From an uncultured virus (IMG/VR IMGVR_UViG_3300006467_000197) (taxonomy: Duplodnaviria > Heunggongvirae > Uroviricota > Caudoviricetes): a stretch of 64,000 nt of DNA. A program made the translations under genes and the position numbers. Below, piece by piece: positions 1-64,000 of this stretch; within the stretch, counting starts at the first letter, position 1, and the number at the start of each line of letters is the position of its first letter. The stretch lies in IMG/VR virus record IMGVR_UViG_3300006467_000197; one strand, given 5' to 3'. The notes under the pieces were generated by a model. The model searched no databases. It saw only the letters and a list, made by a program, of their open reading frames with translations, and had not been told where the DNA came from.

Positions 1-678
1 GCCATCATCATCCGAGTCAGCGACCGGCGTCGGACGGTTGAAATAATCAGCGATCTTCGTTTGAATATCTTCGATCTGTGCCCGCCATGCTTCGACAACG
101 GCCATCGGATCGGACGAAAGAGTCATTTTCGTATCGTCGCCGCCGTCATCATCGGTGTCGTCGCCGTCATCATCGATGTCGTCTTCATCTTCTTCGAATG
201 CTTCGATTTCTTCTTCGTCTTCATCTTCATCGATATTGTCGAAGGAAATGTCGCTCGAATTTTCAGTCGGATCAGTCGAAGGCGGAGCGAGGATTTCGTC
301 AATCGACTCCTGAATATTCGCCATCTTGGCAACAGAAGCAAACATGCTCTTGCGGAGCTTGCTGCCCATTTTTTCAGTTGTCAGGTCAGAAGATTCGAGA
401 TTGATTTCGATTGCGGTCATACCGCCCTCGATATACTGATCAGGTTCTTCTTTCGCATTACCGGTCGGCACGACGAACACAATTTCAGGTTCGGCGCGCA
501 ACACGGAATCGATGCGAACGTTTTCCGGCTCAAAGGTGTTTCCGACGAACGATGCATTGCGGCTCTTGGTCAGGCGAACGAACATCGCCACTTTGGCGGA
601 CGGGTTGAGAAGCGCCGCGCCGGGAATCGCCACTCCCGACTCGGGAAGAATGACGAGGCTGTTAGAGCTGTTAGACAT
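1..678 (-). CDS. Hypothetical protein with long Asp/Glu tract (partial, runs off left edge)
   Basis: Not in ORF track. ATG at 678 after GGAGA RBS; open frame MSNSSNSLVILPESG...DEDEDEEEIEAFEEDEDDIDDDGDD to position 1. Confidence 0.85.
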   Translation of the reverse strand, partial: MSNSSNSLVILPESGVAIPGAALLNPSAKVAMFVRLTKSRNASFVGNTFEPENVRIDSVLRAEPEIVFVVPTGNAKEEPDQYIEGGMTAIEINLESSDLTTEKMGSKLRKSMFASVAKMANIQESIDEILAPPSTDPTENSSDISFDNIDEDEDEEEIEAFEEDEDDIDDDGDDTDDDGGDDTKMTLSSDPMAVVEAWRAQIEDIQTKIADYFNRPTPVADSDDDG

Positions 679-736
679 TTTTTCAATTTCTCCATTTGGT
701 TTGTTGCTGGCTTGGATTTCTTGGCCTGCAGTAACT

Positions 737-783
737 ACTTTACCACTTCGCAACTATCAGGGCAAGACGGGGGCCAAAAGCCC
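737..783 (-). promoter_or_regulatory. Sigma70-like promoter TTGCCC-17-TAAAGT with upstream GGGCTTTT element
   Basis: -35 at 760-765, -10 at 737-742, 17-nt spacer, upstream of ORF starting at 678. Confidence 0.6.
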
Positions 784-827
784 CGTATTCATTGACTTTT
801 CAAGGCTTTTCCAGAATCAGCGAGTTA

Positions 828-1862
828 TTACACAGCTACCGGAGCTGAAATGACTTTGTGGCTTTCGTACTGGATTATCTGGAAATTTTCATAACCAAAG
901 TTAATCGCGTTCTCTGGAGAAGTCGTATCGTGCATATGGTTGAATAAATCGTGGACAAAGAGGCGTGATCCTTCCTTCTGGTAGCAATCTATACCATCAG
1001 TATCAAAGCCAATGACCGGAGTATCAAAGATACCCTTCCGCACATTGCGTAAATATTTATGAACTTGCGCAAGGTGGTTCTGATAGATGTGGAAGTCACC
1101 AAAGTTGAAGTGAAGCGTTCCGGGCTTGTAACCAGTTGCCAAGCCAATAAGCCATTGAAGCACAGCATACGAAGTAATGTTGAAAGGAACACCAAGGAAA
1201 GCGTCAGCGCTACGTTGCGTAACGATCAAGTCCAGTTCTTGCGTTTCGGGGCGCACTGAAAATTGAGCCATAGCGTGACAGGCAGGAAGCGCTTGAAGAT
1301 GCACAACGCCCGGATTGTAACCGACAAGCATATGACGGCGCGAGTTTGGGTTACTGCGAATTTGTTTAACAAGATTGAAAATTTGGTCGAATGTTGCACC
1401 GATACCTTTTTCTGCAAATTGGTGTTCTGGTGCAACTTTCCACTTACGCCATTGCTCGCCGTACACCGGACCAAGATCGCCTTCAGCGTCAGCCCACTCA
1501 TCCCAGATAGTCACGCCATAGCGTTTTAAATATTCAATGTTTGTGTCGCCACGCAGGAACCATACAAGTTCAACAAGCAAAGATTTTGTATGAATCTTCT
1601 TGCCAGTCAGAATAGGTAGAGTTGAAAGTTCCCAGCCACGCAGGTGTTCGGTGTTCTTATTCGGAGAAACACTTGGGAACCTCCAAGACATATTGACATT
1701 GAATAATGACAGAGTGCCAACGCCAGTTCGATCATCGTGCTCTTGACCATCTTGCAAAACACGCTCAAGAAGATCGGAATAGACGTAATCGATTGGAATC
1801 TCTAACGAGTCACGCTCATCAGTCTCATCGATTGTCGGAAGTATACTTGAATAATTGGTCAT
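828..1862 (-). CDS. thyA: Thymidylate synthase
   Basis: DRTGVGT, ELVWFLRG, IWDEWA, DLGPVYG, LPACH, QRSAD..LGVPFN and DFHIY motifs. Confidence 0.97.
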   Translation of the reverse strand: MTNYSSILPTIDETDERDSLEIPIDYVYSDLLERVLQDGQEHDDRTGVGTLSLFNVNMSWRFPSVSPNKNTEHLRGWELSTLPILTGKKIHTKSLLVELVWFLRGDTNIEYLKRYGVTIWDEWADAEGDLGPVYGEQWRKWKVAPEHQFAEKGIGATFDQIFNLVKQIRSNPNSRRHMLVGYNPGVVHLQALPACHAMAQFSVRPETQELDLIVTQRSADAFLGVPFNITSYAVLQWLIGLATGYKPGTLHFNFGDFHIYQNHLAQVHKYLRNVRKGIFDTPVIGFDTDGIDCYQKEGSRLFVHDLFNHMHDTTSPENAINFGYENFQIIQYESHKVISAPVAV

Positions 1863-1871
1863 CAGACTCTC

Positions 1872-2540
1872 CTATCGTGGTGCTACCGGTTCATCCGGCT
1901 GGTTCTGGTATTTGCCTTTGCGTGATTTATAGTTATGCATTGGCGGACGCTCAGTCATGAAAAATTGTACCTGCATAATACCTTCGAGCGGGTAGATACG
2001 AACAGGAACAGATTCAGAGTTTGCGATTTCGATTGTAATATGACCTTCCCAACCGGGCTCAAGCGGAGTGACGTTCACAAGCAAACCGCAGCGAGCATAG
2101 GTAGACTTGCCAACACAGATACCGCATACGTTGAAAGGCATCTTGAATTTTTCATAGCTTACACCGAGAATGTAGCTATGCGGCGGAATGTAGACTGGCT
2201 CATCCTCGAAGTCATGTTCGGTACGTTCTTCCCACGGAGGGAAAGTCCGAACTGAAAAATCATCGAACAAGTCTTTTGGCAATCTCTTCGGATCAATGAA
2301 GGGGTAACGGTTAGAGCGTGAGACTTTGAACTTGTTACCTAGGCGCACGTCATAACCGTAACTTGTCAGGCCATAGCTCAACGTTCCCGGCTTGCTTTCG
2401 CTTGTCCCTGCAAACGGTGTGATCATGCCACTGCCGCGTGCTAATTTTTCAATATCCATATCCGATAGGATAGAGTTCTTACACGGTCGGTCCATAAGGT
2501 GCTCCTGCTGATTTGCAGAAGCGTTTACCGGAATGCTCAT
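1872..2540 (-). CDS. dcd: dCTP deaminase
   Basis: SYGLTSYGYDVRL, GKSTYARCG, TPLEPGWEG and Y..RKGKYQNQ motifs. Confidence 0.96.
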   Translation of the reverse strand: MSIPVNASANQQEHLMDRPCKNSILSDMDIEKLARGSGMITPFAGTSESKPGTLSYGLTSYGYDVRLGNKFKVSRSNRYPFIDPKRLPKDLFDDFSVRTFPPWEERTEHDFEDEPVYIPPHSYILGVSYEKFKMPFNVCGICVGKSTYARCGLLVNVTPLEPGWEGHITIEIANSESVPVRIYPLEGIMQVQFFMTERPPMHNYKSRKGKYQNQPDEPVAPR

Positions 2541-2914
2541 GCGGCTTGTCTCTGACGTTCTTCTTTCTCAAAGTGTTCAACCAAAAACCTATTCGGATAT
2601 TTCATAGAGTGACGACGCCCCGCTTTCGTTTTGGGTGTGCGTCCTCTGAAGTTACTCATATACCATGTGCACCACTTCGAGTAATAAACGCTTGGTACGG
2701 TGTAACCAAACGTCAGTGTATTTCTGGACATGGCATCCATTGAAACATAATGAGCCTGAATAATTCCGGAATGGCACAGCCGCAGAGCAACTTTATCACA
2801 AGGCGAGAACATGAACTGACGGTACATCAATCCATGCGCCCGAATGTAGCAGAAATAATCAAACAGCTCCACTTCGGCTTGAGATAAGCCGAGTGCGCAC
2901 GCTGGATTTTGCAT
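2537..2914 (-). CDS. Hypothetical protein
   Basis: ORF coupled to dcd by ATGA overlap. Confidence 0.7.
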   Translation of the reverse strand: MQNPACALGLSQAEVELFDYFCYIRAHGLMYRQFMFSPCDKVALRLCHSGIIQAHYVSMDAMSRNTLTFGYTVPSVYYSKWCTWYMSNFRGRTPKTKAGRRHSMKYPNRFLVEHFEKEERQRQAA

Positions 2915-2920
2915 AAGCCC

Positions 2921-3310
2921 TTACCCTACTTTTGAATAATTCTCGTTGAGAATGTCGCTCACAAAAGACTGAATGTTTCTGCCGTAGTCAGTCAGCATGA
3001 CGTGGCTGGGCTTCTCCGGGTCTCTTTTAAGAACGCACCTCTTCTTGCCGATACGAATAGCTTGCCGTACTTCTTTTCTTGAAAATTCATTTGACAGAAG
3101 ATAAGACGCGCCGAAGATCGACTTACCGTTGGCGGGGAGTCTAGCAACCAAGATCGCAGTAGCACGATTATGATTGACTAAATCTCTCGCCAACTCTCGC
3201 AAGTCAGACTCTCTAAGAATATTCAAGGAACGCCACGCTTCATTGACTTTGACCTCACGGCCATTCGGGTTACGTGCGTGCCAGAACTCAGCAAATGAAA
3301 TCACACTCAT
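2921..3310 (-). CDS. Hypothetical protein, possible winged helix
   Basis: ATG at 3310 after GGAG; C-terminal LTDYGR wing-like motif. Confidence 0.7.
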   Translation of the reverse strand: MSVISFAEFWHARNPNGREVKVNEAWRSLNILRESDLRELARDLVNHNRATAILVARLPANGKSIFGASYLLSNEFSRKEVRQAIRIGKKRCVLKRDPEKPSHVMLTDYGRNIQSFVSDILNENYSKVG

Positions 3311-3358
3311 TGCATACACTCCAAATATTCAAACTCTACCAGCCCAAAGGACAAGCGG

Positions 3359-3387
3359 AATATATTGCGTGTACGAAACGAAGTCAA
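3359..3387 (-). promoter_or_regulatory. Sigma70-like promoter TTGACT-17-TATATT
   Basis: Near-consensus hexamers with 17-nt spacer in intergenic gap. Confidence 0.7.
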
Positions 3388-3422
3388 TTTCAATTCCCTT
3401 CTTAGGCGAGTTCTAACTGTTA

Positions 3423-4532
3423 TTAGATAGGCACAAGTTTACCGGTGCAGCTATTGCGAAACCACTCCATGAATGCATTCCACTTCGCAACAGAAAGACC
3501 GATGAAGCGACGGACGGCAGACATGAAACGTGTTGCACCGATGTCATCGAATATTTCAAGAACACTGGAAAAGTTGTAGTTGAGCTTTTCGCTTTGCTCT
3601 TTCAGGAAGTCAGCGACAATCCCATGCGCTTTACTATCTGCGCAACTTGAGAATATTTCAATTGCTGCATTTGACTTCTTGCATTCGCTTTTGTTCTTGA
3701 GCGCCTTCAAAGTTTCAAAACCATCGAACACGCGGCGACGCGTATCGGTCGTCGTATCCAAAGCTGCAAACCAGTAACGATCAAGCGAAGAGTCTTCTGT
3801 GCCTGAAAAATTAGCTTTCTCATCCAGAGAGACTGTTGTGTGAACGAACGTGCCGCCTTGGTTCACAATACGCGCTCGCTTAGCATACGTGTAGTGGCTG
3901 ATGATCTTTGAAATATAGTTCTGCGCACTGCGCACGATAGACGGTTTCTTGTGCTTCTCAACAAGAAACGGCGCAGTCAGGAAGAAAGACTCCAACGCGT
4001 TCATACTGACTTCGGCTTCCAAGTCATCTAGCGAAACAGGTTGCGAAGATGCGATGAACCAAAGCTTGGCGCGAACAACACCGTGGATTACGCGCTTCAC
4101 AGAACCTGAATAAATAAGGTCGTAAGCTTCTTGGCGTAATTTGTTTGGCGAAGGGATGCGGTTACCCTCTGCAATCCATGCGTCTGTCTTCGGACAATCA
4201 ATTGAGCGTGTGTGCATCCAAACCCAAACGTCATTATAGTTCAGACCAGCTTTATTGAATATTTGTATTGCGCGTGCGTAGTCTGCTGTGCGGCGACGGC
4301 AGGCTAGAAACGCCAACTTAAGCCGAACAGAAAAATCGAACTTGCACAGCATCGAGCGAACTTCCGGCATACGTGAAAAGTCTACAATCCCTGCAAACTC
4401 TTTATTGAAATTTCCTTCGCGAAGAATGTATCGCATTGACGCCCTCATCACTTCTACCGGATCAGCGTCACCGACAACTTTCATAATCTCAGTAAACAGC
4501 GGCGGGCGCTGGCGGAATGAAACATACCCCAT
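3423..4532 (-). CDS. Hypothetical protein, weakly sigma-factor-like
   Basis: About 370 aa helical ORF with GGAG RBS; LDDLEAEV segment loosely like sigma region 2. Confidence 0.75.
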   Translation of the reverse strand: MGYVSFRQRPPLFTEIMKVVGDADPVEVMRASMRYILREGNFNKEFAGIVDFSRMPEVRSMLCKFDFSVRLKLAFLACRRRTADYARAIQIFNKAGLNYNDVWVWMHTRSIDCPKTDAWIAEGNRIPSPNKLRQEAYDLIYSGSVKRVIHGVVRAKLWFIASSQPVSLDDLEAEVSMNALESFFLTAPFLVEKHKKPSIVRSAQNYISKIISHYTYAKRARIVNQGGTFVHTTVSLDEKANFSGTEDSSLDRYWFAALDTTTDTRRRVFDGFETLKALKNKSECKKSNAAIEIFSSCADSKAHGIVADFLKEQSEKLNYNFSSVLEIFDDIGATRFMSAVRRFIGLSVAKWNAFMEWFRNSCTGKLVPI

Positions 4533-4637
4533 GACAATCTCCATAATTTTTCATTGAGCAGTCAGCGTCTAAAATCTACTTTGCAAAACCTGCCTAGTTC
4601 CTGCTTACAACTTAGACAGTACACGTCCAAACGTGCG

Positions 4638-4670
4638 AAAGGCCCGACACCTTTTAGATGCCGAGCCTTT
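4638..4670 (-). terminator. Intrinsic terminator
   Basis: AAAGGCTCGGCATC/GGTGTCGGGCCTTT hairpin after ORF 4688-5548. Confidence 0.6.
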
Positions 4671-4687
4671 GAATATTTTGAAATGTG

Positions 4688-5548
4688 CTACGCGCGCTTG
4701 CGAGACTTCTTCTTGACGATGCGCGTAGACTTCTTGGCCGTAGCTTTTTTCACGGCTGGCTTGCGGACCTTCTTGGCCTTGGTGGCCTTGCCTTTGACAA
4801 TGCCGCCGATTTTGACAGTACGGAACTCGCCGTCATCAAAAACATCACTCGGCTTGGTGCCGGTGACCTTGGACAGCTTGCCTTCGACTTCGCCGGTCTT
4901 GCCGTCAGTACGCCGTGCAGTCGAAAGATCACGGAGACCGCCACGCGGAGGCTTCGGGGCATTACCCAGCAATTTTTCAGTCTTTGGACAAACCAGCTTG
5001 CCAGCGCTGATCATCTTGGCCTTCATCGATGCGAATTTTTCAACCGTGATGATCGAGTCATGCAGCATGGTCGCGGCGAAACCGTCAACGCCTTGCAGGT
5101 GAACGTTTTTCGCATTGGCCCAGACAACCCGAGCAAGCGCATAATGGTTCATATGCGTACCGGGCTGGAACAGGCGAATAACAACCGGCTGGCCGAGGTA
5201 GAAACCATGCTTCCGAGTGAGCGCCTCGTTACGGCACACTGCGGCCATAACAAGCAGGTCTTTTGTGGATGCCGAACGGATCAGGCGCGACAGGTGCAAG
5301 CCTGAATTATTCACACCAAAATCAATTTCAGTAGGTGAGACCGAAAAAGATTTGCACGGCTTGCTGAAGGATTTGACGCCGAGCTTGGAACAAACGTCAC
5401 TGAAGTGAGCAATGCGCTTGTAGTGGTTGCACGAACCGCAACGCAGGCCACGAATGACCAGATTGCGCGGATCGTCTTCAGGGGTAGCGGCCACGTCGCC
5501 CGCTTTACCGGCTTTGCCCTGAATAATTGTCGTTTTTGCCTTAGCCAT
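4688..5548 (-). CDS. Cys-rich (Zn-binding) protein with histone H1-like Lys/Ala tail
   Basis: CGSCNHY...C...PC cluster; tail KATKAKKVRKPAVKKATAKK. Confidence 0.8.
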   Translation of the reverse strand: MAKAKTTIIQGKAGKAGDVAATPEDDPRNLVIRGLRCGSCNHYKRIAHFSDVCSKLGVKSFSKPCKSFSVSPTEIDFGVNNSGLHLSRLIRSASTKDLLVMAAVCRNEALTRKHGFYLGQPVVIRLFQPGTHMNHYALARVVWANAKNVHLQGVDGFAATMLHDSIITVEKFASMKAKMISAGKLVCPKTEKLLGNAPKPPRGGLRDLSTARRTDGKTGEVEGKLSKVTGTKPSDVFDDGEFRTVKIGGIVKGKATKAKKVRKPAVKKATAKKSTRIVKKKSRKRA

Positions 5549-5581
5549 TTATGACTCCCGTGTCTGGCTGGATTTGACTGG

Positions 5582-5625
5582 ACCGTATCAGGCCTGACCA
5601 CCCCTGACAAGAGGGTCAAAAGCCC
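5582..5625 (-). promoter_or_regulatory. Sigma70-like promoter TTGTCA-17-TACGGT with upstream GGGCTTTT element
   Basis: -35 at 5605-5610, -10 at 5582-5587. Confidence 0.55.
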
Positions 5626-5658
5626 GTGTTTTTCGGGGAAATAGCTTTCCTGTGGAAA

Positions 5659-6168
5659 TCAGTTATCGAGGCGGCGGGGGCTAATTATGCGCGGGTCTTC
5701 CTGTATAGGAGCCCGCCCGCCGAACGATTCGGGGGTATAGCCTAGCGCCTCTTTAACGATCTTCATTGTGACTGATTCCATCAAGGCTTGGATTGACTTT
5801 GCTCCGAGTAATGTCTTTGCACGGTGCAAATCAACAAGCTGCTCCCTCGTTAATGAAAAAATCACATCATGGTTCTTCCTGCTGCCTCCATGGGGAATGA
5901 TCCCTTTTTCGTAGTTTCTTTTGGCAGTTATGATTGTTGTTATGAGTCTGCCGTTTTCTGGAAGCTCCGCACGCTGAAAGTTTTCTTTTGGCATGAGAAG
6001 CTTTTTGTTGTTGCGTGCCAAGGATTCCGCTTGTCGGTGAACATCTTGGTGACAACCAGCGCACAAATGAAATAATGGCTGCTTGAACGGCCCGCCGTAT
6101 CCAGTTGGGTACGGGTGATGACCGTCTAAGCTCTCTCTGTGTTGTAAACAGATCGGACAAATTTTCAT
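5659..6168 (-). CDS. HNH endonuclease-domain protein
   Basis: CPIC...GHH...LFHLCAGCHQDVH; likely start MKICPIC just after the upstream stop. Confidence 0.8.
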   Translation of the reverse strand: MKICPICLQHRESLDGHHPYPTGYGGPFKQPLFHLCAGCHQDVHRQAESLARNNKKLLMPKENFQRAELPENGRLITTIITAKRNYEKGIIPHGGSRKNHDVIFSLTREQLVDLHRAKTLLGAKSIQALMESVTMKIVKEALGYTPESFGGRAPIQEDPRIISPRRLDN

Positions 6169-6172
6169 TTGA

Positions 6173-7615
6173 TTACTTTTTGGTGCGTTTGCGTTTGCCT
6201 TTCCGATTAGTAGATTTGATTTTGGAAACGTATTCTTCACGAAGCTTCTTGGTAAGCTCGGCCTTTTCCGTGCGCATTTCCCGTATCACTTTGGCAGCAT
6301 TCTTTTTGCGCTCTGAAAATTTAGCGATACTGGACTCTACGTCATTAAGTTTGCTGTTTACCTTAGCCAGCTCGAACTCTGCAGAACTTTTTCGTTTAAT
6401 GTTGTTCTGGTTGGTAGCGACTTCGACCTTGGACTCCCAATCGCGCTGTGCCGAAAGAAGTTGCTGTTTCTCTCGTTCTAATAATTCAAGACTTTTGATT
6501 GCCCGATTGAGCCGACCGACTACCGCACGGCCACGAGTATCAAACTCGATCATCGTTTCATGAGAGTTGATGAAATTTTCAAGTTGACCAACTTTGTGCT
6601 TTGGCTTCTTTGTCTGCCGTGATTGAGACGCCCATGGGAACGCGGCTTGGTCTATGCTCTTGAATGGCGAAAGCATGTTAAGCATCAGGACTGGCATAGC
6701 AACGCGGAACTCTAGGTTCTTTGAAGCATGGTCACGGAATGACGACTCAGCGTCAGGGAAAGCAAACCGCTCGCCTGTAGCTTTCTCCCATTTTTTCAAT
6801 TCAACGCGCGCAGCTTCAATAGGATCATCGCAGTCAGGATTGACGTAGACCAGAGGAAGCTTCTCGAATAGATAGAAGCCTGAACCAATGTTTTGAATAT
6901 TAAGGTCAACAGAATTGATACCGCCAAAATTGAACTGGCCTTGAATGAGAACAGGTGCTTCGAACACGCCAGCAACTTCGTCAGTACCTAGCACATTGGT
7001 TGGGGCTTCTTCTTTGAACTTTGAAAATTTGTCGAGTGCAGCAAGTGACTTCGATTCAAAGTCGTTATTCTGTTCAACCTTTGTAGCTTTGCTTATCTTG
7101 GCGCGCTCTTTTTGCTTCTTGCTTTCTTGTTTCTTTTCGAACTTGTTGAAAGCTTCTTTCAGATCGTCAAGCGAACGAATACCGGTAATTGAAATATCTT
7201 CCTCGTCATCAAGGTCTGGATCAATTTCTTTGTCATGTGCCTTATCGACGTTGGTTTGCAGCGAGTGCCGGTGCTTCGAGATTGCGTTGTCCAAAGCGTG
7301 CAAAATGCTGGACAATTTTTCAAGAACTTCAGAGTAGGTTTGCGCAATGTCTTCTGCGTACTCTTCAAGTTCGTCTTCATCGAGCGTGTTGATACTGGCC
7401 AGAGAGTTGATAGCTATATCGAGGGCTTTAAATGCAGGCCGCGCCATAGCTTTGTGCTCTGTTGTCACCTTTCCTTGAATATTTGTCAGGTTTTCATACA
7501 GGTCAGTGACTGGCTTGTTCATGAGCGCTTGCAGATCGCGCTTGTAGTTGGAAAGAATACCCACTTTCTGGGAAGCGGGAATTTTGCTGGAATGAGTTAG
7601 ACGGGCGATACCCAT
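6173..7615 (-). CDS. Coiled-coil hypothetical protein
   Basis: 480 aa ORF with heptad-rich termini and basic tail. Confidence 0.8.
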   Translation of the reverse strand: MGIARLTHSSKIPASQKVGILSNYKRDLQALMNKPVTDLYENLTNIQGKVTTEHKAMARPAFKALDIAINSLASINTLDEDELEEYAEDIAQTYSEVLEKLSSILHALDNAISKHRHSLQTNVDKAHDKEIDPDLDDEEDISITGIRSLDDLKEAFNKFEKKQESKKQKERAKISKATKVEQNNDFESKSLAALDKFSKFKEEAPTNVLGTDEVAGVFEAPVLIQGQFNFGGINSVDLNIQNIGSGFYLFEKLPLVYVNPDCDDPIEAARVELKKWEKATGERFAFPDAESSFRDHASKNLEFRVAMPVLMLNMLSPFKSIDQAAFPWASQSRQTKKPKHKVGQLENFINSHETMIEFDTRGRAVVGRLNRAIKSLELLEREKQQLLSAQRDWESKVEVATNQNNIKRKSSAEFELAKVNSKLNDVESSIAKFSERKKNAAKVIREMRTEKAELTKKLREEYVSKIKSTNRKGKRKRTKK

Positions 7616-7686
7616 GGCTGCACCTATTTATTCAAAAATCCGAAAAACTATTATGCTTGAACTGGCTTTCGCTGTAAAGCGAAATC

Positions 7687-9099
7687 TCAGCCGAGGGCTG
7701 CTAACTTCTTGATGCAGCTTTCTTCCGGATTATTCAAAGATGCTTTCGTATCAACAATGTCCTGAGTTAGCTTTTGAATTGTCTTGCGAACAGTCGATTG
7801 TTCCATAGCCGACAAAGAACGAAGTGTGCGAGACAAAACCAGCTCTGCTTCTTCCTTTTTAATTTTCAAGAGTTTGGCAACCCGCTCAGTCAACGGCACG
7901 TTGTCTTTCTTGGAAATCAGTTTGGCTAATGCAACAACTTGTTTCGATGCACGAAGCAGAACGCGCTCATTGCGAACTTTGGTTTCCAGCTTAGCCAACC
8001 GATGCTGCAGCATCCGGACTTCAAGGTCGATCCGCCACTCAGCCCAATCTTTGAAAATATCGATGACAGGAAGCTCAGCAAAGTCGGCAGTTGTTTCGTC
8101 GCCATCTTTTGTCAGCTCACGAACTGTGATTGCAGTAGAATACTTGACGCGCTTGGTGAAGTATTTTTTCACAATCTGTTCTGCCAGCTCATTCACTTCC
8201 TTGGTGTTGACACTTGGCTTGAACTCAATGATGTATCGAATGTCATCCGTTGTTTCATTCATAACAGAGCGAACAGTCTGTAGGTCTTGAACCTGTTTGA
8301 TCTTCTGCTCAATATTCATTGCAGCAGCGTTCGAGTTGATGAAGAGTTGACGCTTGTTTGCATCGACGTTGTAATCAACTTCAAACTCAACGGAGCACAC
8401 ACCTTCAGTAAACAATTTTTCAATGTCTTCTGTTGGAGTGATGCAATTACCTCCGCCGCGATACTCAAACTCAACGTTCTTTGCCAGCCACTTTGCGGTC
8501 GGCTTCACGCCGGACAGGAACTTCTTTGTTGCAGTCTTGATGAATTTTTCAGTGAACGCCGGGAATGTTGTAGATACACCAACCGCAATCCCTTGCGCTG
8601 CCGAGAAAAAGATCGTTGGTACAAGAGCAGGTAGAACAACCGGTTCTTTGAGAGTGTTGTCGTAGTTCGGTGCAAGCTCTGTCACTTCCAAATATTCAGG
8701 ATCAAGCAGATACTTCACAGAGAACTCTGACAACCGGCATTCGGTGTAACGCATAGAAGCTGCGTTGTCGCCGGTCGCCGGGTTGCCCCAATTCCCGCCA
8801 CCGTCAACAAACGGAGTTGAAAAATTAGCCATGGTGACCAGTGCACCGTAAATGGCAAGGTCACCGTGCGAGTGATAGTTACCCATCGTTTCACCGACAA
8901 TACGCGCAGACTTACGAAACTGTTCTGCGTTGCCGAGATTTTTCATGGCCCAGAGAATACGCCGTTGAACCGGCTTGAGACCGTCGCGCAAATCAGGAAT
9001 GGCGCGATCTTCGATTGTTTTTAGTCCGTACACCTTCATCGCTTTTTGAATAAATCGATCAGGAGACTGGACAACGACTTTTGCGGCAATGTCAGACAT
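7687..9099 (-). CDS. gyrA: Type IIA topoisomerase subunit A (GyrA/ParC/gp52-like, no C-terminal pinwheel)
   Basis: RAIPDLRDGLKPVQRRILWAM, KSARIVG, YHSHGD, catalytic ASMRYTE, GIAVG. Confidence 0.95.
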   Translation of the reverse strand: MSDIAAKVVVQSPDRFIQKAMKVYGLKTIEDRAIPDLRDGLKPVQRRILWAMKNLGNAEQFRKSARIVGETMGNYHSHGDLAIYGALVTMANFSTPFVDGGGNWGNPATGDNAASMRYTECRLSEFSVKYLLDPEYLEVTELAPNYDNTLKEPVVLPALVPTIFFSAAQGIAVGVSTTFPAFTEKFIKTATKKFLSGVKPTAKWLAKNVEFEYRGGGNCITPTEDIEKLFTEGVCSVEFEVDYNVDANKRQLFINSNAAAMNIEQKIKQVQDLQTVRSVMNETTDDIRYIIEFKPSVNTKEVNELAEQIVKKYFTKRVKYSTAITVRELTKDGDETTADFAELPVIDIFKDWAEWRIDLEVRMLQHRLAKLETKVRNERVLLRASKQVVALAKLISKKDNVPLTERVAKLLKIKKEEAELVLSRTLRSLSAMEQSTVRKTIQKLTQDIVDTKASLNNPEESCIKKLAALG

Positions 9100-9110
9100 A
9101 GCTACCTCGA

Positions 9111-9989
9111 CTATTCGATTTCTTCTGCAACAAAGCGAGCAATGCGCAGTGTAGCCGGATCGCCAATGCGAGACTTGAAAATTATCCGGCCTTCAAGCCA
9201 GTCGATCATTTCGCGCGCATCTTCGATTGTCGGGAACTGTGCTGTTTTGTTTGAGAAAGAACGAATGCGAATGCGCCGGGCTTCCGGAAGCTCGTCACCT
9301 GAATTGAAAATAAGCGGGCGTGCATTCGACTCCCACGTAATCCAGCCGTTGTTGCCTTCGAGGTCTTCACAGCAAATATGAAAATATGGGTCTTCAGTAC
9401 CTTCGATGACTGAGGCGCGCATTGAAGCTTCTTCATTCAGGTTGAACATATCGTTCTTGCCGCGATTAACTTCATTGGTCAGGCGTTCGTTTGTTGCGTG
9501 CAGGTGATCAAGCTGACGTTCAAGCTCAGCAATGCGTGCGCCGGACTCTGAGGCAGAGGTAAACAAAGCACTGAAAATTGATTGAAGGGAGATACCAAGC
9601 TGCAGAGCTTCACGAGTTGAAAAAAGCTCGCCTTCGGCTGAAGGTTTGTAAAGGCCAGTCGCAATTCCGATTTTCTGGATCATGCGGGCGAGTGCGTCAT
9701 GTGAACGAAGTTCATTCAGGAACTGCGCACGTTCGGTAATGCGAGCTTCAACAAGTTCCTGATCTTTGATGCCGAGTTCCTTCGCGATACGAGCGAGCGC
9801 AACGTCTCCGAGGCGGCGCTTGTAATCAATTTTCATGTCACGCCGCATTGTCGCGGCAGATTCGATTTTCGTTTTGCGATAAAACTTCTCTGCCTCTGCC
9901 GCTGTTGCTTCATCCGAAAGTTCTTCGGTAACAGAACGAGGCAACGTAATGTTCGCCTGTTCAAATGCTTTAATAATTTGATCCCGCAT
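9111..9989 (-). CDS. Hypothetical coiled-coil protein between the topoisomerase subunit genes
   Basis: 292 aa ORF with GAGG RBS. Confidence 0.85.
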   Translation of the reverse strand: MRDQIIKAFEQANITLPRSVTEELSDEATAAEAEKFYRKTKIESAATMRRDMKIDYKRRLGDVALARIAKELGIKDQELVEARITERAQFLNELRSHDALARMIQKIGIATGLYKPSAEGELFSTREALQLGISLQSIFSALFTSASESGARIAELERQLDHLHATNERLTNEVNRGKNDMFNLNEEASMRASVIEGTEDPYFHICCEDLEGNNGWITWESNARPLIFNSGDELPEARRIRIRSFSNKTAQFPTIEDAREMIDWLEGRIIFKSRIGDPATLRIARFVAEEIE

Positions 9990-10149
9990 ATTCCTCTTGC
10001 TCCCTATTGAATAAATACAGGTGTGGGTGTAGAACCACCTATTCTACCTGCTTTGTTCCCTGCCTACAAGGTGATGTAGGTTCATCCCGCAACCTGTTGA
10101 TCTTATTGGGGTTTTCGATAAACCGTTGCGGGTCCGAAACGATATGTTA

Positions 10150-12042
10150 TCAGGCCAGCCCAAGAAGCTCACGACGCGCTGAAGTATCTTTGCCGATTGT
10201 GGCTTCAATATTCAATTGCATCTTCTTGTTGAGTGGCTTCAGCCGAATGACTTTTCGTGTTTCTGTATTGAATGCGATATTATTCAAGGCGTCTCTGCTA
10301 GCCTCACCCCAACCCTTGAAGCGGGTAACGTTCAAACCAGTCTTGCGTTTAGCTTTCGTTTGTATCTCTTTGAGAGACGCGCCGTAGAACTCTTGATCCT
10401 TGTACGTACCACGGAACAGCGGAGCCCGGACAACATACACCATTCTTTTTTCAAAGAGCTGAGGCATGTAACGCGCAAACAAACCAGCTAGCATTGCGTT
10501 GATGTGCTGGCCGTCCTCATCCGCATCAGACAGAAAGAAGATACGGCCAACGCGAAGGTTCTCTAGCGGATTGTCTGCAGCCGGGTTGAAACCGACGGCT
10601 TGAAAAATAGACAAGATGGATTCGTCTTTGAAGACTTTTGCATCAGACTCTTTGTACGGGTTTGTAAACTTGCCTCGCAGCGGCAACACTTCCTGAAACT
10701 TCGGATCGCGCGCTGCCTTTGCAGTACCACCAGCTGAGTCCCCTTCGAGAATGAATAATTCACGCTGTTCGGGTTTCTTAGAAGAAGATACTGCAAGCTT
10801 GACCGGCAACAGGACTTTACCACGTGGAGACTTCAGTTTAGCCGCAGCAGCTGCCGACACTTTGAAATTGTGTTCGTTTTCCTGCAGCTTCGCAGCGCGT
10901 TCCAGCAAAGTCTTGAGCGTGGACTTGTTTGCCTTGAAATATTTAATCAAGGCGTCGGTTGCCTTGGCAACAATCCCGGTCGCCTCTTTCGAAGTCAATC
11001 GAGACTTGGTTTGACTGTCAAACTTTGGGTGATGAATGGAAACGTCAAGAACAGAAACAATCCCAGACTTGAAAAATTTGGGTTGTAGCTTTGCTGCGGC
11101 ACGTCCACCAACCTCTTTCATAGCGTGCATGATGATCTGGTCAAAGGCTTTTTGGTGCGAGCCACCAAACTCTGTCAAACCGCCTGACACATAAGAGCGC
11201 TGGATTTCGTCGGCCTGATCGGTCCAAGCCAAAGCAATACGGCAATCCGGCGCCTCATATGAAAAAATATCGGAAACCAGCTCTGCCTTCGCCTCTTCAG
11301 CGAGCGTAGGCAGGAAGTCTGCTAGGCCTTTTGTCTTGTAGGTGTACGTCGCAATGCCTGCACCCTTCTCGGTATCAGCGTGAGTGATAAGCTCAAACTT
11401 CACACCGGGGAGGAAGTAAGCGGCAGTGCGCACAATGCGATGGATTTTTTCATAATCAACTTTGGCATTACCGAAAACTGCAGGGTCCGGAATGAACGAT
11501 ACCGCCGAACCTGACTTGAAGGCTGGCGGTTCTTTGTTGACTTGCGGCGGTCGTTTTGGCGAATGAGACTTTACAACTTTCGTCTTTGCTACACCTTTTG
11601 AAAATTCCTGACGATGCCACCCCTTCCGGTTAGACCAAATTGTCATAGACACCGCAAGTGCATTCACAACAGCCGCACCAACTCCGTGAGTACCGCGAGC
11701 AGACTTGTACGCGCCTGTATCAACCGTCTTACCACCAGCGTGCAAATGCGTGAAAATTGTTGTGAGAGTTGATTGACCCTTCATATCTTTGGAGGCACCA
11801 GTCGGAATACCCCGGCCATCATCCTGAATAAATATCCAGTTCTCTAGCGCAATTACCAGAATGCGTTTGCCACCAGACTCACGGACTTCATCTGTTGAGT
11901 TGTCAAATATTTCACGGAAGCAATGGACAATACCATCGCTGTCAGTCGTACCGATATACATTTCCGGACTTTGTTGAACCGACTCAGGATAATTGAGAGC
12001 ACGAATCGAACTTTCGTCGTAAGCTTTTTTCTTGCGCGCCAT
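10150..12042 (-). CDS. gyrB: Type IIA topoisomerase subunit B (GyrB/ParE-like)
   Basis: PEMYIG, EIFDNSTDE, DDGRGIP, LHAGGK, GTHGVG; TOPRIM EGDSA, PLRGK, DADEDG. Confidence 0.96.
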   Translation of the reverse strand: MARKKKAYDESSIRALNYPESVQQSPEMYIGTTDSDGIVHCFREIFDNSTDEVRESGGKRILVIALENWIFIQDDGRGIPTGASKDMKGQSTLTTIFTHLHAGGKTVDTGAYKSARGTHGVGAAVVNALAVSMTIWSNRKGWHRQEFSKGVAKTKVVKSHSPKRPPQVNKEPPAFKSGSAVSFIPDPAVFGNAKVDYEKIHRIVRTAAYFLPGVKFELITHADTEKGAGIATYTYKTKGLADFLPTLAEEAKAELVSDIFSYEAPDCRIALAWTDQADEIQRSYVSGGLTEFGGSHQKAFDQIIMHAMKEVGGRAAAKLQPKFFKSGIVSVLDVSIHHPKFDSQTKSRLTSKEATGIVAKATDALIKYFKANKSTLKTLLERAAKLQENEHNFKVSAAAAAKLKSPRGKVLLPVKLAVSSSKKPEQRELFILEGDSAGGTAKAARDPKFQEVLPLRGKFTNPYKESDAKVFKDESILSIFQAVGFNPAADNPLENLRVGRIFFLSDADEDGQHINAMLAGLFARYMPQLFEKRMVYVVRAPLFRGTYKDQEFYGASLKEIQTKAKRKTGLNVTRFKGWGEASRDALNNIAFNTETRKVIRLKPLNKKMQLNIEATIGKDTSARRELLGLA

Positions 12043-12069
12043 ATTCATCCTCAAATTTGAATATTGTTG

Positions 12070-12106
12070 AAAACCCGCCTGCAGTATCTCACCACAGGCG
12101 GGCTTC
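12070..12106 (-). terminator. Intrinsic terminator
   Basis: CCCGCCTG/CAGGCGGG stem followed by TTTT on minus strand. Confidence 0.65.
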
Positions 12107-12128
12107 AGTCAAGTAAGCTTGTTATTGC

Positions 12129-12575
12129 TTACTTTTTACGGCGCTTCTTGGAAGCAGTTTTGCCTTTGGCGGCTTTGCCTTTGGCTTTTGCTTTTTTGGA
12201 AGTGCCACCTTCATCGTCGAGCTTGTCAACAAAAGAGGTGATTTTTGCGTTGGCTGTGTTCACGGTCAATTTGGTATCGTTGACAATTGCCGTGGCGTAT
12301 TTTTCATGAACTTCATCAAAGAAGCCCTTGCCGCTGACAAGCGAAGCAGAGCCTGCTTCTTCGATCACGAAACCAACTTCGCCAATGTCACCAGAAACAG
12401 CAACAACATCAGACCATGCAATTTGCTTTTGGCTCAACTTGGGACGGCGTGGTTGTTTGTAACGAATGGTGACGTAAGAGCCCGCCTTCATATCGACAAT
12501 TTCGCCATTGTACGTATTGTATCCGGGCGCGACTACATCGATCACCGATTCAACATCAGAATTTTTCATGTTCAT
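12129..12575 (-). CDS. Small beta-rich protein with basic tail
   Basis: AAGGA RBS; tail KKAKAKGKAAKGKTASKKRRKK. Confidence 0.8.
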   Translation of the reverse strand: MNMKNSDVESVIDVVAPGYNTYNGEIVDMKAGSYVTIRYKQPRRPKLSQKQIAWSDVVAVSGDIGEVGFVIEEAGSASLVSGKGFFDEVHEKYATAIVNDTKLTVNTANAKITSFVDKLDDEGGTSKKAKAKGKAAKGKTASKKRRKK

Positions 12576-12614
12576 TTCCTTACTTCAATTCAACAGTAAA
12601 CTTGAATATTCAAG

Positions 12615-13067
12615 TTACTTCTTTTTCTTGCCCTTGCCTTTGGCCTTACCCTTGCCTTTGCCTTTTTTGGGCTCATCATCTTCATCGTCTTCATCTTCAT
12701 CGTCTTCATCATCGTCGTCTTCATCATCGTCGTCATAGTCATCGTCGTCTTCGTCATCTTCATCTTCATCTTCATCATCATAATCGTCATCGTCTTCATC
12801 ATCGTCGTCTTCGTCGTCTTCGTCTTCGTCGTCCTCATCATCGTCTTCGTCGTCTTCGTCATCGTCTTCGTCTTCATCATCATAATCATCATCGTCGTAA
12901 TCGTCGTCATCATAATCATCGTCGTCGTCGTTGTCTTCTGCACCAGCATCGAGGAATTTTTCAGTGATGGCGTCCAGCAGATCGAACGAATCCGGATCAT
13001 CCGAGACCAGCTGCTCGATTTTCTTCAGAAGCGCTTTGACAGCATTTTTGGTCGGCTTTTTGGCCAT
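12615..13067 (-). CDS. Extremely acidic low-complexity protein with Lys/Gly tail
   Basis: GGAGA RBS; about 90-residue D/E tract with scattered Tyr, then PKKGKGKGKAKGKGKKKK. Confidence 0.85.
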   Translation of the reverse strand: MAKKPTKNAVKALLKKIEQLVSDDPDSFDLLDAITEKFLDAGAEDNDDDDDYDDDDYDDDDYDDEDEDDDEDDEDDDEDDEDEDDEDDDDEDDDDYDDEDEDEDDEDDDDYDDDDEDDDDEDDEDEDDEDDEPKKGKGKGKAKGKGKKKK

Positions 13068-13079
13068 GAGAAGTTTCTC

Positions 13080-13394
13080 CTAGTTGTTTCCCGCTTTTGA
13101 AATATTGCTGTTACTCGCGGGGCCAAGCTCAGCAATCTCTTTGTTCGAAAGGAAGAGGTCACCTTCCATAACAATCGCAATGTTTACCGCCTTGATACTA
13201 TCTGGCTTAGATGAATTCATACCAGCGTACCGAACTTGGCATCGTACAATGCGACCCGGACCAATGTTGGCGTGGCTATTCACACCAACTTCATCTTTAT
13301 GAAAAAATATCTCCCTTGTTGAACCATCAATCTTGATTTTGCCGTGCCCTGAATTTTTATTGAAACGCAGGATCACTCCCTGTAGCAGCGTCAT
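13080..13394 (-). CDS. Cold-shock domain (OB-fold) protein
   Basis: GVILRFNKNSGHGKI and EIFFH resemble RNP1/RNP2; KAVNI. Confidence 0.75.
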   Translation of the reverse strand: MTLLQGVILRFNKNSGHGKIKIDGSTREIFFHKDEVGVNSHANIGPGRIVRCQVRYAGMNSSKPDSIKAVNIAIVMEGDLFLSNKEIAELGPASNSNISKAGNN

Positions 13395-15031
13395 TTACCC
13401 CGGCCTTTCGCTTTCTTTGGTTTCGTCTTTGGTTTCGGAGCGGTCTTAGACTTGCGGTCAGGTGCAGTCTTTGTACTCTTCGAAGTCTTTGAAGCCTTTG
13501 GTTTCGACTTCGACTTTACTTTCTTGGCGGCTTCCGTAACCGCTTTCTGGATTGCTTTCTTGGCCGCTGATTTAGACGTTTTTTCAATAACGTTCTCAAA
13601 TACGTTCGTATCAACGTCACCTTTGGCGTCAGCATTCGTGATACGGCGCAGGTCTTTGAAGCACCACTCACGAATATTCAAAATCTTTGGCTTGATCTTC
13701 AGCTTCTTCCAAACAGCTTCTACGTCCTCGGGTGTACCGGACACTTCGGCTAGGATAAGGCGTTTGAAGTCATCCCAATGAGGTTTCTTTTCTCCAAAGA
13801 ATTTTTCACAAGTGATACGACGAGAGTGCACCGTAGCCAAGTTACGGCGGACAAGATAGAACCAAGTGTCAAACACTGGATCGATGCCGCGACCTTTGCC
13901 GCGACGGTCGCGAGTCCAGATACGCATTTCGACACGGGTGTAGGGAATAGAGTTCTTATTCTTCTGGTTTAAAAAATAAACCATCTGATAATAGTCTTTT
14001 CCAGTGTCGATGTCGTTATCGTCGTCCGAAGGTTCCTCTACTGAGGTTTCCTCACACAACGTCCACAGGCCTTGTTCCTTGCCACCACTCCACAACGCCG
14101 GGGTTGTCTTCATAGAAGATGGAGAAACCGCAGTCAGCCACTCACGAACACTTGAATATTGACGGAGCGCATTACCGCCCCATTCCTTCCATGCTGGCCC
14201 TCGGCCATTGGCATTGATATTCTCACGCAGTTGGTTAGCACCAATGATAACAAAACCTTTGTTGACCAATTTTTCAACAATGAGAGGAATACTTGTCGAA
14301 AATGCTCTGGCTTCCTGTCCCATTGCCTTACTGCGCTCATCGTCTTCTTCGACGTTGTTCGGAATAAGGGCGGGATAGGAGTCGATTCCAATAAAGCCAA
14401 CCAGATCATCATCAGCATACGCATATAGAAATGTCTTCTTACCACGCTTCTCTTTGAATACCGCATCAGGATCACCAAGCAACGCCATTTGCGCTTGGCC
14501 TTCCTTCGTGTCCTCTGCCTTAAACATCCATGACTTGTTCTTTACTGAATAAAACTTGTCAGGAAGACGAACAAGAATCTTACGCAGGAACTCGTATGTC
14601 TTTTCGAGGTTTTGGACAACGTGGATACGTGGTTTGAACATATCCTTCGTCTTGGTAGAGTCTGACATCATATCTGAAATATCCAAACCGCCAAGCAGGG
14701 CAATTGTATATTCAGGGTCGTTACCTACCGTACCTTCAGCATCCCGGAGAATGGTGATAGGCACTTTAGCGCGGACCATGTTGCCAAATATGGTTGTCAT
14801 TGCCGTAGACTTACCGGCTTTTTCAATAGCCGACAAAGTATACATGCCCGGAACCATACCGCCACCCCATTGCATATCTAAGGCAAGGATGCCGGTCGAT
14901 ATTCGTTTCTTTGCAATGAGGGTGTTCGCCGTCAGATCATACTCGTCTTCAACTTCCTCAATCATACCCATAAGAAGTTTCTGATTGAGCTTCACAACCT
15001 TGTGAGGTTTAGTCGTCGGTTTCTTCGCCAT
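13391..15031 (-). CDS. RecA/UvsX-like recombinase
   Basis: ISTGILALD..WGGG, Walker A EKAGKST, DAEG, Walker B IGIDS, NQLRE, GGNALR. Confidence 0.9.
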   Translation of the reverse strand: MAKKPTTKPHKVVKLNQKLLMGMIEEVEDEYDLTANTLIAKKRISTGILALDMQWGGGMVPGMYTLSAIEKAGKSTAMTTIFGNMVRAKVPITILRDAEGTVGNDPEYTIALLGGLDISDMMSDSTKTKDMFKPRIHVVQNLEKTYEFLRKILVRLPDKFYSVKNKSWMFKAEDTKEGQAQMALLGDPDAVFKEKRGKKTFLYAYADDDLVGFIGIDSYPALIPNNVEEDDERSKAMGQEARAFSTSIPLIVEKLVNKGFVIIGANQLRENINANGRGPAWKEWGGNALRQYSSVREWLTAVSPSSMKTTPALWSGGKEQGLWTLCEETSVEEPSDDDNDIDTGKDYYQMVYFLNQKNKNSIPYTRVEMRIWTRDRRGKGRGIDPVFDTWFYLVRRNLATVHSRRITCEKFFGEKKPHWDDFKRLILAEVSGTPEDVEAVWKKLKIKPKILNIREWCFKDLRRITNADAKGDVDTNVFENVIEKTSKSAAKKAIQKAVTEAAKKVKSKSKPKASKTSKSTKTAPDRKSKTAPKPKTKPKKAKGRGK

Positions 15032-15050
15032 GATAGCCTCTTATAAAAAA

Positions 15051-16160
15051 TTAACGGCGGCTACGCTTCTTGGACTTGGAAGACGAGCGAGAGCTAGACT
15101 TACCCTTCTTTTTCTTTTTGCTTCTGCGGTCCTCTTCGTCCAGATCGTCTTCTAGGTCTTCAAGAGGATCGCGTTTCTTTTTCTTCTTCGATGATTTGGA
15201 CTTAGACTTCTTGGATGATTTTTTACGACTACGACGATCATCTTCATCGTCATCATCTTCATCGTCTTCATCGTCCATATCGATGTCATCATCTTCATCG
15301 TCTTCATCGAACGGATCACGGCCTTTTTTCTTCTTACGACGCTTACTTGAAAAATTATCATCATCGTCGTCATCACTGGCTTTAGATACAAGGCGATCCA
15401 TCAAGCCTTTGACGTTCTTCTGCGCTTCGGAAAGCGACTCTGCCATTGCCGGTCCTGCAATTTTATTCAAGTTCCAGTACAGAAGTTCAAGTTCTTCTTT
15501 TGATACGGAGGATTTGTCACCGCGCTGAATATCGTATTCACCGAAGCCTGCAGAGCCGCCTTTTTTGAGATTGATTTCAACATCGCATCCGTACTTGAGG
15601 TCGGACAGCGGAAATGATTTTTCAATCTTGCCGCCGTCACGGGATTTGACCTTACGTCGGTTCGTCTCCGACATACTGATCAGTTTGTTTGCAACGGTTG
15701 TTGGAAGGTCCACAACGCGAACAGGGCTCCAAGTCTTCGAACCTTTTTCTTTCGTGCAGACTTTAAATGGGTCGTCTTTAGATCCGAGATTGATCTTCTT
15801 TTTTTCAGACCCGAGCGGTGGTGCAAGCTTGCGTGGTTCTGCTTCCTGCAGTTCACGGATAATTGCGTTTGCATAGTAGCGGGTACTGACACGAGTGTTC
15901 GGTAGATGCTCACAGTATGGGCAGCCATTCGAATCGAAAGTCTCAGTATCAGGGTTCCAGTTGAGGCAGACTTTCGGTAGGGATTTCTTCTGACCTTCTT
16001 TATTCAGAATATCAATCCAGTGGAATGCCGCAGATGTAACCGGGCCGACAAGTCGAATAGCTGTGTAATCCTGATTAAATTTGAACAGGTCTACAATGTC
16101 TTCAACCTTAATGTTCTCGCCTTTGGATGGTGCTTTGGTACTGCCCCATGCTTTTGCCAT
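15051..16160 (-). CDS. Single-stranded DNA-binding protein (gp32-like)
   Basis: IRLVGP, HW...C...CPYC Zn site, YYANAI, GCDVEI; charged tail; next to recombinase. Confidence 0.75.
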   Translation of the reverse strand: MAKAWGSTKAPSKGENIKVEDIVDLFKFNQDYTAIRLVGPVTSAAFHWIDILNKEGQKKSLPKVCLNWNPDTETFDSNGCPYCEHLPNTRVSTRYYANAIIRELQEAEPRKLAPPLGSEKKKINLGSKDDPFKVCTKEKGSKTWSPVRVVDLPTTVANKLISMSETNRRKVKSRDGGKIEKSFPLSDLKYGCDVEINLKKGGSAGFGEYDIQRGDKSSVSKEELELLYWNLNKIAGPAMAESLSEAQKNVKGLMDRLVSKASDDDDDDNFSSKRRKKKKGRDPFDEDDEDDDIDMDDEDDEDDDDEDDRRSRKKSSKKSKSKSSKKKKKRDPLEDLEDDLDEEDRRSKKKKKGKSSSRSSSKSKKRSRR

Positions 16161-16337
16161 TTTGGCATTCTCCTATTATTTCACGTCGAATACAATTGAA
16201 CCGGCTTTGTAGGCCAAGCGGTCACCGAGGTGTTTACCTCAAAGGGATTCTGCGGGGGAAAGAAAAGTTTGATAGGTGTTGAAACGGACTTTAGTATCGT
16301 TTGTGATAAACAAGGAATCGATCTTTGGAGAATTGTC

Positions 16338-16616
16338 ATGGCTAGAAAAATTGATCCCGCGTTTGCTCAGGCCGCTTCAGCTGCAGCCAAGAATTCAGAT
16401 AAGCCGGTATTGACTGACCGATCATTGAATAAAAAGAAAGAGCTTCTACGCCCTGTAACAATCCATGTTGATATGACTTGGGAAGAGATTCAAGCAGCTG
16501 AAGAACACAACCGCAAAGTTAAGCAACAGCAACAATCTCTACTTCGGCAAGCGAAAGAGGAGGGTCGTATACCAGTCACAGACGGCTGGCGTAAGGTTCC
16601 TGTGTTTAAAGGCTAG
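16338..16616 (+). CDS. Hypothetical protein (lone plus-strand gene)
   Basis: GGAGA RBS before MARKID; upstream TTGATA-17-TAGTAT. Confidence 0.75.
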   Translation: MARKIDPAFAQAASAAAKNSDKPVLTDRSLNKKKELLRPVTIHVDMTWEEIQAAEEHNRKVKQQQQSLLRQAKEEGRIPVTDGWRKVPVFKG

Positions 16617-17584
16617 TTATTTTTCAGTGTAGAAGCCAGCAATGCTTTCTGCTCAGCATTGAGGTAATACGGTATCTCCATATTGAGAAACGCGTATTGA
16701 GCTTTTGGTAGTTTAGCCAGTATATGGCTCACCTTGATTCCAAAGTTATCGTCTTCAAGTAATTTTTCAGGGGTGAGGTCGTCAGCTGAAGTCGATGCTT
16801 CATCCATTTCAACGGACAGGTTTGAGATTGCGTAGTCGCCTGCGTTGATCGTATTGGTAATCCGACGACGCTCCCCAGCTGATACAGAGAATGAGTTTCC
16901 GTATTCGTGCTGAAACTGTGGGTTTGTGTGCGCGTCCCGCATCCACATTCGAACATAGCTTATCAACGTGCCCTTATCAGATGAATATTTATCGATTGCA
17001 CGTTGAACACCGAGCATCATGTTCTTATACATATCATCCCAATCAATCGCCAGCACAGTGCCGCGCACAATTGAATCTGTTGTCGAACGTGCAAGGTTTT
17101 CAAACTGCATTATAATTGTGTTGCGTAATTTTTCATACTCTGCAACCCAATAAGACGCTTCGGAAATAGCGAAAAACAAGTCGGAGGATTTGCCGCCAAT
17201 CTTTCGGTTGACCGACTCAACAAACAAACTGATGTCTACAGACTTTGCCGAGTTGATGACTTCAGTGCAGTATCGATCAGCATAGTTTGAAATATTCACA
17301 AGAGCACTGTGGATGAGGTTTCGCTCGACTTGCGCACTCATTAAGTGCGTGACTTGAACCGTTGGATTGCGGGAGCACATTGCAGCGAACAGATGACAGT
17401 TCGCTTTCTTCTTTGGGACTGCCGAAACGCGGCGACGCCCATCTGTGAAGGGTTGGCATATAATCTCGCCAGCCAAACGCCTCACGAATTGCGAGGCTTT
17501 GGCCAGCGGATCAATTGCTTTTTTCAAAAGGTGACTCAGAATCCAATCGATTTGTCCACCAGAAAGACCATGTGTATCAACCAT
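16613..17584 (-). CDS. Phage RNA polymerase sigma factor (sigma70 region 2)
   Basis: DDMYKNMMLGVQRAIDKY..DKGTLISYVRMWMR matches regions 2.2-2.4. Confidence 0.8.
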   Translation of the reverse strand: MVDTHGLSGGQIDWILSHLLKKAIDPLAKASQFVRRLAGEIICQPFTDGRRRVSAVPKKKANCHLFAAMCSRNPTVQVTHLMSAQVERNLIHSALVNISNYADRYCTEVINSAKSVDISLFVESVNRKIGGKSSDLFFAISEASYWVAEYEKLRNTIIMQFENLARSTTDSIVRGTVLAIDWDDMYKNMMLGVQRAIDKYSSDKGTLISYVRMWMRDAHTNPQFQHEYGNSFSVSAGERRRITNTINAGDYAISNLSVEMDEASTSADDLTPEKLLEDDNFGIKVSHILAKLPKAQYAFLNMEIPYYLNAEQKALLASTLKNN

Positions 17585-17607
17585 GGCAGTATGTTTACCG
17601 GGTTTAT

Positions 17608-18393
17608 TTATTCACCCCATTGTTTCCAGCAGCCGGGCCGTAATTTATTCACAGCTTCAATCTGTTCCTTGTTGAGTTTGGCCTTAAGTTCCTTACGGAT
17701 ACGTACAGCGGCCTTACTTTGAGCAGGGGTATAGGAATCCCAGCTGCTATCACCAAACATGCCGGAAGCAAGCGCATAAAGAAGATCAGCGACCTCGCCA
17801 ATCGTTTTAATTTTCAGCTTACCTTTGCCTTTGGAGCGCTTCAACACAGCAATAAGTGGACGTTGTTTCGGATCGTTGTTGTGATCCTCGAACGAGCCTT
17901 CCTCAGCCCAACCTAATTTTTCAATGAGCTTGTTGCCAAATGAAGTTGTGAAGTCAAACGCAGAATCGGTCAGATGGCTATTCTTGGTAAAGGCGTTTGC
18001 CGTATCAACAAAACCCTCTGATGCGGATAATTCAAAGAATTCGTGCAAACTCTTGACTGAAGCCTTTGCTTTCTGCTTGGCGATCTTGACCAGAGTGCGG
18101 CAACCTTTCTTGATGCCACTGGCAATGCTACTCGGGTTGTCGCTCTTGACTTTGAACCAGAATGTTTTGCTGGTGCCGTCAAAGCCAATAGTGATCTTTC
18201 CATCTGAAAATTTACCACGGAAGCCTTTTGGATGCTGCCATGAGCCTCCGCTGGAAGTGAAGCCTGATTTTTCAAATGCTGCCTTAACGGCGGCGCTTAA
18301 AGCTTCAGCCTTCTTGTTCTTCTTTTCTTTAGAGCCGAACATGCTGGTCTCAGGGGAACCAGATGTTGCTATGATTTTTTCACGAATGCTCAT
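17608..18393 (-). CDS. Modular basic protein, possible virion-internal
   Basis: GAGGA RBS; two modules separated by KAKASV...ELSAS. Confidence 0.75.
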   Translation of the reverse strand: MSIREKIIATSGSPETSMFGSKEKKNKKAEALSAAVKAAFEKSGFTSSGGSWQHPKGFRGKFSDGKITIGFDGTSKTFWFKVKSDNPSSIASGIKKGCRTLVKIAKQKAKASVKSLHEFFELSASEGFVDTANAFTKNSHLTDSAFDFTTSFGNKLIEKLGWAEEGSFEDHNNDPKQRPLIAVLKRSKGKGKLKIKTIGEVADLLYALASGMFGDSSWDSYTPAQSKAAVRIRKELKAKLNKEQIEAVNKLRPGCWKQWGE

Positions 18394-18402
18394 GTTGTCC
18401 TC

Positions 18403-20466
18403 TTAGACTTTCTTCTTGTGAGTTGAAATTTTACCGCCCTTGATGTCTTTCAAGGTATTTTGAATCTCTGCTTCTTTCGGGGCTTTGCCAGTCGGACACT
18501 CGAATGGGACAACAACCCAATCAACTACACCGTCATCTTTGGTGTAGCTGTCTTTCTTTTCTTGATAGACGGTTTCGCGATCAAAGTCGCCAAAAGCTGA
18601 ACCCCAATGACCATCTTGCTTAACGTACAGCATCCAGTATTTTTTCACGCGTGCTGCGGTCTCAACAGAAGCTTTGGCTTTCGATCTTGACTGAGCAATC
18701 TTGCGAGCCTTTGCCATTTCTTTCACGGAAGCTGGTTGCAGATATACGCCTTCTTGATTGAATATTGCTTTGACAGCAGCGTAACCCGTCTTATCACTGC
18801 CGATAAGGAACAGATTTGTGCTGCCCTTTTCCCCGCCTTTGCGCGTTACGCCGAAAGCAACCGGGTGCATTTCAGTAGTACGTACAATGATTGACGCAAT
18901 GCCTTTCTTGATTGCGCGGCGGTGCTTTGGGTCAGTAGAGCAACGGAATTGGATACCCGGACCATCTGCGGTCGGTTTTTTCAGTACGTCCGAACTCTTG
19001 AGACCTTTGGTGATCAACTCCAGCAAACCCTTCTTGGATTTGGCAATCTCAACCATGAGGATTTTTTCATTCTCCCAAGGTGAGTTGTCAGAAGCTGCAA
19101 TAGTGAGCGCGGACGCCGGTTCCATTTCTTTTTCCTTGGTGACAGGTGCATATACAGGATTACTGAGTTTCGGACCCGGAACATGGCCCTTCTTACCGAA
19201 CGCATTTTTCAAGGCGCGTAACAGGTCTTGAACAGGTTTGCTTTTGAGAGACAGGTCTTCCACATGCTTCTTGGCACGGAAATCTTTGAGCAGGGCAATG
19301 ACACCAGCAGCACGAAGCTTTTTGAACGCAAGGTTAACTTCTGAAAATTCAGCTTTACCCTTCGGATCATGCAGGGCTTCGTCGCGTTCTTTTGCAATAA
19401 CATTGTAGACTGCGCCAACTGCACGAGGGTCACCAGACTTGATTGCGTTGAGAATGTCACGACGCCAAGCCTTGAATATTTTGTTGACTTTGGCCTTGTT
19501 GTACTTCGGCTTGTTGTAGACCGGTTTCGAAATCCAGCGGTTATGGCGTACAGAGAACATACCGGCGCTTGCGACTTTTTTATCAAGCGGAAGGATGCCC
19601 GGTTCAACTTCGATGCCTTTGACACGAATGCCGCCGTACTTTTGTTGCCAGAGTTGGTTACGGTCACTGATGGCGCGTTTGTCGCTTTCACTCAGTGTAT
19701 TGGAAACAACAAGGTTGAGGTCGATGTCAGAGAATGATGAATAATTAAAGTTTGCTGTCGATCCTTTGAGCACAAGGTCTTTGATCTTCAGATGCTTCAG
19801 GAAGATGAACTTGATATACGCCTTGGCGATCTTTTCCAGCTTTTCTTTCACGTCTGGATACAAAACGCCTTCTGAATTGAATATTTTCGAATTCAGGTGG
19901 TTCTTGTACTTGATCGGAGACTTGGCTGTTTCTTCTTCGACTTCCGGCTTTACGGCGACCGGTTCTGCAGAAGCGTTTGTGCGGCTTGCCTTGTCACGAG
20001 CTTTCTTGAGCTTGTGCTGCCATTTTTCAATGTGCTTGTCGAATGTTGGGACAGCATCAAGGTGAGCTTGGCGCTTACCTTTGAAAATATGAGCGAGGTT
20101 CTTCATCTTGTCGATAGCTTGCTGCTGTTTATCGATCTTGAGCTGAAGGCGCTCTTTTTTCTTCGCATTGCGAGTACGGGACTTCTGACGCTCCAGTTTC
20201 TTGATACGTGTCAGGAAGCGTTGTGCTTGCTGGCCGTAATATTTAATACGTTCGCCAGCTTTCTTTGCTTTGAGGCGTTGAGCGTCTTGGCGCTTCTTAT
20301 AACCCTCAATCTTCTTTTGGGCTTTTTTCACGGGGTCGCCAAACAAGGCTTCTTCCGCTTCACTGCCGTTTGTTCCGACTGTCAGTGAAGACATAGCAAA
20401 CTCAGGCGGAGTCCCTGAGTTTGCTGCCTTCTTCGACGTTTCAAGGCGGCTGCGCTTTTTCGTCAT
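18403..20466 (-). CDS. Multidomain protein with pol-beta-type nucleotidyltransferase domain
   Basis: LKGSTANFNYSSFSDIDL (GS-x-DxD), GIEVE, FSV...WI.KP, EFSEVNLAFKKLR. Confidence 0.8.
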   Translation of the reverse strand: MTKKRSRLETSKKAANSGTPPEFAMSSLTVGTNGSEAEEALFGDPVKKAQKKIEGYKKRQDAQRLKAKKAGERIKYYGQQAQRFLTRIKKLERQKSRTRNAKKKERLQLKIDKQQQAIDKMKNLAHIFKGKRQAHLDAVPTFDKHIEKWQHKLKKARDKASRTNASAEPVAVKPEVEEETAKSPIKYKNHLNSKIFNSEGVLYPDVKEKLEKIAKAYIKFIFLKHLKIKDLVLKGSTANFNYSSFSDIDLNLVVSNTLSESDKRAISDRNQLWQQKYGGIRVKGIEVEPGILPLDKKVASAGMFSVRHNRWISKPVYNKPKYNKAKVNKIFKAWRRDILNAIKSGDPRAVGAVYNVIAKERDEALHDPKGKAEFSEVNLAFKKLRAAGVIALLKDFRAKKHVEDLSLKSKPVQDLLRALKNAFGKKGHVPGPKLSNPVYAPVTKEKEMEPASALTIAASDNSPWENEKILMVEIAKSKKGLLELITKGLKSSDVLKKPTADGPGIQFRCSTDPKHRRAIKKGIASIIVRTTEMHPVAFGVTRKGGEKGSTNLFLIGSDKTGYAAVKAIFNQEGVYLQPASVKEMAKARKIAQSRSKAKASVETAARVKKYWMLYVKQDGHWGSAFGDFDRETVYQEKKDSYTKDDGVVDWVVVPFECPTGKAPKEAEIQNTLKDIKGGKISTHKKKV

Positions 20467-20472
20467 GAATAA

Positions 20473-21507
20473 TCATCCCGTAACTGTTACAGAACGCACC
20501 TCCCCATGAGGTCCGCGTTCACAAGCTTTACGAACGACATTAGTAGTAATCTTGGTGAGTTTTTCAGGCATTTCCATTTTCGAGAACAAGTGTGCCACCG
20601 CCTCGGCAAACAACTCCTGCGGATTCTTGCGGGCGTATTCGGTAATGAGGATTTTGGAGTCTGACATTGGAACCGGAGTCGTAATCCAATAATCAGCCAA
20701 ATTCTCACCAGCGGCCATGAGTGCATCAAGTTCAGACGGCTTAACGTTCATTGTCTTGCAGACTGTAGACAGAACCTTTGAAAAATTACGCTTCTCATCT
20801 TCCTCAAGTTCTTTGCGGTAGGCTTTGACAGAACCAGCCTCTTCAAGCGCGGCTCGCATTTGCGTTACCTTTGTTGCGCTGATGTCCTGCATACTCAAAC
20901 CCTTACGATGCATCCTGATCCAACGTGCCTGCTCGTTTGGTTTCATATACAGGTTCCAGAAGTGGTGACCAATTTCATGAAATAAAATGTAGTCCCACGG
21001 CAGAGCATTGTCAGCAAGTTTGTCAGTGCAGGGTAGGAACAGAGTAATGAACTCGCCTTCGTCTTTCTTCATACCCCACGTACCTGCCGTCTTGGTCAGG
21101 CCGGGGCGAACCATAACTTGAATATTACGAATGTATTTCGAGAAACCGTAAGAGCGAGCAACTTTGCGGAGCTTGGAAATAGCCGAAAGGATTTGCTTTG
21201 TCTCACGCTCATCCATCCCGACCATATCAATGATCGGTAGTTTGAAGCACTTCGATTGCAGAGTTTGTGTGTAAGGCTCAACGTCAGCTTTGTAGACCTT
21301 ACCAAATGCAGGCTTTGGCCCGAGATTGGCCATAACCATGTCATGTGAAATTTCAGCCTCGTAGTCTTGATCACCAAACTTGGCTCGGCGTTCATCGCTC
21401 AGGATAATCCTGTACCCTGTATTTTTCAGTTTCAGAACCTTGGCGAGAACCGGCTTTGTCATGCCTTGCTCAAACACCATTACGAAATCGTCGCGTTCTA
21501 CGATCAT
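20473..21507 (-). CDS. Zinc metallopeptidase-domain protein
   Basis: LFHEIGHH (HEXXH) plus distal ITEYARKNPQELFAE. Confidence 0.8.
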   Translation of the reverse strand: MIVERDDFVMVFEQGMTKPVLAKVLKLKNTGYRIILSDERRAKFGDQDYEAEISHDMVMANLGPKPAFGKVYKADVEPYTQTLQSKCFKLPIIDMVGMDERETKQILSAISKLRKVARSYGFSKYIRNIQVMVRPGLTKTAGTWGMKKDEGEFITLFLPCTDKLADNALPWDYILFHEIGHHFWNLYMKPNEQARWIRMHRKGLSMQDISATKVTQMRAALEEAGSVKAYRKELEEDEKRNFSKVLSTVCKTMNVKPSELDALMAAGENLADYWITTPVPMSDSKILITEYARKNPQELFAEAVAHLFSKMEMPEKLTKITTNVVRKACERGPHGEVRSVTVTG

Positions 21508-22157
21508 TGTGCTTCTTCCTTTGCAACTCGTTCATTATGATCTTGCACAATAAACTTGAATAATTCACATGACTTCGGCCAGAAATCATCGTCCATATTG
21601 TTCGTGATTCCGTACTCACAGTGAATTTGATCAATCAGGGCCTCAGAAGAGTGGTCACTGGTGCGAGGTACGTGTGGATTGAAAATTCGTACCATGACTC
21701 CGCCGAGTTCTTTGATCAGCTTGGCTTCATTGTTTGGATAGCGAACGTCTGTCACAAACACAACAGGTGGTTCATAATGATTGAGGGATTTTTCAATATT
21801 ATATCGCGTGCTTTCGACCCAAGTGTCTTCAAAGACTCTTCGCACGGCATCTGTGCCAATACCCGTCATGACTTCCCGAATGGTGCAGAACGGATAACGA
21901 TCAAGCTTCATAGCCTTCTTCTCATTATCGTAAAAATAATGGATTGGAATATTATACATGATAGAGCAAGCGCGTTTCAGTGTATCACCGAACGCGTGCA
22001 TATGTACTTTGTCTGAGGTTGGTGTAAGCCAGTTCATCGGAACAGACTTTGGCATGTCTCCCATAAACTCTTTGATTATTTCAGCAAATGTGTCTTTGCC
22101 TGATCCTTTGTAGCCGGTAACTCCGATCAACAAAGGCTTTTTTATTTCAATATTCAC
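21504..22157 (-). CDS. Deoxynucleoside monophosphate kinase
   Basis: IGVTGYKGSGKDT, AFGDTLK, GTDAVR, VTDVRY..E, HSSE. Confidence 0.92.
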   Translation of the reverse strand: MNIEIKKPLLIGVTGYKGSGKDTFAEIIKEFMGDMPKSVPMNWLTPTSDKVHMHAFGDTLKRACSIMYNIPIHYFYDNEKKAMKLDRYPFCTIREVMTGIGTDAVRRVFEDTWVESTRYNIEKSLNHYEPPVVFVTDVRYPNNEAKLIKELGGVMVRIFNPHVPRTSDHSSEALIDQIHCEYGITNNMDDDFWPKSCELFKFIVQDHNERVAKEEAQ

Positions 22158-22200
22158 GCAAGCCTCCTGTGTAATAGCTCGCGTGTGTGTTTAACGCATA

Positions 22201-22302
22201 GAAAAACCCCGCAAGACGGACGTTAATTTCCATCTTGCGGGGTTCAGCCAGAAGCGCAGGGTAGGTAGGGGGAGTGGCAGAACGCTTCTGACGTATTTCA
22301 GT
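22201..22302 (-). ncRNA. Candidate small RNA: hairpin with C-rich loop plus terminator
   Basis: CAGAAGCG/CGCTTCTG stem around TTCTGCCACTCCCCCTACCTACCCTG; 12-bp terminator stem with U-tract. Confidence 0.45.
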
Positions 22303-22311
22303 GTTTACCGG

Positions 22312-22746
22312 TTAGACCATCTGGTAAGACACGTAAGCCCAAAAGTCTGTATCAGCGTCTCCGCCAGACCATTGAATATTTCCGTACAAGTTACCAAGCA
22401 CAGTCTCGAAGTTGTAGACACCGGCAGCTGTAACACCTGCTTTGGTATAGACGTTCGCTGCGGGAGAGGCAGCTCCGGGATAGTCTTGCCAAGGAACCTG
22501 ACCAGAACCATCAGGATTAATTGCAGGGCGAACACGAAATTTCACGGTTGCACCGCTCAGATTGCCATACACTGTAAGTGACTTCCAAGCCACGGCTTCC
22601 GGACATATGAAATTTCCGTGGTTGCCATCGGGCTTGTTGATAATGTTTGCCGGAATGTCGCTAGGGTCCAGCGTGCCTTTGACATGGATCAAACGTTGCT
22701 GTGTATTCGGCACCGTCTGCGTATTGAAACCTGTATAGATTTCCAT
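22312..22746 (-). CDS. Beta-rich protein, possible virion component
   Basis: GGAGA RBS; Gly/Thr/Asn-rich; VYGNLSGATVKF...W pattern. Confidence 0.7.
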   Translation of the reverse strand: MEIYTGFNTQTVPNTQQRLIHVKGTLDPSDIPANIINKPDGNHGNFICPEAVAWKSLTVYGNLSGATVKFRVRPAINPDGSGQVPWQDYPGAASPAANVYTKAGVTAAGVYNFETVLGNLYGNIQWSGGDADTDFWAYVSYQMV

Positions 22747-22760
22747 GAATAATTCTCCAG

Positions 22761-25031
22761 TTACTTCGGACGAACCGAACGAGTGTTTCGATACATGTTA
22801 GGACGACCTGACGTTCCAAACAGGATTAGGCGTACACTCTTCATATCGATGTTTGGGTTATCACGCTTCCTGATTTGGCGGTATGCCGTGATGCGCTCTT
22901 TTTCGTTGGTAATTTTTTCTACCACTTTGTGGATCAGTTCTGAATATTTAGCACGATCAATCGGATTGAGGTCTTTGCCTTGTTTCGTGATCTGATACCA
23001 CACACCGCTACACGCCAACCGGTCTATGTAGTTAATTTTCCAATCACTATTTTCCGGATACGATAGGATCATACCGACATAGCCTTGATTGGATTCAGAC
23101 AGCCTGTCATAATACTTCTTGATGTTGCTCGGAACTTTGACGTTCTTCTTCAATGGCCTGTACTTGTTACTCAAAACACTGAGAATTTTCTTGATGTATT
23201 CCTCACGGAACATATTTTCATCAAGTGCCGCCGCAATTGCCAGAATAATGCGAGCAATAGATTGTTTAACTTTGGCGAACTCTTTCTCATACCCTTCGTT
23301 ACCCGCGAAACGGAACTCAATGTAGTTCTCTTTCAATTTGGTATAGTTCGCAGTTGAATATTTAGCTGCAGTCTTGACCATAGCTTTCTGTAAGCTTTGT
23401 CTAATTTTGTCCAAACCCATTGCGTGGATTTGCTTTGGGTCCATTGTCAGAACGTCTTGCAAGTTATCTGCTCGGGAAAGGCGTTCCAACACTTTATCAG
23501 CAAACGTATTACCGTCGCGATTGAACAAGTCGAGTAGGTAATCTTCGCCAAGAAACACTGCTAGCTTGAATAAATCCAGTTCTTTATAAGAGGGAACGTC
23601 CTCAACGGCGCCAGCCATTTGTGTTGTGAACGTCCCAACGTTGATGTGTAGGCCGGTAGTCTCATTCGTATGCAAGCCGTATGAATTTTTAATCAAGTCA
23701 AACATACGCTCAAGCCACTCCATAGCTTCTACCAGACCACTACGGCCCTTGAACACTACAGAACGGATTTCACCGCCAACAGGATTAAGGGAAGAGTCTT
23801 CGTCTACAGACTCAACACCATCTTCGTCTTCAAACACTTCCTGAACTTGCTCAAGAGCATAATACTGGTCCCCTGAATATTCCATTTCAAGCTCTTGTCG
23901 AATGTCTTCCCTGAGTTGGTTATATTTGTCATCGACAATTTCTTGAACAGCGTCATCGAATTCACTTTCGAGAATCGCATTAACGTCATCGATGCAATAA
24001 CTGGCAATGTGCTCGATCACTTCATCAAGGTCCGCCTCCTCTGAATAATCAGGTTTGGTGTTGTCATTCTCATCAGCGTCGTAGAACTCCAACAACTTAA
24101 TGGCCTTGCCACCAGATGGAATTGCCATGATCTTGCTTTGATGGGACGGAAAAATCATAGCTTGATTAATATGTATCATCATGGAATTGACGCGCCAGAC
24201 TGTATCATTCTCATCGTATACGCCAGCTTTGTACTTTTCAGCCTGCGGAGTGCCTTTGTAGTCCAAGGTGTTGATGTCAAGCAAATCCGGGTACTTCGTC
24301 ATTTCTGAATATTTATCGTACAGACTTTGTATCTCTTTCAGATATGATGGTTCAGCAGGAGCAGTACGAATAGCCTTGTAGAAACTGGCATCGCCTAACT
24401 TGCCAGCCAGTTTATCTGAAATATCAACAATCATGTTTTCACGCGGCTTGCGAAGCTCTGCCATCATATCCCGGCACTCTGCAGCGAGAGCGAGCCGCTT
24501 CATCGATTCATTCTCACGGGTATACATCTGGACCTGATTCGGGTCCATCATTTCTGACATTATTGAATAATAATTATACAGGTTAGGCGGAAGCTGGCCA
24601 TTCAAGCAACGCTTCATAAGGTACAGCGCCGTCATCCCAAACGCGAACATCGGATCGGCCCAGCCATACTTTGGCTTTACAAAATATGCTTTGTCGGCTT
24701 GGGTGAAGAAGTCGTGTATCGACATTCCAGACATGAAATTTTCAGTTGTCTTGAGGCGATCCTCTAAGTCGTCCTGTTCGATACTATGCTCAACGTCAAC
24801 TTCATCGTAAGCGTTCATTCTAACGGTTTCTTCGTCCCAATTTTCATTGAAACGTTCATCGATCATGTAGTCTTCAACTTCACCACGTTCTGCACTGACT
24901 TCGAGTTCGAACCCGATTGAAAAATTCTGCCATAGCTTAACGTGGGTCTTCTTACCTTTGGTCAATCGATCAAGGTCTTTGCTGGTAAGGTTCTTTCGAG
25001 CGACTTCCAACAGCCGTGCTAGATCATCCAT
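22761..25031 (-). CDS. Putative amidoligase (phage COOH-NH2 ligase type) with large insertion
   Basis: IGFELEV, EDSSL...GEIRS, TNETTGLHINVG, YIEFRFAGN. Confidence 0.85.
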   Translation of the reverse strand: MDDLARLLEVARKNLTSKDLDRLTKGKKTHVKLWQNFSIGFELEVSAERGEVEDYMIDERFNENWDEETVRMNAYDEVDVEHSIEQDDLEDRLKTTENFMSGMSIHDFFTQADKAYFVKPKYGWADPMFAFGMTALYLMKRCLNGQLPPNLYNYYSIMSEMMDPNQVQMYTRENESMKRLALAAECRDMMAELRKPRENMIVDISDKLAGKLGDASFYKAIRTAPAEPSYLKEIQSLYDKYSEMTKYPDLLDINTLDYKGTPQAEKYKAGVYDENDTVWRVNSMMIHINQAMIFPSHQSKIMAIPSGGKAIKLLEFYDADENDNTKPDYSEEADLDEVIEHIASYCIDDVNAILESEFDDAVQEIVDDKYNQLREDIRQELEMEYSGDQYYALEQVQEVFEDEDGVESVDEDSSLNPVGGEIRSVVFKGRSGLVEAMEWLERMFDLIKNSYGLHTNETTGLHINVGTFTTQMAGAVEDVPSYKELDLFKLAVFLGEDYLLDLFNRDGNTFADKVLERLSRADNLQDVLTMDPKQIHAMGLDKIRQSLQKAMVKTAAKYSTANYTKLKENYIEFRFAGNEGYEKEFAKVKQSIARIILAIAAALDENMFREEYIKKILSVLSNKYRPLKKNVKVPSNIKKYYDRLSESNQGYVGMILSYPENSDWKINYIDRLACSGVWYQITKQGKDLNPIDRAKYSELIHKVVEKITNEKERITAYRQIRKRDNPNIDMKSVRLILFGTSGRPNMYRNTRSVRPK

Positions 25032-25084
25032 GTTCGGAATCCTGTAAGGTTACAGGGAGTGTTAGTATCGGATCGTAATTTTCA

Positions 25085-25100
25085 TTTTACCATGGTAAAA
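25085..25100. promoter_or_regulatory. Palindrome TTTTACCATGGTAAAA (copy 1)
   Basis: Perfect inverted repeat with the same core at 31991, 36960 and 46932. Confidence 0.75.
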
Positions 25101-25129
25101 GGGCGAAGCCGTTTCCAGCTTCGCCCTTT
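25097..25129. terminator. Intrinsic terminator
   Basis: AAAGGGCGAAGC/GCTTCGCCCTTT 12-bp stem. Confidence 0.75.
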
Positions 25130-25161
25130 CCTGACCAGTGAAAAGAATTACGGCAAAAGAT

Positions 25162-25452
25162 TTATTCAGAGTCGGGAGTTTCCTCTGCATCCGTCTCTGC
25201 CGGAGCTTCACCAGCCAGCTCTGCCTCGGTTGCATCACCCACCGCAACTTCAGCAGTTTCTTCAACTGGCTCCACAGCCGGTTGAATATTCGGTTCAGCC
25301 GAAAGGCTGATTGAATCATGTTCAGAAGGCAGGGTATTCGGATTACCATTCCCGCCGTTGTGCTCATGACGCTTGTCGCACGCCGCCAGTGTCAGAACGA
25401 AGGCCGCAGCAATCGCCAGACGCGCAGTATTTGAAAAGAAATTATTTTTCAT
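25162..25452 (-). CDS. Acidic lipoprotein
   Basis: Signal peptide with lipobox LAAC; GGAGA RBS. Confidence 0.8.
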   Translation of the reverse strand: MKNNFFSNTARLAIAAAFVLTLAACDKRHEHNGGNGNPNTLPSEHDSISLSAEPNIQPAVEPVEETAEVAVGDATEAELAGEAPAETDAEETPDSE

Positions 25453-25514
25453 AGTTTTCTCCATAGGATGCAGCCCTTCGGCCATAGATAGGTTTACTCT
25501 ATCGAACGTTCAAG

Positions 25515-26609
25515 TCAATCGTTTGTTATAGGTGGGGGCGACGGAGGCGGAGGCGGCGGTACTCGCCCCTCTGGCGGATTACCATTGTGTCCAGCAACTG
25601 GTTTTCTTTTTTCATGTTTTGGCTGTGACTTAGGACGCCTTGGAGTAGATGGAACATAATTTTCAGAATCGGTAACGTGACCTTTGCGGCGACGGCGGGG
25701 TGCTCCACTACCTCCCTTTGGCGGAGGGGGTTGGTTGAGTATAACGGTTTTCTTCATAGGCTTTGAGTCTTTCGACATAAAGCCAATTACGACTCTATCC
25801 GAAGTGTTTCCTTCTCTCAAGAAATAATCCTCATAGTCTTTTGAAAATTTCTTTTGCGGTACGCCGCTTTGCTGCGGAGGAGAAGGGACACGAGTTAATT
25901 CTTCGATTACCATTTCCAAAGGTTTTTTCAATTTGCGTTGAATACGCTTAAGCTCTGCCTTACCCGATCCAGTTGGTTTGGCTACGCCCTTACGGTTAAT
26001 CTTGATTAACCCTCTTTCCATAAGTCGAATTGCATTATGGGCAGGCAGTCGCCTAGATGCCTTGTACACTGAAAATAAAGCCTGTACATCACCCTCGTAC
26101 AAAGATGAATGAGGGAACCTCTTTGCAACTTTTGATTCGCGTACAGAATAAGGCATGTTAAGCGCTTCTGCGAGTTGGCGCGGTGATAATACTCCCGGCG
26201 AAGACGGGACAAGCCTAACGAGCAAATCATGGCTATCTTTATCAATGCTGTGCTGTATAGCACCTTCCATGCTGGATATAGTAGGTATAAGACCAATAAT
26301 CAGTATCAAGGCTTCCTTCATAGCCTTATTGTTGTGTTGAATCATTTTTTCATATTCATCAAGGAAACTCCTAGCCTTTGCCAACTCTTCGCGCTCGCCA
26401 TCGATAGTCGAACGCATAAGAGCTTTCTCTTCACGCAAGCTCTCCAGTTCTTGTTTGGCTTGATCCAATTCGGCACGGAGTCTTAACGTGACGCTTTTTT
26501 CAAGTTCTGACGTGACGCCTTTGTTGCGGTCTTCTCTCGGAGTCCGGTGAGTAGGTTGCATTGTTACCGTGAAGAACTCCGGTACGCCTAGATGAGTTGA
26601 ATAATTCAT
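25515..26609 (-). CDS. Hypothetical protein (coiled coil, winged-helix-like segment, Pro-rich tail)
   Basis: 364 aa ORF; LMERGLI...PTGSGK; PPPPPSPPP. Confidence 0.75.
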   Translation of the reverse strand: MNYSTHLGVPEFFTVTMQPTHRTPREDRNKGVTSELEKSVTLRLRAELDQAKQELESLREEKALMRSTIDGEREELAKARSFLDEYEKMIQHNNKAMKEALILIIGLIPTISSMEGAIQHSIDKDSHDLLVRLVPSSPGVLSPRQLAEALNMPYSVRESKVAKRFPHSSLYEGDVQALFSVYKASRRLPAHNAIRLMERGLIKINRKGVAKPTGSGKAELKRIQRKLKKPLEMVIEELTRVPSPPQQSGVPQKKFSKDYEDYFLREGNTSDRVVIGFMSKDSKPMKKTVILNQPPPPKGGSGAPRRRRKGHVTDSENYVPSTPRRPKSQPKHEKRKPVAGHNGNPPEGRVPPPPPPSPPPITND

Positions 26610-26986
26610 GATGACCTCCTGATCATTTCCTTCAGGGTTGGGTCAAGAGGAACTGAATAATGAACCTTTTTATCCTTGACCAAGGCAGCATGTTCCTTGA
26701 TGTCAGGAAACTTATCTTTGATATGCTTGGGTACATGGTCCCATGCATGAGCAGCACGCGTCGCAGCCAGAGAACCAAGTGGACCATTTTCTACAATATC
26801 GTGAACGAAACAAAAGTGAAGCCGTGCAGCAATATTCACTAGCCGCTTCTCTTCTTCTCGCTTTATACGTTCAAGTTCAAGTTTTGTTGACGCGAGTTCT
26901 TTATTCAATTGATCGAGTTCTTCTTGCATCGCTTGAATGGAATCGACACGGACACGCTTTGTTTCGTACTTTTTCTTGGTTCCCAT
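26606..26986 (-). CDS. Hypothetical protein
   Basis: AAGGA RBS, coupled to next gene. Confidence 0.75.
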   Translation of the reverse strand: MGTKKKYETKRVRVDSIQAMQEELDQLNKELASTKLELERIKREEEKRLVNIAARLHFCFVHDIVENGPLGSLAATRAAHAWDHVPKHIKDKFPDIKEHAALVKDKKVHYSVPLDPTLKEMIRRSS

Positions 26987-27001
26987 TTTTCAATCCTTTG
27001 A

Positions 27002-27355
27002 TTAACGAAGACGTTCTTTTGGCGTGATCTTCATTTCTTCCTTAAGCTGAGCTTTGTTACGGAGCCCTTTCTTAATCTTGATTTCCAGCTGCCATTCAAG
27101 GATCGACAGAACGGTGTTCATGGTTGCAAGGAAGGAAGCAAAAGCTCCAGCAACCATCAATACAATCACAACTACTGGATTAACCACCCAGCTCTTAATT
27201 GTTATTTCAGGGATAACAATTTTGTTCGGCGGCATTCTAGACATTAGCCATATTGTCAGGGCGATTAAAGCAAGGGAAAGTAAAGCCCCTGAAGCTATAC
27301 CATAAGCCCGCTTGAACTCGGCCATAGTTGGCAATTGCAGTTTACGATTTTTCAT
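27002..27355 (-). CDS. Membrane protein (2 TM)
   Basis: Two hydrophobic segments; start moved to MKNRKL. Confidence 0.7.
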   Translation of the reverse strand: MKNRKLQLPTMAEFKRAYGIASGALLSLALIALTIWLMSRMPPNKIVIPEITIKSWVVNPVVVIVLMVAGAFASFLATMNTVLSILEWQLEIKIKKGLRNKAQLKEEMKITPKERLR

Positions 27356-27900
27356 GGGAACTGCTTCCCATCTTCCTTGGCTTGTTTGATCCGAGCTTTG
27401 ACATGATCCATGTTTGATCGACACCAGCGGTAAAGTCTGTTTATTTCATGTAATGCGGCTAAAGTGGTTACCGAAACCACCCCGGAGAATACGGTTGCCA
27501 TGCCAACCCCGACCTTGAATGACTGACTTACTTCCTGAAACCCTGTGCTTACCATAACAGCCAAGGCACCTATAGTAACGGTTGTGGTAATAGAAATAAC
27601 AAGGGCAATTTTCAAAGAAGATACAATCGGTGAGACTTTTACATCGGCAAGATGGTCAAGTTCGTTTACGTACAAACTATCACGAATAGCCCGCATCCGC
27701 TCGTGCGAAATGTCAGTCTTGAAAAAATCAGGAAATTGCTTACGCAATGAAGTGAGTAGCTGATTAGCTGCTTCATCGGTATTAACAACTGCCGTTACTG
27801 TACCGTCTTTATGAAACTGATACGGACCGACTTGAATAAAAGCTAAATCCAATGAACCAACTTTCATCAAGTTAAGGCCATTCTCTGTAACATCGCTCAT
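27352..27900 (-). CDS. Membrane protein (2 TM)
   Basis: Start MSDVTEN overlaps upstream TAA; two hydrophobic segments. Confidence 0.7.
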   Translation of the reverse strand: MSDVTENGLNLMKVGSLDLAFIQVGPYQFHKDGTVTAVVNTDEAANQLLTSLRKQFPDFFKTDISHERMRAIRDSLYVNELDHLADVKVSPIVSSLKIALVISITTTVTIGALAVMVSTGFQEVSQSFKVGVGMATVFSGVVSVTTLAALHEINRLYRWCRSNMDHVKARIKQAKEDGKQFP

Positions 27901-28319
27901 TACTGGTTCCCTTCTCGTGCTGCGGCTTGTGCTGCCCACTCAGCTTCTTGTTTAGCGCGGCGAGCTTTCCACTCTGCAATGTACTTCTCATATTCTTTTG
28001 CTCCGACTTTCACGCCATACAAGCAAGCGCAATATTCATGGTCAGAACCTTCATACGAATACAGGTAGACTTGACGACAACCTGACTCACACGTCTCATA
28101 GCTTCCGCCAGCTCCCGGACCAGAACAGCGACGGCCTTGCGTTGCCGCAATCTGATCTGAAAAATTATTCAAGTCGAACGGTGCAGGGTTTTGCGGCCCG
28201 TAGTCTTGGTTCAAAACTTCCTTTGCTTTGCAGACAGCTTCCTCAGAAGTCTGATACAATTGTGCAGAGGCTGGCACGACCAGAGCAACTGCAGCGAGAA
28301 TCATTGCTGAATATTTCAT
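27900..28319 (-). CDS. Secreted Cys-rich protein
   Basis: Signal peptide ending ASA-Q; six Cys. Confidence 0.75.
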   Translation of the reverse strand: MKYSAMILAAVALVVPASAQLYQTSEEAVCKAKEVLNQDYGPQNPAPFDLNNFSDQIAATQGRRCSGPGAGGSYETCESGCRQVYLYSYEGSDHEYCACLYGVKVGAKEYEKYIAEWKARRAKQEAEWAAQAAAREGNQ

Positions 28320-28333
28320 AGTTCTTTCCTTTG

Positions 28334-28969
28334 TTACAGCAGAGCGATAATTTTGTCGTCTATACCAAGTTTATCCATCAAGACATTGTGCGTATGCACC
28401 ATAATACCGACTTCCGGATTGGTTGGAACGTTGATTCCATTTGGCCCGAGCACTGGACTAACCGACATGTAGAAGTCCGGTGAATAATCATCAATCCAAG
28501 CCATTCGTTGATCAGGCTCGATAAGTGACATAAAGTATTCTGCAATCACAACCCGCCGGTTTTCTTCAAACGCAGTGCTAGACCAATTTTTCAAGATCGT
28601 ACTGCCTTTGAACGTGTCGTCTGTACCAAAGGTCGATGGGTTAACCGGTCGCTTGATCAACGCCATCATGTTCAAGCGTTGCTGCGGTGAATCAATTCCT
28701 TCGAGTAGGATTTTGGCGCAGTGATCATAGCCCTGCGCAGCGTGAGTTGTGAATGGGACAATTGAAATTTCATGTTTCAAAGCCCAGCGATGCACAAACG
28801 TCATAGCTAGTGGGTCGGGAGAATCGATCAGAATGTCGCCGTTGCGGCGTTGCCACAATGCACAACGACTAGTGATCAGCACACCATCAAAGTCCAAGAG
28901 AAGAATCCTCTTCTTGTCTTTGACTTCGGCCAGAAACTCCCAAGTTGTTTTTATACTTTCATTTTTCAT
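28334..28969 (-). CDS. HAD-superfamily phosphatase-like protein
   Basis: LLLDFDGVL motif I and WIDD motif. Confidence 0.8.
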   Translation of the reverse strand: MKNESIKTTWEFLAEVKDKKRILLLDFDGVLITSRCALWQRRNGDILIDSPDPLAMTFVHRWALKHEISIVPFTTHAAQGYDHCAKILLEGIDSPQQRLNMMALIKRPVNPSTFGTDDTFKGSTILKNWSSTAFEENRRVVIAEYFMSLIEPDQRMAWIDDYSPDFYMSVSPVLGPNGINVPTNPEVGIMVHTHNVLMDKLGIDDKIIALL

Positions 28970-29304
28970 GATTGATGTTCCGGTTCAATAGTCGGTGGCG
29001 GGTACTTTGCGCTCAACAGGCCGAGCAGAAAACCATAACGAGTGTAGAATTCTTTCGGCGGTGCGAAGGGGTTCTGTTTGAGCTTCTTCAACAACCAGCA
29101 CATATGAGACATTGAATAAAAGTCGTCAGGGTGTTGTGGCTCACGCGGCATTGTTGAGTGTGATGCTTTGAGGAATTCAGGAAACCGCATCACCATGTCA
29201 TTGATTATTTTCTCCCTATCCCGCACCAAATCAGAGCGCCATTGATCGATTGATGGATCGAACGGGCGGTCAGCTACCAAACTCTTGTTGTCTTTGGTTT
29301 CCAT
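28966..29304 (-). CDS. Hypothetical protein
   Basis: AAGGA RBS; HMCWL...RYGFLLG. Confidence 0.75.
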   Translation of the reverse strand: METKDNKSLVADRPFDPSIDQWRSDLVRDREKIINDMVMRFPEFLKASHSTMPREPQHPDDFYSMSHMCWLLKKLKQNPFAPPKEFYTRYGFLLGLLSAKYPPPTIEPEHQS

Positions 29305-29315
29305 TTATTCAATCC

Positions 29316-29582
29316 TTATGCAAACCTGTTTCCAAGATCATCCACTTTAAACGGTGGTGCTCCTGTTGTTTTTTCAAAGTCGGAAGCACTTCTGATCTTT
29401 GCGACAGATACACCAACCCAAGTCCACGGCTTCCACCAGCTTACGGTTTGGGTTTTGACTTCCCGATAGTGGATGATTGGCTTGCGCCCTTCCCTTGGAG
29501 GTCGCCCGCGATCAACTTTGACAATACTGAACTCTGAATTTTCATAGAAGACGATAAAGTCCCCAGCCTTGATCATAGCCAT
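29316..29582 (-). CDS. Hypothetical protein
   Basis: ORF in operon context. Confidence 0.65.
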   Translation of the reverse strand: MAMIKAGDFIVFYENSEFSIVKVDRGRPPREGRKPIIHYREVKTQTVSWWKPWTWVGVSVAKIRSASDFEKTTGAPPFKVDDLGNRFA

Positions 29583-29585
29583 AAC

Positions 29586-30290
29586 TCATAACCCTCGTTG
29601 CTTGATCAACTCATCTACTGCGTCGTCACCAAAACGCTCACGTGCAATGGCGAGTAACTTTTGAAGGTGCTTATCCTCTTCCTTGATTTGTTTTTTCATT
29701 TCTTGCCGGAACCAAGACTCCTGACCATGCGAACGGCGACCGTACTTTCGATGCAGCTTTTGCATTTCCGGAAGGTTCAGGCGATCAACGTTGTGCCAAA
29801 TGTCGTGCCACACATAATCGTATTTTTCATGTTTCGGCGGTGACCATGTATACGCGTCGGCTTCAATCACTGTAATCTTGTCATGCAGGTAAGGCTGCAC
29901 CATCGCAATCACATCAGGTGATTTTTCAATAACTGTGATACGATCAACGTCATCTTTAAGTGCGAGAGTTTGTGCGATCATTCCAAGCCCAAGACCATTG
30001 ATCAGAATACTTCCTGTACCAAAACGTTTTGGGTGGTTATGCGTTGCGCACTCCATCCACGTATTCGACATAACAACTTCCGGGGTGTTCACATCATCTT
30101 GAAAAATAAGCTTGACGTAATCGCCGGGATCAACACGGAACGGAAAAGTTGATTGAGCTTCCCGCATTGTAGCAATGCGAGCTTGCTCTTGCGACAACGA
30201 GAAATATTCAATACTCCAATCCCCGACTCTCTGTTCGGGTAGTTCTGGCATAGTAAAGCCGTACTTTACGAAACGTGTATCTTTGATCAT
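29586..30290 (-). CDS. Class I SAM-dependent methyltransferase (spermidine synthase-like fold)
   Basis: ILINGLGLGM, ITVIEKS, EADA, YDYVWHDIW. Confidence 0.85.
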   Translation of the reverse strand: MIKDTRFVKYGFTMPELPEQRVGDWSIEYFSLSQEQARIATMREAQSTFPFRVDPGDYVKLIFQDDVNTPEVVMSNTWMECATHNHPKRFGTGSILINGLGLGMIAQTLALKDDVDRITVIEKSPDVIAMVQPYLHDKITVIEADAYTWSPPKHEKYDYVWHDIWHNVDRLNLPEMQKLHRKYGRRSHGQESWFRQEMKKQIKEEDKHLQKLLAIARERFGDDAVDELIKQRGL

Positions 30291-30312
30291 AACGCAATCT
30301 CCTGACCCCTTA

Positions 30313-30358
30313 TTTATCTCACGCCCGCTGATTCAGGTCAACTTACCCTAAAAAGCCC
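30313..30358 (-). promoter_or_regulatory. Sigma70-like promoter TTGACC-17-GATAAA with upstream GGGCTTTT element
   Basis: -35 at 30336-30341; GGGCTTTT at 30351-30358. Confidence 0.5.
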
Positions 30359-30392
30359 TGTAAATGCTGCGAATCATTCCTTTGGAGTTTAC

Positions 30393-30947
30393 ATGTCAAA
30401 ATCTATGAAAATTAAATCAACCTCACCGTTCGGCAAAAGCTTCAAAGCAGAACCGAAGCTGAAGACAATGGCACGAACAGAAGAACGTGCGAACTCTGAA
30501 ATGGCTGCGGAGATTGATGCAATTATTCAAGGTACACAGTCAGCGTTCAAGAAAAAGTTTCCGCACGGCTGGTGTACTGTTGGTGCTCGCAAAAGCATCG
30601 GCTCAATCGTCATAAACATTCGTGGCGGCATCATCGGAGACGCTTCACTTCTGCCCAGCCGTATCGCTGACAATGATCCTGCATATTTTCATTTGTCTGT
30701 TATGCCAATCAAAGGCGGTCAGTTTGAAATGGAGCACAGGGTAGGCTTCGGAATTAAACTGAAGCCCGATCCGGGTACGCACTACGCAATGAAGACACAC
30801 AAAGTAAAACTGCGGAAAGTGAAGGGCGACTCTGAAAAAATAGTAACCGCTTTCGAGAAACACTTGGACAAACTCAAGAAGGCTGTGAAAGACAATCAGG
30901 AAAACTTCTATCGCCGCGAAGATTACCCGGACAAATATTTCAAATAA
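30393..30947 (+). CDS. Hypothetical protein (lone plus-strand gene, possible virion-internal)
   Basis: GGAG RBS; own terminator. Confidence 0.8.
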   Translation: MSKSMKIKSTSPFGKSFKAEPKLKTMARTEERANSEMAAEIDAIIQGTQSAFKKKFPHGWCTVGARKSIGSIVINIRGGIIGDASLLPSRIADNDPAYFHLSVMPIKGGQFEMEHRVGFGIKLKPDPGTHYAMKTHKVKLRKVKGDSEKIVTAFEKHLDKLKKAVKDNQENFYRREDYPDKYFK

Positions 30948-30965
30948 GTCCAACCATCAGACAAA

Positions 30966-31003
30966 CAAAAACCCCGCCTAGCAATCGCCGGGCGGGGTTT
31001 CTC
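30966..31003. terminator. Bidirectional intrinsic terminator
   Basis: AAACCCCGCC/GGCGGGGTTT stem between convergent units. Confidence 0.85.
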
Positions 31004-31160
31004 TTTGGAGTCTACTGGTCTTACAGGACGAAACAAGGATTATCCCCATGCTGCCAGCAGCGTCCAGCTTTCAGGTTTCACATCTTCGCCTCCATAGGTT
31101 TGCAGTAGTTTCGTTTCACCGTCTTTTAGTCAACCCGGAACAACGATGGGACCGGGAACC
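30966..31160 (-). ncRNA. Candidate structured RNA of about 190 nt
   Basis: TTGACA-17-TAATAT promoter (31164-31192), no long ORF, crossing complementary segments, terminator. Confidence 0.5.
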
Positions 31161-31166
31161 ATTATA

Positions 31167-31370
31167 TTAACCGGGTGCCGATTGGCTGTCAACCGCCATG
31201 ATTTTGCGGCGCTCTACAAACCGGCCAGCAACACCAACTGCATCTGGTGAAAAGTACCAGCAGTGTCTTTTTTCAAATTCGGTAAACCACACCCAGCCGT
31301 CTTTTGTGAGTGTAGGAAAGAACGCAAACACCTTGGACCACTCACCATTTTTTATATACAACTTTGGCAT
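31167..31370 (-). CDS. Hypothetical protein
   Basis: GGACTGAATAA-ATG start; W..FAFFP...G.VW motif. Confidence 0.75.
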   Translation of the reverse strand: MPKLYIKNGEWSKVFAFFPTLTKDGWVWFTEFEKRHCWYFSPDAVGVAGRFVERRKIMAVDSQSAPG

Positions 31371-31374
31371 TTAT

Positions 31375-31515
31375 TCAGTCCTTCAAAAAGATAGCACTTA
31401 CGACTTCGCTAAGGGTGTTGCGCTTACCGCCAATTGGAATGACTGTAGTAGCGAACGCGGAAGCTGCGCAGATGACCAAAAGGATAAGGGCGGTAATCAT
31501 TATTTCAAAGAACAT
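31375..31515 (-). CDS. Small membrane protein (46 aa)
   Basis: Not in ORF track; GGAG RBS; MFFEIMITALILLVICAASAF... Confidence 0.6.
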   Translation of the reverse strand: MFFEIMITALILLVICAASAFATTVIPIGGKRNTLSEVVSAIFLKD

Positions 31516-31528
31516 CTAATTGCTCCTA

Positions 31529-31563
31529 TAAAAAAAGGGAGTGCAGTTTCCCGCACTCCCTTT
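31529..31563. terminator. Intrinsic terminator
   Basis: AAAGGGAGTGC/GCACTCCCTTT stem with U-tract on minus strand. Confidence 0.8.
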
Positions 31564-31569
31564 GAGGCA

Positions 31570-31941
31570 TCACCCTGCCTCGGCTGATTCCGACTCCGGT
31601 GTTTTTTCAGGCCGGTAGTCGAAGACTTTGAACTCGCCGCGCCGTGCATCGAAGAAGTTACCTTCAGCATCGACACTGAACAGGTACGGCAATTTTTCAT
31701 AACCTCCGCCGGGACGCTTGCCCATCATGCAGCTCGTGGAGCCGTCGAAGTGCGACCCTACGAAGCCAAGCGTATCATACACGTCAAGCTGTCCTGCAGT
31801 ATGGTTGTCGATGCGTTCGAACTTGCGAGCGCCCGTGATAGCTGCGAACTGTGACTCGCCGTAGTAATAGACGCCGGAGCCAACGCTTGATGTCTGTGCA
31901 AGGTAGCGCTTGCTGAGGTCTTTTGCTGGTTCTACTCCCAT
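31570..31941 (-). CDS. Hypothetical protein
   Basis: GGGAGA RBS; own promoter and terminator. Confidence 0.8.
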   Translation of the reverse strand: MGVEPAKDLSKRYLAQTSSVGSGVYYYGESQFAAITGARKFERIDNHTAGQLDVYDTLGFVGSHFDGSTSCMMGKRPGGGYEKLPYLFSVDAEGNFFDARRGEFKVFDYRPEKTPESESAEAG

Positions 31942-31988
31942 GAATATTTCTCCCGTTTCATGAACTGGCCGGAATTGACCAGTTATCT

Positions 31989-32017
31989 ACTTTACCATGG
32001 TAAAGTGCAAAAATCAA
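31989..32017 (-). promoter_or_regulatory. Sigma70-like promoter TTGATT-17-TAAAGT overlapped by palindrome ACTTTACCATGGTAAAGT (copy 2)
   Basis: 18-bp perfect palindrome at 31989-32006 covers the -10 and spacer. Confidence 0.75.
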
Positions 32018-32043
32018 TCCCCGGTTTTTGCGGGCTTTTGGGG

Positions 32044-32259
32044 TTACCCTGCAGGGAACAAGCAAGTCCAGAAGAAAACCGTCAGTGCAAAAGTAGCCAG
32101 CATTATTGAAAAATAAGGCGGGTTATTATAACGGTCTAGTCTTTGGTCCCTATCAAAACATTCGTCACAGAAACCATCCGCACTAGTCTTTGGTCTATCA
32201 ACGCAATTGATACACAAGTCATTCAATTGCACACCGGGTTCATAGTACGGACGTTTCAT
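32044..32259 (-). CDS. Small Zn-finger/TM protein
   Basis: CINC...CDEC plus C-terminal hydrophobic segment. Confidence 0.7.
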   Translation of the reverse strand: MKRPYYEPGVQLNDLCINCVDRPKTSADGFCDECFDRDQRLDRYNNPPYFSIMLATFALTVFFWTCLFPAG

Positions 32260-32269
32260 TATTCAGTCC

Positions 32270-32653
32270 TCAGTTACAAAGGAATGGGTCAATCACCCAA
32301 TCCATATCAGGAGCATTGAACTTGCGGTTACGGGTTGAAATTTTATCAGCCAGCTTGACCTTCACTGCATCCATAAGTTTGCGCAACGTGTCACTTGTGC
32401 GGAGTTGTTCGCTTTGCAGGTTATCAGTTGTAGGCCGTACCCAACCAGCAATCGTGCGGATTGAAATTTCAATCTTCGGCTTGCCAACAATAGGACCGCC
32501 AGCATATTCGACTTCACAGCTACCAAAAGCACGAACAGGGACGCGTGCAAGAAATGGTGAGCCGTCTTCACCCACGGCTTGGAACTCAACCAAGCATTCA
32601 TCATGCGTAGTCATCAGCGTGTGTTTTTTCAGTGTTTCACTCGGCGTCGGCAT
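32270..32653 (-). CDS. Hypothetical protein
   Basis: Start moved to MPTPSE (AAGGA RBS). Confidence 0.7.
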   Translation of the reverse strand: MPTPSETLKKHTLMTTHDECLVEFQAVGEDGSPFLARVPVRAFGSCEVEYAGGPIVGKPKIEISIRTIAGWVRPTTDNLQSEQLRTSDTLRKLMDAVKVKLADKISTRNRKFNAPDMDWVIDPFLCN

Positions 32654-33074
32654 CGTCTTTTCCTTCATAAATATCCCAGACTTTCTGGAAGGCTTCTTTG
32701 TCTTCATCTTTGCAGCAATAATTGCAAGGCAATTCAGGGTCACGAGTCCACTTATCTATATTTAAAATACTCTTTGGAATTGGAAAACCCAATTCATCCT
32801 TTGCAGGTCCAAAAAGAACTTCTGCTACTCGCTTTAATCGTTCGTAACCACTATCGCTCAAAACTCTTGGTAAACGAATTGTCTTGGTATCGTTGCAGGC
32901 TGAACACTTCGGCGGCTTCGGGGGGCTTGTGATCCGCAAGTTGGATTGGAACATATCGCCCCGGCCAAATGTAAAATCGATATTGGCTTTTGGGTCAACC
33001 TTCGTCTCTTGAATATTACCAAGAGTTTTTGCGTCGATTGACAAGTATTTTTCAGTCATATTGTTCTCCATCAC
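32637..33074 (-). CDS. Hypothetical protein with CxxC pairs
   Basis: CSAC...CNYC. Confidence 0.7.
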   Translation of the reverse strand: MMENNMTEKYLSIDAKTLGNIQETKVDPKANIDFTFGRGDMFQSNLRITSPPKPPKCSACNDTKTIRLPRVLSDSGYERLKRVAEVLFGPAKDELGFPIPKSILNIDKWTRDPELPCNYCCKDEDKEAFQKVWDIYEGKDDADAE

Positions 33075-33105
33075 CTATCTATTATGCCTGAGTCTGGTTT
33101 GATGA

Positions 33106-33483
33106 TCAATCCTCGTCCGGCTTGTATTGTTTGTAACCAATCATAAACTGTTCAAAAACATGCGGTGGAAGTTTCGCAGCGATATTTTGAATAATTGAGT
33201 ATTCTTGACCAAGAGCAAGGGAATTGAGCTTGATCTGCATCACGCCGAAGATTGAGAACACTGCAGTCTGATACATTGAAGCGCCTGCTCGTAAAGCTGG
33301 CATTAAATATTCAGCAGATGCTTCCTTATACATTTCATCAGATGGATGCTCTTTGTCTTCAACTTCCGTCAGATAGTCAACATGAGCGGCTACCCGCCCA
33401 ATGCGGATCATCTTTCGACGTTGCGAATTGGTCAGGCGCTGCTTACCGACAGGACCAGTGTGCATTGGGCGGGTATTATTCAT
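33106..33483 (-). CDS. Hypothetical protein
   Basis: Coupled ORF (ATGA overlap). Confidence 0.7.
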   Translation of the reverse strand: MNNTRPMHTGPVGKQRLTNSQRRKMIRIGRVAAHVDYLTEVEDKEHPSDEMYKEASAEYLMPALRAGASMYQTAVFSIFGVMQIKLNSLALGQEYSIIQNIAAKLPPHVFEQFMIGYKQYKPDED

Positions 33484-34376
33484 TGTTCAATCTTCTTTTT
33501 GCTGTAGATTTTGGGTTTTGGGAGTCCGCGCGTGGTAGACGGGTTAAGCGGCTTCAGTTCTTTGAACGTGTCGCTGTAACGGAACTTGAAGCCTTCATCG
33601 AAAAGACCGTACAGATACAGCATGTGACGATCAGATACTTCGCATTTATATTCATGTGTTTCCTGCTGCCACGTGTCGCCGCCGCACCACCACTTGCCAA
33701 AGGCCCAATACAAACCGATTGCGTGGTCGAATTGTTTATTTTCAAGTTTGCGGCGGCGTTGTTCGTACAAACCAGTTTCAGAGATAACAACTCCGAACGC
33801 CAAACGATCAACAGGGATACCAGCTGCCCAAGCAAGGATCAGAAAGATGGCGGTATAACCATCGCAGTCGTCACGAACAGATGAATATTTATTACGTTCG
33901 GCTTTGTCGAGAAGTTCGGACCATTTGGAAATCCATACTTCCACACCGATTTGATCACCTTCGAGATTGATAAAGCTGTCAGGCTTCAAGTCTTCATCAA
34001 ACGTATACAACATACCTTTTGCAATCAGCTTGTTGATCGCAACAGCCGTAGACTGAATTAATGCTTCATATGCTTCGCTGCCTTTCGGAGACTTGGTGCT
34101 GAAGATCGGGATGCCGAGAGCCTTCAGTCGTTTCCGGATTTGAATTTTCAGCTTGGCGTAATCGCGCATTTGATCAGTAACGCGCAAGGCCGTCAAAGCT
34201 TTTGAAACTTCTTTTGGGTTTCGACGTGCATGGCTAGCGCCGAGCGCAGGAGCGTCAGATCGAACGTGTTTCTTGGCCATGCGCAAGACCATATTTTTCA
34301 ATGTGGTCTTGGATTCGGCTTCCGGGGCTGGCGGGAACTTTGCAATCGGGTTGTAGGTGCTTGTTGGCAAAGACAT
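33480..34376 (-). CDS. Transglutaminase-like cysteine protease (BTLCP/LapG-like)
   Basis: DDCDGYT (GDCEDY-like catalytic Cys), AGIP..RL, DHAI, GD. Confidence 0.65.
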   Translation of the reverse strand: MSLPTSTYNPIAKFPPAPEAESKTTLKNMVLRMAKKHVRSDAPALGASHARRNPKEVSKALTALRVTDQMRDYAKLKIQIRKRLKALGIPIFSTKSPKGSEAYEALIQSTAVAINKLIAKGMLYTFDEDLKPDSFINLEGDQIGVEVWISKWSELLDKAERNKYSSVRDDCDGYTAIFLILAWAAGIPVDRLAFGVVISETGLYEQRRRKLENKQFDHAIGLYWAFGKWWCGGDTWQQETHEYKCEVSDRHMLYLYGLFDEGFKFRYSDTFKELKPLNPSTTRGLPKPKIYSKKKIEQ

Positions 34377-34789
34377 CAGTAAAAGTCCTCTTGTAAAATT
34401 TCAAGCAGTTCTTCATCGGTGTACTGAGTAGGATCGATGATCTTATCAGCAGGCGCAGGCGGGAGGTCACACCAATCATTCCAACCTTGGCGGATTGGGT
34501 TTTCGACACAATCCAAAGCACACATCGGGTAGTTTGGTTGGCGGAAGCAAAGAAGCGTTGCGGCTTCGAATGAAATATCAGCAAAGTCGTTGCGCGGAGG
34601 TTCCGGGTACTTTGCAGAAAGATCAGGGTTTCCTTGTTCTTCCGGAGGTAGTGGATCGGGTAGAGTGTCCGGAATAGTTCGGTCCGGGTCAGGTGCAGGG
34701 ATGGGGTGCGGAATAGTTGGCACCGGCTCGATTGGTGCAGCACATGCTGTCATCACCAACGCTAAAGCCAAACCTTGAATAATTCTCAT
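34376..34789 (-). CDS. Pro-rich lipoprotein
   Basis: Signal peptide with MTAC lipobox; Pro-rich linker; four Cys. Confidence 0.75.
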   Translation of the reverse strand: MRIIQGLALALVMTACAAPIEPVPTIPHPIPAPDPDRTIPDTLPDPLPPEEQGNPDLSAKYPEPPRNDFADISFEAATLLCFRQPNYPMCALDCVENPIRQGWNDWCDLPPAPADKIIDPTQYTDEELLEILQEDFY

Positions 34790-34809
34790 TGCAGTTCTCC
34801 TGTTGATTA

Positions 34810-35376
34810 CTACATGTCTAGGTCAGCATAGAGACCAGAGGTCTTTTTTGCTCTTGTTCGCAAAACACCCGGCTGGATCATTTTTCCCTGACCACGATAG
34901 ACGGTATCAGATTGGCGGAGCGGGCCTTTGCCATACTCTTCATCAAGAGCCATCGAAGCTTGAACAACTTTTCCATCAAGAGTCCGGAACAGTGGGCACT
35001 GACGCCACATACGATGAGCTTGATCTTCTGAATAATAAAGGTGAAAGACTGTTTCACGCTTCTTCTTCATTTCATCGCTGGCGGCTGGTTCTTTCGATTT
35101 GTTGAAAGGCTTGGGCGTTGTCTTGTCAGAACGTCGGTACTGGTCGCCTTGGAAAGATTTCATAAAGATGCCGTAGTTGCGAATTCGTGCAACCCGTGGG
35201 GATAGACCATTCTTATTTTTCAATCCGAGTTTGGTAACGACATCAATCACCATTTCGCTGGAATTCCAGACTTCGATGAATCGGCGCATTTGCACTTCAA
35301 CACCTTGAATAATGAATGATGAGTTTCGCAGTTCTTCACGATCCGCTTCAGTGTAGGTTTTGTCTTGTTTATTCAT
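34810..35376 (-). CDS. Hypothetical protein, possible HTH
   Basis: FIEVWNSS...VV.KLGL...RIRNYGI.MK. Confidence 0.75.
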   Translation of the reverse strand: MNKQDKTYTEADREELRNSSFIIQGVEVQMRRFIEVWNSSEMVIDVVTKLGLKNKNGLSPRVARIRNYGIFMKSFQGDQYRRSDKTTPKPFNKSKEPAASDEMKKKRETVFHLYYSEDQAHRMWRQCPLFRTLDGKVVQASMALDEEYGKGPLRQSDTVYRGQGKMIQPGVLRTRAKKTSGLYADLDM

Positions 35377-35594
35377 GGAAAAAACTCCCGTATGTTTCCA
35401 TGCGGGAGTTTAGCGGTTTCCAAGGCCGGTGTCTCGTTTGTTACCCAAACAAAATGATCGATCCTGTGACGGCGGCTGCAATAGCCAAGAAGATCAAAGG
35501 GTTCCAGCGTTCGAGGGATGCCAACATTTTCATTTGTCCAGTTGCCTTTCGTTTTCGTATTTCCGGAAATGTTCTCCAACAATGCGGCGTCCAA
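35373..35594 (-). CDS. Small hypothetical protein (start uncertain)
   Basis: Fills gap and overlaps next gene by ATGA. Confidence 0.4.
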   Translation of the reverse strand: MDAALLENISGNTKTKGNWTNENVGIPRTLEPFDLLGYCSRRHRIDHFVWVTNETPALETAKLPHGNIREFFP

Positions 35595-36099
35595 CTTGAA
35601 CAGCCAAATCTTTCCCGGTTTCAGTCAACATGTACTCGTAAGGCGGTTCTGTGCCGAGCGAGATAATATGCTTATCAACATTATTCAGGATAGATACCTT
35701 ACTCATCATGGACTTCATCTTGAGGTCAGGAACAAACTCACCAACAATCTTGAATATTTCGTTAGCGCTGAGGGGTTTGTTTGCAAGATCGAGTACCAAC
35801 AGAATGTGTTCTTTGAGAGTCAAATTATCCCGAGAGATTTCCAGCGTTTCGGTTTTAAGAAGGGGCGGCTGTTCGCCGGGCTCGACCGTAGCCTGTGCAC
35901 GCTCCCATGCCACGATCATATTATTTTTCATTTCCTCGGCAATGAGTAGAATGTCTTCCCGGTTAAGTTCGACAAGCTCAACCATTTTGCCGGTAGGGAC
36001 CATGCCTGCAGGCGTGGCAATCACACCAACAAACTTTACAGGTGCTGACGGTATCATAACCATCGGTTCCGAGAATCCTTCAAAGACATCTTTTTTCAT
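35530..36099 (-). CDS. Winged-helix-like protein
   Basis: PLSANEI...YMLTETGK. Confidence 0.7.
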   Translation of the reverse strand: MKKDVFEGFSEPMVMIPSAPVKFVGVIATPAGMVPTGKMVELVELNREDILLIAEEMKNNMIVAWERAQATVEPGEQPPLLKTETLEISRDNLTLKEHILLVLDLANKPLSANEIFKIVGEFVPDLKMKSMMSKVSILNNVDKHIISLGTEPPYEYMLTETGKDLAVQVGRRIVGEHFRKYENERQLDK

Positions 36100-36148
36100 A
36101 AAAACGTTCCCTTACTAGCTGCCATAAACTGCAAGGGAACGTTTACCG

Positions 36149-36967
36149 TTATGAGGGCCTGCCTTCATGGACAACGAGGCCAGTGAAGTTCTTTTTTATA
36201 GCACTCACCGCTGCTTCATGAGTCAGGAAGTAGTATTCACTGTACCCGGAACCATAATCGTACTTGAAATATTCATCATTGAGGATGGTAGGTGGTTCTG
36301 GAAACTGCAGCGTATTGACGTGACGTGAGCCGTCATAATGGGCAGAGATTGAAAGTGAGTGGCGGGATTCGGAAGGGTAAAAACTGCGCCCGGTTGTGCG
36401 GCAATCCCATTCAACAACCCAAACTTCAGTGAAAATATCCCTTGGATTTTCCTTGTTGAGTCGAGCATCAAGCGACCACAGTTTTTCCGGGAGGAACACC
36501 GCTGGTTCTTGTGAAGTCGGAAGCGGAATAACTGACAATTTTTCAAACGGGGTTGGAGTGTCTCGTGTATCCCATTGGGAACGCAGCTCATTGCGGCGCC
36601 CCATAATAGCTACGGCTTTCTTCTTGGTCATACGCCGGGGCAACATAGTTCCCTGACGATACCAGCGGGTTTCGCCATCTGCATCAACCTTGGCGGCAAG
36701 ATCGAATAGTTCCTTCCCAGCGTCATTGAACGGAAATGTTTGGGTTTTGCCAAGATCAAAATCCACGCGCCGTTGATACTCGGCTTTTGCGACTTCAAGA
36801 CGATTATTCAATTCTTGGTCAACCATCTTGTTTGTGAAGCGCTTTTTGCGCGGTGAAAGCAGATCAATGTAGGCTGTCACTTCGCCTTTGCGGGTGTTGA
36901 TAGACCAGTTAACGGCGAACATAGACGCCAGTTGCGGAATTGAATAAATGTTGTTTGACTTTACCAT
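36149..36967 (-). CDS. Hypothetical protein
   Basis: 272 aa; its ATG is the centre of palindrome copy 3. Confidence 0.8.
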   Translation of the reverse strand: MVKSNNIYSIPQLASMFAVNWSINTRKGEVTAYIDLLSPRKKRFTNKMVDQELNNRLEVAKAEYQRRVDFDLGKTQTFPFNDAGKELFDLAAKVDADGETRWYRQGTMLPRRMTKKKAVAIMGRRNELRSQWDTRDTPTPFEKLSVIPLPTSQEPAVFLPEKLWSLDARLNKENPRDIFTEVWVVEWDCRTTGRSFYPSESRHSLSISAHYDGSRHVNTLQFPEPPTILNDEYFKYDYGSGYSEYYFLTHEAAVSAIKKNFTGLVVHEGRPS

Positions 36968-36973
36968 GGTAAA
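36960..36973. promoter_or_regulatory. Palindrome TTTACCATGGTAAA (copy 3)
   Basis: Directly after the XRE gene stop codon. Confidence 0.75.
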
Positions 36974-37354
36974 TTACTCTTCGATGAAGTTGGCGACAGT
37001 AATGCGAAGGTTTGCAAGCTCATCCATAACCGCATCGATACGGCCAATGACGCGCTCACCGTGAACTTTGATGTTGTTCAATTTTTCAACAGCGGCGTCT
37101 TCTGAGATACCGTCGAAGAAATGGCTCGGAGGGACATGTATAACTTCGCAGATGTGACTCAGCATACCGACAGACATAGGGTTACTGCCTTGTTCGTACT
37201 TCTGCAGCTGCTGGTGGCTGATGCCGATTTTATCAGCAAGAACAGCCAGTGTCATGCCGCGACCCAAACGAAGCTTACGGAGCTTTTCCCCAGCGGCAAG
37301 GTCAGCGGCATTTGGTGCGCGGCTTGTTTTTGTTTTTTCAATAGTATCAGTCAT
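36974..37354 (-). CDS. XRE-family HTH transcription regulator
   Basis: GEKLRKLR..RGMTL..LADKIGISHQQLQKYEQG.N...ICEV..VP...FFDG. Confidence 0.92.
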   Translation of the reverse strand: MTDTIEKTKTSRAPNAADLAAGEKLRKLRLGRGMTLAVLADKIGISHQQLQKYEQGSNPMSVGMLSHICEVIHVPPSHFFDGISEDAAVEKLNNIKVHGERVIGRIDAVMDELANLRITVANFIEE

Positions 37355-37395
37355 AAGACTCTCCTGTTGGTTTTTGATTATTTATTGAAGTAAGG

Positions 37396-37707
37396 TTATC
37401 GAAGTTTCCAATCGCTAACCGCACCAGTTTCCGAAACTTCCTCGTCATGTTCGTGCTTGTGCGGAGCGTAGTCTTCTTCGTTGAAGAAATCATTCGGTTC
37501 TTTTTTCAAGACACGGCAAATTCGAACAAGATTGGAAAGGGACAGTGTATCATGTCCTATTTCCAACAGAATTGTTTTGCCATTTTCAAACCCGACTGCT
37601 TGATCCATTTCAACAGGGGATAGCCCTGCTTGTTTACGAAACAGCTTGAGGCGTCGGGCCGCGCACCGGCTTGGGGACACAGCACTCCGCTTTTTACGCT
37701 TTGTCAT
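37396..37707 (-). CDS. XRE-family HTH protein (divergent)
   Basis: RLKLFRKQAGLS..EM...VG...LEIG...SLSNLVRICRVL...PNDFF. Confidence 0.75.
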   Translation of the reverse strand: MTKRKKRSAVSPSRCAARRLKLFRKQAGLSPVEMDQAVGFENGKTILLEIGHDTLSLSNLVRICRVLKKEPNDFFNEEDYAPHKHEHDEEVSETGAVSDWKLR

Positions 37708-38143
37708 GAATAATTCCTTTCTGTGTATTGAAGAGGTCTTCGTGTGCGCAGTCATTGCACATACCAAGGACGGTCACGTCTTTGTCGTGAGAGCAGCGGC
37801 GACATTCAAAGCCGTAATCGCCTTCAAAGACGATTTTTTCAGATACTTGCACAGCAGACATACAAGCCGAAACCGGAACGTCGAAGTTATTGCCAATAAC
37901 CACAGCCAAGCCTTTGAAGTGAAGTTTCGGCTGCAGGCGGAAGGCGAACAGTGAATCTTCCTCGGACAACTGATCAGCGTCGCTAACCGGCTCACAACAC
38001 GTCACCAGCTGGTTGCCGTGAACTTCGCATTGAAAAATACGAACAGACTCGATCAACTCTTTGACGGCGGGCCAAGTGTCGCGAAGCTTTACTTCCCTGA
38101 CGCGCCGGTTGGATGGATCAATAAGTACAGCCGAAATTTTCAT
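37694..38143 (-). CDS. Hypothetical protein with C-terminal Zn ribbon
   Basis: GAGG RBS; CRRC...CNDC. Confidence 0.75.
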   Translation of the reverse strand: MKISAVLIDPSNRRVREVKLRDTWPAVKELIESVRIFQCEVHGNQLVTCCEPVSDADQLSEEDSLFAFRLQPKLHFKGLAVVIGNNFDVPVSACMSAVQVSEKIVFEGDYGFECRRCSHDKDVTVLGMCNDCAHEDLFNTQKGIIHDKA

Positions 38144-38152
38144 AAGTTCCTC

Positions 38153-38497
38153 CTACTGTATCGGCAAAACAGGGATAACATTGACGACAATAGCGACAAT
38201 GATGATTGAAAGCAGGCCCATGAAGACCGCGCCCACGGCGAATCCGTGCAGGAATGAATAGCGGCGCGTTTCCTTGATTATTTCAAGGCGGCGTTCATGC
38301 GAACGTTTCTCGTGGTCGGCAACATCTTTTTGGACGGAATAGAAGCGGCGGAGCTTCGAACGCCAATCGAGAAAATCAATAACACTGTTTGAGTCTTTTG
38401 GCGGAGTCGGGTATTTCGAAAGCGTAATGCGACTCGGTTTGTCCGACTTGACCTTCAATTTATTCAAGACAGCTTTTGTTTCTTTGGAGACTGGCAT
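38153..38497 (-). CDS. Membrane-anchored protein
   Basis: AAGGA RBS; C-terminal TM. Confidence 0.7.
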   Translation of the reverse strand: MPVSKETKAVLNKLKVKSDKPSRITLSKYPTPPKDSNSVIDFLDWRSKLRRFYSVQKDVADHEKRSHERRLEIIKETRRYSFLHGFAVGAVFMGLLSIIIVAIVVNVIPVLPIQ

Positions 38498-38528
38498 GGG
38501 ATTCGTCCTTTGCTTTGTTAACAAAGTA

Positions 38529-38557
38529 ATAATACCTTGAGACTACGCCTACGTCAA
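38529..38557 (-). promoter_or_regulatory. Sigma70-like promoter TTGACG-17-TATTAT
   Basis: Near-consensus hexamers in intergenic gap. Confidence 0.75.
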
Positions 38558-38670
38558 CTTTATGGCGAAATAGTCCTATAACCCGCCAAAAACCGAAGAA
38601 ACGAGGCCGCAAAGCAATAAAGGCCAGCTCCCGAAGGAACCGGCCTTTATTATTCAAGTTTTGAATTGTC

Positions 38671-39246
38671 TCAGTTCGCCGGAATCGTTACCAGCGGGAA
38701 GCTCACAGTGAAACAACGCGCCACCGGTTCAAGAACAATCTTCGCAGCATCATGAATTGCATCGCCGTTCATACCGAACATAAGCCGGAACGCATTTGTA
38801 AAATGTCCAGTATCCGGAACTTCAAAAACGGGGTGCTCCAGTTCCTGAATAAATGTCTGGGAAAGTGCCGGACATTCCTTGATCGTCAAGTTCGACGCTA
38901 CCGCTTGGCGCAGTTCAACACCTTTCGTAGTGAACGACCAGAGACCACGACCTTCAAGCAGCTCCCACTTTGCCGACTCAGCTGAAATAACAGCAAAGAA
39001 GACAATCGTGTTGCCGCCGCCAGTAACATCGATCATGCGAGCTTGATTAATACAAGCTTTGCGCAACACCCATTTGTCGTGGTTGGCTTGAATTTCCATC
39101 TTGCCTTCATCGCCAACCTTTGGCGTATCACTGACACGTGCCATAAGTGCCAACGCAGCATTGCCGAATTTATCAGGCTTGATAGTAAAGCCTTTAGCGC
39201 GCAGTTGGTCTTCGTTAACCTCTTGCGCAATGTAGGACATATCCAT
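38671..39246 (-). CDS. Hypothetical protein
   Basis: GGAG RBS. Confidence 0.8.
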   Translation of the reverse strand: MDMSYIAQEVNEDQLRAKGFTIKPDKFGNAALALMARVSDTPKVGDEGKMEIQANHDKWVLRKACINQARMIDVTGGGNTIVFFAVISAESAKWELLEGRGLWSFTTKGVELRQAVASNLTIKECPALSQTFIQELEHPVFEVPDTGHFTNAFRLMFGMNGDAIHDAAKIVLEPVARCFTVSFPLVTIPAN

Positions 39247-39252
39247 ATTTAT

Positions 39253-39702
39253 TCACTCCTGTTGATGAGCATTTCTTGCGCTCATTTGGTTGTTTAACAC
39301 TTCGACAACTGCGTCGGGTGTTGTTTTAAACTTTTGGGCAATCTCCTCGATTGTCAGGTGAGCCCGTTCATAAAGCGATAGCTCATGATTGTCTTCTGTT
39401 GACTTGAATATTTCAGTAACTATCTTGTCACGCAAAGCATTAGCAGAATTGATCCGTTCACTCATTGAAAGCTTTGCATTGTTGCCTTCACCTTTCAAGA
39501 TGTAGGCAACTTCATCCATTCGACCACGTGCAATAATACGCATTGCCCAAGCAGGCCGGTCTTCTGGGAAATTGTGAGCTTTCAAGTATTCTTCAAGCTC
39601 ACTTTGATCGATGCCGATTTCTTCGGCAATTCGAGCCGCTGGTTCAAACTTTTCCCACATCGACTTTATGTGGAATTTTTCATTTCCACTTAGTTCATGC
39701 AT
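39253..39702 (-). CDS. Protein with two HTH-like motifs
   Basis: ARIAEEIGI and TIEEIAQKFK. Confidence 0.75.
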   Translation of the reverse strand: MHELSGNEKFHIKSMWEKFEPAARIAEEIGIDQSELEEYLKAHNFPEDRPAWAMRIIARGRMDEVAYILKGEGNNAKLSMSERINSANALRDKIVTEIFKSTEDNHELSLYERAHLTIEEIAQKFKTTPDAVVEVLNNQMSARNAHQQE

Positions 39703-40067
39703 TAACGTCCCCTTGCTCGACGCCTTCTGCGTCGTCTGGTGCGCCCCGCAGCCTCATTGTGCCTTTTGATGATACGTGCAGCGAGGAGCAGGTATGGTGA
39801 AACTTGCATTAATATTTTTTCAGACTTCCTTACAAGCTCAACGCCCAACTCTTCATTCAGTTCCTCAACGCACTTTGCGGTGATAGAACATTCCTTTGGC
39901 ATAGGAACAAAGAAAGATTTTTCAATTTCTCGCTTGATGTGCTCTTTGAAATGCATCATGTCTATATGAATATTTGGAGCAACAGTATGACCCTCGCGGT
40001 CAACACGATCTTTGATGTCGATGTCATACGAATAGCTTACAAGCTTAACTTCCTTCAGCTTGCTCAT
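39702..40067 (-). CDS. Hypothetical protein with Arg-rich tail
   Basis: RTRRRRRRARGR. Confidence 0.75.
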   Translation of the reverse strand: MSKLKEVKLVSYSYDIDIKDRVDREGHTVAPNIHIDMMHFKEHIKREIEKSFFVPMPKECSITAKCVEELNEELGVELVRKSEKILMQVSPYLLLAARIIKRHNEAAGRTRRRRRRRARGR

Positions 40068-40633
40068 ACTTTTCCCTCAATATTCAAATTCATCTGTGTA
40101 TTGACAGGAGACTTGCGATACTTGTCCTGCAAGCGGCTTTGATCGAAATGGCCGTGGCCGAGCGAAGTACGTAACAGGAAGGAAATAGCAAGTGCAACAG
40201 ATACTGAATAAAAATAGCTACAACCCGCGCCATCTAATCCACGGTTCCTTATGCGCGATGTGTAGGTTACAATACGAACTTTACTTCCGTTTCTGGTACG
40301 ATTGGTAATATCCTTTCGAGTGAAAAATTCACACTCAGGAAAAATCCAATCCATAGTCTCGAACATAAACGAAGTTGTCGAACTCTGGAACAGTAAAGCG
40401 GTGATTGCTTCAGGGAAGTCGCAACCGATTGCCATTTGAAAATTACGTAAGAGAGTCATTTCAGTATCATACATTGCTGCATGATACTCTTCGATGCACG
40501 TGTACTTGCGATTTGCTACCGCACTCTCTGAAGTCAGCGCATCACTTTCGAACTCTAAAAGGTCGTCAGGGTTAAACAGAAAAACTTTCTCATTCGAGAA
40601 CTCTGAATAATTTTTCATACGGAACGGCGTCAT
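40064..40633 (-). CDS. Hypothetical protein
   Basis: Coupled ORF with GGAG RBS. Confidence 0.75.
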   Translation of the reverse strand: MTPFRMKNYSEFSNEKVFLFNPDDLLEFESDALTSESAVANRKYTCIEEYHAAMYDTEMTLLRNFQMAIGCDFPEAITALLFQSSTTSFMFETMDWIFPECEFFTRKDITNRTRNGSKVRIVTYTSRIRNRGLDGAGCSYFYSVSVALAISFLLRTSLGHGHFDQSRLQDKYRKSPVNTQMNLNIEGKV

Positions 40634-40881
40634 AGCGAATCTCCAACTTGTGCTTGCTGTGCTGCCAGAACGGTTTCCGGAGTTGCGCGTTTTTGAAGAT
40701 GCAACGTGTCCACATTGAAAGTCCCTACCGGGCCTTTGTCTGGACTATCCAAGCGACAGCAAGAGTAACCTACGACTTTCCCAAACTCCGCTTGTTTGAT
40801 AATTACCAAATCAATCCGACCGCGCTGTTTCGCATCGAGAGCTTGAAATCGTACAACGTCACCTTTTGAAAATTTCGGCAT
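40630..40881 (-). CDS. Small SH3-like beta protein
   Basis: GGAGG RBS before MPKFSKGDVV. Confidence 0.7.
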   Translation of the reverse strand: MPKFSKGDVVRFQALDAKQRGRIDLVIIKQAEFGKVVGYSCCRLDSPDKGPVGTFNVDTLHLQKRATPETVLAAQQAQVGDSL

Positions 40882-40906
40882 AGTAACCTCCTGAACAGGT
40901 AACTCA

Positions 40907-40935
40907 ATTATGCCGTTGTTTACTCTATGCGTCAA
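40907..40935 (-). promoter_or_regulatory. Sigma70-like promoter TTGACG-17-CATAAT
   Basis: Near-consensus hexamers. Confidence 0.75.
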
Positions 40936-40956
40936 TGTTAGTGGTCTAAGTACGCG

Positions 40957-40985
40957 AAACCCCGCTGATCCGAAGACCAGCGGGG
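40957..40985 (-). terminator. Terminator after nrdJ
   Basis: CCCCGCTGGTC-TTCG-GATCAGCGGGG-TTT (UUCG tetraloop). Confidence 0.8.
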
Positions 40986-41040
40986 CCGCATACAACACCC
41001 TATCCGCCCGAGTCATCCTCGGGACAATATTCAATTAGTA

Positions 41041-43590
41041 TTACGTTGTCTCTTCGGAATCTTCATCAGCATAGCGAACTTGATTTGATTCAATCGGACA
41101 AATGCCTGACGAGCATTGAAGTGAATCCTCATCAACACCTACGTTGTCGATTTGAATAATTTCACTCATCAGTTGCTGGTAACGTTCATACGAGATTGGT
41201 TCTTCTGGAGCGTAGCAATAAGCCGAAGTCAGTTCATCCGGAGTTTGATAGGCATCAAACGAACAACACCGAATTTGAGATTGGTGTTTCATAACCATGT
41301 CACAGAACTCTTGTTCTGAAATTTCATTCGGGTGCCACTTCAGAGTGTAGCTGATTTGGTTGTTACGCGGTGTGCCATCTTCGTTCTTACCAAGCCAGAA
41401 TTTTTCAAAGAGACGCAGCCATTTGTAGTGATCTTCCATAGAGACTTCGGTTGCCGTAACAACCTTGTCTTTCATCATGTCAACGATTGGGAGTTTCGTC
41501 GGGAAGCCAACAATAACTTTGCCCGGATATGATTGCCCACCGTTCGGGTTAACCGAAACATCTTTGATTGGGTATCCATAATTTTTCAATTGGGTAACTT
41601 CAGGATTATCCTTACCATTGATCTTCGCTTCGTATTGAACCCAGCGCAGATAGGTACTGAAGGCAGGGAGATTCGCACACTCTGTAACTGAAATGACTTT
41701 GGAAACTGTGCCACCCGGTTTCATTGTGGTTACAGTTGCCGGGGCATTCATCCCAATCTTCTTTGAATATTTAGCAGCAGCGTCTTCTGTGCGCTGGCGC
41801 ATATCATCAAGGTGCAACCAGAACTTCAGAGATTTGAGTTTGTCTTCACGGGACGGATCATAGAAAAGCTTACGCAAATCTTCGATTGACATATCAATGA
41901 TTTTTTCAAAGTCATCAATCAGGTCATAGAACGTCAGACCGAAGAACTTAAACGCCGCTTCGTGCACACCGTTTAGAGAAACGCCAATTCGATTTGTGCG
42001 TTCTGTCTCTTGCTTGTAAAGCGACTTCATGCGGTTGACGCGAACAAGTGCTTCAGCAGTACGTTCACAGCCGAGTGTCCATTCATTGAAGTTTTTAGCA
42101 CGCGATCCGTTCACATCAGCAACAAGGCAATAACCACCACCAGTGAAAATTGCAATCTCAGCGCACGGATTACAGATCATCACATACGGTTGCTTGAGCG
42201 CGTGCGAAGTAAGCTTTCCAACCATTTCATATGTTTTTTCATGAAGCGGTGAGTCATAATAGTTGACGTTGACAGCTTGTGCAGGATCGATCTTCGCAAT
42301 CTCTTGCTGCGTTGGTGAGTGAAACTGATCAACGTTGATAAAGCCCGGCTCGCCTGACTTGTCGAGATAGATTGCACCGGTCGCAGCTTGGAAGACTCGG
42401 GCAGCGTGTGTGCGGCGATCTTTTGCCTCTTCCCAAAAGTCTTTATCTACGAGAATTGAATTATTAGCCGACCACAAACCACCACCGCGCTTAATCTCGA
42501 TGAAGTCGAAGATGTCACGGTCGCGCCAATATTTCACGGCCATACGAGCCATACGGCGAACGCCACCGAGGACAATGCAAGAGGCGAGATAGTGATCAAT
42601 GAACATTGCTTGTTTCCATGGCTGCATCCCAGCCCCACGGATTGAAGCAATCTTCTGAAATGCACGCATGAGAGGAAGCGGACCAGACGCAGGCCGGTTC
42701 TGTTGCCCACGAATTGGCGCTCCCTCTCCGCGCACCTTGGAGAAATCGAAAATGAATAATTTTTCACGATGCTTTTCATGGAAAGCAGCAGTTTCTAACG
42801 CGGCAACAGCCCGCACCCATCCTTCGCAGGAATCTTCAACTTCAAACCATCGGACAGTTTCTGACTCCGACGGGTATTTTTCACGTGCTTCTTCAAGGCT
42901 ATCAAAGCCACCTTGCAATTCGTCATATGCTTTACCGAAGTCTGCATGTTGCGAAGAGATAACGCAACGAATGTAAGGTGCGTTGTCCCAATTCACACGG
43001 CGGATAGCGCACGAATAGTCTGCGCCAATACCGGAGCCGTCTAGGCCAAGCTTGAATTGAATAAATGTGCAGATTGCGGTCGAGCAGTTTGTGAACTTCT
43101 CTTGTGTGGCGCGGCGTTGATTGAAGTCGCCGTGTTGCAGGTGACGGCCAGCAAAGGCAATAATACCTTTCTGGGCAAGTTCCCAAGTTTGTTTGAGCTG
43201 GTCGTCATTGAATAATGCAGTTGATCCGTTCAAACCTTGGCTGGCATCCCATCCAAGCATGAAGTTGCCACCAACAACTTCGTACAGGCGTTCACGCCAA
43301 GTCTGATAAGAACCGTCTTTCTTGATACGTGAATATTTGTTCTTCCAAATCTCGTTTGCCATGCCGGGGAGGACTTCATAAACTTCCTCGTCAGGAAGCA
43401 TCGACCTATCCAAGACAGAACGAATATGTGTTGCGAGTTCAGCTTCCGAACGTGGTGCGACACGCGGTTGCCACTTTGGGGCTAGAGAGAGTGCTTCGTT
43501 GCGGTTATCAAAATACGCTTCATCTGCACCGGTATTTGGTTGAGTATCGACAAGGCTTGTCGCATGTGGATCGCCTGAAAAAGCACTCAT
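41041..43590 (-). CDS. nrdJ: Ribonucleotide reductase class II (B12-dependent)
   Basis: TNCS, GGVRR.A, GEPG, NPCAEI...CL, KPGGTVS, C-terminal CSSGICP; no nrdB in window. Confidence 0.88.
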   Translation of the reverse strand: MSAFSGDPHATSLVDTQPNTGADEAYFDNRNEALSLAPKWQPRVAPRSEAELATHIRSVLDRSMLPDEEVYEVLPGMANEIWKNKYSRIKKDGSYQTWRERLYEVVGGNFMLGWDASQGLNGSTALFNDDQLKQTWELAQKGIIAFAGRHLQHGDFNQRRATQEKFTNCSTAICTFIQFKLGLDGSGIGADYSCAIRRVNWDNAPYIRCVISSQHADFGKAYDELQGGFDSLEEAREKYPSESETVRWFEVEDSCEGWVRAVAALETAAFHEKHREKLFIFDFSKVRGEGAPIRGQQNRPASGPLPLMRAFQKIASIRGAGMQPWKQAMFIDHYLASCIVLGGVRRMARMAVKYWRDRDIFDFIEIKRGGGLWSANNSILVDKDFWEEAKDRRTHAARVFQAATGAIYLDKSGEPGFINVDQFHSPTQQEIAKIDPAQAVNVNYYDSPLHEKTYEMVGKLTSHALKQPYVMICNPCAEIAIFTGGGYCLVADVNGSRAKNFNEWTLGCERTAEALVRVNRMKSLYKQETERTNRIGVSLNGVHEAAFKFFGLTFYDLIDDFEKIIDMSIEDLRKLFYDPSREDKLKSLKFWLHLDDMRQRTEDAAAKYSKKIGMNAPATVTTMKPGGTVSKVISVTECANLPAFSTYLRWVQYEAKINGKDNPEVTQLKNYGYPIKDVSVNPNGGQSYPGKVIVGFPTKLPIVDMMKDKVVTATEVSMEDHYKWLRLFEKFWLGKNEDGTPRNNQISYTLKWHPNEISEQEFCDMVMKHQSQIRCCSFDAYQTPDELTSAYCYAPEEPISYERYQQLMSEIIQIDNVGVDEDSLQCSSGICPIESNQVRYADEDSEETT

Positions 43591-43744
43591 TGTTGTTATC
43601 TCCGTTTACTGAATATTGCGACCATAGAATTCTCGGGCCTGCAAGAGTCATATTGGGAGTTTTACTGGCTAGCAGCTGAGACGAATTTTACCATGGTTTG
43701 AGAATCTTTTTCTGTAAGGCCTGAATAAATCAGAGTGCAGAACA

Positions 43745-43826
43745 AAGAAAAGCCCCTGACGCACGGGAGGACACGTCAGGGGCTTCATGGTTTGCAGGCT
43801 TCGCCGTCTCAGAGATAACAGCGACC
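43745..43826 (-). ncRNA. Candidate small RNA with CCUCCC loop
   Basis: TTGACA-17-TATATT promoter (43830-43858), one hairpin, then 12-bp terminator with loop TGTCCTCCCGTG. Confidence 0.55.
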
Positions 43827-43854
43827 TACAATATAGACCCGCTGCAAATTTATG

Positions 43855-44268
43855 TCAAGCAGTGGTTCGCCGCCGCTTTTTCGGAGCCATGGCAGAGGTC
43901 TTTTTGGCTTTCCCCGCCTTCGGTTTTGCTTCTGCTTCGTGAGAGATTTTCTTCTTCGGTTTATTCAGGCCAGTATTCGGCAGAGCGGAGACAATCGTAG
44001 CGCGTTTGTCGCTTGGGTTTGTATAGACAAACTGCACCAGTTCAGTCTGCATGTTGTCCCGCTTCTCACCATTGACGTATATTTCAAATTCACCGGTCTT
44101 GAAACAATACGTTCCTTCGACTTTGGCTTTGGGAGGGATTCGGAACAGGTCTTTTACTTCTGGAACAAACCCTGCGAATGACATTCGATAGCCTTGCAAG
44201 GAAACTGAAGCGGCGTATCCAATCAGGACGCCGCAGATACGAACTTCATTCTGCTTGCTTTTATTCAT
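43855..44268 (-). CDS. Hypothetical protein with basic tail
   Basis: Start moved to MNKSKQ (AGGA RBS). Confidence 0.75.
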   Translation of the reverse strand: MNKSKQNEVRICGVLIGYAASVSLQGYRMSFAGFVPEVKDLFRIPPKAKVEGTYCFKTGEFEIYVNGEKRDNMQTELVQFVYTNPSDKRATIVSALPNTGLNKPKKKISHEAEAKPKAGKAKKTSAMAPKKRRRTTA

Positions 44269-44278
44269 GATAGTAATC

Positions 44279-44611
44279 CTATTCTTCGTCTTCAAACTCG
44301 TCGAGGTGTGATCCCATATAAGACAACAGATTGCCTGCATGGGAAAGCGCATATTCTACCGGACCGTTTATACCTTCAAGCATGTAGAAGGGAACGGCTT
44401 GTTCATTCTCTTCAACAACTTCTTCCTCCCCGGTCTCTTCGTTCTTTTCAGTTACTTCTTCTTTTGAAAAAATAACGAAAGCGATACCAGTGACAGTCTG
44501 ATTCGAGGCAACAGTCTCTTCAACTGTTTGAACAAGGAAGCTTAGCACATCGGCATGTTGTACTTTTGCCTTTTCTAGCGTCTCTCTAAAGTGTCGAACA
44601 TTATCGCTCAT
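44279..44611 (-). CDS. Small acidic protein
   Basis: GGAGA RBS; Glu-rich. Confidence 0.75.
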   Translation of the reverse strand: MSDNVRHFRETLEKAKVQHADVLSFLVQTVEETVASNQTVTGIAFVIFSKEEVTEKNEETGEEEVVEENEQAVPFYMLEGINGPVEYALSHAGNLLSYMGSHLDEFEDEE

Positions 44612-44629
44612 TTTTCATATCTCCAGAAA

Positions 44630-44658
44630 CAAAGTGCCCAGCACGGGGCCGGGCACTT
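44630..44658 (-). terminator. Intrinsic terminator
   Basis: AAGTGCCCGGC/GCTGGGCACTT followed by T-rich tail. Confidence 0.7.
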
Positions 44659-44692
44659 CGAAGGGTAATTGTGGCAGAACCTGCGGGCTTGG

Positions 44693-44875
44693 TCAAGCTT
44701 GGCCATCAAGGGGAGCGATGCATTCAACAGGTTGACCCCAGCCCATCTTCTCCAAACCCTTGAAGATGACAATTCCTAAGATCAACGCAGCAAACCCAAA
44801 TGAAAAAATAATAGCCCATCCGAAAACATGCGATGATCCTTCACCAATCGATTGCTTTGGTTCAACCGGCATCAC
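44693..44875 (-). CDS. Small membrane protein
   Basis: GGAGG RBS; one TM. Confidence 0.7.
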   Translation of the reverse strand: MMPVEPKQSIGEGSSHVFGWAIIFSFGFAALILGIVIFKGLEKMGWGQPVECIAPLDGQA

Positions 44876-44885
44876 TCCCTCCTGA

Positions 44886-45029
44886 TCAAACGTTGAAAAT
44901 TAAACCAATAATAGGCAACCCAACCAGCATAACCAACAGGAACAGGATTAACCCTCCTAACGGGCCTCCCTCCTCCGGATAGATAGGCCCGTCATAGTAA
45001 GCTAGGTAGTCGTCTTCATCGTCTGCCAT
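44886..45029 (-). CDS. Small membrane protein (47 aa)
   Basis: Not in ORF track; AAGGA RBS; MADDEDDYLAYY...LILFLLVMLVGLPIIGLIF. Confidence 0.65.
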   Translation of the reverse strand: MADDEDDYLAYYDGPIYPEEGGPLGGLILFLLVMLVGLPIIGLIFNV

Positions 45030-45047
45030 CTTTAGGTTCCTTGAATA

Positions 45048-46211
45048 TTAAGACATAAGTGCTTTCACAACACGTGATACACCGTCTTCAACATGACGTA
45101 CACCCAAGATGAGATTTGCAACGTCGTTATAAGCCAAGTTCTCGGTAGCCAAGGGCAGCATTTCCGTTTGGTCGCGACCGCGAATGTATTTTTCAACCTC
45201 GGCAATCTTGTCAATCATCTGCGCGCCGAGGTCTTTGATGTCATCCATCAACTCAAGCTCACGCGGTTCGGCTTTGCGATAGCGTTTGCGCATCATATGT
45301 TGACCGGGAGTAAGCCGCTCAAAGGCCTGAGAGTCTTCACGTGCATCAGGTTTTGAATTTTCAAATACACTTACGTCAGGTTCGGTTACTGGCATACTTT
45401 CAAAAAGCTCTTTGATCTTCTTAATATCAACCTCGTCTTTCGATTCAACGGGGATATGGACAGAGAAACGACTTTGTGGGTCGGTAATACAAATTGTCTG
45501 ACCCGCGCGCGGGTTGTCTTCTTCCGTTTCTTGCTCGCCTAGATCGTCGGTCTCGTTTCTGAATATTTGAACATTATCGAGGGCATAATTGTCCTGATCA
45601 TACTGTGGTTCTTTTTGCTCGATTTGGAACATGGCGTGAAATGACCCGAATAATTCAATAAGCCCACGACCAAATTGCGTATAACCATCACTCGCGGAGA
45701 ACGCCAACATATCATTGATAACGATGCAGGTGTGCTTGGAATTATTAAGCGGGTAGTAGGTGTCCCCTTTGTAATAGAGTGCGCCGTCCGGAGCCAATCG
45801 ACCTTTAAAATAAATATCAAGGCCAAGAGCTTCATCAAGTGTACGACCATTGAGAATAGACTTTCCGATGTCAGTAAGCCCCGTTTCTAACGAGAAAATT
45901 ATTCGATCATCGTACTGAACAGTAGCCTCGACAACTTCTCCGTAATCTTCTCCGTCGCCATCATCGAAATTTTCAATATCTTCGATTTCATCATCATCAA
46001 ACTCGGTGTGATCTTCAGCTTCTGGGGTTTCAGAGTCGTCTACTTCATCGACTTCTGTCGTATTTGAATATTCGTCAGAAGTTTCACCTTCAGTTACCGG
46101 GACCGGGGCCGGGACGGCTGGGGCCGGCTGCGGCGTGTCTTCACTAGCTGGGGAAGGTAAATTTTCAGTTGTTTCAACTTCGACTTCTACGTCTTTGTCT
46201 TGATCAGTCAT
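45048..46211 (-). CDS. Acidic protein with C-terminal Acb2/Tad1-like domain
   Basis: C-terminus RKRYR...ELELMDDIKDLGAQMIDKIAEV...LILGVRHVEDGVSRVVKAL. Confidence 0.75.
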   Translation of the reverse strand: MTDQDKDVEVEVETTENLPSPASEDTPQPAPAVPAPVPVTEGETSDEYSNTTEVDEVDDSETPEAEDHTEFDDDEIEDIENFDDGDGEDYGEVVEATVQYDDRIIFSLETGLTDIGKSILNGRTLDEALGLDIYFKGRLAPDGALYYKGDTYYPLNNSKHTCIVINDMLAFSASDGYTQFGRGLIELFGSFHAMFQIEQKEPQYDQDNYALDNVQIFRNETDDLGEQETEEDNPRAGQTICITDPQSRFSVHIPVESKDEVDIKKIKELFESMPVTEPDVSVFENSKPDAREDSQAFERLTPGQHMMRKRYRKAEPRELELMDDIKDLGAQMIDKIAEVEKYIRGRDQTEMLPLATENLAYNDVANLILGVRHVEDGVSRVVKALMS

Positions 46212-46234
46212 GCCTGTCTCCTATAGCTGGCGTG

Positions 46235-46540
46235 CTATGATTTACCGGCAATCCTTTGGTAGTGTTCACGCCCTTTGAGAGTAAGTTTCAACAGCGGGCG
46301 CATATCGACGTAAGATAATACAGCTAATTTTTCAGTAATCAGCTGATCTTCAGCACATGTCATATTGCGAATGTCTACTTCCGGCATCGATGCAGTTTCT
46401 ACAAGAAACTTGAGAAGTACCTTGGACTCATCCGACAATGCAATCGTGTATTTTTTATTTTTCAATCTATGCAAAAATACTGCAAGTCCTGCAGCAAGCA
46501 ATACAGCTACTCCACCAGCAGCCCCAATCATCGATACCAT
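46235..46540 (-). CDS. TM-anchored hypothetical protein
   Basis: N-terminal TM; LTLKGR. Confidence 0.65.
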   Translation of the reverse strand: MVSMIGAAGGVAVLLAAGLAVFLHRLKNKKYTIALSDESKVLLKFLVETASMPEVDIRNMTCAEDQLITEKLAVLSYVDMRPLLKLTLKGREHYQRIAGKS

Positions 46541-46560
46541 ATCTCAGCCCGTATGTTTAT

Positions 46561-46677
46561 TCAGTCTTTGTTTCGGGCTTTGGTAAGAATAGCCAAGAGC
46601 CCGAAGATGGCAGCAGCCCCAACTACCAAAACAACCATGACTGTGATGTCAGTTCCTGCGATTTCGATTCTTGGCAT
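46561..46677 (-). CDS. Small membrane protein (38 aa)
   Basis: Not in ORF track; GGAGA RBS; MPRIEIAGTDITVMVVLVVGAAAIFGLLAIL. Confidence 0.6.
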   Translation of the reverse strand: MPRIEIAGTDITVMVVLVVGAAAIFGLLAILTKARNKD

Positions 46678-46909
46678 TTTTCAGTCTCCGTCTTCCTGAT
46701 TTGGCTAAGCGGCGCTCGTGCCGGTTTGTCGGCTCCAAAGAACTTTCGTAAGGAACCATATACTCACTTTCGATCTTGGCTTTATCACCAGTGATTGTGA
46801 TTGCTGGGACCTTGCAACTACATTTCGGATCAGTGCAATTTGCCATATGCTCTTGCTCACGCGTCAAAAGCGCCGCTGCAAGAGTTGAAAAATTAATGAC
46901 AGTCTTCAT
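46649..46909 (-). CDS. Hypothetical protein with NRHERR basic tail
   Basis: AGGA RBS. Confidence 0.7.
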   Translation of the reverse strand: MKTVINFSTLAAALLTREQEHMANCTDPKCSCKVPAITITGDKAKIESEYMVPYESSLEPTNRHERRLAKSGRRRLKNAKNRNRRN

Positions 46910-46930
46910 TGCACCAATCCTGTTCTACCT

Positions 46931-46946
46931 ATTTACCATGGTAAAT
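46931..46946. promoter_or_regulatory. Palindrome ATTTACCATGGTAAAT (copy 4)
   Basis: 16-bp perfect palindrome directly after the SWIM gene stop. Confidence 0.75.
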
Positions 46947-47533
46947 TACCACTTCCGTTTGCGCAATCCTTTGCGAACTCGGAAGATATGTTTGCACACG
47001 GCATTTCTCATTCGCGGGTTTGTTGTCTTTGGGGGCTCACCATTACCGAAAACAACTTCTGCAGCACCTTTGCGCCAAACAGCGTATTCCCACATGTATT
47101 TCCAACGTTCGCAATCACATGAAAAAACAATCTGAGGGCAGTCAATCAGACGGCCTTTATAGTTCGGATCGCGAGCATAGATAAGTTGGCGGTGATAGCG
47201 CCGCCCTTTCTCGTCTTTTGTAACTGTGATGTAAGACACGGCTTTGTTGCCAGTGCCCGGAAGCGTACCAAGCTTCGGATACTGCTTGCCTTTGAATGAC
47301 GTAACAGTGAAAACGTTATTGGCATTGAATATATCAGGACGATACGGCATGAGCTTGACAACTTGGTCAAGGCTAAGCCCTTGAGCCCGTTCCTTCAAGG
47401 GAAGGACAACAGGGCGCGAACGGATTGAAGGAATGCGAATTTGCCCCTTATTCCCGTGAGGCATTTTGCTTCGCTTGGTTTTGGAACGCTTTGCGGCGTC
47501 CGTCATAAACGGACGCCTTTTACGGTTGGCCAT
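46946..47533 (-). CDS. SWIM zinc-finger protein
   Basis: FSCDC..W.Y...NP.....CKH (CxC-n-CxH). Confidence 0.8.
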   Translation of the reverse strand: MANRKRRPFMTDAAKRSKTKRSKMPHGNKGQIRIPSIRSRPVVLPLKERAQGLSLDQVVKLMPYRPDIFNANNVFTVTSFKGKQYPKLGTLPGTGNKAVSYITVTKDEKGRRYHRQLIYARDPNYKGRLIDCPQIVFSCDCERWKYMWEYAVWRKGAAEVVFGNGEPPKTTNPRMRNAVCKHIFRVRKGLRKRKW

Positions 47534-47561
47534 TATCGAACTCCTGTAATCGAATATTCAA

Positions 47562-48806
47562 TTAGGCTTTTCTGATCCCGAGCTGCTTCACAAAGAACTC
47601 ACGGAGCGAAGACACAATGTCTACCGGCTCAATTCCGCGCTTCTTTAAATAATCAATAAGGTGACGCGGCGTGTAGTCTTCAGGAAGGTCCATGTACTCT
47701 TCCAGATCGAGCACACACAGAAAAGTGCTGATCGAATTGAGGTGGCCGTCAGCGTTTTGCCATGCCGCTGTATTTTCAGCTATCTGCTGAGCGAAGTCAT
47801 CTTCTTCCTGCGCATACGGATAATCGTCATCGCTGTAGAAGTCGCCGTCATCGTCATCTTCAAAGTCGTCATCGTCATAGTCGTCGTTTGCATCGAACGC
47901 GCGACGTGCACTGTTGATCGCCTCCCGGCTGATAAGGCTGTGCGATGCATCATCCATTTCTGAATTTTCAATCTCTTCATCCAGAACCGGAACAATGAAC
48001 TCGCCTTGCATGGTCTGGATGACAGAGCACTTCCCAGAAGCCAGAGGCTCTTGGAAATTGAAAATTCGTTCCAGCGGTGACTCGGGGATAGGATCAAGTT
48101 CGATCCCGTCGAGACCTTCGATAGTCACACCGCCCATTTCACCAGATAGCTCACTGTATTCTTCGACCGCACGGTCGCGTGCTTCCGGAGTGATACCTGT
48201 GAGCCTGCCCAATATGTTCTTTATTTCTTTTTTCATTTCTTTTTCGTTGTTGCTAAGGAAAGACCGGTGAAACCTGAGCCTGTCCTGTGAATTGCAGTAT
48301 TGCAGGCCTAAAGATAGCACTGCCTCAAGGTCAATGTAAGGGAGGGTGACGTATCCCTGATTTTCCGGGGCTTTAAGGTCTATATCTTCAGGGTCCAAGG
48401 TATTCCATACGCTGGCAACAAGGTTAATGGCGTCGGCTCTTTCTTCCTTGAAAAAATGCAAGGCGTCAACCTCTTTTGTCGAGAATACACCGAAGTAAAC
48501 CATCTGATCAGTTGTCAAATGGCCGAGGTGTGTAAGCGTAGCCATGTTTAAATTTTCAATGTCTTTGCTGACCGTAGCCATCCGTATCAGTGAAATGAGC
48601 GGCATGGAGAAAACAGTCATGTAGCAATCATTGTCTTTCAGGTAAGCTCGCTGCTTACCTGAAATAATAACGTTGGTGGTAGGTAATTGAGGCGCAACGT
48701 CATACTCTGAATGAGTGTTGTTCATATGTATCCTTCCGAAGAAGGGAACGACGTACTCAGTGTTCTCAAAGTTGATGTTCATTTGTGAATCCAAGATAGG
48801 AGGCAC
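47562..48806 (-). CDS. Acidic hypothetical protein
   Basis: 414 aa with DDYDDDDFEDDDD tract. Confidence 0.8.
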   Translation of the reverse strand: MPPILDSQMNINFENTEYVVPFFGRIHMNNTHSEYDVAPQLPTTNVIISGKQRAYLKDNDCYMTVFSMPLISLIRMATVSKDIENLNMATLTHLGHLTTDQMVYFGVFSTKEVDALHFFKEERADAINLVASVWNTLDPEDIDLKAPENQGYVTLPYIDLEAVLSLGLQYCNSQDRLRFHRSFLSNNEKEMKKEIKNILGRLTGITPEARDRAVEEYSELSGEMGGVTIEGLDGIELDPIPESPLERIFNFQEPLASGKCSVIQTMQGEFIVPVLDEEIENSEMDDASHSLISREAINSARRAFDANDDYDDDDFEDDDDGDFYSDDDYPYAQEEDDFAQQIAENTAAWQNADGHLNSISTFLCVLDLEEYMDLPEDYTPRHLIDYLKKRGIEPVDIVSSLREFFVKQLGIRKA

Positions 48807-49222
48807 GATTCAAGTTGTGCCAAGTTTTCCAGTGTAGGATTAAATTTAGCGGAATCTGGCATGAAAAATTGCCAAGTTCTGGAAAGTTGATGGAAAACTT
48901 CTTTCAAGGGATTGTAAATATTACACTTTGCCCGTGAGAAGCCAATCGTTTCGGCATACTTCAAACTGCGCTCAAGAGTATCAAATCCGACGATGGCAAA
49001 AACGTCTTGGTCGTACCTGTCACCGACTCTCTTATCATCCAGATCGATGATTGAATTTTCAGCTGGATCGTCAGGGAGAACAGGACGCAGTAGAACGATA
49101 AGTCCAAATTGCAGCTTTGAATTCACGTGAACCAGTGCTGTACGGCAAACGAGGTTTGAGCTTTCAGGCAATGTTAAAGGCTTGTTTTCAGATACCTTGA
49201 ATATTTTAAGAGAGTAGGACAT
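48779..49222 (-). CDS. Hypothetical protein
   Basis: Start moved to MSYSLK (GAGG RBS). Confidence 0.7.
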   Translation of the reverse strand: MSYSLKIFKVSENKPLTLPESSNLVCRTALVHVNSKLQFGLIVLLRPVLPDDPAENSIIDLDDKRVGDRYDQDVFAIVGFDTLERSLKYAETIGFSRAKCNIYNPLKEVFHQLSRTWQFFMPDSAKFNPTLENLAQLESCLLSWIHK

Positions 49223-49232
49223 TGTAAGTCCC

Positions 49233-49616
49233 TCATACTTGTGCGCGAAGATACGGCAGATGAGATTTGTTTGATAGGTGAATAGCAATCGAATTGGCTG
49301 CAGCGAAACGACTGAATGCATAAACGTCATTGAACAGAGCAACTGCCGCAAGCCTTGTACGGATTGCACTGGAAACAGAGACTTCTTTTTCTCCGCCTTG
49401 GGTAACCTTTGAGACGTATTCGAAGTGCGCTACAGGTGCAATATACGCAATGAATGAAAAATTCGGTTCGTTTTCCTCTTCACCCAGCTTTATGTGTGCG
49501 TGCAGCCAACGCATCTGTTCTTCGCGATCACAGATGCTCAACAATGTCTTGTACTGTTCCGCAGTGTCAGGATAGTTACCGTCTTTTGCGTCTATGAATA
49601 TTCTGTGCTTATACAT
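49233..49616 (-). CDS. Hypothetical protein
   Basis: Start MYKHRI after GAGG. Confidence 0.7.
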   Translation of the reverse strand: MYKHRIFIDAKDGNYPDTAEQYKTLLSICDREEQMRWLHAHIKLGEEENEPNFSFIAYIAPVAHFEYVSKVTQGGEKEVSVSSAIRTRLAAVALFNDVYAFSRFAAANSIAIHLSNKSHLPYLRAQV

Positions 49617-49623
49617 AATGCCC

Positions 49624-49800
49624 TCACGAAGCATTGTTGAATTCGATACCAAAGAGAAAGATCAAAGCATTAATTGCCCCAATGAGAATAAAGCCGACGA
49701 TGAGAGATTTGAAAATATAATCACTTATCGTCGGCTTTAGATTCCTCAAGATACCCTTACGCTCCTGCTCAATGAGTTCCTTGAGTCTTTCGTCGCCCAT
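49624..49800 (-). CDS. Small membrane protein (58 aa)
   Basis: Not in ORF track; MGDERLKEL...SLIVGFILIGAINALIFLFGI. Confidence 0.6.
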   Translation of the reverse strand: MGDERLKELIEQERKGILRNLKPTISDYIFKSLIVGFILIGAINALIFLFGIEFNNAS

Positions 49801-50024
49801 TATTCAACGCCGACCAAATTCATGACCAGCGGAAGGAACAGAAGCATAACCAAGATTGCAACAATTCCCATCATGACATACTTACCGATCTTTCCGGCGT
49901 TGTCGTAAGTCCAGCGGAGAACCGAAGTATCCTTGTAGAATTTTTCAGTTCGCTCTTTCATTGCCGCATCAATTTGTTCTGGGCGAGGGCTATTGCGGTA
50001 GGTTTGGTCCATATCGTCTTTCAT
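49800..50024 (-). CDS. Small membrane protein
   Basis: C-terminal TM. Confidence 0.7.
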   Translation of the reverse strand: MKDDMDQTYRNSPRPEQIDAAMKERTEKFYKDTSVLRWTYDNAGKIGKYVMMGIVAILVMLLFLPLVMNLVGVE

Positions 50025-50027
50025 GAT

Positions 50028-50459
50028 CTATGCGCCTTCCTTGGCAGCTTCAGCCGCCTCTTCTTTGTGAATTTCCTCTTTGAGAACAACGGCAATCTCG
50101 TGCTCAAGAGTTGATATTTTTTCAACTGTCTCTTCAGCGTCAGAGATTTCAAGAGCTTGCTTATGCTTCATATCGGTGACGTTATGCCGCAAAGCTTCCA
50201 GTTTGGAGTCATACCATTTGCGAAATCCAGAGTTTTGCGGGTCAACCAATTTGTTAGAAGGGTTGCCGGATTCAGTCAGCCTCATATAGCGAGTAGCTAC
50301 AAGGCGCCCACGGATGAAAAAATCCACCCGCATCGCTTCGGTGAAATTGACCTTTGCGGGCACAACACCCATAACCCTCTTCGTTGATATACTAGCAATG
50401 CGAAAAACTCGCCGCTGTTCGAACGTTACGTCCTTGTCTTGAAAAATTGAGTAGTCCAT
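50028..50459 (-). CDS. Hypothetical protein
   Basis: Coupled ORF. Confidence 0.75.
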   Translation of the reverse strand: MDYSIFQDKDVTFEQRRVFRIASISTKRVMGVVPAKVNFTEAMRVDFFIRGRLVATRYMRLTESGNPSNKLVDPQNSGFRKWYDSKLEALRHNVTDMKHKQALEISDAEETVEKISTLEHEIAVVLKEEIHKEEAAEAAKEGA

Positions 50460-50857
50460 TACGCTTTCTCCTGTTGCAGTGCATCTGTTTCTTCGATCAT
50501 GATTTTCAAAACGGATAAATAAAGTTCTGTTTCCTTACAAAGCCTTGTCATGTTTGTCCGCAACGCAGTGATAGCTTCCTTGCGGCTTGTCCACCACGGA
50601 GTTTTACACAATACAGATGCTGTGAACTCTACCTCGTGGTGCTCGTACCTTATACAGAGGGTTTTACCATCTAGGAAGGTGATACCTTGTATAATTGAAA
50701 TATCAGTTGGTAAGCGCCTGCCTGTAGGAGTTTGGTATTTGGTAATGGAACAAAGGTCCATAATACCGCGATCCAGATATGACGACCCCACCATTGCAGT
50801 AAAGACCAACTTACCCGGACCTAATTTTTCAACATTGTCAGCTGTTACTTGCATCAC
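50459..50857 (-). CDS. Hypothetical protein
   Basis: Coupled ORF. Confidence 0.75.
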   Translation of the reverse strand: MMQVTADNVEKLGPGKLVFTAMVGSSYLDRGIMDLCSITKYQTPTGRRLPTDISIIQGITFLDGKTLCIRYEHHEVEFTASVLCKTPWWTSRKEAITALRTNMTRLCKETELYLSVLKIMIEETDALQQEKA

Positions 50858-51204
50858 ATTTCCTTTCGCCTTTTGGGTTTACGCTCTGGGCGCGTAGCCT
50901 CGGCCTTCCTGCGCTTTTTCTTCTTCACTTTCTTCTTGGGGCTGAAGTGCCTCATAGCAGCAAAGAAGTCATCGATTTTTTCAAGCTCGGACATGGCCTC
51001 GCGGGCTTCCTCAAGTCCCTTTGTTGGGTCAATGTCTTTGACACCGACAAGAAGCGCAACAGTCATGTTCCTTTCACCGTCCAGTTGTTTGCACGAACTG
51101 TTGTTTTTGAAATAATCAAGGTTGGTTGTTGTGATACTACGGCGAACCATCGAAGCGAATTTTCTCATCGCTTCGATGGCTTGTTCATCTGTCATTTTCC
51201 GCAT
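50854..51204 (-). CDS. Hypothetical protein with basic tail
   Basis: KKKVKKKKRRK. Confidence 0.7.
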   Translation of the reverse strand: MRKMTDEQAIEAMRKFASMVRRSITTTNLDYFKNNSSCKQLDGERNMTVALLVGVKDIDPTKGLEEAREAMSELEKIDDFFAAMRHFSPKKKVKKKKRRKAEATRPERKPKRRKEM

Positions 51205-51210
51205 GAGAGG

Positions 51211-51996
51211 TTAAAGCTTGCCCGGTTCGAATGCAGACCGAATAGGGACCGGCATTTTTTCAGGGGAAGCCCGGTAGTGTGCCGGGTAACGCATAGGCGA
51301 AGTGTCGGACGAGATAACAAAGTCGCGTGCATTGTGCCAGACAGTGTATGTCGCAAACTCAGGCCGTACCGACTCTTCAAAGTCAATGAAAATTTCAACA
51401 GAACGGATTGCGGGTTTGTTACGGCTGATAGAATCATTGAACTTCGATTTCACCTCTCGGAGTTTAGCCTCAGCTTCTTCGATAGTCATTGAAAAATAAC
51501 TGTATCCGGTGACGCCTTCCTTGGTGCACTGTCCAGTCTCATCGATCCAGCAAAGGCCATAGCAACGGACGTACCAGAACACTTCAGTCTCCCTGAAGTT
51601 CCGGTTCTTCGGGACCGGAACTGACACGAATTTTTCAACCGGATCGACAATTTCAGGAAGCCACGAAAGGCGAGCGACGAACATCGCAATGTTGTCACGT
51701 GCAACTTCGGTCGAGGTTTTTCCTTCGGTCTTGGCTTGTTCATTCAAAATAGTAAACAACTGATCAGTACGCCCGCTGAGATTTTCGCGATTGAACTTGA
51801 AATTTTCAGTCATAGAGACCGCACCGCCGTCACCGATAGCGAAGTATGTGTAAGACGTGTAAGGATCGTCTGCCCAAAGACGGGGGTTACGGAGACGGTC
51901 ATAGTCTTCGATTGTCGGCTTATTCGGATCAAAATCGCCAGCGATCACGGCGGCAGCAGAGAGCGGAAGAAACGATGCTGATTGGTGGGCGTTCAT
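51211..51996 (-). CDS. Hypothetical protein
   Basis: AAGGA RBS; own promoter. Confidence 0.8.
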   Translation of the reverse strand: MNAHQSASFLPLSAAAVIAGDFDPNKPTIEDYDRLRNPRLWADDPYTSYTYFAIGDGGAVSMTENFKFNRENLSGRTDQLFTILNEQAKTEGKTSTEVARDNIAMFVARLSWLPEIVDPVEKFVSVPVPKNRNFRETEVFWYVRCYGLCWIDETGQCTKEGVTGYSYFSMTIEEAEAKLREVKSKFNDSISRNKPAIRSVEIFIDFEESVRPEFATYTVWHNARDFVISSDTSPMRYPAHYRASPEKMPVPIRSAFEPGKL

Positions 51997-52035
51997 GAAT
52001 ATTTCCTTGCTTGGTTGGGTGTTGTTGATAAGGCT

Positions 52036-52091
52036 ATTATCTCACTATATGCGAGGGTAGTCTAGATATGCCGCAAAGCCCGGAAAAACCG
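52036..52091 (-). promoter_or_regulatory. Sigma70-like promoter TAGACT-17-GATAAT with upstream CGGTTTTTCCGGGCTTT
   Basis: -35 at 52059-52064, -10 at 52036-52041. Confidence 0.6.
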
Positions 52092-52101
52092 AGGAATTAC
52101 C

Positions 52102-52518
52102 TTATTTCTTTCCTTGAATGGATTTGAGGCGGTCATCTGCCATCTTCGCAAATGAAAAATAGTCCTCGGCATCCATGTGGTGGCGGTTGCCTTCGACTTC
52201 TGCCTGCTTCCCCTCGAACATGAATTCATCACGAACCGCTTTTACTGCAGCCTCTTCAGAATCGTACCAGTCGAGGTTCGAGTGACTCTTCTGGCGCTGT
52301 TCTGAATATTTCATAGGCGTCAGCTTGCCAAGAACAGTGCGGGCCGGGAGAATGACCTTGCCGATTTGACCAACATCTTTCAGATGGATGGTTACACGCA
52401 AGGCAGTTTGAGTACGTATCACTTTCCCGTATTGATAAGCGCGGTACACCTTCTCGACTTTTGAAATATTAAAGACTTCTGGAGACAGTATTTCAGACGG
52501 GTTGTTTGACTTTGGCAT
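52102..52518 (-). CDS. Hypothetical protein
   Basis: ORF in operon. Confidence 0.75.
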   Translation of the reverse strand: MPKSNNPSEILSPEVFNISKVEKVYRAYQYGKVIRTQTALRVTIHLKDVGQIGKVILPARTVLGKLTPMKYSEQRQKSHSNLDWYDSEEAAVKAVRDEFMFEGKQAEVEGNRHHMDAEDYFSFAKMADDRLKSIQGKK

Positions 52519-52897
52519 CTTCTTCTCTTTTCAGTTTGATTGATTCAATCAGTTCCCACAACTGATGATCTGAGTGCTTGAACCACGCAGAACTATTCAA
52601 CCTCTTCAGGCGCTTGGTTGGGTAGGTTTGAATATAAAACACCTCCTCATCCCCATCAAGGCGCACATAGATGTGCAGGTGAATACCCAAACCGTTGATG
52701 TAGCGAATAGAGATACGATTCCCTCTCGATCCTGCAGAAGCCCCGTTCACTTTGAGTTTCTCGAATATTTTTTCAGCGTCTTCCAGTGTCAGGGATGAAG
52801 CTGAGAAGGTATCGGGGGTGTCGTACTTGTCCGTGAACTCATACGCCTTTTGAATAATAAAAGGAAACTCGTGGAGGTAAATTTGAAAGTCTTCCAT
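52493..52897 (-). CDS. Hypothetical protein
   Basis: GGAG RBS. Confidence 0.75.
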   Translation of the reverse strand: MEDFQIYLHEFPFIIQKAYEFTDKYDTPDTFSASSLTLEDAEKIFEKLKVNGASAGSRGNRISIRYINGLGIHLHIYVRLDGDEEVFYIQTYPTKRLKRLNSSAWFKHSDHQLWELIESIKLKREEDAKVKQPV

Positions 52898-52906
52898 GAC
52901 CGGCTC

Positions 52907-53167
52907 CTACATTCCGATCTTAAGCAAGACATAAGCATTGGCGTACTTTGCCTTTTCTTCCGGAGTCATACGATCAGCAATTGCTGAGAAAGCCCGGTTG
53001 ATTGATTTTTCAATTTCTACCAAGCTATTTGCAACCATCGTAGGTACAAGGTCATCAGCATCGATGCAGCCTTGCAGGAACTCGACTTCGCTGGCGACTT
53101 TGGTTTGAAGCGACGAAAGTTCGATAACAGTCTTCTTCTTGCGGGTGGGTGTTTTTGCACGTGTCAT
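52907..53167 (-). CDS. Hypothetical protein
   Basis: Coupled ORF. Confidence 0.7.
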   Translation of the reverse strand: MTRAKTPTRKKKTVIELSSLQTKVASEVEFLQGCIDADDLVPTMVANSLVEIEKSINRAFSAIADRMTPEEKAKYANAYVLLKIGM

Positions 53168-53526
53168 TATTTCATATCCTTAATATTAAGTTCTAGTTGC
53201 GATTCGGTTCCGTTCTTTATCTGCACAGTCAGTCTCTGACTTCCTCCCGCAAGCTTGGTTATTTCATCTGCAAGTTTGCCATAAAACTGAATCCGTTGTC
53301 CCGTCAGTCTTCCGTCTTCATCTACAACCCTTGCACCGACAACGGTTTTTGGGGTTGCGTATTCAATGTCACACAGAAAAGACAGTTCAGATGACGGATA
53401 AACTGGAATTCCTTCTTTAATCTTGAAAAAACCAGCGCTGGTTTCGATAGGCTCAAGCAAACGAATTACCTGTGCACGGCACTGTGGACAATGACATACG
53501 TCATCACTGAAAAAATCACTCGGCAT
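53167..53526 (-). CDS. Hypothetical protein
   Basis: Coupled ORF; CHCPQC. Confidence 0.7.
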   Translation of the reverse strand: MPSDFFSDDVCHCPQCRAQVIRLLEPIETSAGFFKIKEGIPVYPSSELSFLCDIEYATPKTVVGARVVDEDGRLTGQRIQFYGKLADEITKLAGGSQRLTVQIKNGTESQLELNIKDMK

Positions 53527-54013
53527 CTTTCTTCTCCAATTCTTCGATACGGGCCGCAGCTTCTTCCATAAGCAGGATCAGAGAGTTTTCAGACGGACGG
53601 CCAGAACCCACAGCACGACGGACTTTCGCCCTCGACCTTAATTTTTCAGTTATAGTCTGGATCGCTTCAGGCGGTATCTCACCCGTTTCAGGGAACCGCA
53701 CCGAGCGCCCGATAAGTTGATGAATAAGTTCCGGACCGTCATCCTTGTTGGTCAGAGCTTTCATAAGAAAAAGGTCAGACAACATGACTTGGGTATTGGA
53801 GAGCTTGAAGCCTTGCGAAAAAGTTAGACGCTTCGAGTACGGAATAAGCAATACTGAAATATGAGTATCGAGCTTGTGTTCGATAAACTCAATATAATCA
53901 CGCAGCGAATACGTATTGAGGTTACTAACAACGCGGACGTTGAACACTTTTCCGAACTCGCGGCACTTTTCAGTGACTTCAACGTCATCTACGAACATCA
54001 TGATATTTTTCAT
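53516..54013 (-). CDS. Hypothetical protein
   Basis: Coupled ORF; EAAARIEELE. Confidence 0.75.
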   Translation of the reverse strand: MKNIMMFVDDVEVTEKCREFGKVFNVRVVSNLNTYSLRDYIEFIEHKLDTHISVLLIPYSKRLTFSQGFKLSNTQVMLSDLFLMKALTNKDDGPELIHQLIGRSVRFPETGEIPPEAIQTITEKLRSRAKVRRAVGSGRPSENSLILLMEEAAARIEELEKKDAE

Positions 54014-54579
54014 TGCCCAGAATTCCCTGTAGTTTTGCCCATGTTGTGGAAGGCTTCGATGATAGTAATCTCTCCGCGCATGAACGAATTGACTGCAGCC
54101 CGTTGGTGCGGAGGCAATTCATCTGTTGTATCCGATATTTCTTGGAATTTTTCAATTGCAGCAGAAACATCGTCAGGTGTTGTGTCGCTGTCGAACATCT
54201 TTTGGAGAACACCTATAAAGAACCGGCTGTTCTTGCCGTTTTTGTCGATGCGTGCGGACTCCAAAAGCAATGACTCGGACATTGAATTTAAAAATTCGTA
54301 TTCCATCTGGAAACGCTTCAGCATCAAAAGCATCTGACGAATCGATTCCAGACCAGCAAAGAAGTACGCCTCTTCTTCTGATTTGTACCACGGCGTATCG
54401 ATGGCCATACGAGGAAAATATTCAGTAGCGAAGAACTTGCCGGGGATGAGTTGGGTAACCTTCATCCACCCATTCTCATCTTTGAAGCCCATGACAAGTT
54501 CGTACTTCAGCTTGTCACCGCCTTTCTCAAGACCAAGCTTGAGAACCCGGAAGCGAACTTCATCCTTTTTAATATTCAT
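54010..54579 (-). CDS. Hypothetical protein
   Basis: GAGG RBS. Confidence 0.75.
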   Translation of the reverse strand: MNIKKDEVRFRVLKLGLEKGGDKLKYELVMGFKDENGWMKVTQLIPGKFFATEYFPRMAIDTPWYKSEEEAYFFAGLESIRQMLLMLKRFQMEYEFLNSMSESLLLESARIDKNGKNSRFFIGVLQKMFDSDTTPDDVSAAIEKFQEISDTTDELPPHQRAAVNSFMRGEITIIEAFHNMGKTTGNSGQ

Positions 54580-54581
54580 TG

Positions 54582-55205
54582 TTATGCCTCGATCAGTTCT
54601 TTCACCGAAAGACCTTTAACGGCGAAGTGCTGAATCGAGCGATGCATTGCCAGAAGCTTGAGCAGCTCTTTCACATCTTTGAAATAAGCACTCGCCTTGT
54701 GCACCAAGGCGCCGTCTTCGTATTCAGTTCGGGAGGCGATGCTGTACCACGTACCGTCCGGATACAGATATTTGTGATCACAATGAACGTACCAGTGACC
54801 GGGAAAGGTGTGATCCAAAGAAACTTGAGAAATAGAAAGATCAGTGTCTTGGTTCATGACGCTGATAAGGCGTCGCAAGCGATCTTCCTGAATTGCTTCG
54901 ATCAGCTTTGTCAGGTCGGTTGAAATAAAACCGCGCCACAGGAAGGTGTTGAGCCACATCTTGTTGCCAGCATCACGATTGACCACCAAGTTGACGACAC
55001 GGCCATTGATTTGATCAATGTCGAGACCGATTGTGTAGTGATAAGCTTTGAAACTTGAAATAATACCGTCGATGAGAGTATCCGATAGCTCTGGGTCGCT
55101 GAAACACATCGAATGTACGGGACGTTCGAATGGAGCAATCTTGTACGCCGCTCGGATAAGGTTTGGGAAGTCTTCTTCGAAAACCTCAATGTAATTTTCA
55201 GCCAT
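54582..55205 (-). CDS. Hypothetical protein
   Basis: AAGGA RBS. Confidence 0.75.
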   Translation of the reverse strand: MAENYIEVFEEDFPNLIRAAYKIAPFERPVHSMCFSDPELSDTLIDGIISSFKAYHYTIGLDIDQINGRVVNLVVNRDAGNKMWLNTFLWRGFISTDLTKLIEAIQEDRLRRLISVMNQDTDLSISQVSLDHTFPGHWYVHCDHKYLYPDGTWYSIASRTEYEDGALVHKASAYFKDVKELLKLLAMHRSIQHFAVKGLSVKELIEA

Positions 55206-55260
55206 GACTTTTCCTTTCTCAATGGATGAACCTATAGGTTACCCAAGGGAAAGGATACGG

Positions 55261-56469
55261 TCAACGACTCTTTTTACGGCGGCGGGAACTCTTTTGTTTA
55301 CGGGGCTTTTCGCGTGTTTCCCCGGCCCAGCTTTTCTTGCCGGAAACCCTCGACTTTTTCTTCTTGTTCGAAGACTTCGATTTTTTCAGTTTCTTTGCGA
55401 CTGCCTCACCATCGTCTTTCACCGGGTTTTCAATACCACGACGCTCCGCTTCAATTGCAGATGCTAAATATTCAACCCGGTCAACCATAACACCCGGCAT
55501 TTTGCCACCGGGGCAGCGGCCTGACTCGAAATGCGGGCATTCATTCCGACCATAAAAGTGAGCCTTCATCCAGTCCTTGTATTCTTTCTTGTTACTGCAC
55601 GGTCGAAGTTTGACGATATTTTCAGCGTACTTAACACGGCCAGTATCGAGAAGCTTAACAACATTCTTGCGACCTTTTGCGGCCTTATCCAAACGCGCTT
55701 CCCAAAGCTCACGTTCAGCGTCATCCCAAACGTTCGACACAGTTCTGATCATCGGACCCCGGCGACCAGTTGAAAAATTAGTCTTATCGCGTGCAACGTA
55801 GGTAATGCCCCAGCCTGCAACCTTGTATTTGGCAAACCGTTCAATAATAACGCAGTAGTTTGAAATCTGCGTTGCGTACTTCAGTGCTGGATAAGTTTTC
55901 TTCCAGTCTGGTTTTGATATTTTTTCATAACCAGTTGTCTTGAGGTCATCAACCCAAAGCTTTTTGTTGATCAGGAAAATCAAGTCAACGTGAATTGAGA
56001 GCGGCGCGGGATTACCGAACTTGTCCAGCTCACCTTTATCGATTGTATATTCAAGATACACAAAGTGTTTATGCTTTTTGTCGCAATTGCAAGGCTCCGG
56101 TTGGAGACAACCGTGATACTGTCGCCTCCATTCGCCGTTATTATCTTTCTGACCGCAACCAGAACAAACCCAATCACCCCAAAGATTGTCCTTGTATTTT
56201 TCAAGGCGCGGCAACCACTTCTGCACATTCTCGTGCACAGCCGTGCCAATTCCGGTATAGAAGCCGGAACGATAACCTTCTTCGAAACCAATGATGCCAC
56301 TGATTCTATTTTCAAGGTCGAGAATTGGACAGTACGGGAAAGAAGAGGACCGGAACTCACTGCGCTTATCGATACCGCCTGAAGCCGTTTCCAGTTCAGT
56401 GAATATTCCTTCGATAAAGTCGTTGAACTTCTTTGACTGTTCGTATTCTGTATAAAGAGCTTCGCCCAA
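55261..56469 (-). CDS. Cas4-like PD-(D/E)XK exonuclease with Cys cluster
   Basis: SS.PYCP, GTAVH, HVD, DLKT, Q..NY, C-terminal PC...CPH...C; TTG start after GGAGA. Confidence 0.82.
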   Translation of the reverse strand: MGEALYTEYEQSKKFNDFIEGIFTELETASGGIDKRSEFRSSSFPYCPILDLENRISGIIGFEEGYRSGFYTGIGTAVHENVQKWLPRLEKYKDNLWGDWVCSGCGQKDNNGEWRRQYHGCLQPEPCNCDKKHKHFVYLEYTIDKGELDKFGNPAPLSIHVDLIFLINKKLWVDDLKTTGYEKISKPDWKKTYPALKYATQISNYCVIIERFAKYKVAGWGITYVARDKTNFSTGRRGPMIRTVSNVWDDAERELWEARLDKAAKGRKNVVKLLDTGRVKYAENIVKLRPCSNKKEYKDWMKAHFYGRNECPHFESGRCPGGKMPGVMVDRVEYLASAIEAERRGIENPVKDDGEAVAKKLKKSKSSNKKKKSRVSGKKSWAGETREKPRKQKSSRRRKKSR

Positions 56470-56471
56470 GA

Positions 56472-56981
56472 CTATCTCCGTGTGTAATCGACAATATCAA
56501 AGGCCGGTGAAGCGTCAGTTGCAAACCCTGTTCTTAGGACAACACCGTTCCACTTCTTTGTATCGTATTCAGGGAAGTACGTATCGGCTTCGAAGTTGGC
56601 ACGAACGTGAGTGATGATCATTCGGTCAACCAGATTATTTTTCAATACGTACTCGTACAGTTGAGCACCGCCAGCGACAAAAGCTTTTTGTTCTGTTTCT
56701 TCTGCGTAGGCGACGGCTTCTTCGTATGACTTGAACGAACCGCCACGCCCTTCCGGTATATTTTCAATATCAGAAGAGGAAATGACTGCGAAGTTTCGTT
56801 TAGACAACAAACCCGGCAACCCTTCCCATGTTTTGCGGCCCATAATGAGCAGACTATTGAGTGTCGTTTCTTTGAAAAATTTGAGGTCTTCAGGTATATA
56901 CCATGGTAAATTGCCTTTGAAGCCAATTTCACCCGCCCCACCAATAGCCGCAATCAAAACAGGCTTTGAATATTCAGTCAT
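56472..56981 (-). CDS. folA: Dihydrofolate reductase
   Basis: IG..GNLPW.IPEDLKFFK, IMGRKTWE, GGAQLY, ADTYFP. Confidence 0.96.
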   Translation of the reverse strand: MTEYSKPVLIAAIGGAGEIGFKGNLPWYIPEDLKFFKETTLNSLLIMGRKTWEGLPGLLSKRNFAVISSSDIENIPEGRGGSFKSYEEAVAYAEETEQKAFVAGGAQLYEYVLKNNLVDRMIITHVRANFEADTYFPEYDTKKWNGVVLRTGFATDASPAFDIVDYTRR

Positions 56982-57149
56982 AATCCGCTCCTACGAATCC
57001 GCTTCATAAAAGGGTTTACAGGGTACAGGAAAGGGGCGTGCGAGTAAGGTATTCTGAAAACTGTTTCTTTGATTTTGCCGGGCTTTGGTGTAGGTTACTC
57101 CGTAGTTTATCTGCGGTATCATATAGACACTGAAACAAGGAAAGCAGGA

Positions 57150-57419
57150 ATGATCTACAACGCCGAAGAACTGAAAAATAAGCTGCCGAAGCTGGCCCGT
57201 GAAGACTGGCGGCGTGGCACTGTCGAAGAACCGCCTTACGCGTTCATTCGCGATGGCCTGTTGCACGTATCCGCCGAGGAAGGCGACGACGCAGCAGACT
57301 ACTACGGCGAGTTTCGCGGCGGTTTTCCGTGGATCAATCCGGTCCTTGAAAATTTCGCTGAAGAAAACGGCTGTTTCTGGGAATGGCAGAATCCCGGCTG
57401 CATCGTTCTGGTACACTGA
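57150..57419 (+). CDS. Hypothetical protein
   Basis: AGGA RBS before MIYNAE; ADYYGE...EWQNPG. Confidence 0.8.
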   Translation: MIYNAEELKNKLPKLAREDWRRGTVEEPPYAFIRDGLLHVSAEEGDDAADYYGEFRGGFPWINPVLENFAEENGCFWEWQNPGCIVLVH

Positions 57420-57613
57420 TGAAACCGAACTTCCTTTATTACGTGTGGTTTGAGAACGAAGCTGCCAGCACGATTGTCATGGGAACGTCGCGCTTCGGTT
57501 ACGTCAAAACCACCATCGTATTCTGGGGCCGAGCGATCTATCGATTTATGCCTTGGAACTTCAAACCAACCCGGATTTGTGAAATCCGGCACACCATCCG
57601 AAAGAAGAGGTAA
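57419..57613 (+). CDS. Hypothetical protein
   Basis: TGATG coupling. Confidence 0.6.
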   Translation: MKPNFLYYVWFENEAASTIVMGTSRFGYVKTTIVFWGRAIYRFMPWNFKPTRICEIRHTIRKKR

Positions 57614-57620
57614 TTATTCA

Positions 57621-58088
57621 ATGGATATTCAAAAGCTCTCGAAATACGTCAACGCTCACAAGCACTTCCGCGTGCCTGATGACTTTGTTCTCGACACCGC
57701 CATGATCGACGGTTCCGGCGAAACAATCGAACTTACCTTCGGTGACCTCAAGGAACTGTTTGACATTGCTTACGACAAAGAACTCTCTGAACTGAAAAAT
57801 AACCGGATGGCGCAGGCTGCTTGTGCCGTCCTTGGGGGAATCATGGTGACCGAACTCGAACTCGGCCCGCAGTACCAGAAAGAGGCGAGTGACCTCTGGA
57901 TGGAAATGATTCACCGGCTCGCGTTCTTCGGCATCCTCGTTCGCGAGTACGACAAGCGCCGTCCTGAATATTTGCTGTTCAAGACGACTGCAACGTTCCG
58001 CGAAATGGCAATCAAGTTCAACATGACACTGACGCCGGAAGCACAAACGGAAGCTATGAACGCTTTCCAAGCCGTAACAGGGAGTTAA
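57621..58088 (+). CDS. Hypothetical protein
   Basis: GAGG RBS before MDIQKL. Confidence 0.75.
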   Translation: MDIQKLSKYVNAHKHFRVPDDFVLDTAMIDGSGETIELTFGDLKELFDIAYDKELSELKNNRMAQAACAVLGGIMVTELELGPQYQKEASDLWMEMIHRLAFFGILVREYDKRRPEYLLFKTTATFREMAIKFNMTLTPEAQTEAMNAFQAVTGS

Positions 58089-58090
58089 CA

Positions 58091-58351
58091 ATGCCTCACA
58101 CGAAACCGCTCTTTGACATAAACCAACTCAATGAATATTGGGAAACATGGTCGAAAGAGTCATTCGCGAAAAACGACAAGAATCCCTTGTCGTTCAAGCC
58201 TCAAGCCCTTCGCTTCGGTCAATACGTCATGAATAAATACCCTGACAACTGGCCGGAGCATTGGGATGATCTGTACAACGAACAAGACCCTCACAAAACA
58301 TACGATTGGCTCTGTACGATGATCTATCTGGATTCCCCGAACGCACCCTAA
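58091..58351 (+). CDS. Hypothetical protein
   Basis: GGAG RBS; LRFGQY..N. Confidence 0.75.
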   Translation: MPHTKPLFDINQLNEYWETWSKESFAKNDKNPLSFKPQALRFGQYVMNKYPDNWPEHWDDLYNEQDPHKTYDWLCTMIYLDSPNAP

Positions 58352-58379
58352 CCTGACTGCATAAACAGGAGATTTTTTC

Positions 58380-58997
58380 ATGGCTGGACTCAAGACGAAC
58401 CTCGACGCCCTGCTTGGAGAGTCCTTTGGCTTCGACACCAAAGCGCTGATCAAGCATATGGAAGAACAAGCGCCCAACAACAGCTTTATGAATTCCCTGC
58501 TGATGCAGTTTCGCAAGAAAGGCGATCTTTCGCAGCGCCAGTGGGAGGCCTTGAACAACAACCGCCAGAGAGCCTTGAATAATAAGGCTCAGGAGAAAGA
58601 CGCTCCGCAGGTGGACTTGTCGAAAATCAAGGAAATGTTCGAGACCGCAATGGGGAATGGCCTGAAGCGTCCAACCCTTCGCGTGGACAATTTGATTATT
58701 TCAAGGGCTCCGGACTCTGGCGTCAACGCTGGTGCGCTTTACGTCAAAGTGAAGCAGAGCGGTGAAAACGCTTACGCTGGCAAACTCAAAGACGGAAAGT
58801 GGTTTCCGATCCGTGACTTCGCCAAGGATGAAAATATAATCAAGACTCTGCAGGAACTTGCAAAAGACCCGCAAGGCGTGGCATCGACGCACGGACGCAA
58901 AACCGGAAGCTGTTCAATGTGTGGCCGGGAGCTGACAGACCCGAAAAGCATTGAGTTGGGAATCGGCCCGATCTGTATTGAGAATTGGGGCATCTAA
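58380..58997 (+). CDS. DUF6011-type Zn-ribbon protein
   Basis: GRKTGSCSMCGRELTDPKSIELGIGPIC. Confidence 0.85.
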   Translation: MAGLKTNLDALLGESFGFDTKALIKHMEEQAPNNSFMNSLLMQFRKKGDLSQRQWEALNNNRQRALNNKAQEKDAPQVDLSKIKEMFETAMGNGLKRPTLRVDNLIISRAPDSGVNAGALYVKVKQSGENAYAGKLKDGKWFPIRDFAKDENIIKTLQELAKDPQGVASTHGRKTGSCSMCGRELTDPKSIELGIGPICIENWGI

Positions 58998-59016
58998 CTC
59001 CCTGCAACAATCGGTT

Positions 59017-59048
59017 GAAACGCCCGCTGGACCCCTAGCGGGCGTTTT
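59017..59048 (+). terminator. Terminator overlapping next promoter
   Basis: AAACGCCCGCT/AGCGGGCGTTT; TGGACC-17-TATTAT. Confidence 0.7.
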
Positions 59049-59087
59049 GCTATTATAAGGCTTGGACTTAACCAAAGGACTGAATAA

Positions 59088-59801
59088 ATGATTGCTTCAC
59101 ATGAAGACAAGCTGCGCGTGCAACGCTTTCGGGACGCTCGCAATGAACTCATGAATAAACACGGTATGCGGAAGCTGGAACGGAAAACCCGTCTTGTCGT
59201 TTCGATCCTGAAGGACAGCAACCTCAAGCCAGCAAACTTTGTCGATGCAGTCTGGACCGCCGTGAATATTTATAAAGCGCGCACCAGTGCAAAGCATTTC
59301 GACCTGATCATCATGGCAGGCGCATACGAAGTTATCCGCAATACGACAGAGCTGAGAGAATTCTTCATCGATGGAAAACTCGGCTATTACACCGGGCGCG
59401 TTGATTCACTGATCTGCCTGACGCCTGATGTATTTGAAAATTTCCGGTCGGTTGCAATCACAGACCCTACCAAGCTGGAAGTCGGCAAGACGTATTATTC
59501 AAATATGTACCCGGAAGTTTTCACCATCGAGGAATTGCAGACAGAAAACGAACACAACAAGGATCGCGGACTTGCGCTGAAAGAAGAAGATTCTGACGAG
59601 CCTCGTTGGATCAAGTACGACCATCGCAACGGTTACGGTCCGTCTTATATTTCAACACGTGACCGCAACATGGGAGCCAAATATAATTGCTGGCTTGTCT
59701 TCGATGATGAACACCTCGCCGCTGCCGCGAAGAAGATGATCGTCGTTTCGGAGAACCCAAAGTTCGACAAAGAAGAATTCTACAAAACAGACTGGCAGTA
59801 A
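59088..59801 (+). CDS. Hypothetical protein
   Basis: AAGGA RBS. Confidence 0.8.
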   Translation: MIASHEDKLRVQRFRDARNELMNKHGMRKLERKTRLVVSILKDSNLKPANFVDAVWTAVNIYKARTSAKHFDLIIMAGAYEVIRNTTELREFFIDGKLGYYTGRVDSLICLTPDVFENFRSVAITDPTKLEVGKTYYSNMYPEVFTIEELQTENEHNKDRGLALKEEDSDEPRWIKYDHRNGYGPSYISTRDRNMGAKYNCWLVFDDEHLAAAAKKMIVVSENPKFDKEEFYKTDWQ

Positions 59802-59814
59802 AGGAACTGAAAAA

Positions 59815-60180
59815 ATGGCTGATGTAAATGGACCTATCGCAACTCTGGCTGGTACACACTATGCTGTTCCAGACGGAGCACCCTGCGATACCCATGTTGA
59901 TCGTCTCGCCACGGTCCGCGTACAAGGCGAAACAGATTCCATGGGCTGCGAAATGAACGACATGTGCAGCGAGTGCTACGATGAATATTCAAAAGCACAG
60001 AAGGAAGCGGGCACGAGCGGCACGTGCGAATGGTGCCATACAGAAGTTGAAAAATTAGTCGATGCACGTGACCACGAAGAGGGTTTGTATGGACGCGTGT
60101 ATCGTGTATGCAAACCGTGTAAGGACAAACAACGCAATGCCTTATACACGACCGCCTTTGACGATATGTATGACGACTAA
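59815..60180 (+). CDS. Cys-rich hypothetical protein
   Basis: GETDSMG.E...CSEC, CEWC, CKPC. Confidence 0.8.
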   Translation: MADVNGPIATLAGTHYAVPDGAPCDTHVDRLATVRVQGETDSMGCEMNDMCSECYDEYSKAQKEAGTSGTCEWCHTEVEKLVDARDHEEGLYGRVYRVCKPCKDKQRNALYTTAFDDMYDD

Positions 60181-60191
60181 GGACTGAAAAA

Positions 60192-60428
60192 ATGAAAGAG
60201 TTTGAATTCACAGTTGTTGCTACTGTGCGAGTGCGCATTGAAGTAGAAGATAACCAAACCGGCTTTGATGCACTCGCGAAGGCGCGGCATGGGCTGATAG
60301 GAAAAAACCTCAAACTGCGTGATTGGGATGACGAAGAGAACCCGCACCAAACAAGGTTTGAGAGTTTCGGCATGAAAATTGAAAATGTAATCGTGGGTGA
60401 CCTCGCCCCTTACTTCACAGGAGAATAA
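60192..60428 (+). CDS. Hypothetical protein
   Basis: AAGGA RBS. Confidence 0.7.
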   Translation: MKEFEFTVVATVRVRIEVEDNQTGFDALAKARHGLIGKNLKLRDWDDEENPHQTRFESFGMKIENVIVGDLAPYFTGE

Positions 60429-60431
60429 ACG

Positions 60432-60713
60432 ATGCTTGTCATGCAATCAAAAGACGGACGAATTTTCAAGGTTGGTGATATGGTGATGCTCCATACTGAT
60501 CAACCAGCGAAAGATCATCACGGTCTGCTGACTGTGAATTACGCGCGGATCAAAAGTTTCATGGACCAATCAGAATATCCCGGCGGTATTAAGCTCGACC
60601 GTTCACTTGGTTGTCACAACTACTGGAACGCCAGCGACTTGATCGTGCTCAGTGTACCGCCTGTTCCAGTCGCAGAACTTTCCGATAACAAAGTCTACAA
60701 GGATTTGAAATAA
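60432..60713 (+). CDS. Hypothetical protein
   Basis: GGAGA RBS. Confidence 0.7.
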   Translation: MLVMQSKDGRIFKVGDMVMLHTDQPAKDHHGLLTVNYARIKSFMDQSEYPGGIKLDRSLGCHNYWNASDLIVLSVPPVPVAELSDNKVYKDLK

Positions 60714-61018
60714 TGGGATACAAGACAATCGAGGAGCGCGTTCGAGTCTATGAAAATTGGATGAAAGAACGCGACGAATTCAAAGCCAAGGTCGAAGCCA
60801 ACGGTTACGACTATGATGAAGTCATGAAGCCCTCCCGCGAAATCATCCGCAGGGCTTGCCAAGGAAAGCCGAAAGTTCCGCCGCGCAAGTTGCTTGATGA
60901 AATGCTGAAAAAACAATTACCCAAAGAGAAACGAGAGCAGATCACCGCAGCGGCTTATGACGTATACGAAGAATTGTATCCAGACGACCCGTACCGTCTC
61001 AGCAAACAGAAAGGATGA
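60713..61018 (+). CDS. Hypothetical protein
   Basis: TAATG coupling. Confidence 0.7.
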   Translation: MGYKTIEERVRVYENWMKERDEFKAKVEANGYDYDEVMKPSREIIRRACQGKPKVPPRKLLDEMLKKQLPKEKREQITAAAYDVYEELYPDDPYRLSKQKG

Positions 61019-61024
61019 ATAATC

Positions 61025-61255
61025 ATGAAAGAACAATACATCGGTTACCACCTCACCGGCAACGACGAAAGCGTTCCGGTCGCTACAGCCGACAATCGTG
61101 AAGAATGCCAAAGGAAGACAATCACGCGTGTGCTTGCTTCCGGAATGGTGGATGGGCAGATAGCCGTCCAACAGCGAAAAGACATTGAGCCGGGAATTTT
61201 CAAAGAACTTTCCGAACTCATCAACAACTTCTTTGCCGAGCGTGGCATCGAGTAA
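61025..61255 (+). CDS. Hypothetical protein
   Basis: AAGGA RBS. Confidence 0.7.
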   Translation: MKEQYIGYHLTGNDESVPVATADNREECQRKTITRVLASGMVDGQIAVQQRKDIEPGIFKELSELINNFFAERGIE

Positions 61256-61269
61256 CAAGGAAATATTCA

Positions 61270-61599
61270 ATGTTGAGAGAACCGACGCTTAAAGACGCGC
61301 CTGCAATCTGGGAGCCGAACGCAGTTGAGCTGGCAGGCGGACTTTCTGAAGACCGCTATTTGTCCGACCGGGAATTCAATTGCACGCCGGATGAATTCGA
61401 AAAGCAGATCGACGTTGCCATGGATTTATTTTTCAAAGGCGGGCGACTTGCTGACTTCAGCCTCAAAGTGAAAGAGGGAGTGGACTCAGATAATTTTCAT
61501 AAGTGCCTGAGTTGTATGCTTCGCTCTTGGGAGCCGTCGCATGAATCCAAGATGCTGACGGCAGGCCTGTTTATCGCCGCGAACACCGAAGGCATGTGA
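61270..61599 (+). CDS. Hypothetical protein
   Basis: AAGGA RBS; LFFKG...SWEPSHE.K. Confidence 0.75.
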   Translation: MLREPTLKDAPAIWEPNAVELAGGLSEDRYLSDREFNCTPDEFEKQIDVAMDLFFKGGRLADFSLKVKEGVDSDNFHKCLSCMLRSWEPSHESKMLTAGLFIAANTEGM

Positions 61600-61670
61600 C
61601 TCAACAATGGTAAACCCATAACTGGACGTATTTACCGCGTCCGGTTATGGCAGTTTACGGAGAATTATTC

Positions 61671-61958
61671 ATGGCCATGAAAGTTGAAGTCGTATCCAAG
61701 GCAATCCCGCGTGTCACTGCAGAAATGCTTCCGTGCATGGCGGTGCCTGTAACGCAATCGCTCGCTGCAGAACAGCAAGTGTTTCTTATCACAACCTTGA
61801 AAAATCCAGTGACCACAAAGTCTGAAGTTGCGGCGAGCACTCTCAGCTTTGCTGTGACGCATCTGCAAGGCGAGGGCGGTACAGAAATCGTCAACGCTAC
61901 CGAGCTGGCGAAGTATACGCCGGTTGATCCTGACCTTTCTGTCTCTTTGAAAAATTAA
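61671..61958 (+). CDS. Hypothetical protein (paralog 1)
   Basis: GGAGA RBS; VTAEMLPCMA. Confidence 0.7.
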   Translation: MAMKVEVVSKAIPRVTAEMLPCMAVPVTQSLAAEQQVFLITTLKNPVTTKSEVAASTLSFAVTHLQGEGGTEIVNATELAKYTPVDPDLSVSLKN

Positions 61959-61972
61959 CAGGAGGCAGGTCG

Positions 61973-62269
61973 ATGCTTAAAATCTCAATCAGCAAGAAAT
62001 CAACCGACGTAGTTGTAACGGCAGACATGCTTCCCTGCCTCGCAACGCTGGCTTCCAATCGGGAAAGCCTGTACCTCATTTCCTTGAACCCGGACCGGGG
62101 AATTTTCAGTTCCCTGTGCCTGCGCTCTGGAGCTGAGGACGACGAAACTGCACCGAAGCATCTGGCCGGGAAAAGCTCAGAACACACTGCAGCGGAGCTT
62201 GAATTTTTCATCTTTGTTCCAAACGCCGCAGCGACTTTGAGCAACGGCGAAAAACCAAACTTTGTATAG
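61973..62269 (+). CDS. Hypothetical protein (paralog 2)
   Basis: GGAGG RBS; VTADMLPCLA. Confidence 0.7.
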   Translation: MLKISISKKSTDVVVTADMLPCLATLASNRESLYLISLNPDRGIFSSLCLRSGAEDDETAPKHLAGKSSEHTAAELEFFIFVPNAAATLSNGEKPNFV

Positions 62270-62290
62270 TAAGCATCGAGAGTAAGTAAT

Positions 62291-62539
62291 ATGAACATCA
62301 GCAAGACTTGGGCAGGCATTATTTCAATGATAGCGGCATTCGGCTTTGCCAATTCCATCCTGCTTATCATCGACGCCTTGAAGGCGATTGACGCGGCACC
62401 GACTTGGAGTGGTGCAGAATACAAAGTCTCTGCTGGTGTTCTATTGCTCACTGTTTTTTCAGTTATAGCCGCCAGAACGTTTCTTGTGTTTGGTTGGCAC
62501 TACATCAAGCGAGATTCAAATGTCCACCAAACTGAGTAG
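62291..62539 (+). CDS. Membrane protein (2 TM)
   Basis: Two hydrophobic segments. Confidence 0.7.
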   Translation: MNISKTWAGIISMIAAFGFANSILLIIDALKAIDAAPTWSGAEYKVSAGVLLLTVFSVIAARTFLVFGWHYIKRDSNVHQTE

Positions 62540-62987
62540 AAACCAAGTCACTTATGTTACGCCAATCCAAGCGGTTGTGATGCTAGTGTTATCCATTGTC
62601 GGATTTATTCAACTGGCGAAGACTCTCTACCGATCAATCAAAGTTGTAATGCTGGCGATCAGTGGTGAGATTTACATCGACCCGAACAATTTTGCGATGG
62701 TCCTGTTTACAACATCGATCATTGCGGTTGTCCTTTTTTATTCAGTAAAGCACCTGCTTCCAGTTCTCAAGAACTTCCTTTTGGAACCGGTGCTTATCCG
62801 CGTCCATCTTGTTGCTTTGAAAAAAGGTGACACAATCATCGTGCCTTCGCATGGTGGTAAGAACCATAGTCAAAAGTTCCGCACAATCACCGCAGTCGGC
62901 AATGGCTACGTAATGGCCGGGAACTACGATGGTTCGGATGAAGAAAAATATTCAGAATTCCTTATCAATCAAGAAGACTTGGAGTAG
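62520..62987 (+). CDS. Membrane protein
   Basis: Start MSTKLS; two TM then a beta domain. Confidence 0.7.
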   Translation: MSTKLSRNQVTYVTPIQAVVMLVLSIVGFIQLAKTLYRSIKVVMLAISGEIYIDPNNFAMVLFTTSIIAVVLFYSVKHLLPVLKNFLLEPVLIRVHLVALKKGDTIIVPSHGGKNHSQKFRTITAVGNGYVMAGNYDGSDEEKYSEFLINQEDLE

Positions 62988-62997
62988 GAGACGGAAC

Positions 62998-63267
62998 ATG
63001 GAAGATACACTGAATAAATACAGGGCTGGTGACCGAGTAGAAATCGAAATTGATATTCTGTTTCCAAAGTTTGAAGGCGACAGTATCGTTGGCTATGAAG
63101 ACAAGACGACATGGCATCCAGCTACAGTCACCGGAGCCTCAGAATTCGGAATTGCTGTTAGTCACATGATGATCAAAGCGAATGACGATGGTATCTCTTG
63201 CCGAGAGGAGGTCGAAAACGAAATCATCACTGATTTTTCAAAGATAAGAGGTTTCGGAGGAACGTAA
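62998..63267 (+). CDS. Small SH3-like protein
   Basis: GGAG RBS; GDRVE...WHPATV. Confidence 0.7.
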   Translation: MEDTLNKYRAGDRVEIEIDILFPKFEGDSIVGYEDKTTWHPATVTGASEFGIAVSHMMIKANDDGISCREEVENEIITDFSKIRGFGGT

Positions 63268-63575
63268 TGAGAGAGATACCTGAAGGCGAGCGCAAGCTTA
63301 TCGATGAAGAACTTCGTGCAATGAGCACGGAAGTAAAAACCAGTCTATTGAATAAAGAACTGGAAGGTAAAGGAAACAGCGAGTCTGCGTTGAAGGCTGT
63401 TGCTATGCTCGGCAGCATAGCGGCAATGCGCCCTGTTGAAAGTTCATTCTACAAACGAAAGCCCACCTATCACCCTTCACAAGTGAAATATTTGGACAAG
63501 GCAAACGCACGTAAGAAGACAAAAACAAAGAACCGCGCCAAGAACAAAGCGGCTCGAAAAGCTCGAAGGAAGTAG
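63267..63575 (+). CDS. Hypothetical protein with basic tail
   Basis: KNRAKNKAARKARRK. Confidence 0.7.
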   Translation: MREIPEGERKLIDEELRAMSTEVKTSLLNKELEGKGNSESALKAVAMLGSIAAMRPVESSFYKRKPTYHPSQVKYLDKANARKKTKTKNRAKNKAARKARRK

Positions 63576-63578
63576 ACC

Positions 63579-63767
63579 ATGAAATATTTGGTAATTGCTT
63601 TTCTCAATATTGGTGTTGCGCTCGCGTATTACTTCACTGTGACGTTCGGTGAGTTCCCAACTCTTATCTCGCGCCCGCAAACCACAATGCAATTCATGCT
63701 GGCATTCGGCCTCAGTTTGTATAGCTACCTTTCCTTCAAAGGCATCGTCTGGATATTGAAAAAATAA
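63579..63767 (+). CDS. Small membrane protein
   Basis: Two hydrophobic segments. Confidence 0.65.
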   Translation: MKYLVIAFLNIGVALAYYFTVTFGEFPTLISRPQTTMQFMLAFGLSLYSYLSFKGIVWILKK

Positions 63768-63781
63768 GAACAGGTATTGAC

Positions 63782-64000
63782 ATGATTGCTCCGGAAATCA
63801 AACTCCGCATCAGCCCATTAATATTCAAGAATGCGAAGATGTCAGCAAACGAAATGCGCCTGCGAATTGAGGATGACGCAATCAAGGCGCTATCCCTGCT
63901 ACTTGATGAGTTCCGGATGCTTTCACCTGACCAAGTGAACATTGACTTCAGCCCGATCAAGGCAGATAACGAAATCAAAGAATACATCATGATCGCAACA
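63782..64000 (+). CDS. Hypothetical protein (partial, runs off right edge)
   Basis: Open frame from ATG at 63782: MIAPEIKLRIS... Confidence 0.65.
   Translation, partial: MIAPEIKLRISPLIFKNAKMSANEMRLRIEDDAIKALSLLLDEFRMLSPDQVNIDFSPIKADNEIKEYIMIAT

Follow-up and report, generated by a model that had tools for sequence, protein, structure and literature searches.

Gene Neighborhood of the ORF-Poor Gap

The window analyzed here is the whole stretch of 64,000 nucleotides (64 kb) from an uncultured virus. The sequence looks like a portion of a large phage of the T4-style or jumbo type, and nearly all of its genes lie on the minus strand. Among 20 ORFs scanned against PHROG and Pfam, we identified a UvsX/RecA-like recombinase, both topoisomerase II subunits, a methyltransferase, and a B12-dependent ribonucleotide reductase. 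The closest phages in the GenBank collection were Dickeya and Erwinia jumbo phages, with only ~31-34% amino-acid identity in the recombinase. A blastn search with 1.2 kb around the stretch under study gave no nucleotide match in phages. On the minus strand, the order is a 123-aa gene, a terminator, a 46-aa ORF, a 67-aa gene, an ORF-poor gap of ~165 nt, and a second terminator. The features are as follows:

ends at 31570, minus strand: 123-aa gene; the next terminator begins 6 nt later
31534..31563, minus strand: strong upstream terminator of 13 pairs, which closes the preceding operon 18 nt before the 46-aa ORF
31375..31515, minus strand: 46-aa hydrophobic ORF with a GGAG ribosome site, which opens the small unit
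31167..31370, minus strand: 67-aa gene directly upstream of the gap, matching no known family
30966..31157, minus strand: predicted RNA of ~190 nt; alternatively, the 3′UTR of the 67-aa gene from 31166 downstream
30393..30947, plus strand: convergent 184-aa gene of PHROG 21515 (function not known), ending ~20 nt before the terminator

Only 18 nt separate the upstream terminator (31563..31534) from the ribosome site and ATG of the 46-aa ORF, and no convincing promoter was found between them. The 46-aa and 67-aa ORFs would therefore depend on read-through of this terminator or on an unrecognized promoter.

In a word-indexed protein collection, the sole match of the 67-aa protein was itself. An exhaustive HMMER search returned one true relative, P0004, a protein of 58 aa with 48% identity (E 5.6e-10). 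Since this one homologue is 58 aa long, the 67-aa gene is not a truncated longer gene. The other seven HMMER matches were short stretches (3 to 11 each) in long repeat-containing proteins of 457 to 1017 aa, and the W- and F-rich core of the 67-aa protein may resemble a repeat unit. The 184-aa protein has one close relative, P0003 (59% identity), which carries ~53 additional residues near the N-terminus that are absent from the product of the window's gene. Its distant homologues (28-35%) were found in Yersinia, Erwinia, and Serratia jumbo phages and in a Paraglaciecola phage. In all, the relatives of the locus proteins were limited to P0003, P0004, and P0012. The contigs encoding P0003 and P0004 both measure 44,702 nt and are most likely one contig, which suggests conserved synteny in one relative phage; P0012 is encoded on a contig of 3,609 nt.

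Bidirectional Terminator and Length of the Gap

The gap is closed by an intrinsic terminator (31002..30967) that stands in inverted repeat I1. It consists of a G+C-rich hairpin followed by TTTTTGTTTGT on the minus strand and by TTTCTCTTT on the plus strand. Because an A-run and a T-run flank the hairpin, one on each side, the terminator can be used in both directions. It sits between two convergent genes, the 184-aa gene ending at 30947 on the plus strand and the 67-aa gene ending at 31167 on the minus strand, and it is common to the former and to the minus-strand unit. The predicted RNA would share this Rho-independent terminator, with its U-tail, with the mRNA.

The stop codon of the 67-aa gene is separated from the terminator by ~165 nt. 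None of the other four strong minus-strand terminators in the window is so far from its stop codon, their distances being ~6, 55, 67, and 68 nt. According to PMC10914365, 58.2% of the 3′UTRs in Pseudomonas phages are at most 100 nt long, and both 3′UTRs of variable length and bidirectional terminators between convergent genes are normal in phage transcriptomes. The bidirectional intrinsic terminators described there for phiKZ (six) and PAK_P3 (one) are likewise single hairpins flanked by an A-run and a T-run between convergent genes (PMC10914365). The terminator at our locus differs from them in nothing of note and is an ordinary part of the finding.

Promoter-Like Site and Promoters of the Phage

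A first-pass annotation of this DNA had described a promoter pointing into an ORF-poor gap that ends at a strong terminator. All of these elements were found where it had placed them, the promoter as follows:

31164..31192, minus strand: sigma-70-type promoter-like site, TTGACA-17-TAATAT, matching 10/12 consensus positions

The -35 hexamer TTGACA (31192..31187) is perfect, the 17-nt spacer is optimal, and the -10 hexamer is TAATAT (31169..31164). Transcription from this site is predicted to start near 31157 on the minus strand. The TAA at which the 67-aa gene stops falls within the -10 hexamer, and 90% of the site is inside that gene.

We counted 16 sites with at least 10/12 consensus positions in the window, compared to 15.4 in shuffles. 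At a threshold of at least 9/12, three counts gave 22 against 19.9, 30 against 24.6, and 30 against 24.4 expected. Outside a crude gene model, we found 6 of the 16 strong sites, where 1.92 were expected (P 0.009); one of these six (6049, plus strand) is counted only because the gene model omits an ORF there. In the other five (3387, 7678, 38557, 40935, and 43858), the spacer is always 17 nt, and the sites are directed into downstream genes. The number of strong sites is thus at the chance level, but their placement is non-random, from which it follows that the phage evidently uses host-type, sigma-70 promoters of the TTGACA-17 form with 17-nt spacers. The sequence suggests that the region with four intergenic promoters is transcribed by the host polymerase. 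Promoters of the sigma-70 type and a G+C content of 46-47% are consistent with a gammaproteobacterial host, though they are no proof of one. The site at 31192 may belong to the gene-internal class, with nine other members, that chance explains, and we judge the likelihood that it fires to be about even. When the seven sites with 17-nt spacers were compared, no extended conserved motif was seen beyond the two hexamers.

The sites at 3359-3387, 7650-7678, 38529-38557, and 40907-40935 are intergenic sigma-70-type promoters that lie a short way upstream of genes on the minus strand. The promoter at 40935 is preceded by a terminator and followed by GGAGG and ATG (40880), and the one at 38557 is followed by AGGA and ATG. 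A 134-aa TTG ORF (40630-41034) overlaps the terminator and promoter of the former site. The real gene within these coordinates is most likely much shorter, with the ATG at 40880, behind GGAGG, as its start codon.

A Second Promoter-Terminator Unit

A second unit consisting of a promoter, a short RNA, and a terminator was noticed at 43858..43740 on the minus strand, before the B12-type ribonucleotide reductase gene. Its promoter (43858..43830, TTGACA-17-TATATT) matches 11/12 positions, which makes it the best sigma-70-like site in the window and the only other perfect TTGACA-17 site. The -35 hexamer overlaps the stop codon of the upstream ORF 43855..44352. The ~80 nt after the promoter hold a 5′ hairpin and the strongest terminator of the window (43786..43749, 16 pairs), and the unit folds with a z of -4.77. 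In Rfam, it gave only a sub-threshold match (ar14, 23.3 bits against 58.8). Since the unit lies ~150 nt upstream of the ribonucleotide reductase gene (start 43590), it may be a leader or attenuator, or an sRNA.

Many short, promoter-proximal terminated RNAs are reported in 5′UTRs of phiKZ, for example a ~71-nt species before PHIKZ221 (PMC10914365). They likewise consist of a promoter and, within 80 to 250 nt, a strong terminator, and 43858..43740 fits this layout closely. The phiKZ RNAs are short and abundant. The unit under study differs from them in having no same-strand gene downstream before the convergent gene, and for this reason it cannot be a leader or attenuator.

A motif of 15-16 nt, CTGCAAACC(T)ATGRAG, is common to the unit under study and to 43858..43740. 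Its local alignment score was reached by 116/3000 and 110/3000 random window segments (~3.8%).

Crossing Complementary Segments and Predicted Fold

The first-pass annotation had also read the transcript of the gap as a pseudoknot-type structured or switching RNA. The three pairs of complementary segments on which it relied are present on the minus strand, in the crossing order that it gave:

31090..31114, minus strand: 5′ set of complementary segments, ACGAAAC (31114..31108), CTACTG (31108..31103), and TGGAG (31094..31090)
31006..31034, minus strand: 3′ set of complementary segments, GTTTCGT (31034..31028), CAGTAG (31017..31012), and CTCCA (31010..31006)

The segments (7, 6, and 5 nt) follow each other in the same order in both sets, and their pairs would cross if formed together. 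As in an H-type pseudoknot, the 5′ arms of helices 1 and 2 are followed by the 3′ arms of helices 1 and 2; here, loop 1 is zero, loop 2 is ~68 nt, and a third crossing helix is added. ACGAAAC and CTACTG overlap by one base, and the linker between them is zero. Because the first two 5′ segments share this base, all three helices together would be strained, as judged by geometric reasoning.

Triples of complementary segments were searched for with a detector that required a total of at least 18 nt and confined each set to 32 nt. In 2000 dinucleotide shuffles of the 160-nt body, a crossing triple of this size was found in 4, a nested triple of the same size in 7, and either kind in 11; a perfect helix of 7 nt occurred in 671/2000. 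In the real window, crossing triples were present in 3/798 half-overlapping tiles of 160 nt, the other two being inside genes for 756 and 402 aa, and nested triples in 5/798 tiles. The triple looks rare in shuffles, but the site was picked from 64 kb. The crossing pattern stands at the background rate of the window and does not exceed the genomic background. The main lesson of the finding is that, in a window of 64 kb, short same-order complementarities amount to background noise, and they are not to be read as pseudoknots without comparative support.

The predicted nested fold contains two domains before the terminator:

31074..31153, minus strand: predicted nested domain 1, a long irregular hairpin with pair probabilities of 0.65 to 0.99
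31006..31066, minus strand: predicted nested domain 2, a CUGCUGG/CCAGUAG stem with pair probabilities of ~1.0

In the nested ensemble, the pairing probabilities of the three crossing helices were 0.000, 0.003, and 0.001. The CAGTAG and CTCCA arms are taken, at a probability of ~1.0, by a nearer partner in the conventional stem-loop of domain 2 (CUGCUGG/CCAGUAG). Forcing any single crossing helix costs 1.7 to 4.2 kcal/mol relative to the MFE. In a kissing-loop check, the longest perfect helix among MFE-unpaired bases was only 3 nt, a length that reflects the weak MFE pairs covering the segments and has no bearing on the crossing helices. The energetic and statistical tests give no support to the likeness to an H-type pseudoknot. 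The whole 192 nt folds with an MFE of -62.6 kcal/mol (z -1.74; 10/200 shuffles fold as well), a value that is due to the terminator alone. The 155-nt body without the terminator gave a z of +0.65, and 144/200 shuffles folded equally well or better. Folding of the plus strand was no better (z -1.54).

The smaller structural elements named in the first-pass annotation fared unequally. Its 5′ CCCGG/CCGGG pair exists, with a 13-nt loop. The GCTGC/GCAGC pair is also present, but with only 2 nt between the arms it can form at most 4 bp and a tetraloop. The several GAAA loops are weaker than described, since no predicted fold closes a GAAA run with a stable stem. The first-pass annotation could not match the RNA to a tRNA, tmRNA, or known ribozyme, and neither could our scans: ARAGORN found no tRNA or tmRNA genes in the whole window, and the Rfam scan that had been proposed as a check (4227 models, whole 64 kb) gave no match to any family at gathering thresholds. 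A permissive Rfam scan of 30850-31300 returned 17 matches, all below gathering scores and mostly centered on the terminator, the best being rnk_pseudo, which scored 25.4 bits where 55 were required. Even at E up to 10, this region gave no match to a ribozyme or riboswitch in Rfam.

Searches for Homologues and Targets

Scans of viral, metagenome, and genome contigs guided by the 184-aa protein, the 67-aa protein, and two-sequence alignments yielded no usable homologous DNA. The single locus that they returned was rejected as an unrelated high-G+C stretch. An exact 20-mer scan of viral contigs gave no matches. With blastn, the region had no match in E. coli genomes and gave only terminator fragments in phages. 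Five records with relatives of the neighboring methyltransferase (32-41% identity) were considered and set aside, as none of them encodes the 184-aa protein. A tblastn search of phages with the 184-aa protein found homologues of at most 35% identity only, which is too distant for a comparison of intergenic RNA. The search of the window for paralogues of the region returned nothing beyond chance matches of 9-12 nt.

The longest exact complementarity of the predicted RNA to other transcript senses in the window was 11 nt, found four times, where by our own estimate about five are expected. The best duplex with the start regions of 94 model genes was equaled by 79/100 shuffles.

Likeliest Reading of the Locus and Its Alternatives

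We propose that the stretch would be the untranslated 3′ end of a small minus-strand unit made up of the 46-aa ORF and the 67-aa gene. A single bidirectional intrinsic terminator would close this unit and stop the convergent 184-aa gene. The RNA would fold as ordinary nested hairpins, with two irregular stem-loops followed by the terminator, and the same-order complementary segments would be chance matches that form no pseudoknot or switch. An ordinary 3′UTR with a shared bidirectional terminator is the likeliest reading of the locus, and we give it an even chance. The gene layout and the terminator are as described above, the gap holds no credible ORF, and no structural signal rises above the background. 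We infer that the ~165 nt serve only for spacing and as the transcript's 3′ end, and that the promoter-like site is either weak or incidental. Also in favor of this reading are the missing Rfam family, the chance-level count of promoter-like sites, and the lack of a paralogue or target signal within the window. Counting against a plain 3′UTR are the long distance from the stop codon to the terminator, the perfect -35 hexamer, the optimal spacer, the convincing promoters of like form elsewhere in the phage, the unit at 43858 with its shared motif, and the 4/2000 shuffles with a crossing triple.

Some of the same observations favor a possible, though less probable, alternative, in which the stretch encodes a stand-alone 3′UTR-type sRNA of ~190 nt, made by the host sigma-70 polymerase from a promoter at the end of an ORF and acting by base pairing with host or phage mRNAs. 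The TTGACA-17-TAATAT site is correctly placed on the correct strand, the phage evidently uses sigma-70-type promoters with 17-nt spacers, and the 3′UTR is unusually long for the window. A second unit of the same layout lies at 43858..43740 (z -4.77), and a motif of 15-16 nt is common to both. Features that would fit an Hfq-type chaperone are an exposed single-stranded stretch (e.g., CUGCAAACCUAUGGAG), a AAGAGAAAC run, and the terminator with its U-tail; they are, however, short and were noted only post hoc. Against the sRNA, promoter-like sites of equal quality occur at the chance rate, and the one at 31192 is inside a gene. The score of the shared motif is reached by ~3.8% of random segments, no target signal was seen within the window, and neither an Rfam family nor a homologue was found. 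As for the claims of the first-pass annotation, its transcription unit is plausible in view of the sigma-70 promoters elsewhere and the second unit, but the structural part is not supported.

The sRNA would have parallels among phages. In virulent phages, few sRNAs are reported and their functions are unclear, as stated in PMC8244752 and PMC10914365. Short UTR-derived RNAs are described in phiKZ and PAK_P3, where ncRNA1 (~210 nt) and ncRNA2 (~120 nt) of PAK_P3 and 3′UTR_PHIKZ298 of phiKZ are 3′UTR-derived ncRNA candidates (PMC10914365). They were detected by RNA-seq and Northern blot (PMC10914365). The PAK_P3 RNAs have no start site of their own because they arise by processing (PMC10914365). 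The stretch under study resembles these RNAs in being a short ORF-free stretch of 100 to 210 nt from a stop codon to an intrinsic terminator in a virulent or jumbo phage. It differs from those of PAK_P3 in that the promoter-like site suggests a primary transcript. No sequence similarity to the 3′UTR RNAs of PAK_P3 and phiKZ was found by blastn against phages.

In bacteria, DapZ and MicL are 3′UTR sRNAs with ORF-internal promoters. The locus is like them in that the promoter-like site is in the 3′ end of the upstream coding sequence, the terminator of the mRNA is shared, and a U-rich tail follows a G+C-rich hairpin. It has no Rfam match; membership in a family cannot be claimed, and the likeness is one of layout alone. 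In layout, the locus fits known kinds, and neither its sequence nor its structure places it in a described family. Were the RNA produced and active in trans, it would extend the still short list of regulatory RNAs in virulent and jumbo phages.

A bolder form of the sRNA proposal, which we regard as unlikely, joins the two units. This isolated jumbo-type phage would make at least two short primary RNAs, of ~190 nt (31157..30966) and ~80 nt (43823..43740), from perfect TTGACA-17 promoters that overlap upstream stop codons, and the exposed motif CUGCAAACC(U)AUGRAG would serve as their common seed against host or phage mRNA. If this were true, the two would form a small family of phage regulatory RNAs made by the host polymerase early in infection. 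In practical terms, the finding offers two candidate units, each running from promoter to terminator, that can be tested cheaply in a phage otherwise without annotation.

The remaining alternatives depend on the coding potential and the structure of the gap. No minus-strand ORF of at least 25 aa is wholly contained between 31166 and the terminator, and only one ORF in the gap has a ribosome site:

31040..31081, minus strand: GTG mini-ORF of 13 codons, separated by a spacer of 7 nt from an upstream GGAGG (31093..31089)

It is improbable, in our judgment, that the stretch is a tiny mRNA, from which a peptide of 13 residues (GTG at 31081, stop at 31040) would be translated under the control of the domain 1 hairpin masking the ribosome site. 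The GGAGG is 7 nt before the GTG, and predicted domain 1 does pair across both, burying them. However, the ORF has only 13 codons, its codon score (0.064 per codon) is below the gene mean (0.188, sd 0.083), and by our own rough estimate GGAGG with a start codon arises by chance in a few percent of such gaps. Two other ORFs were rejected. A 40-aa plus-strand ORF (31048..31170) has a codon score of -0.151 per codon and no candidate in the protein index, not even a self-match, which indicates that the source record does not include it among the called genes. A 23-aa ATG ORF (31049..30978) lacks a ribosome site, extends into the terminator, and has a codon score of -0.285 per codon.

We consider it very improbable that the three crossing helices form a pseudoknot, or a switch with the nested fold, possibly a ribozyme, as had first been proposed. 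The three segment pairs do follow the H-type order, the triple is rare in shuffles of the 160 nt (4/2000), and any one helix can be forced at only 1.7 to 4.2 kcal/mol. An equal pattern is nevertheless present in 3/798 window tiles, two of them coding, the helix pairing probabilities are at most 0.003, and the z of the body is +0.65. In addition, the zero linker between the first two 5′ segments strains the geometry, Rfam offers no ribozyme or riboswitch even at E up to 10, and there is no downstream gene for a switch to control.

Equally remote is the reading of the gap as what is left of a gene, decayed or truncated, that followed the 67-aa gene: two minus-strand frames of the gap have codon scores (+0.074 and +0.056 per codon) that exceed those of 95% of out-of-frame tiles and fall short of those of 95% of in-frame tiles, but the three minus-strand frames contain 2, 2, and 5 stops in 54 codons, the one homologue of the 67-aa protein (58 aa) indicates that its gene is not truncated, the 40-aa plus-strand ORF has no relative, and intermediate scores in two frames at once fit base composition better. 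These mildly positive scores are read as the base composition of the sense strand, and not as an old reading frame.

Terminator Stems Shared Within the Window

Three minus-strand terminators of the window (22205-22244, 30970-30999, and 40958-40985) have a common stem sequence, AAACCCCGC...GCGGGG. The 8-mer AACCCCGC occurs 5 times in the window compared to 1.45 expected, a number that 0/100 shuffles reach. It is found in both arms of the terminators at 22205-22244 and 30970-30999 and in one arm of that at 40958-40985.

Follow-up and report, generated by a model that had tools for sequence, protein, structure and literature searches.

A divergent Acb2-family sponge unit at the C-terminus of a long acidic protein from an uncultured phage

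A 387-residue protein (P0001), encoded on the minus strand of DNA from an uncultured virus (IMG/VR IMGVR_UViG_3300006467_000197), ends in a unit that is, by sequence and profile comparison, a divergent member of the Acb2 family of sponges. Its reading frame occupies positions 45048..46211, stop codon included, of the 64,000-nucleotide stretch of DNA that was analysed (the window). Sponge proteins are a main phage route to silencing nucleotide-based immunity (CBASS, Thoeris and Pycsar), and the usual picture of Acb2 and related Tad1-type sponges is of very small oligomers that stand alone; here, the Acb2 domain instead closes a long protein that opens with an acidic tail, an orphan middle domain and an acidic linker. 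The same fused architecture is present in a second, divergent protein (P0002), the domain is confidently modelled as a helical hairpin, and two residues of the cyclic-dinucleotide site are kept. P0001 is probably a working cyclic-nucleotide sponge that, by analogy with solved Acb2 proteins, would form an Acb2-type hexamer with N-terminal arms and serve the phage in counter-defence. The layout is rare and new for a known counter-defence protein, and fused Acb2 forms as such are not unique. The preliminary description of the locus, which read this 387-aa minus-strand frame as an Acb2/Tad1-type sponge domain fused to an acidic N-terminus and a middle region, is confirmed for the frame and is supported for the domain by sequence, profile and fold.

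The Acb2-family sponge unit spans residues 280-387 (45051..45374, minus strand) and is recognized by Pfam, PHROG, hhalign, the structural model and Foldseek. The Pfam family PF24729 (Acb2_Tad1_hairpin) matches residues 311-385 with an E of 5.8e-5 and 23.6 bits. This score, like that of P0002 (25.2 bits), misses the gathering threshold of 27 bits, an operational cut-off that corresponds to no biological feature, and the shortfall is explained by sequence divergence and by a loop that is 20 residues longer, such that 75 residues align with 55 profile positions. The phrog_717 profile matches P0001 at an E of 8e-4 and is the PHROG of the solved Acb2, with PaP2 p26 scoring 9.8e-33 over the same profile positions. 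The sole phmmer match of the protein in the PDB is Acb2 p26 (8h2j and 8ixz, E 0.011); a profile of 12 relatives finds Acb2 in the PDB at an E of 6e-4, and pairwise BLASTP of the domain with p26 gives an E of 2e-7. Alignment of the 12-sequence profile to Acb2 PaP2 p26 by hhalign returns a probability of 91.3% (E 9.4e-7), which bears out the proposed kinship to Acb2, and the Acb2 pattern given in the preliminary description agrees with the real p26 sequence.

Homology to Acb2 also runs through the relatives of the unit. A phmmer search with the C-terminal 98 residues against 1.84 billion representatives yields 13 hits, one of which (975 aa, matched in five stretches) resembles low-complexity noise, and the Pfam gathering score is passed by 8 of the 10 true short relatives. 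A profile search at E <= 0.001 collects 248 proteins, and PF24729 is found in nearly all of the 120 listed. A lead motif that the subfamily shares, V-F/Y-x-G-x-P-D-x-R-Q/E, opens the conserved unit near residue 280. The unit is thus about 108 aa long from the lead motif on, and not the ~85 aa first proposed from a C-terminal text that does begin where it was placed, at residue 304 (QHMM..., coordinate 45302). No other part of the protein is as well conserved: identity to P0002 is 68% here versus 32% in the middle domain. Judged by these comparisons, residues 280-387 are a genuine, divergent member of the Acb2 family (PF24729, phrog_717).

The predicted fold is of the same kind. An AlphaFold2 model built from 121 sequences places helices at residues 316-344, 355-360 and 363-386 of the sponge unit, with a mean pLDDT per 10-residue block of 83-97 across residues 291-387, except for 75 at residues 351-360; the single-sequence AlphaFold model is uninformative (pLDDT 38.9). 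The two long antiparallel helices are modelled as a hairpin, which is a feature of Acb2. A Foldseek search of the PDB with the whole-protein model, in line with the structural relationship suggested earlier, places Acb2 structures at all of ranks 1-6 with a probability of 1.00, a target TM of 0.60-0.67 and 23-25% identity; the E values of these six matches are 0.027-0.089, and no match in the search reaches 0.001. T4 Vs.4 appears at rank 12 of the same search. The corresponding BFVD search returns mostly noise from the disordered parts, together with two compact high-probability rows, one of which is named an Acb2/Tad1 hairpin protein.

Acb2 had been taken to be always stand-alone; this does not hold for the family as sampled here, as 18 of the 120 listed relatives (248 found) exceed 130 aa. 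An RyR domain precedes Acb2 in six of the 120 (P0104, P0113, P0115, P0120, P0121 and P0122), and other long relatives carry unnamed front domains, that of P0119 matching phrog_11049 at 6.8e-12. Some of the long relatives may be mis-called starts; the arginine-rich front of P0042 has this appearance when judged by eye. In a Pfam scan of 16 long forms, P0001 included, the hairpin match ends at most 5 residues from the C-terminus in 15, and in the sixteenth (P0010) an insertion splits the hairpin, which still ends the protein. N-terminal additions to the Acb2 domain thus appear, from sequence, to be recurrent, with the hairpin always at the extreme C-terminus. The phrog_717 profile has 289 positions, of which Acb2 occupies 199-286, and this length suggests that long Acb2 forms are found among cultured phages too. 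The whole architecture, by contrast, is common to P0001 and P0002 only, among 5.8 billion clusters. P0002 has 375 aa, is 36% identical overall and has the same order of parts, with identities to P0001 of 37% in the tail, 32% in the middle domain, 11% in the linker and, as noted, the highest value in the sponge unit.

The region ahead of the sponge unit includes three parts. The first is an acidic, proline-rich tail (residues 1-95; 45927..46211, minus strand), predicted to be disordered from its composition and from a model pLDDT of 38-65. It was rightly described as part of a long acidic protein: P0001 has 91 D/E versus 34 K/R residues and a computed pI of 4.14, and its tail has 37 D/E versus 1 K/R, for a net charge of -36, with no secondary structure in the model. 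The tail of P0002 (residues 1-131) is likewise acidic, with a net charge of -43. Acidic tracts also occur in neighbouring phage proteins, encoded by the ORFs at 47562-48806 and 44279-44611.

The second part is the aromatic-rich orphan middle domain (residues 96-205; 45597..45926, minus strand), which is identified by its phmmer match to P0002 and is modelled with a block-mean pLDDT of 76-77 at residues 101-120, 77-82 at residues 161-190 and 40-58 elsewhere. When residues 91-285 are searched by phmmer, P0002 is the sole match among all fetched proteins (E 5.6e-16). No family of Pfam, PHROG or NCBIfam matches the middle domain, a search for a shorter homologue found none, and comparison with the Atlas gave no usable feature match (TM <= 0.42, from a poor model). 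Two modelled repeats are apparent. Repeat 1 (residues 97-129; 45825..45923, minus strand) has a strand-strand-helix-helix order, with strands at 97-100 and 103-107 and helices at 114-120 and 125-129, and carries the motif F-x4-G-L-T-D-x-G-K; its pLDDT is ~77 only at residues 101-120 and ~53 at 121-130. Repeat 2 (residues 162-194; 45630..45728, minus strand) has the same order of elements, with strands at 162-165 and 168-172 and helices at 179-188 and 191-194, and carries the motif F-x4-G-Y-T-Q-x-G-R; its pLDDT is 77-82 at residues 161-190 and ~58 beyond. The two motifs occupy equivalent places in the repeats and are seen again in P0002, in both of its units.

The internal duplication claimed at the outset agrees with the shared secondary-structure pattern and with the recurrence of the motifs in P0002. 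BLASTP of residues 95-165 against residues 166-215 gives no alignment at E <= 100. A Smith-Waterman shuffle test of the P0001 repeats, with windows picked post hoc, gives a score of 37 versus 18.4 +/- 3.6, reached in 2 of 2000 shuffles; the equivalent figure is 22/2000 within P0002, and 16/2000 and 571/2000 in two cross-comparisons. Alignment of the repeat units by hhalign yields a P of 0.011. A duplication within the middle domain is plausible, if weakly supported by these statistics. The third part, an acidic linker with a modelled strand-strand-helix module (residues 206-279; 45375..45596, minus strand), is the least conserved segment relative to P0002. Residues 199-231 have a pLDDT < 50 and are predicted to be disordered, and the strand-strand-helix module, at residues 239-272, is absent from P0002.

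These N-terminal parts bear on a second reading, in which P0001 has two functions and the Acb2 sponge is joined to a further, new anti-defence module (a second sponge, a protein inhibitor or a mimic of nucleic acids) that the hexamer would show six-fold. One protein would then soak up an alarm nucleotide and also bind or mimic a second target, such as another signal, a protein of a defence system or defence factors that bind nucleic acids. Fusions of one phage sponge to another are frequent (10.1101/2025.07.12.664507), and the RyR domain that fronts six of the listed relatives belongs to a published sponge, RyR Tad, which binds gcADPR and acts on Thoeris (10.64898/2026.06.04.730250). The conservation of the middle domain between P0001 and P0002, its partial folding in the model, and an acidity of the tail that is kept while the tail sequence is not, all speak for a second module. 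However, the middle domain is without a relative outside P0002 and without a family match, guilt by fusion is a weak argument with a single partner lineage, and the acidic tracts of the neighbouring proteins suggest that the acidic tail may reflect a general trait of this genome and not a device. On balance, a two-function protein is conceivable but rather unlikely.

A similar degree of doubt attaches to the narrower proposal that the orphan N-terminal region, meaning the repeated beta-hairpin-helix domain and perhaps the -36 tail, is a new counter-defence device carried six-fold on an Acb2 hexamer. If it were, the region would represent a new anti-defence family, reached by the same fused-to-sponge logic that found Sequestin. 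Fusions of Tad2 with Acb4, and of Sequestin (PF21825) with Tad2 or Acb4, led to a new sponge family (10.1101/2025.07.12.664507). Because the partner domains of sponges have already yielded such a family, the orphan domain of P0001 and the unnamed front domains of other long relatives are cheap, testable candidates for counter-defence.

The binding residues of the sponge unit were described at first as partly diverged, which is correct for one of the two ligand sites of Acb2. In the alignments, Tyr311 (codon 45279..45281, minus strand) is equivalent to Acb2 Y11, which stacks on a base of the cyclic dinucleotide, and Lys326 (codon 45234..45236, minus strand) is equivalent to Acb2 K26, which forms a salt bridge with the ligand; the Y11A and K26A substitutions each abolish cGAMP binding by Acb2 (PMC10312549). 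Tyr is present at position 311 in 120 of 121 aligned relatives and Lys at position 326 in 121 of 121, and both equivalents are present in P0002. Further p26 residues that match in the alignment are Q4-H5, R12, E18, M22, L28-G29, Q31, G72 and G79, with R85 replaced by K383. The pair used for cyclic trinucleotides has diverged, R67 being replaced by A365 and T74 by R372. R67 and T74 are reported to be less conserved among Acb2 homologues, with the T4 and CHI14 Acb2 proteins each lacking one of them (PMC10312549), and the loss thus concerns the range of ligands and not family membership. The chain also stops one residue before the position of Acb2 P90, which is reported to contribute to the pocket (10.1101/2025.08.24.671296). 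P0001 keeps R372, R380 and K383, which vary little or not at all across the 121 relatives, and R372 might still bind phosphate. Judged from these positions, the cyclic-dinucleotide site looks intact and the trinucleotide site remodelled.

P0001 and P0002 depart from their closest subfamily at four near-invariant positions (F to M307, H to M322, A to G329 and Y to S379), and three of these departures are the canonical p26 residues (the M22, G29 and G79 equivalents). The pair is thus placed between canonical Acb2 and the large metagenome-only subfamily, a placement that helps to separate residues fixed by the fold from those that set the ligand. The same four departures, along with the loss of R67/T74 and the missing P90 position, might instead be taken to mean that the hairpin is an oligomerisation module only, one that binds no signal and gathers six N-terminal domains bearing the real function. 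This is improbable, as both proteins keep the dinucleotide-binding residues Y311 and K326, R372, R380 and K383 are retained, several of the departures are residues of canonical p26, and the sponge unit is the segment on which conservation is concentrated.

If P0001 is a working sponge, as we favour, its mechanism would follow that of solved Acb2. The sponge unit would assemble as a hexamer (trimer of dimers), with each pocket made by the N-terminal ends of helix 1 from two protomers, in which Tyr311 and Lys326 would hold the ligand. A cyclic-nucleotide alarm signal of the host, of the CBASS type, would be trapped in these pockets and, with the signal trapped, the host effector would never be switched on. 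The trapped signal could just as well be one of Thoeris, as for some Acb2 homologues. Ligands in the Acb2 family vary and include cGAMP, cA3 and 3'cADPR (PMC10312549; 10.1101/2025.08.24.671296), which leaves several candidate ligands for P0001. Residues 1-279, comprising the polyanionic tail, two beta-hairpin-helix units and the acidic linker, would form six flexible arms off the vertices of the hexamer, an arrangement that is compatible with additions being always N-terminal.

The reading frame has a ribosome-binding site, AGGAG (46218..46222, minus strand), which precedes the ATG at 46211 by 6 nt. The frame recurs at 100% identity and uninterrupted on an independent metagenome contig of 1361 bp (L003), and the metagenome scan found nothing beyond that contig. 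An internal start at Met273 was considered and rejected, since its ribosome-binding site is poor and P0002 has no Met there. That the long frame is an artefact, either of two genes that an error in sequencing or assembly has joined or of a ~115-aa sponge that begins at Met273, is hardly credible: some long relatives do resemble mis-called starts and Met273 lies just ahead of the conserved unit, but the identical frame stands on an independent contig, the 36%-identical P0002 keeps the order of parts, and Met273 is preceded by GAAAG only, two bases away, while a good AGGAG precedes the annotated start.

The gene belongs to a block of small genes of unknown kind on the minus strand of a large phage, with genes of nucleotide metabolism and replication alongside. 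The window encodes thymidylate synthase, a dCTP-deaminase-like protein, both topoisomerase II subunits, a UvsX-type recombinase, a gp32-like SSB, a sigma-factor-like protein, a dNMP kinase, DHFR and a class II ribonucleotide reductase. The topoisomerase is at most 34% identical to its counterparts in cultured phages of ~200 kb, and the source is a large, deeply divergent phage. The gene block ends at a strong terminator-like hairpin of 16 pairs followed by a T-run (43749..43786, minus strand), which comes from a scan by consensus only that found 8 sites versus 6.0 +/- 2.7 in shuffles. When 92 other ORFs of the window were compared with Pfam at E <= 1e-4, no second sponge gene emerged. Neither tblastn with the whole protein, nor blastn with positions 41001-49000, nor tblastn with the stand-alone relative P0009 found a match in 50,697 cultured-phage records; at these sensitivities, the lineage is absent from cultured phages. 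Viral contigs scanned with the protein, and again with the two-sequence alignment, yielded no confirmed relative.

Of the known sponges, Acb2 of PaMx33/PaP2 (p26; PDB 8H2J, 8H2X and 8IXZ) is the best PDB match to P0001 by sequence, profile and Foldseek. The two have in common the two long antiparallel helices, the pattern Q-H-x4-Y-R ... M-x3-K-x-L-G-x-Q in the first helix and G-x5-(R/K)-A in the last, with ~27% identity over the domain. P0001 differs in length (387 aa versus 93 aa), in the extra conserved lead motif before helix 1 and in the longer inter-helix loop. T4 Vs.4 (T4 Acb2, PDB 7UQ2) belongs to a large myovirus whose T4-type replication gene set is like that of the window and, as reported in PMC10312549, is without an R67 equivalent, as is P0001; it differs in being a small stand-alone protein with 6-12% identity in structural alignments. 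The closest relatives of the domain are those of a metagenomic Acb2 subfamily (P0003-P0122), which are 24-45% identical to the P0001 domain and have the consensus N-V-Y-E-G-x-x-D-A-R-Q ... L-F-R-K-R-Y-R ... L-H-D-x-I-K-D ... R-H-L-E-D-x-V-Y-R-x-V-K-A-L-T-A. The subfamily and P0001 have the lead motif, Y311, K326, R372, R380 and K383 in common; the median length of the subfamily is 108 aa, versus 387 aa for P0001.

Tad1 (PDB 7UAV/7UAW) belongs to the same Pfam hairpin family, forms a hexamer that is a trimer of dimers and has, ahead of the hairpin, an N-terminal beta domain that makes the gcADPR pocket. Tad1 binds cyclic trinucleotides by an R/T pair seven residues apart (10.1101/2023.11.15.567273), and this pair is absent from P0001. 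Membership of P0001 in Tad1 was considered and is not favoured: no Tad1 chain appears in the PDB sequence searches (E <= 10 and E <= 1) or among the Foldseek/VIA matches listed, where the fold-search lists are filled by a single domain. Some Acb2 homologues inhibit Thoeris by binding 3'cADPR, aided by extra terminal strands, according to a survey of 9141 Acb2 homologues with lengths up to 500 aa (10.1101/2025.08.24.671296). In the literature that was searched, no long Acb2 with several domains is described, although the tables of that survey could include such forms, and no paper pairs Acb2 with an RyR domain. The closest parallels in layout are the RyR-Acb2, Tad2-Acb4 and Sequestin fusions, in which, as in P0001, an N-terminal partner is followed by a C-terminal sponge. 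In those fusions the partner is itself a known sponge (RyR Tad, Tad2 or Sequestin), whereas in P0001 it is an orphan domain with a polyanionic tail.

Judged from its sequence, the source of the window is a large and very divergent phage. A blastn search of positions 41001-49000 against 50,697 phage records returns zero matches, the large subunit of the topoisomerase II is at most 34% identical to its counterparts in cultured phages (with a 195-kb Vibrio phage as the top match), and a Pfam scan of 92 window ORFs at E <= 1e-4 left 78 of them without a family.

The window genes for which coordinates are given below are on the minus strand, as is the putative sponge gene (45048-46211), which encodes P0001. 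Long Asp/Glu runs recur in two neighbours of P0001, the products of 47562-48806 and 44279-44611, neither of which has a family match in Pfam or PHROG; in the 414-aa ORF, a stretch of about 30 residues is Asp/Glu almost throughout. Acidic tracts may be a habit of the early proteins of this phage. Another neighbour, a 195-aa protein (46946-47533), matches phrog_18980 (E 4e-23), a family of unknown function, and has no Pfam match at E <= 1. By eye, a C-x-C ... C-x-H arrangement near residues 138-185 of this protein resembles a SWIM-type zinc finger. The sponge gene is also flanked by three small ORFs of 47, 60 and 101 aa (44693-45029 and 46235-46540), which are without family matches in Pfam and PHROG; each has a single hydrophobic stretch that, by eye, is membrane-helix-like.

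The block of small genes that includes the sponge gene is followed by a strong terminator-like hairpin (43749-43786) and, directly downstream, by the gene for an 849-aa class II (B12-dependent) ribonucleotide reductase (41041-43590), identified by its PF21995 insertion domain (E 1.7e-9) and a match to phrog_367 (E 3.2e-77). Elsewhere in the window, residues 31-232 of a 402-aa protein (55261-56469) match phrog_1706 ('CRISPR/Cas system associated'; E 6.4e-10), and the protein has no Pfam match at E <= 1e-4.

The proteins related to P0001 through its Acb2 unit include further fusions. In P0008, P0013 and P0119 (189-222 aa), the Acb2 hairpin is preceded by a common but unnamed N-terminal domain, about 90 aa long, which is a candidate for an accessory or anti-defence role; in P0119, this domain matches phrog_11049 (E 6.8e-12) and also part of a PHROG annotated as MazG-like pyrophosphatase (E 4e-6). 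In P0104, P0113, P0115, P0120 and P0122 (232-245 aa) and in P0121 (493 aa), the Acb2 hairpin is fused to a RyR domain (PF02026), a pairing for which no single paper naming both Acb2 and 'RyR domain' was found in the incomplete literature collection searched. Since RyR Tad is a published gcADPR sponge (10.64898/2026.06.04.730250), these six RyR-Acb2 fusions are probably two-sponge proteins.
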